Assembly (NCBI GenBank): GCA_963831885.1
Contig: CAWHSJ010000008.1
Coordinates: 154,922-178,921 of the forward strand
DNA from: an uncultured Chloroflexia bacterium
Lineage (GTDB): Bacteria; Chloroflexota; Anaerolineae; Anaerolineales; Villigracilaceae
Length of the DNA stretch: 24,000 nucleotides
Direction of reading: 5' to 3'
Part shown: piece by piece, positions 1-24,000 of the stretch
Numbering within the stretch: position 1 is the stretch's first letter
How the letters are laid out: every line of letters starts with the position of its first letter
Notes under the pieces: model-generated
Told to the model about the DNA's origin: nothing
The model's input: the letters and a program-made list of their open reading frames with translations, nothing else
Databases searched by the model: none
Translations under genes and position numbers: made by a program

Positions 1-1458
1 GCGGGATCGACGTTGTTAATTCCATCGACGACCTTCACCCGATCTATTCCCGGCACATTGACCAAACCCACCCAGACTCCTTTCCTCTCGCCGATACCTG
101 AAAATGCGACAGTTACACCTACCACCAATCCAACCTTGGTCCAAATATTTAATTCCACTTTCGATCCAAAAACCGTTCTTACCCGCACGCCCGCCTCGCC
201 GCAAAAGTGCCCTACACCGAATCCAGGCTTGAAGCTCTTTCCGATCGACCCGAACGAAATACTGCACAATCGTTCAGCCTTTTTTCAAAAGGTGATGGAT
301 TTTCTCAATGCCGGCGGTAATCCTGATTTCATCCGGGATCATATTGTCGGATCGGAACCATCTCTTTGGGCTGAAGAGGATTTGACCGGCGATGGCGTTC
401 CGGAACTGGTCATGTCAATTTTTGGGGTGAATATTCTCATGTGCTCCGATGGGCAATATATAGCCGGGCTGCATCTAATGATTGGGGCTGATCCTTTCCC
501 CGGAACCGTCATCCTGGCAATAAAAGATATGAACCTGGATGGTGTGCCAGAGTTGGTCCTAAGAGGGAGCGTCATGTCCGCCGGCGTGATGATCTATCGC
601 ATACTTGAATGGAATGGAAAGGACTTCCATAGTTTGATTTGGAGTGAGCAGAAAATAGCCCCCTGGTTTTATACTTCGATCGGGCAGGCTATGAACTGGT
701 ATACCTATTGGAGTGATATTACTCTCTCTGCAGACGAAACAATAGTGCGTCCTTCAAGTACTGCTGCCGTCCGGGACACAGATGGCAATGGTACATTGGA
801 ATTGCTCATCCATAGCGATATCCCCGTTCCTCGGTATCTTTACGGAGGACCGTATAGAGAAACCACGGAGACGTACCAATGGAATGGGTTCTATTTTAGC
901 CTGGCCCAACTCGATATCGACCCCCCGGTGTATCGTTTCCAGGCCGTGGAAGACGCCGACCGGTTATCCCTCCTGGGGAAATATCAGCAAGCCATGGATT
1001 ACTATCAGGAGGTGATCTCCAGTAAGAAGTTGGCCGTTTGGTCACAGGACAACTATCATGCCCAATTTCTGGCGGAAAATAACGGAACTCCAACGCCGAC
1101 ATTTATACCATCCAACCAGGATGAATATGGTAATCTCGCCGCGTATGCTCTTTATCGCATTATGCTTCTGCAACTCCTTCAAAATGAATCCGGTGCCGCC
1201 AAAATTACGTATAACGATCTGGAAAAAACCTACCCTCAGGACCAACCGGGGCATCTTTATGACGAATTGGCAACCGTATTTTGGGAGAAATACAATGTTT
1301 CCCAAAATATGAGTGAAGCCTGCTCAGAGGCTATCCGTTTTGCAGAAGACCATAAGGATAATATCTATACGTATCTGGGAAATGCGCATGACTTAGCCAA
1401 CACACATGGCGGTCAAAGCCATAACTACACTTCCTGGGATCTATGTCCGTTCAAATGA
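1..1458 (+). CDS. 5'-truncated hypothetical extracellular protein with a Thr/Pro-rich linker, FG-GAP/VCBS-like DxDxDG motifs and a TPR-like C-terminus
   Basis: The frame is open from nt 1, and the listed ORF 13..1458 begins at an internal TTG, so the gene continues upstream of the window. The first ~80 aa are T/P-rich low complexity. There are three calcium-loop-like motifs: DLTGDGVPELV, DMNLDGVPELV and DTDGNGTLELL. The C-terminal segment AVEDADRLSLLGKYQQAMDYYQEVI looks TPR-like. I do not recognise a specific family. Confidence 0.55.
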   Translation, partial: AGSTLLIPSTTFTRSIPGTLTKPTQTPFLSPIPENATVTPTTNPTLVQIFNSTFDPKTVLTRTPASPQKCPTPNPGLKLFPIDPNEILHNRSAFFQKVMDFLNAGGNPDFIRDHIVGSEPSLWAEEDLTGDGVPELVMSIFGVNILMCSDGQYIAGLHLMIGADPFPGTVILAIKDMNLDGVPELVLRGSVMSAGVMIYRILEWNGKDFHSLIWSEQKIAPWFYTSIGQAMNWYTYWSDITLSADETIVRPSSTAAVRDTDGNGTLELLIHSDIPVPRYLYGGPYRETTETYQWNGFYFSLAQLDIDPPVYRFQAVEDADRLSLLGKYQQAMDYYQEVISSKKLAVWSQDNYHAQFLAENNGTPTPTFIPSNQDEYGNLAAYALYRIMLLQLLQNESGAAKITYNDLEKTYPQDQPGHLYDELATVFWEKYNVSQNMSEACSEAIRFAEDHKDNIYTYLGNAHDLANTHGGQSHNYTSWDLCPFK

Positions 1459-1772
1459 TGAGCCAGTATTCCAACATGGAAACGGGTAAGAATGTGCCCA
1501 AGGGCGGCAACAGCGGACCCTTGGAAGAGCACCAAAGACAGCTAACCGCGAAAGCCCATTCTCTCGGTCGAAAAGGAATCTCCCCCTCAGTCCCGAATTT
1601 CTATCAAAAAAACAACACTGTTTTAATATTGACATTAATTTCTCCGGCTATGATTACTTTTGCAACCCGCCTCGCAGGTTCTCGTAAATCAACCTGGATG
1701 AGCAACCCACCCTGCGGGACGTTTGGTCAAAGTTAATCTCTTCGTGAATGGCAATCATTTAGGAGAATCCTG

Positions 1773-3672
1773 ATGGAAACCACAACCGAGAACGGGGAAA
1801 TCCTCCCGGCTTCTGCTAAAGATAAAAACCCCCCCGTATCCTTCAGATCGGTCAACTGGAACCGCCTGTTCGGCTACCTGCAACCCTACCGCGGCCGCAT
1901 GGCCCTGGCCATGCTGGCGCTGCTGTTCTCCAGCGGCTTCGGCCTGGCCTTCCCCCTGGTCATCGTCCGCCTGCTGGATTCGGTCACCAAGGCCAAGGAT
2001 TTCGGCCTGCTCAACCTGCTGGCCGGCGTCCTGGTGGCGATGTTCCTGCTGCAGTCCGCCTTCACCTTCGCCCAATCCTACCTCCTGTCGTATATCGGCG
2101 AGCGAATCGTTTATGACCTGCGCACCTCGCTCTACCGCCACCTGCAGGCGCTCTCGCTGGACTTCTATGCCACCCGCCGGGTCGGCGACCTGGTCTCGCG
2201 TCTCTCCAGCGATGTGACCCAGATGCGGTCAATGCTCACCAGCAACCTGACCACCCTGCTCAGCCAGGTGATCGGGCTGGTTGGCTCCGTCACCATCCTG
2301 CTGACCCTCAACGCCCGCCTGACCCTGTTCATCCTCGGGCTGGTACCCTTGCTGGTGGCCATCGCCTTCTTCTTCGGGCGGACCATCCGCAAGAGCAGCA
2401 CCAAGATCCAGGATGAGCTGGCCGGGTCCACCGTGGTCGCCGAAGAGGGCCTGCAGGGCATCCGCGTGGTCAAGAGCTTCGGGCGGGAAGAGTACGAGAC
2501 CCGCCGCTACGATACTGCCATGGGAAAGACCTTCCGTGCCTCCATCAAAATGGCCGTCACCAATTCCGCCTTTTACGCGCTGATGACCTTCCTGGGCTTC
2601 ACCTCCATCGCCGCCATCATGTGGTACGGCGGCCGCCAGGTCATCGCCGGGCCACTTGAGCGTGGCCATGATCGCCGGCTTCCTGATCTATGGCATCTCC
2701 ATCGCCGCCAGCGTGGGCGGCCTGGCCGGCCTGTACGGGCAGTTGAATGCTGCCATCGGTGGGGTGGTGCGTGTCTTCGAGATCCTGGATACGCCGCCCA
2801 CCATCCACGATGAACCCGAGGCGCAGGCCATCCCCTCCAGCAACGGCCGCATCTCCTTCGAGAATGTCTGTTTCAGCTACGACGGCGGGGCCGTCGTCTT
2901 GCAGGATGTCTCCCTGGACATCCGCGCAGGCGAGATCCTGGCGCTGGTGGGACCCAGCGGGGCGGGCAAGAGCACCCTCTTCAACCTGATCCCCCGCTTC
3001 TATGACCCGAGCGAGGGCGTCATCCGCCTGGACGGGCGGGACCTGCGGTCCATTACCCAGGCCAGCCTGCGCGACCAGCTGGCCATCGTCCCGCAGGAGG
3101 CCATGCTCTTCGGCGGGACCATCCGCGAGAACATCCTCTATGGCCGCCTGGATGCAACCGAAGACGAGCTGGTTGCCGCCGCCAAAGCCGCCAACGCCCA
3201 CGATTTCATCACGGCCTTCCCCAAAGGCTATGAGACCCTGGTGGGGGAGCGGGGGACGAACCTGAGCGGCGGGCAGCGCCAGCGTATCGCCATCGCCCGC
3301 GCCATCCTGAAGGACCCGCGCATCCTCCTGCTGGATGAGGCCACCAGTTCGCTGGACAACGAATCCGAAGAACTGGTCCAGGAGGCCCTCAACCGCCTGA
3401 TGCAAAACCGTACGACCGTCATCATTGCCCACCGCCTCAGCACCATCAAGGTGGCCCACCGCATCGCCGTGCTGGAGACCGGCTGCATCCTCGAGCTGGG
3501 CACGCATGCCGAGTTGATGGAGAAGAACGGCCTGTACGCCCGCCTCTACTCCATGCAGTTTCGCAATCCAGAAGAGGACCTGGCGGCGCTGCTGGCCCGT
3601 TCCCAGGACGAATTTGCCGATGGGAAAAACACCTCCAGGAAACGCACCGGCCTCCTGAACATGCTGCGCTAA
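1773..3672 (+). pseudogene. ABCB-type (MsbA/multidrug-exporter-like) fused permease-ATPase, split by a single-base insertion near 2652 (true pseudogene or assembly error)
   Basis: ORF 1773..2813 encodes the six-TM domain. ORF 2656..3672 encodes the end of the TMD plus the NBD. NBD motifs: Walker [10 protein letters not shown], signature LSGGQRQRIAIARA, Walker B ILLLDEATSSLD, H-loop IIAHRLST. The frames join as ...MWYGGRQVIAG | HLSVAMIAGFLIY... if one C of GGGCCAC (2649-2655) is removed. Total length is 1900 nt, which is 3n+1. AGGAGA lies 7 nt upstream of ATG 1773. Confidence 0.9.
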
Positions 3673-3743
3673 TTCGTAGTAACGACTTCAGTCGTTCTCT
3701 TTCTGCGCTACTCGTAGTAACGACTTCAGTCGTTCCCTCTTTT
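3666..3743. repeat. Two tandem 39-bp repeats, each containing the hairpin AACGAC-TTCA-GTCGTT; probable tandem terminators of the ABC exporter gene
   Basis: Unit 1 (3666-3704) is GCGCTAATTCGTAGTAACGACTTCAGTCGTTCTCTTTCT. Unit 2 (3705-3743) is GCGCTACTCGTAGTAACGACTTCAGTCGTTCCCTCTTTT. The hairpins lie at 3681-3696 and 3719-3734, each followed by a pyrimidine-rich tail. The array starts within the last codons of the ABC gene. Confidence 0.7.
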
Positions 3744-3970
3744 CTTCTCGCCTCTCGTTTTCCATGGAGTGCAGGCCGTAGAGGCGACCCAACGGGTCGC
3801 CCCCACTTGTCTGCATTTCTAATTTGTTGTATATTGTCTGCAAGTCAGCCCTGGTCATTGGTGTGGACACACAACATAATTGCAGCCCCATACAAACCAT
3901 TCTTCAAGTATAAATATTCCGCCGGGTCAACGCTCAAACGCAAGTTGGGTAACTTAACTCAATAGGTGCA

Positions 3971-5512
3971 ATGACAAATCTTTCTCCCCTCGTCCTGGGC
4001 CTGGATTGCAGCACTTCCGCCTGCAAAGCGGTGGTGTGGGACTGCCGTGGAAATGCCGTCGCCAGCGGGCATAGTCCCTTGCCGCTGATCACACCTCAAC
4101 CTGCCTGGCATGAGCAGTCGGCCGGATCCTGGTGGGACTCAACGGCTCAGGCGATCCGCCAGGCGGTCAGCCAAGTGGACACCGGACGGTTGCGGGCTTT
4201 GTGCATCGCCGCCCAGCGCGAGACTTTTGTCCCGCTGGATGAGCAGGGCCGGCCGTTGGCCAATGCCATTCTGTGGATGGATGAACGCGCTCGTGACCTT
4301 CTGCCCGGCCTGGAGCAATCCTTCGGCCGGGAGGACTTCCACCGCCTGACCGGTAAACGGCTCTCGGTGAACCTGACGATCGCCAAGATCGCCTGGCTCA
4401 AGGAATTTCAACAGGATATTTTTGCCCGCACCGGCAGGTTTTTGGACGTACACGGCTTTCTGGTTCACCGTCTGACGGGCTTGTACCGCACCGGTTGGGG
4501 CTGTGCCGACCCAACCGGGCTGTTCGACATCCAAAACCATTGCTGGGCCGAAACTTTACTGGACCGGGTTGGCCTCCGGCCCGACCAGCTTCCTGAAGTT
4601 TTCCCGCCGGGGACGGTCGTGGGGACCGTCCTCGCCTCTGCTGCCGAAGCCTGTGGGCTGCCGGCGGGTTTGCCCGTGGTCGCGGGGATTGGCGATGGGC
4701 AGGCGAGCGGGTTGGGAGTCAACATCACCTCGCCCGGTGAGGCCTATTTGTCCCTGGGGACCTCGGTCGTCTCCGGCACTTACAGCAACCAGTATGTCTT
4801 CAACCCTGCTTTTCGGACCATGACCGGTGGGATACCCGGTTCATACCTGCTCGAAACAGTGCTGCTGGGTGGCGGCTATACCCTCGCCTGGTTCATGGAA
4901 AAGATGGCCGGCCAGCCTGGCCAGGATATCGCCCGGCTGCAGGAGTTCTACGACCGGGCCGCCGGCGCGCTGCCGCCCGGCAGCGCCGGCCTGCTGGCAG
5001 TCCCCTACTGGAACAGCGTCCTGGGCCCTTATTGGGACCCGGCGGCCAGCGGGATTGTCGTCGGCTGGCGTGGCTTTCATCAACTGCCACATCTCTACCG
5101 GGCTATTCTGGAGGGAGTGGCTTTCGAACAACGCTTGACCACCCTGGGGGTGGAGAAAGCGCTGGGCCAGGTTGTGGAGCGGTACATTGCCATTGGCGGC
5201 GGGGCGCAAAGTGATCTATGGTGCCAGATCATCGCGGACATTACGGATAAGCCGGTTTTTCGCCCTGTGGCTACCGAGGCGGCTGCGCTGGGCGCGGGCA
5301 TTCTGGCGGCTGCGGCCGCGGGATGTTATGCGGATGCCCGTCAAGCCGCCCAGGAAATGACCCGTCTCCTCCCTTCGCCCACTGAGCCCGATCCATCCCG
5401 CCATGAGCTTTACAACCGACTGTTTGAAGAGGTATACCGGCCTCTCTTTCCGGCATTGCAGCAAGTTCTGGACCGCCTGGCTTCCCTGACGAAGCTTGAC
5501 CCCTCGGGCTGA
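3971..5512 (+). CDS. FGGY-family carbohydrate kinase (xylulokinase-like)
   Basis: 513-aa intact ORF. The N-terminal LGLDCSTSACKAVVWD matches the FGGY N-domain phosphate-1 motif. GDGQASGLG and the C-terminal IAIGGGAQSDLWCQIIADITDKPV are typical of the FGGY C-domain. The sugar specificity cannot be determined from sequence alone. Confidence 0.85.
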   Translation: MTNLSPLVLGLDCSTSACKAVVWDCRGNAVASGHSPLPLITPQPAWHEQSAGSWWDSTAQAIRQAVSQVDTGRLRALCIAAQRETFVPLDEQGRPLANAILWMDERARDLLPGLEQSFGREDFHRLTGKRLSVNLTIAKIAWLKEFQQDIFARTGRFLDVHGFLVHRLTGLYRTGWGCADPTGLFDIQNHCWAETLLDRVGLRPDQLPEVFPPGTVVGTVLASAAEACGLPAGLPVVAGIGDGQASGLGVNITSPGEAYLSLGTSVVSGTYSNQYVFNPAFRTMTGGIPGSYLLETVLLGGGYTLAWFMEKMAGQPGQDIARLQEFYDRAAGALPPGSAGLLAVPYWNSVLGPYWDPAASGIVVGWRGFHQLPHLYRAILEGVAFEQRLTTLGVEKALGQVVERYIAIGGGAQSDLWCQIIADITDKPVFRPVATEAAALGAGILAAAAAGCYADARQAAQEMTRLLPSPTEPDPSRHELYNRLFEEVYRPLFPALQQVLDRLASLTKLDPSG

Positions 5513-5543
5513 CCGTTTCTGTTAAAAAAAGGCCACCCGACCG

Positions 5544-5562
5544 GCGCCTCCGGCCGGCGGCT
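5544..5562. repeat. 19-bp GC-rich direct repeat, copy 1 (GCGCCTCCGGCCGGCGGCT), within an imperfect hairpin
   Basis: It is identical to 6394-6412. It lies between the kinase stop codon and the methyltransferase start codon and is preceded by an A7 run. Confidence 0.8.
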
Positions 5563-5592
5563 TAACCTGTACACTCCCTGGAGAATGAACAG

Positions 5593-6354
5593 ATGAAATC
5601 CCTGACGCTTGCTGAACTAAAGCGAATAGCCCGTGCAAATGGCGAATTGGACGGATGGGATTTTTCTCGCCTCCATCTGGAGCGTGCTCCTGTATTGTGG
5701 GAATATGTTGACGTAGTCCGCTCATATCTTAAGCCGGCGGATCGCGTGCTGGATATCGGCACCGGGGGTGGTGAGATCTTCTTTTCACTGGCGCCGTTCT
5801 TTCGCGAAGGCATCGGTGTTGACCATAACCCAGCCATGGTCGAGACGGCCCAGCGCAATAAAGCCGCCATGTCAATCGATAACATTTCCTTGCTGAGAAT
5901 GGAAGGAGATGATTTGCGATTTGATGCAGAGGAATTTGATCTTGTCTTGCAGCGGCACTCACGGGTGTATGCCAGTGAAATTGTGCGTGTACTGCGTCCA
6001 GGCGGTTATTTCATCACCCAAACTGTCGGGAAACGCAGTTCACTTAACTTACTGGATGCGTTCGGTTGGACGCCCGCCAGCTTTGGACCAGATTGGTGGC
6101 AACCGGTGGCAGGGTTGGCTGACCAGTTCCGGCTGCAGGATTGTCACATTATCGCCCAGGCTGAATATGATGTTCCGTACTGGTTTAAAGATGTCGAGTC
6201 ATTCATGTTCTGGTTAATGGCTGTCCCCTGGCCGGAACCAATAGAGTTGGATAAACATTGGCAAAATATCAACCGGATCCTGGAGACATGTCAAACAGAA
6301 CGGGGGATTGAGACCAATGAGCATAGAGGCTTGTTGATCGCTCAAAAATTTTGA
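5593..6354 (+). CDS. Class I SAM-dependent methyltransferase
   Basis: 253-aa ORF. Motif I is VLDIGTGGGE, and the post-I/II region is DLVLQRHS...VLRPGGYFITQ. GGAGAA lies 7 nt upstream of the ATG. GC content is visibly lower than in the upstream kinase gene. Confidence 0.8.
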   Translation: MKSLTLAELKRIARANGELDGWDFSRLHLERAPVLWEYVDVVRSYLKPADRVLDIGTGGGEIFFSLAPFFREGIGVDHNPAMVETAQRNKAAMSIDNISLLRMEGDDLRFDAEEFDLVLQRHSRVYASEIVRVLRPGGYFITQTVGKRSSLNLLDAFGWTPASFGPDWWQPVAGLADQFRLQDCHIIAQAEYDVPYWFKDVESFMFWLMAVPWPEPIELDKHWQNINRILETCQTERGIETNEHRGLLIAQKF

Positions 6355-6380
6355 AATTGAGGCTCGCTGAGAATATTTGA

Positions 6381-6439
6381 AGCCGCCGGACAAGCGCCTC
6401 CGGCCGGCGGCTGCGCTCACTGCGCCCGCCGCGCGGGCG
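6381..6439. terminator. Two GC-rich hairpins between convergent genes, likely bidirectional terminators; the first contains copy 2 of the 19-bp repeat (6394-6412)
   Basis: Hairpin 1 pairs AGCCGCCGG (6381-6389) with CCGGCGGCT (6404-6412). Hairpin 2 is CGCCCGC-CGC-GCGGGCG (6423-6439) followed by TT. They lie between the methyltransferase (+, stop at 6354) and the YqhA-like gene (-, stop at 6485). Confidence 0.45.
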
Positions 6440-6484
6440 TTAACGCGGGATCCGGTTTGCGCGGTGTTCGAGAGAGGCATTGTC

Positions 6485-6937
6485 TCAATCTTTCCCACCG
6501 AAGTGACTAAGGGCAATGAGGGCTGCTGAAACTACGGCTACAGCGATCGCAAAGAGTAATGAGTTGTACGGGTCTTTCCACTCAACCAAGTGCTCAAGAA
6601 ACTTGACTACCATTACAAGGATAATCACTCCGCCAAGTTTACTTTTAAGTTCATGGAGATTATGGGCCAACATCCAGTCGGGAAGGGCAAGTTCGTTGAT
6701 AAAGAGCTCGTACATGCTTACCGCAAAGACGAATAGAGCAGTGGCAATAAGGAAACTGTCTACCAGTTCTATTAATGAAACAGCGATATACGGGTCTTGG
6801 CCGTAACTTGTGGCAATGACAATCATCGCGTTAACGGTCTTCACGGCGCCCCAACCAAACGCTGCTACCGATGCCAAAAGCAGAGAAATGACGCCAACGA
6901 TACTCAAGTACCTGGTTTTTTCAAGAAACTTTCCCAT
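6485..6937 (-). CDS. YqhA/UPF0114-family small inner-membrane protein
   Basis: 150-aa ORF with three or four TM segments. Its layout (N-terminal FLEKTRYLS..., a central SLIELVDSFLIATALFVF helix, and a C-terminal KSKLGGVIILVMVVKFLE) resembles YqhA as I recall it. Confidence 0.6.
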   Translation of the reverse strand: MGKFLEKTRYLSIVGVISLLLASVAAFGWGAVKTVNAMIVIATSYGQDPYIAVSLIELVDSFLIATALFVFAVSMYELFINELALPDWMLAHNLHELKSKLGGVIILVMVVKFLEHLVEWKDPYNSLLFAIAVAVVSAALIALSHFGGKD

Positions 6938-7542
6938 TCAAATCTCCCTAAGGCTTGCGGCCCTCATTTTTCTTATAATCCGGAATTGCTGTGCCGGGTC
7001 AGCCATTTTTCTTTCCTTATGCTTGCTCTTCTGGCCGTCCAATGGCATAGTTCAGTGGCAGCGGCAGAACTGGTGATACTCACTCCATTTTAGCGCTATT
7101 TCTGGCAAAAACGCGCTCGCCATCCCAGGTTTGATCTTTCTCGCAGTACCTGCCAGTCGTATCCTCGGGCTGGATGCATGGTTGCATCCACGCCTTCAGG
7201 CCGGAGCAAAAAAGTGAAATTGGCTGGTGAAAATCCTATTGTACCTGACCTGATCCCAAGAGTTGAGCCGGGAATATGCGTATTCAAGGGGAAATATAAC
7301 TTACCTTGAAATTCAAGTTCGAATGACGGAGTTTCAAGATATAATTTCTCCTACATTCGGTTTGGATAACAATGGGCTCGAAACCTGCTCACTTCCATCC
7401 TGAAGAACGAGTAAGCCCATGTCGACTTTCTTAAGGCCAGTAGAACAGATCAATTGATGAGGATCCAAATCCAACTTCTGCGCAGGCGAAAAAAAGTTCG
7501 GTCAACCCATTTCTGTTTTAGGATATCAAAGGAGGTCCTACC

Positions 7543-8311
7543 ATGTCTGAAGAAAGAACATATACAGGATTGCGTCGCTTTAACCTGGTGATGGGCTTCC
7601 TGCACCTGGCGCAGGGCATCTTTATGATCGCCATCAGCAACGCCACCACCTTCCCGGTCTACACTAACTTTCTGCGCTTTGACCACGCAGAAGATGACCC
7701 TGGTTCCCAACCCGACCCTGGCGTACAACCTGCGCTTCGGCCCGGCAGTGGCGGTTTTCCTGCTGCTCTCCGCCCTGGCCCACTTTGCCCTGTCCACCTT
7801 CGGGTACAAGTGGTATGTGGCCAAGCTGAAGAGCGGGATGAACCCGGCCCGCTTCTATGAATACGCACTGAGCTCTTCGCTGATGATCGTGCTGATCGGC
7901 ATGCTGGTCGGTGTGTCCGACCTGGGGGCTTTGATCCTGATGTTTGGCGTCAACGCCATGATGAACCTGTTCGGCATCATGATGGAATTGCACAACCAGA
8001 CTACCAAGAAAACGGACTGGACTGCATACATTTATGGCTGCCTGGCCGGGATCATCCCCTGGATTGTGATCTTTATGTACTTCTATGGATCGCTCGGTTC
8101 CTCGGATGCCAAACCGCCCGCGTTCGTGTATGCCATCGTCCCGACCATCTTCGTGTTCTTCAGCATCTTTGCCGTCAACATGGTGCTGCAATACAAAAAG
8201 GTCGGTCCCTGGAAGGACTATCTCTTCGGGGAACGCATGTATATCGTCCTGAGCCTGCTCGCCAAGACCGCCCTGGCCTGGCAGATCTGGGTTGGCACTC
8301 TCCGGCCCTGA
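7543..8311 (+). pseudogene. Heliorhodopsin (about 255 aa), interrupted by a single-base insertion around 7678-7682 (true pseudogene or assembly error)
   Basis: ORF 7543..7860 (MSEERTYTGLRRFNLVMGFLHLAQGIFMIAISN...) and ORF 7679..8311 join into one 7-TM protein. That protein is collinear with heliorhodopsin 48C12 as I recall it. RFYEYALSSSLMIVLIG corresponds to RWVEYSLSSSVMIVLIA, which carries the counterion Glu. GERMYIVLSLLAKTALAWQIWVGTL corresponds to GERAYIVLSLVAKSALAWQIFSGTL, which carries the Schiff-base Lys. The His residues in FLHLAQ and LAHF are present. AGGAGG lies 7 nt upstream of the ATG. Length is 769 nt, which is 3n+1. Confidence 0.9.
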
Positions 8312-8332
8312 TCAATATCACCAAATCAAGCA

Positions 8333-8367
8333 GGCCCCCACGGTCACAATGACCGTGGAGGCCTTTT
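8333..8367 (+). terminator. Rho-independent terminator of the heliorhodopsin gene
   Basis: The sequence is GGCC-c-CCACGGTCA caa TGACCGTGG-a-GGCC followed by TTTT. That gives a 13-bp stem with one mismatch and a 3-nt loop, 22 nt after the stop codon. Confidence 0.8.
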
Positions 8368-8421
8368 GCTTTCCAATGAACTGGGTTACATCAGGTACAT
8401 CTTGCACAACCTGGGCGAGAG

Positions 8422-8766
8422 CTAGAGCACCAGAATTACCCCGAAGACCACTTCCACCGCCAGGCTGATGATGTTGGACTGCACCACCGATTTATCCAGG
8501 AACATGGAAACGGTCCGCACGAGGGCAATGGCCAGGTACATGATACCCAGGGCTTGATAGACCGCCGGGGTCCCAAGGATGAAGGGGGCGATGCCCAGGC
8601 CGATGAACAGGGCACCCATCACGGCCCGGATCTCGGTGATGCCGCGCGGCCCGGTGGCTTCCAGGCCGGTGAAACCCTTGATCGAACGCGGCGCCAGCAG
8701 CGAGATGAAGCCGGTCGCCACAGTCCCGACGGCGCAAATGATTTTTAGGATTTGCAGGATATTCAT
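8422..8766 (-). CDS. DUF4345-like small four-TM membrane protein
   Basis: 114-aa ORF with four hydrophobic helices. The central ITEIRAVMGALFIGLGI matches the EIRA..G.L..GLG pattern I associate with DUF4345. Confidence 0.6.
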   Translation of the reverse strand: MNILQILKIICAVGTVATGFISLLAPRSIKGFTGLEATGPRGITEIRAVMGALFIGLGIAPFILGTPAVYQALGIMYLAIALVRTVSMFLDKSVVQSNIISLAVEVVFGVILVL

Positions 8767-8780
8767 GGGTTTTCTCCAGC

Positions 8781-15415: not shown

Positions 15416-16948
15416 GTTGTAGTTTAGACTAACTGAAATGCCCCAGCCAGGCTGGGCAATTCGATTTGGACTAGCAAGAAAAAATCAGGCCGTTAGAATC
15501 GGCTGATTTTTTTTAGGACGACCTCTTTTAGGCTTTTGCCCTGGAATTTTAGGCTGTTGATGAGCTCTGACGACACGCCAGCGTTTCGAATAGATCAAAT
15601 CGAAGCGTTCTCGATGTTTGCGGACACGTCCAATGGACCAGCCGGGAGCAATTCCACGAGGTTTGCACACGCGGGTAGGTGTACCAATCGCCACGAGAAT
15701 GTTTTGCATGCCCTGGCAGACCCGACCAGGAGTCAAGTGGAGTTGCGATCTTTGCCAGGGTAAGGGGCTATCCTGAACAAAAGGACGGGCCAGCCACAGT
15801 TCCCAAGTAATCAATGGCATGAGATCGCTCCAACGTTGACCCTGGGAGGCAGTGCTCAGTCGGGGCAAGGTCCAGTGGAGTCTTCCCTTGGCAAAGCGGT
15901 ACCAATGGTCAATCGGGTAACGCCGGTTGTACAGCTTCCACCAATGATCCGGTGGGGTTTCACCAGCCCAGCCAAACCAGACGAGCTTCGGCTTCCGCCG
16001 AGTCCCCGGAGCTTGATCCCGTTCGATGCAAGCCACTTGCATACGGCAGTTCAAAGCCTTGCCGAAACGCAATCCATTCCAGACCCGGATCGTCACTGAA
16101 CCGAATTCGACCTCCGTCTCATTAAATACCTGATCTGGCGTCCACCAGGTGCTGGGATCCTGAAACTTGAATTTGAGACCATGTTTCGGATATGGCCCCC
16201 GCCCACGATAGGGCTTGGTGGGGCCTTCCAAAGACAAATTTGTTCGCAAACGCATGAGTTTATTCGCTTTCACATCGGCCGTTGCGGAGAGGAAAGCGGC
16301 ACAGCCATACTCCGAATCCCATAGGCTAATTGGGCGGATAATCAATTGCTGACATACTTGCCGCAGTTGTTGCGCCGCCTTTTCCACCGGTCTTTGATCA
16401 GAGATACGTTCATGCAGCAAGGGCAGCGCCCAACTCCCGTTGGATTCAGGAATGATCGCCAGGGTACTGTATCCGTGTCCGATGGTCACTGGACGATGCA
16501 CGGGAATAGGCGAATCCTGGTGCTGATAGCTGCGCCCGGCCAGCGTGCTGGCCCATAAACGTGGCCAGGCTGTATGATCCCCCGCCAAAATCAATTGTGT
16601 TTCGTCGGTGAGTTGTTGCAGATACAAGTGCAATAACCCTTCTCGATCGGGCCGACCATCCTGCAACGCTTCATAGGCACTCGACCATTTCCTCCGAAAG
16701 GCGGGAGCGCAGGACAGTTCCACAAAAGATTGGGGATGTTGCATTTGGATCACGGCATCGGTCAGTTCAAACAGGGCATCTTGAGCTTTCCCCATCAGAC
16801 TATACGCCGCTTGACGAAATACTATCAGTTTGCTAAAGTTGCCCTTAGCACAAGAGTTATGTTTGTCAGACATATCTCTATTGTGCATCTGGGCGACTTG
16901 TTCACACAAGCCGCCCAGATCCTTTACTCAAATAGTCTAAACTACAAC
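15416..16948 (-). mobile_element. IS4/IS701-superfamily insertion sequence (1533 bp) with 16-bp perfect terminal inverted repeats and a 6-8-bp target-site duplication
   Basis: The left inverted repeat is GTTGTAGTTTAGACTA (15416-15431). The right inverted repeat is TAGTCTAAACTACAAC (16933-16948). Direct repeats TTTCAT lie at 15410-15415 and 16949-16954. They extend to CTTTCATG if the outermost inverted-repeat base is counted as part of the duplication. Confidence 0.85.
15485..16909 (-). CDS. DDE transposase, IS4/IS701-like
   Basis: 474-aa ORF with a TTG start. Candidate catalytic regions are ILAGDHTAWPR and SLWDSEYG. The C-terminal YNRRYPIDHWYRFAKGRL fits the Y-2-R-3-E/D-6-K signature of IS4-superfamily transposases. 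Confidence 0.75.
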   Translation of the reverse strand: MCEQVAQMHNRDMSDKHNSCAKGNFSKLIVFRQAAYSLMGKAQDALFELTDAVIQMQHPQSFVELSCAPAFRRKWSSAYEALQDGRPDREGLLHLYLQQLTDETQLILAGDHTAWPRLWASTLAGRSYQHQDSPIPVHRPVTIGHGYSTLAIIPESNGSWALPLLHERISDQRPVEKAAQQLRQVCQQLIIRPISLWDSEYGCAAFLSATADVKANKLMRLRTNLSLEGPTKPYRGRGPYPKHGLKFKFQDPSTWWTPDQVFNETEVEFGSVTIRVWNGLRFGKALNCRMQVACIERDQAPGTRRKPKLVWFGWAGETPPDHWWKLYNRRYPIDHWYRFAKGRLHWTLPRLSTASQGQRWSDLMPLITWELWLARPFVQDSPLPWQRSQLHLTPGRVCQGMQNILVAIGTPTRVCKPRGIAPGWSIGRVRKHRERFDLIYSKRWRVVRAHQQPKIPGQKPKRGRPKKNQPILTA

Positions 16949-17050
16949 TTTCATGGCGGATTTTTTGTTAAGCACCCACTCTTGTTCTTCTGCTAGCCTG
17001 ACAGATTGGCTCACCTATCGTCGTGGAATAGATCTAAATTCGGCGATGAC

Positions 17051-17875
17051 CTATGGTCGCACGGTTGGACCGAAGATTGCGGCATAAGCCAGCGCGATTA
17101 CGACGCTGACGATGATCCACGGCCAACTGCGCGGCATAATGAAAGGCGCTTCGGAAGAAACCTTTTTTCGGTTCAACAGCTGCATCATCCAGGCCAGGCC
17201 GGAGGTGCCTCCAAGGCTTGAAGCGGCGGAGGAGATTAAGACGATCAGGATTCCATGCGGGTTGAGCAGGCCCACCAATATTGAGAGCACAGCGCCGGTC
17301 AGGTAAGATGTCAGCGAAAGCTTCTGCGCTCGGCCAACCCGCTCGTTGCCCTCGCCGCCGATCAGGCTGTCCATCTTTCGCAAAGAGACAAGAATGACCC
17401 CGATGTAGCTTACGATCCCGGCCACTGTAAGCCCAATGCGGTAGACCCATTCCGGTTGTATGCCGAAAAATACGCCGTCCGTTCCAGTGCCAAAATCACC
17501 GATCCCGCTTATCCCTGAAAAAAGGAGGTAGCCGGTTGCCGTCATCAAGCCGATGGTTCCGAGCAGCCATAAAAAGTATCGGAGATGAGTATTCGCTTTA
17601 TCTACGCGGCCGAACAGGAACAGACTCAACACGCCGGTTATCAAACTGACCACCGGTCCCGCCAGAGCTACAAGGCGGATGCTCAAAGCCGGCATGGAGC
17701 CATATGTACAGTCCACATAAAACGCGCCTAATTCGGCCGGGTGTCCGCCCAGCAAGACACAGGTCAGGGCATGACCGAGGTGCTCGTGCAACAGGACCCC
17801 TACGGTATAGGCCATCATTGAGAGAGCCACTACCGTGAGAATGTCGGTTATCGGTTTTACTTTGTTTTGGTTCAT
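17051..17875 (-). CDS. Integral-membrane zinc metallopeptidase, M50B-like (HExxH within TM1)
   Basis: 274-aa polytopic ORF with LLHEHLGHALTCVLLGG near the N-terminus. Its start overlaps the upstream stop codon (ATGA at 17872-17875). Confidence 0.6.
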   Translation of the reverse strand: MNQNKVKPITDILTVVALSMMAYTVGVLLHEHLGHALTCVLLGGHPAELGAFYVDCTYGSMPALSIRLVALAGPVVSLITGVLSLFLFGRVDKANTHLRYFLWLLGTIGLMTATGYLLFSGISGIGDFGTGTDGVFFGIQPEWVYRIGLTVAGIVSYIGVILVSLRKMDSLIGGEGNERVGRAQKLSLTSYLTGAVLSILVGLLNPHGILIVLISSAASSLGGTSGLAWMMQLLNRKKVSSEAPFIMPRSWPWIIVSVVIALAYAAIFGPTVRP

Positions 17876-18456
17876 TGTTCGCCTCGCTGGTAGCGCATGA
17901 ACACCACACCTGTAGGTAAGGCGGTTGCCTCCACCAATTTAAGATTAAGGCGGGTTCCATTCGGGAACAATCGCTTGCCGATGCCCAGCACGATGGGATA
18001 GACGTGCAAATCGTACTCGTCCACCAGGCCATTCTCTGCCAGCAGACGGTTCAGTATGCTGCTCCCATCCATCAGGATATTCTTGCCGGGCTGCTCTTTT
18101 AACTGGCGTACAGCCTCCACAACATGGTCGCGGATGATAGTGGAATTCCGCCAGGCAGTACCGGATTTCAAAGTAGTGGACACCACATACTTGTGGATGT
18201 TGTTCATCGTATCGGCGAAGGGATCACCTGAGGCCGGTTCAAAGGCCCCTCCATGGATTAGCCAGGTCTTTCGGCCTAGTAGGAGCGTATCCGCCTGGGA
18301 TATTATTTGAAAGAAGTGATTGCCAATATCATCATGCCAATACGGCCGCGTCCAACCTCCGTAAGTAAAGCCGCCATCGGTATCTTCGGATGCGCCTCCT
18401 GGCGCCTGGATCACACCATCCAGCGTGATGAACTCACCAACGATAAGTTTTCTCAT
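17872..18456 (-). CDS. Dihydrofolate-reductase-family protein (RibD C-terminal domain-like)
   Basis: I chose the start at MRKLIVGEFITLDGV because GAGGA lies upstream; the listed ORF has 20 extra codons. The pattern is typical of the RibD_C family: ...LLLGRKTW...KYVVSTTL...ILMDGSSILNRLL...DEYDLHVYPIVLGIGKRLF. Confidence 0.75.
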   Translation of the reverse strand: MRKLIVGEFITLDGVIQAPGGASEDTDGGFTYGGWTRPYWHDDIGNHFFQIISQADTLLLGRKTWLIHGGAFEPASGDPFADTMNNIHKYVVSTTLKSGTAWRNSTIIRDHVVEAVRQLKEQPGKNILMDGSSILNRLLAENGLVDEYDLHVYPIVLGIGKRLFPNGTRLNLKLVEATALPTGVVFMRYQRGEQ

Positions 18457-18634
18457 GCCTTTCCTCGTAATAAGAATGGATTTAACCTGATTTCCGTTCA
18501 TCAGAATCGGATGCACTCTGATGATTAGGTGAATAAGAATATGATCACGAACAACAATCGTAGTCTAGGATAGTGCTCCATTTTTCTCAAGGGTTCTTAT
18601 TTCCTATAATGGTAAATGATTTCACCTCTCATAT

Positions 18635-18685
18635 TTCTGTTATCCGTATATACAGCACCCCCTTGGGGGCACCGTATATACGGAT
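18635..18685. repeat. REP-like palindromic element, copy B (the most complete copy)
   Basis: The sequence is TTCTGTT ATCCGTATATAC AGCA CCCCCTTGGGGG CACC GTATATACGGAT. It has 12-bp perfect inverted arms (18642-18653 and 18674-18685) around the C5-TT-G5 core (18658-18669). It is intergenic. Confidence 0.7.
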
Positions 18686-18699
18686 ATTACATACGTAAG

Positions 18700-18730
18700 A
18701 GTTTTCCCCGGAAATAATCCGGGGAAAACT
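18700..18730 (-). terminator. Strong hairpin (13-bp stem) downstream of the ABC-2 operon; a likely terminator
   Basis: The sequence is AGTTTTCCCCGGA-AATAA-TCCGGGGAAAACT. It lies 65 nt after the permease stop codon at 18795. The U/A tracts are part of the stem, so it could act in either direction. Confidence 0.5.
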
Positions 18731-18794
18731 GTTTAATCCAAACGATCTCGCCAGGTCCATCCTCCTGCCTGATGAGTTTGTAATTCTGATTGGT

Positions 18795-19652
18795 CTAGGA
18801 GGTCTTCCTGTGTTTCAACAGGAACGGCAGCCGCCAGCTGCCTTCTCCGCTCAGCCGGATGTCACGCCGCAGGAAGCGCAGCCAGGCTGCAGCCATCATC
18901 AGGACGCTGATGCCCAGCAGGGTGAACAGCCAGACCCAGTTCAACTCCTGGAAGGACAGGACGGTCTGGAAATAGTGATACGGCATGAGTGTTGCCAGGG
19001 CTGCCAAGCGCTCGTCCATAAAACCCAGGGACGAGACAAAGTAGCTGGCCGCCACGACCACCCCGGTCACCATCGCCGCCAGGCTGCGCGAGGGTAGGAA
19101 CATGCTCAGCAGCAGCGCAAGCATCGCATAGAGCCAGGTCTGAGCCAATAGGGACAAGAAGGGGACGATCATCTGGCCCCAGTCAAATCCCAGACTGGAC
19201 CCGCCCAGCATGACGCTGAACCCCAGCCAGCCCAGGAGCATGATCGACACGGCCGCGCCCAGGATGCCCAGCGACCGGCCGAAGAAGAATGCCGAACGCC
19301 CGACCGGATGGGCCATGATCAAGTCCAGGCGGCCGCGCTCCTCGTCGTTGACGATCAAGCCGCTTCCCACCAGCACGGCGAAGATACCGATGATGACCGG
19401 CATCATCGAGAAAGCATACATCCCAAGGAAACCGGCTGGCGTGAGCATGCTGCTGGCATCCCCCCCAAAGAAGGCCAGGAACTCAGGCGGGTAGGAGGCG
19501 ATCATCTGCTGGAGCTGCTCTTGCTGCGCCCCCAGGGCATCATACATGGGAACAACCATCAGGCCGTAGATGGCCAATCCCAGGCCCCAGCCCAGGATCT
19601 GGCCGCGCAGGCCGAGGAATGTGTAGAGAAAAGTCGTCCATAAGCGTTTCAT
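18795..19652 (-). CDS. ABC-2-type transporter permease
   Basis: 285-aa ORF with six predicted TM helices, located 25 nt downstream of the ATPase gene. This is the typical ABC-2 permease layout, with a long first loop followed by clustered helices. Confidence 0.75.
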   Translation of the reverse strand: MKRLWTTFLYTFLGLRGQILGWGLGLAIYGLMVVPMYDALGAQQEQLQQMIASYPPEFLAFFGGDASSMLTPAGFLGMYAFSMMPVIIGIFAVLVGSGLIVNDEERGRLDLIMAHPVGRSAFFFGRSLGILGAAVSIMLLGWLGFSVMLGGSSLGFDWGQMIVPFLSLLAQTWLYAMLALLLSMFLPSRSLAAMVTGVVVAASYFVSSLGFMDERLAALATLMPYHYFQTVLSFQELNWVWLFTLLGISVLMMAAAWLRFLRRDIRLSGEGSWRLPFLLKHRKTS

Positions 19653-19677
19653 GGTATTTACTCCTTGTTTTCAAACG

Positions 19678-20598
19678 TTATTTCTTGTAGTAGGTCAGGA
19701 ACACTTCTTCCAGGCTGGGGCGCTCGCTCTCCAGATCCAGGATGGGCAGCTGGCCCAAAGCCTGTACCAACTTCTCCATATCGCCGGTCACCTGCAACTT
19801 AACACTGGTCTGCCCGCTCCCACTTAGGAGCTCCACCCCTGGCAACCTGCCGAGCTCGGTCACGTCGACCGGCTTCTTGAAGCGCACCGTCAGGCGGTTC
19901 AACGCCCGCCGGGTGAGGCTGGTGGTTTCGGCGATTTCGACGATCTTCCCGGCCCGGATGATCGCCACCCGCCCGGCCACGTTCTCAACCTCGCTCATGA
20001 TGTGCGAGCTGAAGAAGATGGTCGCCCCGGCGGAATTCGCCTCGCGCAACAGGCCAAGGACTGCCTGCTGGATCAATGGGTCAAGCCCGCTGGTTGGTTC
20101 GTCCAGCAGCAGCAGTTCGGGGTGGTGCATTAACGCCTGGATGATACCGATCTTCTGCTTGTTGCCCTTGGACAGGTTCTTGATCTGCGGTTTCAGGTCG
20201 AGGTCCAGACGTTCGGCCAACTGGCGTACGTAGCTCCATTCGACGCGGTCACCCCGCATGGCACAGAAGAAGCGCAGTTGGCGTTCGGCTGTCAGGTTGT
20301 CGTAATACTGCATTTCGCCTGGCAGGTAACCCGTTCGTGCCTGAACGACCACCGGCTCGACCTGCGGGTCCAACCCCAGCAGCCTGGCTTTCCCGCCATC
20401 CGGGCGGATCATGTCCAGCAGGCAGCGGATCGTGGTGGTTTTACCGGCACCGTTCGGGCCGAGGAAACCAAAGATCTCGCCCTGGTGTACTTCCAGGTCA
20501 ATGCCGCGCAAGGCTTGCACCTTGCCATAGGATTTGGTCAACCCCTGGACCTGGATGGCCAGATTTTGATCGGGATTGCCAGCATGAGTTGCATCCAT
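19678..20598 (-). CDS. ABC transporter ATP-binding protein (ABC-2/DrrA-NatA-like)
   Basis: I chose the start at MDATHAG because AAGGAGG lies 7 nt upstream; the listed ORF has 65 extra codons. Motifs: Walker A GPNGAGKTT, signature LSKGNKQK, Walker B LLLLDEPTSGLD, H-loop FFSSHIM. Confidence 0.9.
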   Translation of the reverse strand: MDATHAGNPDQNLAIQVQGLTKSYGKVQALRGIDLEVHQGEIFGFLGPNGAGKTTTIRCLLDMIRPDGGKARLLGLDPQVEPVVVQARTGYLPGEMQYYDNLTAERQLRFFCAMRGDRVEWSYVRQLAERLDLDLKPQIKNLSKGNKQKIGIIQALMHHPELLLLDEPTSGLDPLIQQAVLGLLREANSAGATIFFSSHIMSEVENVAGRVAIIRAGKIVEIAETTSLTRRALNRLTVRFKKPVDVTELGRLPGVELLSGSGQTSVKLQVTGDMEKLVQALGQLPILDLESERPSLEEVFLTYYKK

Positions 20599-20609
20599 AG
20601 AAAACCTCC

Positions 20610-20879
20610 TTACTCCATAGTAGAAATGATTGCGGGATCGACTTCCTGTACAGACCGTAAGACCAGGTTCAGATCCCATATCCGGTTCAGCAGGCTGCGC
20701 AGGGCAGCCTGGTCGATCGATACTCCACTTAAGGTTGTCACCTGGACACCATCGGCCTCCTTTTGCGAGACAAGCCGCATGCCACCCAACCATTCCGACC
20801 AGGTTGCATCGATCTTCCCTTCAACCGTGATTCGGTAGTACCTGAACATGCGGGGCGATATACTCTTCTCATTGGACAT
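20610..20879 (-). CDS. Small hypothetical protein (89 aa) heading the ABC-2 operon
   Basis: I chose the start at MSNEKSIS because GGAG lies 7 nt upstream. The sequence is ...FRYYRITVEGKIDATWSEWLGGMRLVSQKEADGVQVTTLSGVSIDQAALRSLLNRIWDLNLVLRSVQEV. The stop codon lies 11 nt before the ATPase start codon. I can name no family with confidence. Confidence 0.6.
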   Translation of the reverse strand: MSNEKSISPRMFRYYRITVEGKIDATWSEWLGGMRLVSQKEADGVQVTTLSGVSIDQAALRSLLNRIWDLNLVLRSVQEVDPAIISTME

Positions 20880-20886
20880 AAACAAA

Positions 20887-20913
20887 CTCCAGTATGTCCC
20901 AAGCATACTGGAG
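20887..20913 (-). promoter_or_regulatory. Perfect 10-bp inverted repeat that sequesters the Shine-Dalgarno sequence of the small ORF (or serves as a LuxR-type operator)
   Basis: In mRNA sense the sequence is CUCCAGUAUG-cuuggga-CAUACUGGAG-uuuguuu-AUG. The 3' arm contains the GGAG Shine-Dalgarno sequence and the 5' arm contains the anti-SD CUCC. Confidence 0.5.
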
Positions 20914-20979
20914 GTGTGGTACTGGTGTGACCGGCTGAAAGTATGGTCGAAGTACTGTTTTAGGGGAACGCCTGCATGC

Positions 20980-23706
20980 CTACCCGGCGGTGAAAAGGCC
21001 CAGGCTGCGCGCCCGGGCGACGGCCTGGGTGCGGTTCTTGACGCCAAGTTTCCCGAAGATTTTGGCGATATGACCTTTTACCGTGCTCAAAGAAATATAT
21101 AACCGCCCGGCGATCTCAATGTTGGACAACCCTGCCGCCATCCACTGCAGCACTTCCAGTTCACGCTCGCTAAGCGCTTCGATCAGGCCTTCCTCCGGGG
21201 AATTTCCGGGCGATCGGACACTCTGGCTTTCTTCCGTAAGGACTCCCAGTAGTCTTCCGGCGTAAACGGGGGATACTTCCCGGGCCACGGCCTGGTAAAG
21301 GAGTTTGGCCATGGGCTCACCCTCGTCAACAAACGTGCGCTGGTAGCCTTCCGGCTCAGCCAGGGAAAGCGCTTTCCCGAGGGCGCTCAGAGCCTGATCG
21401 AGTGCCCCTGTTTGATGCAGGGCGATTGCCTTCAGGATCAGGAGTTCGATGATCCTGCGTTGATAGCCTCTTTTTTCTGCCAGGGACTGCAGGAAGTTGA
21501 TCATTTCAAGCGCTTGTTCGGATTGCCTCTGCGCCAGGGTCAGGCGGATCACGACGAGGTACTCAGCCTGGAGTAGTTCATTGATGGCCGCATTCCGGGC
21601 GGCTTCGCCAAACACATCGGCAGGCGTTCGGCCCAGAAAACCACGTTTGTCTGCCCATTGGACGACCGGATCCAGTTCGCCACGGGCGATCCAGTAGCGC
21701 GCCTGCATCACCTCCACCAGCCGGTCATCCATCAGCGTGGACTTGCTGGCAAGCGCCTGCTGGCGCGCCCTGTCGATATAGGATTGCGCAGCCGGCCATT
21801 CTTTCTTGTTCAAAGAAACTCTGGCAATGGCCAGGAAAGCCAGCGGGAGCCCGATCTCCGAAAAAGATTCCATCATCCCTGCAGCCTCGAGCAGGTATTT
21901 TTGGGCCGCCTCCAGGTTTCCCTGCTCCCGCAGCATCTCCCCCAGGTTGAGCAAGGTCTTGCCGATCACAGGTGTTTGTTTGCCGATTTGTTCGTTGGCC
22001 AGCTCCACCACCTGCTGGCAGGTAGCGATGGCAGCGCGCATATGCCCCTGGACGTAGCGCAGTCCTGCCAGGTTGGTGAGCGCCAGGAGAGCCATCATGG
22101 TATTTCCGGACTGCATGGCAATCTCCACCACTTGTTCGAATGCACGGCTGCCAGCCTCGATATCTCCCGCCAGTGTATATGCCATCCCCAGGCTGTCTGC
22201 TGCCAGGCTGCGGAAGAAGCTGCGCTCTGCTGGAAGTTGTTGCAGTGCCTGTTCCGACAGTTGCCTGGCGTCGGTGGATTTCCCTTGAAGAATGGCCAAC
22301 AGCGCCTGGACCGTCGTGGCTTCGCCCTGGAACTGGTCCAGGCTCCCGGCTTCAGCCATCTCCTGGAAAAGAACGGCTGCCTCCTGGGGTGGCCGCCCGC
22401 AGAAGATCAATGCAAATCCTTTCAGGGATCCGAGAACCGGACGCCTCAGGATCATCTCTTGTGGCAGGGCTTCCAGCCAGCGCAGCAGGGTGGTGGCCTC
22501 CCCATGCATCAGCAGACCTTCTGCAATCTGTTCGATCATTTTTGCAGCCTGCTCGTCATTCTTACCGGCAAGGGCATGTTCGATGGCGAGATCGACCGCG
22601 CCGTTCTCCTCAAACCATACACTTGCCCGGTTGTGCAGTTCGCCAACACTTCCTCCATACATGGACTGAAGCCGTTTTCGCAGCAGGTCGGCAAAAAGGA
22701 TATGGTACCGGTACCAGGCACCCTGCCTGTCCAGGGACACGATGAACAGGTTTTCATCCTTGAGCTGCTCGAGAGTCGACTGGGCTCCGGCCTGTCCTGT
22801 TACTGCTTCGCACAGTGAAGCCGATAATCGTTCCAGGATCGAGGTCTTCAGCAGGAAGGTCCGTACTCGCTCAGGCAAGCGGCTCAGCACTTCATCGGTC
22901 AGGTAATCGGCGATGAACTCGTGTTCCCCGGAAAAGGCTTCAAAAAAGGCGGATCGGTTCTGCACATCCAGCAGGGAAATGGCAGCTAATTGCAATCCCG
23001 AGATCCAGCCCTCTGTATGTGTCGCCAGGAAGCTTACTTGCTCGGGAGACAATACCAGGCCCATGGTTTGGTTGGCATAATCCCCCACCTCTTCGGGCAG
23101 AAAACACAGTTCCTCCTGGCGCAGTTCAACCAACTGTCCCCGGGCGCGCAGACGAGCCAGCGGCAGGGACGGATCTGCACGCGTCACCAGCACCAGGCAC
23201 AACTGTTGCGGCTGGTGGTCTACCAGGAATGCAATGAAGCCCTGGATGGATTCGGTGGTGAGCAGGTGAAAGTCGTCCAGGACAAGGAAAAAACGCCCGG
23301 GAATTTTATTCAATTCGTTGATGAGCAATGTCGCCAGGACCGGGACCGGCGGAGGTTTGTGGGTTTGCAAAACCTTGAGCACCCCCTCTCCGAACTTCGG
23401 ACGGATACCTCGTAAAGCCGTAATAAAATAGGTCAGAAAACGGGTCAGATCATTGTCCCCGCGCTCCAACGTCAGCCAGGCAAACTGATCGGGATGGATC
23501 TTCTGCGAGGTCTGGAGCCAATCACTGACGATTGTCGTCTTACCATAGCCGGCTGGTCCACAGACCAACGTCAGTGTGGTATTCTGGTTCAGGCTCTGAT
23601 CCAACAACCGCAACAGCCGCGGGCGTCGTACGATCTTAGCGCCGGTTGAAGGGATATTGAACTTGGTCGAAAGCAGTGGGAGGAACAAATTGGCCTGCTG
23701 CATCAA
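20980..23706 (-). CDS. MalT/LAL-type LuxR-family transcriptional regulator (STAND ATPase, TPR-like repeats and a C-terminal LuxR HTH)
   Basis: 908-aa ORF. Walker A is CGPAGYGKTT and Walker B-like is FFLVLDDFH. A long helical-repeat middle region follows. The C-terminal LSERELEVLQWMAAGLSNIEIAGRLYISLSTVKGHIAKIFGKLGVKNRTQAV is a canonical LuxR/GerE HTH. The start may be ATG 23703 rather than TTG 23706. Confidence 0.9.
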   Translation of the reverse strand: MMQQANLFLPLLSTKFNIPSTGAKIVRRPRLLRLLDQSLNQNTTLTLVCGPAGYGKTTIVSDWLQTSQKIHPDQFAWLTLERGDNDLTRFLTYFITALRGIRPKFGEGVLKVLQTHKPPPVPVLATLLINELNKIPGRFFLVLDDFHLLTTESIQGFIAFLVDHQPQQLCLVLVTRADPSLPLARLRARGQLVELRQEELCFLPEEVGDYANQTMGLVLSPEQVSFLATHTEGWISGLQLAAISLLDVQNRSAFFEAFSGEHEFIADYLTDEVLSRLPERVRTFLLKTSILERLSASLCEAVTGQAGAQSTLEQLKDENLFIVSLDRQGAWYRYHILFADLLRKRLQSMYGGSVGELHNRASVWFEENGAVDLAIEHALAGKNDEQAAKMIEQIAEGLLMHGEATTLLRWLEALPQEMILRRPVLGSLKGFALIFCGRPPQEAAVLFQEMAEAGSLDQFQGEATTVQALLAILQGKSTDARQLSEQALQQLPAERSFFRSLAADSLGMAYTLAGDIEAGSRAFEQVVEIAMQSGNTMMALLALTNLAGLRYVQGHMRAAIATCQQVVELANEQIGKQTPVIGKTLLNLGEMLREQGNLEAAQKYLLEAAGMMESFSEIGLPLAFLAIARVSLNKKEWPAAQSYIDRARQQALASKSTLMDDRLVEVMQARYWIARGELDPVVQWADKRGFLGRTPADVFGEAARNAAINELLQAEYLVVIRLTLAQRQSEQALEMINFLQSLAEKRGYQRRIIELLILKAIALHQTGALDQALSALGKALSLAEPEGYQRTFVDEGEPMAKLLYQAVAREVSPVYAGRLLGVLTEESQSVRSPGNSPEEGLIEALSERELEVLQWMAAGLSNIEIAGRLYISLSTVKGHIAKIFGKLGVKNRTQAVARARSLGLFTAG

Positions 23707-23740
23707 TTATGGAGTTGTTTTGATATCGATCCTTGATAGG

Positions 23741-23749
23741 ATTATAGCA
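23741..23749 (-). promoter_or_regulatory. Extended -10 element (TGcTATAAT) upstream of the MalT-like regulator gene
   Basis: The minus strand reads CATGCTATAATCC. TATAAT is the reverse complement of 23741-23746 and TG is the reverse complement of 23748-23749. It lies about 35 nt upstream of the start codon. There is no good -35 element, which is consistent with an extended -10 promoter. Confidence 0.4.
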
Positions 23750-23955
23750 TGCCGGTATTGCAACGAATGCCTGTCCTTTTATGGAGAATATCAAAGTACC
23801 CGGGGGGTTAACAAGCCGGGGAAAATGTCAGTTCACCGATCATCTCCACCGGGGATTACCATCTCTCTTGTGAACACTAAATCAATCCGCATGATTCAGT
23901 GTTCTTTTTTTGAATGGGCAACATACAGGATTTCAGTACAGTTCCACCCTTTCAC

Positions 23956-24000
23956 TTCTGTATTATCTGTATTTAAGGTATCCCCTTGGGGGCACAGGAA
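23956..24000. repeat. REP-like palindromic element, copy C (cut off by the window end)
   Basis: TTCTGTATTATCTGTATTTAAGGTATCCCCTTGGGGGCACAGGAA aligns with copy B (TTCTGT--TATCCGTATATACAGCACCCCCTTGGGGGCACC) at about 80 percent identity. Confidence 0.65.

Follow-up and report, generated by a model that had tools for sequence, protein, structure and literature searches.

Within a 24,000-nucleotide stretch of DNA from an uncultured Anaerolineae (Chloroflexota) bacterium, called the window in the following, the region 7543-8311 is by its sequence an ordinary heliorhodopsin (HeR) gene. Its frame is interrupted by one extra base at 7683-7690. We assign a probability of roughly 0.8 to the reading that this base is a consensus or assembly error and that the organism itself has an intact gene for a 255-aa protein. 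The features that made the locus look puzzling, namely the missing retinal genes, the lipid-type neighbours and the long empty upstream region, are either published or explained; a HeR with lipid-gene neighbours and without retinal-synthesis genes is already described for the family.

The coding region 7543-8311 is spread over two frames of the plus strand, with one extra base at the join as seen in the ORF listing. The first ORF (7543-7860, frame 1, 105 aa) matches positions 1-45 of the Pfam Heliorhodopsin family PF18761 (E 4.5e-8, 33.2 bits) and the second (7679-8311, frame 2, 210 aa) matches positions 40-242 (E 6.4e-86, 288.1 bits), the cut-off of the family being 26.7 bits. When one four-letter step is read at the junction, a read-through protein of 255 aa is obtained (P0121), which agrees with the length of about 255 aa that the original prediction had given after correction of one base. 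The read-through covers the full profile (1-244 of 244) of the NCBIfam equivalog NF038020 "heliorhodopsin HeR" with 366.6 bits at a cut-off of 100 bits. The HMM search that had been suggested as a check thus bears out the identification as a HeR. A genome-wide search of the 25 contigs (5.23 Mb) found one HeR locus, the one at 7543-8311. In the assembly as given, the gene does not have an uninterrupted frame of about 250-260 codons. Codons 1-47, including H21 in TM1, lie at 7543-7683 in frame 1; they correspond to TaHeR chain positions 11-50 and are near-identical to the intact relatives P0001-P0009. Codons 50-255 and the stop, including H80, E106 and K241, follow at 7691-8311 in frame 2 (206 residues). 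The gene has its own ribosome-binding site, as had been predicted: a Shine-Dalgarno AGGAGG is located at 7530-7535 on the plus strand, 7 nt before the ATG at 7543, and is conserved in the loci L003, L006 and L071. The strong terminator that had been proposed 3' of the gene is found as a hairpin with 15-bp arms at 8332-8364 (dG -28.7 kcal/mol, z -6.6), followed by UUUU. It sits between the convergent HeR and DUF4345 genes and is likely a bidirectional terminator for both of them.

The best structure match to the read-through protein is TaHeR (6is6, E 8e-66, with read-through residues 56-255 aligned). The hallmark residues H21, H80, E106 and K241 (numbered by the 255-aa protein) align with chain positions 29, 88, 114 and 244 of 6is6; with a constant offset of 6 these correspond to H23, H82, E108 and K238 of TaHeR. 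In HeR-48C12 the counterion is E107 and the Schiff-base lysine K241, with H80 and K241 numbered as here. The Schiff-base lysine context SLLAKTALAWQ aligns with SLVAKSALAWQ of 6is6 in TM7, and the counterion context RFYEYALSSS aligns with RWFEYSISAS in TM3. H21 is placed on the histidine of MGVIHLIQ in TM1 of TaHeR and H80 on that of SATAHIL in TM2. All four residues are invariant among 14 relatives (alignment A4), so that the lysine, the glutamate and the two histidines stand at the homologous positions where they had been expected. In the column of the glutamate counterion, the structure 7clj has a D instead of an E.

Alignment with the DNA of intact relatives narrows down the position of the frame break. 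When P0001 (locus L009, with the loop FDTQKM) is the reference, the window carries a surplus C, GA[C]CACGCAG. Against L003, L004 and G015 (with the loop FDPAKM) the gap is placed five bases later, GC[A]GAAG. The extra base can therefore be assigned only to the interval 7683-7690, because it falls in the two codons that vary most within the gene (TQ, PA, TT or IQ among relatives); under either placement the protein has 255 residues. This interval lies inside the region 7650-7700 in which the frameshift had been predicted. The break site, CC or AG, is not in a long homopolymer, a point that counts against a sequencing error. HeR relatives that are 94-98% identical are intact 255-aa proteins, and the comparison with G015, the closest of them, yields a dN/dS of 0.015 (3 non-synonymous and 49 synonymous differences). 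The original prediction had envisaged a dead gene in case the frameshift came together with further disabling mutations. Besides the extra base, the comparison with G015 revealed no second defect in HeR, and the gene is under strong purifying selection without relaxation.

The assembly as a whole indicates to what kind of event the break in HeR probably belongs. As queries we used the ORFs of 150 aa or more in 400 kb of G017, a genome of the same genus, and in 400 kb of G038, which belongs to the same order and is finished in one contig. They were compared by tblastn with the whole genome, and collinear alignment pairs that switch frame were counted. With the G017 queries 14 junctions were found in 13 of 154 orthologs, with the G038 queries 10 junctions in 9 of 128, and the frame-break rate is hence about 7-8% of the conserved genes in the assembly. 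The reverse control, in which ORFs of the genome were searched against 400 kb of G038, gave 0 of 129 (0 of 205 with relaxed thresholds); the method thus does not create junctions. In 20 of the 24 distinct junctions, and in all 10 found with the G038 queries, there is an extra base to be skipped. Mid-gene nonsense codons were absent from about 48,000 aligned residues. In-frame stops were considered as a sign of decay and discarded, since all 9 of those in the best alignments lie at most 20 residues from the alignment end, in the untranslated extension of stop-to-stop query ORFs. Among the broken genes is that of proline-tRNA ligase (proS), whose only good match in the genome is broken twice and occupies three frames. 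Frame breaks were likewise found in the genes of TsaE, a NuoL-type NADH-quinone oxidoreductase subunit, a 2-oxoacid dehydrogenase E2 and an alpha-glucan phosphorylase. A frame-break load of this size is not bearable by a living cell.

Around the HeR gene the same picture is seen on a smaller scale. In a four-way alignment with G015, L003 and L004, the 4.45-kb block 7497-11949 shows only two coding indels. Both are 1-nt insertions that the window alone has, in HeR and, near 9036, in the DUF1475 gene. A third break of the window is found in an ABC exporter (1773-3672), again with one extra base: the ORF 1773-2813 matches residues 4-259 of Sav1866 (2hyd) and the ORF 2656-3672 matches residues 278-576. 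The insertions in HeR and DUF1475 both lie in CCACGC...GAAG, and a shared error motif was therefore considered. CACGC occurs at 1.5 per kb in the 24 junction intervals and at 1.7 per kb genome-wide, and we take the likeness as coincidence. The junctions are likewise not located in long homopolymers. The genomes closest to that of the window are MFD MAGs, which were assembled with Flye from Nanopore data only and polished once with Medaka (PMC12313526). The contiguity of the genome of the window (25 contigs, 5.2 Mb), taken with these relatives, makes it probable that it too is a Nanopore-only MAG. G017 has a similar junction rate, 16 in 183. Since some 7-8% of the genes in the genome carry the same kind of break, we judge the one in HeR to be an assembly error. 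The frameshift, which had been regarded as possible gene decay, is better explained as one of hundreds of single-base assembly errors.

Two other explanations have to be weighed against an assembly error. The frameshift might be real, and HeR would then be a very recently inactivated pseudogene within a decaying light-response module. The assembled sequence does after all contain the break, and within the 4.45-kb block two genes out of seven are interrupted (HeR and DUF1475). Compared with L071, the window has also lost about 3.17 kb, and with it a P-type ATPase gene and DUF2177, the neighbour most specific to HeR, for which the rest of the genome gave no match. HeR is moreover patchy in the genus, where it is present in 3 of 24 other genomes searched, which indicates that loss of HeR is common. 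However, the deletion loses much of its weight when G015, L003-L008 and L073 are considered, which are also devoid of DUF2177 beside HeR and yet have an intact HeR. Nonsense mutations and deletions would be expected as well if the genes were decaying naturally, while the breaks in this genome are nearly all single extra bases without mid-gene nonsense mutations. The same type of break hits conserved genes throughout the genome, even the only good proS match, and a HeR with a dN/dS of 0.015 and no second defect does not resemble a gene released from selection. We therefore regard a real frameshift as unlikely.

Much less credible still is a programmed +1 ribosomal frameshift, or transcriptional slippage, by which the amount of full-length HeR would be regulated. 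The two frames overlap and a +1 shift restores the full-length protein, and nothing else speaks for it. The frame is uninterrupted at this place in every relative examined, no homopolymer or repeated-codon slippery run was seen at 7675-7695, and the site coincides with the two least conserved codons of the gene, while identical-looking breaks are scattered over unrelated genes of the assembly. We consider a mechanism of this sort highly improbable. The assembly error that we favour has a practical consequence: a split gene in this genome is no evidence of decay, as about one conserved gene in 13 has its frame broken by a single-base error. Read-level checks are needed for pseudogene calls, completeness estimates and inferences of a "missing function" from this and sister long-read MAGs.

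The 605 bp in front of the gene (6938-7542) contain only short ORFs according to the ORF listing, and in this respect the description of an ORF-free region holds. The region is a retained intergenic region joined to a deletion scar and not a special leader. Its origin becomes clear from an alignment with L071, in which window 6446-7011 corresponds to L071 3718-4283 and window 7001-11830 to L071 7458-12289. The UPF0114 gene (window 6485-6937) is common to both loci, as is the whole sequence from 7001 on; between the shared parts, L071 has about 3.17 kb more, with genes for a 922-aa P-type ATPase and a 147-aa DUF2177 protein. The latter is divergent from HeR in L071 and lies 495 nt upstream by its annotated start. 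The deletion junction is an 11-nt microhomology, AGCCATTTTTC, which is present at both L071 breakpoints and in one copy in the window. From the shared parts and the microhomology at both breakpoints it follows that the 605 bp consist of the last codons of the ATPase gene, left as a 3' remnant at 6938-7011 on the minus strand, and of the retained DUF2177/HeR intergenic region at 7012-7542. This second part aligns to L071 7470-8000 with hardly any gaps and few mismatches. The HeR promoter presumably lies within it, and the TATAAT at 7340-7345 is shared by L071. G015 and L003 are homologous to the window only from 7497 on, hence the upstream context is variable in the group. A structured RNA or riboswitch was also considered for the 605-bp region and dismissed: Rfam gave no match in the whole window, including this region, and the region is unique in the genome. 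No DUF2177 gene lies near HeR, and a genome-wide search for the family (PF09945) was without a match, with control genomes giving matches.

Downstream of HeR, and convergent to it, lies an operon of six genes that runs on the minus strand from 11814 to 8422. At its head are two unnamed genes (10806-11814) for proteins of 156 aa and 178 aa, which have no Pfam family above threshold and are conserved in G015, L003, L071 and L073. They are followed by a gene for a DegV-family, FakB-like fatty-acid-binding protein (9931-10767; PF02645, E 2.7e-76; TIGR00762, 269.7 bits) and by one for a DUF1295 protein that resembles membrane enzymes of the steroid-reductase and methyltransferase-like fold families (9134-9949; PF06966, E 1.5e-73). 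The DUF1475 gene comes next (8781-9108; PF07343) and has the extra base near 9036 that G015, L003 and L004 do not have. The last gene encodes a small DUF4345 membrane protein of 114 aa (8422-8766; PF14248, E 2e-9); a DUF4345 gene adjoins HeR in 11 of 80 species-representative loci. DegV and DUF1295 are thus within a few kb of HeR. The two sides are not arranged for co-transcription on one strand with short gaps, being convergent with a strong hairpin between them. The original prediction had seen no obvious partner gene nearby, and this has to be revised, since two of the three characteristic HeR neighbour families, DegV and DUF1295, are in the operon 8422-11814.

The synteny comparison with relatives that had been advised shows the linkage of HeR with DegV and DUF1295 in three gene orders. 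The convergent order is kept in G015 and in the metagenome contigs L003-L008. In L064 and L065 the genes are co-directional on one strand, in the order DegV, DUF1295, DUF1475, DUF4345 and HeR; L016, from another family of the order, has the same orientation up to the end of the locus within DUF1295 and is probably co-directional too. In L015 HeR comes first and is followed by DegV and DUF1295, only these two being matched. A possible cause of the inversion relative to L064, L065 and L016 was sought in inverted repeats flanking HeR, and apart from the terminator hairpin the search gave nothing beyond chance-level pairs. Altogether, a DegV-type block stands beside HeR in only 11-13 of 80 Anaerolineae-type species-representative loci, mainly in those whose HeR is at least 82% identical to that of the window. 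Equally close HeR genes also occur in other surroundings: that of L067 adjoins a histidine kinase/response regulator pair and DUF2177, and that of L009 a SOUL-domain gene.

How would such a protein obtain its chromophore? No crt or blh genes are found in the window, as had been noted. That blh is missing from the window is not remarkable. Chazan et al. (bioRxiv 10.1101/2021.02.16.431466) report that blh seldom stands next to HeR and that in whole genomes it accompanies HeR mostly where there is another rhodopsin, and given this rarity its absence here is the expected state. Elsewhere in the genome, crtB-like and crtI-like genes are located on contigs C25 and C17 and are themselves broken into several frames. 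The genome has no lycopene cyclase of PF05834 and no RPE65-type oxygenase, control genomes being positive for both; searches for Blh/BCD (PF15461) and for type-1 rhodopsins (PF01036) gave no matches in the genome, with the controls equally silent. A known retinal-forming enzyme was not found in the genome, so that the cell would either scavenge retinal or make it by some other route, a common state in HeR-bearing prokaryotes. We also considered a CarH- or B12-type light switch for HeR and rejected it. B12-binding domains (PF02607) were matched only on contigs C12 and C2 and not on the HeR contig C8, and a search for a CarH-type operator (triple nAnnTnnACAn repeat) returned one match with 3 mismatches at 14044-14074, which is at chance level.

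By analogy with other family members, the window HeR is probably a photosensor. All-trans retinal would be bound to K241 as a Schiff base, E106 being its only counterion, and homology to TaHeR and 48C12 suggests an inverted 7-TM topology with a cytoplasmic N-terminus. The photocycle is expected to be slow, and the protein would act as a light sensor and not as an ion pump, handing its signal on to other proteins. The likeliest partners, judged by gene neighbourhood only, would be the products of the adjacent DegV/DUF1295/DUF1475/DUF4345 lipid-handling operon. That the output of HeR acts on this lipid module is a tentative idea, which at present we would not expect to be correct. The recurrence of HeR with DegV and DUF1295 in three orders, two of them with DUF1475 and DUF4345, could further be taken to mean that these proteins form one light-responsive membrane-lipid module, in which DUF4345 and DUF1475 would be additional HeR partners in the usual place of DUF2177. 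We hold this broader proposal to be somewhat more doubtful.

Compared with known systems, the window protein stands closest to its orthologues from public MAGs. MFD04408.bin.2.42 (G015/L070, 98%), MFD00709.bin.2.28 (L071, 97%) and the Anaerolineales MAG proteins P0058 and P0118, both annotated as "heliorhodopsin HeR", have the same 255-aa protein with 3-10 substitutions. Unlike the window, all four have open frames. In L070 and L071 the downstream block is the same as in the window, whereas the upstream context is different. TaHeR from the Thermoplasmatales archaeon SG8-52-1 (PDB 6IS6, 7U55, 7CLJ) shares the His, His, Glu and Lys columns, and the motifs ELHNQTT and NM-LQYKK-G-WK are common to both proteins. 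However, TaHeR is archaeal, and the loop after TM5 is longer by 5 residues in the window protein. HeR-48C12 (PDB 6SU3, 6UH3), the founding HeR from Actinobacteria of Lake Kinneret, agrees in family, length class and key residues, but is more distant with 174 bits against 225 for TaHeR. Chazan et al. have placed 48C12 in the mostly actinobacterial group A and TaHeR in group B along with the Chloroflexi BcHeR (bioRxiv 10.1101/2021.02.16.431466), and the window protein scores nearer to the group-B TaHeR than to the group-A 48C12.

The gene neighbourhood has a published counterpart as well. Chazan et al. (bioRxiv 10.1101/2021.02.16.431466) describe DegV and DUF2177 as the most characteristic HeR neighbours, often with DUF1295, and have put forward a lipid-remodelling hypothesis; Chloroflexi and Firmicutes are the main contributors to the HeR-DegV pattern, and the association is not universal. 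As in their HeR-DegV-DUF2177-DUF1295 neighbourhood, DegV and DUF1295 stand beside HeR in the window and blh is absent. In contrast, DUF2177 is deleted here, HeR is convergent rather than co-transcribed, and DUF4345 and DUF1475, which are unnamed in the main text of that paper, lie between DUF1295 and HeR. The locus is therefore one more example of the published HeR-DegV-DUF1295 neighbourhood. It adds a small increment, in that DUF4345 and DUF1475 travel along in this lineage and that the orientation and position of HeR relative to DegV and DUF1295 have changed, and the conserved linkage in these gene orders may lend weak extra support to a putative functional link between HeR and these neighbours.

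Single-base frame breaks are found in about 7-8% of conserved genes throughout the genome to which the window belongs (G000). In a test in which ORFs of at least 150 aa were aligned to another genome by tblastn and collinear frame-switching alignment pairs were counted, 20 of the 24 junctions in G000 showed an extra base, and none of the conserved genes compared in this genome contained a mid-gene nonsense codon. The affected genes include proS (C12:1076909-1078668), the sole good match to proline-tRNA ligase in G000, which is spread over three frames, as well as tsaE (C10:193676-194183) and the gene for a NuoL-type subunit (C11:535245-537300), each with a frame break. Polishing of the assembly is required before any gene is called a pseudogene or absent. 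The reverse-direction test with the same-genus genome G017 (G017:C1:1-400000, loci L020-L039) revealed 16 frame-switch junctions in 183 orthologs, and several genomes of the genus combine low completeness (67-88%) with few contigs. Single-base errors seem to be a problem common to the long-read MAGs of this genus.

Near the heliorhodopsin gene, the DUF1475 gene (8781-9108) has a 1-nt insertion near 9036 that is specific to the window and does not occur in the close relatives G015, L003 and L004; its longest ORF is 84 aa versus about 110 expected. At both window-specific insertions (7683-7690 in the heliorhodopsin gene and 9030-9040) the string CCACGC is followed within 1-2 bases by GAAG. The other 24 junctions of G000 show no enrichment of this motif, and the shared string is therefore probably due to chance.

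Larger rearrangements were observed around the heliorhodopsin gene. Compared with the related locus L071, the window has lost about 3.17 kb upstream of it (window 6938-7048 against L071:4236-7505), with two copies of AGCCATTTTTC as the endpoints. A P-type ATPase gene and a DUF2177 gene were lost through this deletion, which joined the ribosome-binding site and start codon of DUF2177 to the ATPase gene's final 21 or so codons, producing a 36-aa ORF on the minus strand (6938-7048). On the other side, the sequence shared with G015 and L071 extends only to about 11830-11949; an IS110-family transposase gene (12145-13599) lies directly upstream of the DegV operon promoter region, with a DDE_5 transposase gene (15485-16909) farther along. 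Comparison with L064:4261-7831, L065:4606-7882, L016 and L015 identified three positions or orientations of heliorhodopsin relative to DegV and DUF1295: convergent to them, co-directional with the DegV-DUF1295-DUF1475-DUF4345 block and placed at its end, or first, in L015, where DegV and DUF1295 alone were matched. Flanking inverted repeats that could explain a flip were searched for in the window and none were found.

Two small contigs of G000 each carry a crtI-like and crtB-like gene pair (C25:1741-4129 and C17:34084-36470), and each crtI-like copy is broken into three frames. The contamination estimate of the genome is 3.25%, and the two pairs may represent strain variants that were binned together. 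Within the window, the gene for a fused ABC exporter with a transmembrane and an ATPase domain (1773-3672) is split into two overlapping frames. Both ORFs align to one and the same Sav1866 chain, matching residues 4-259 and 278-576, which places one surplus base between about 2650 and 2813.
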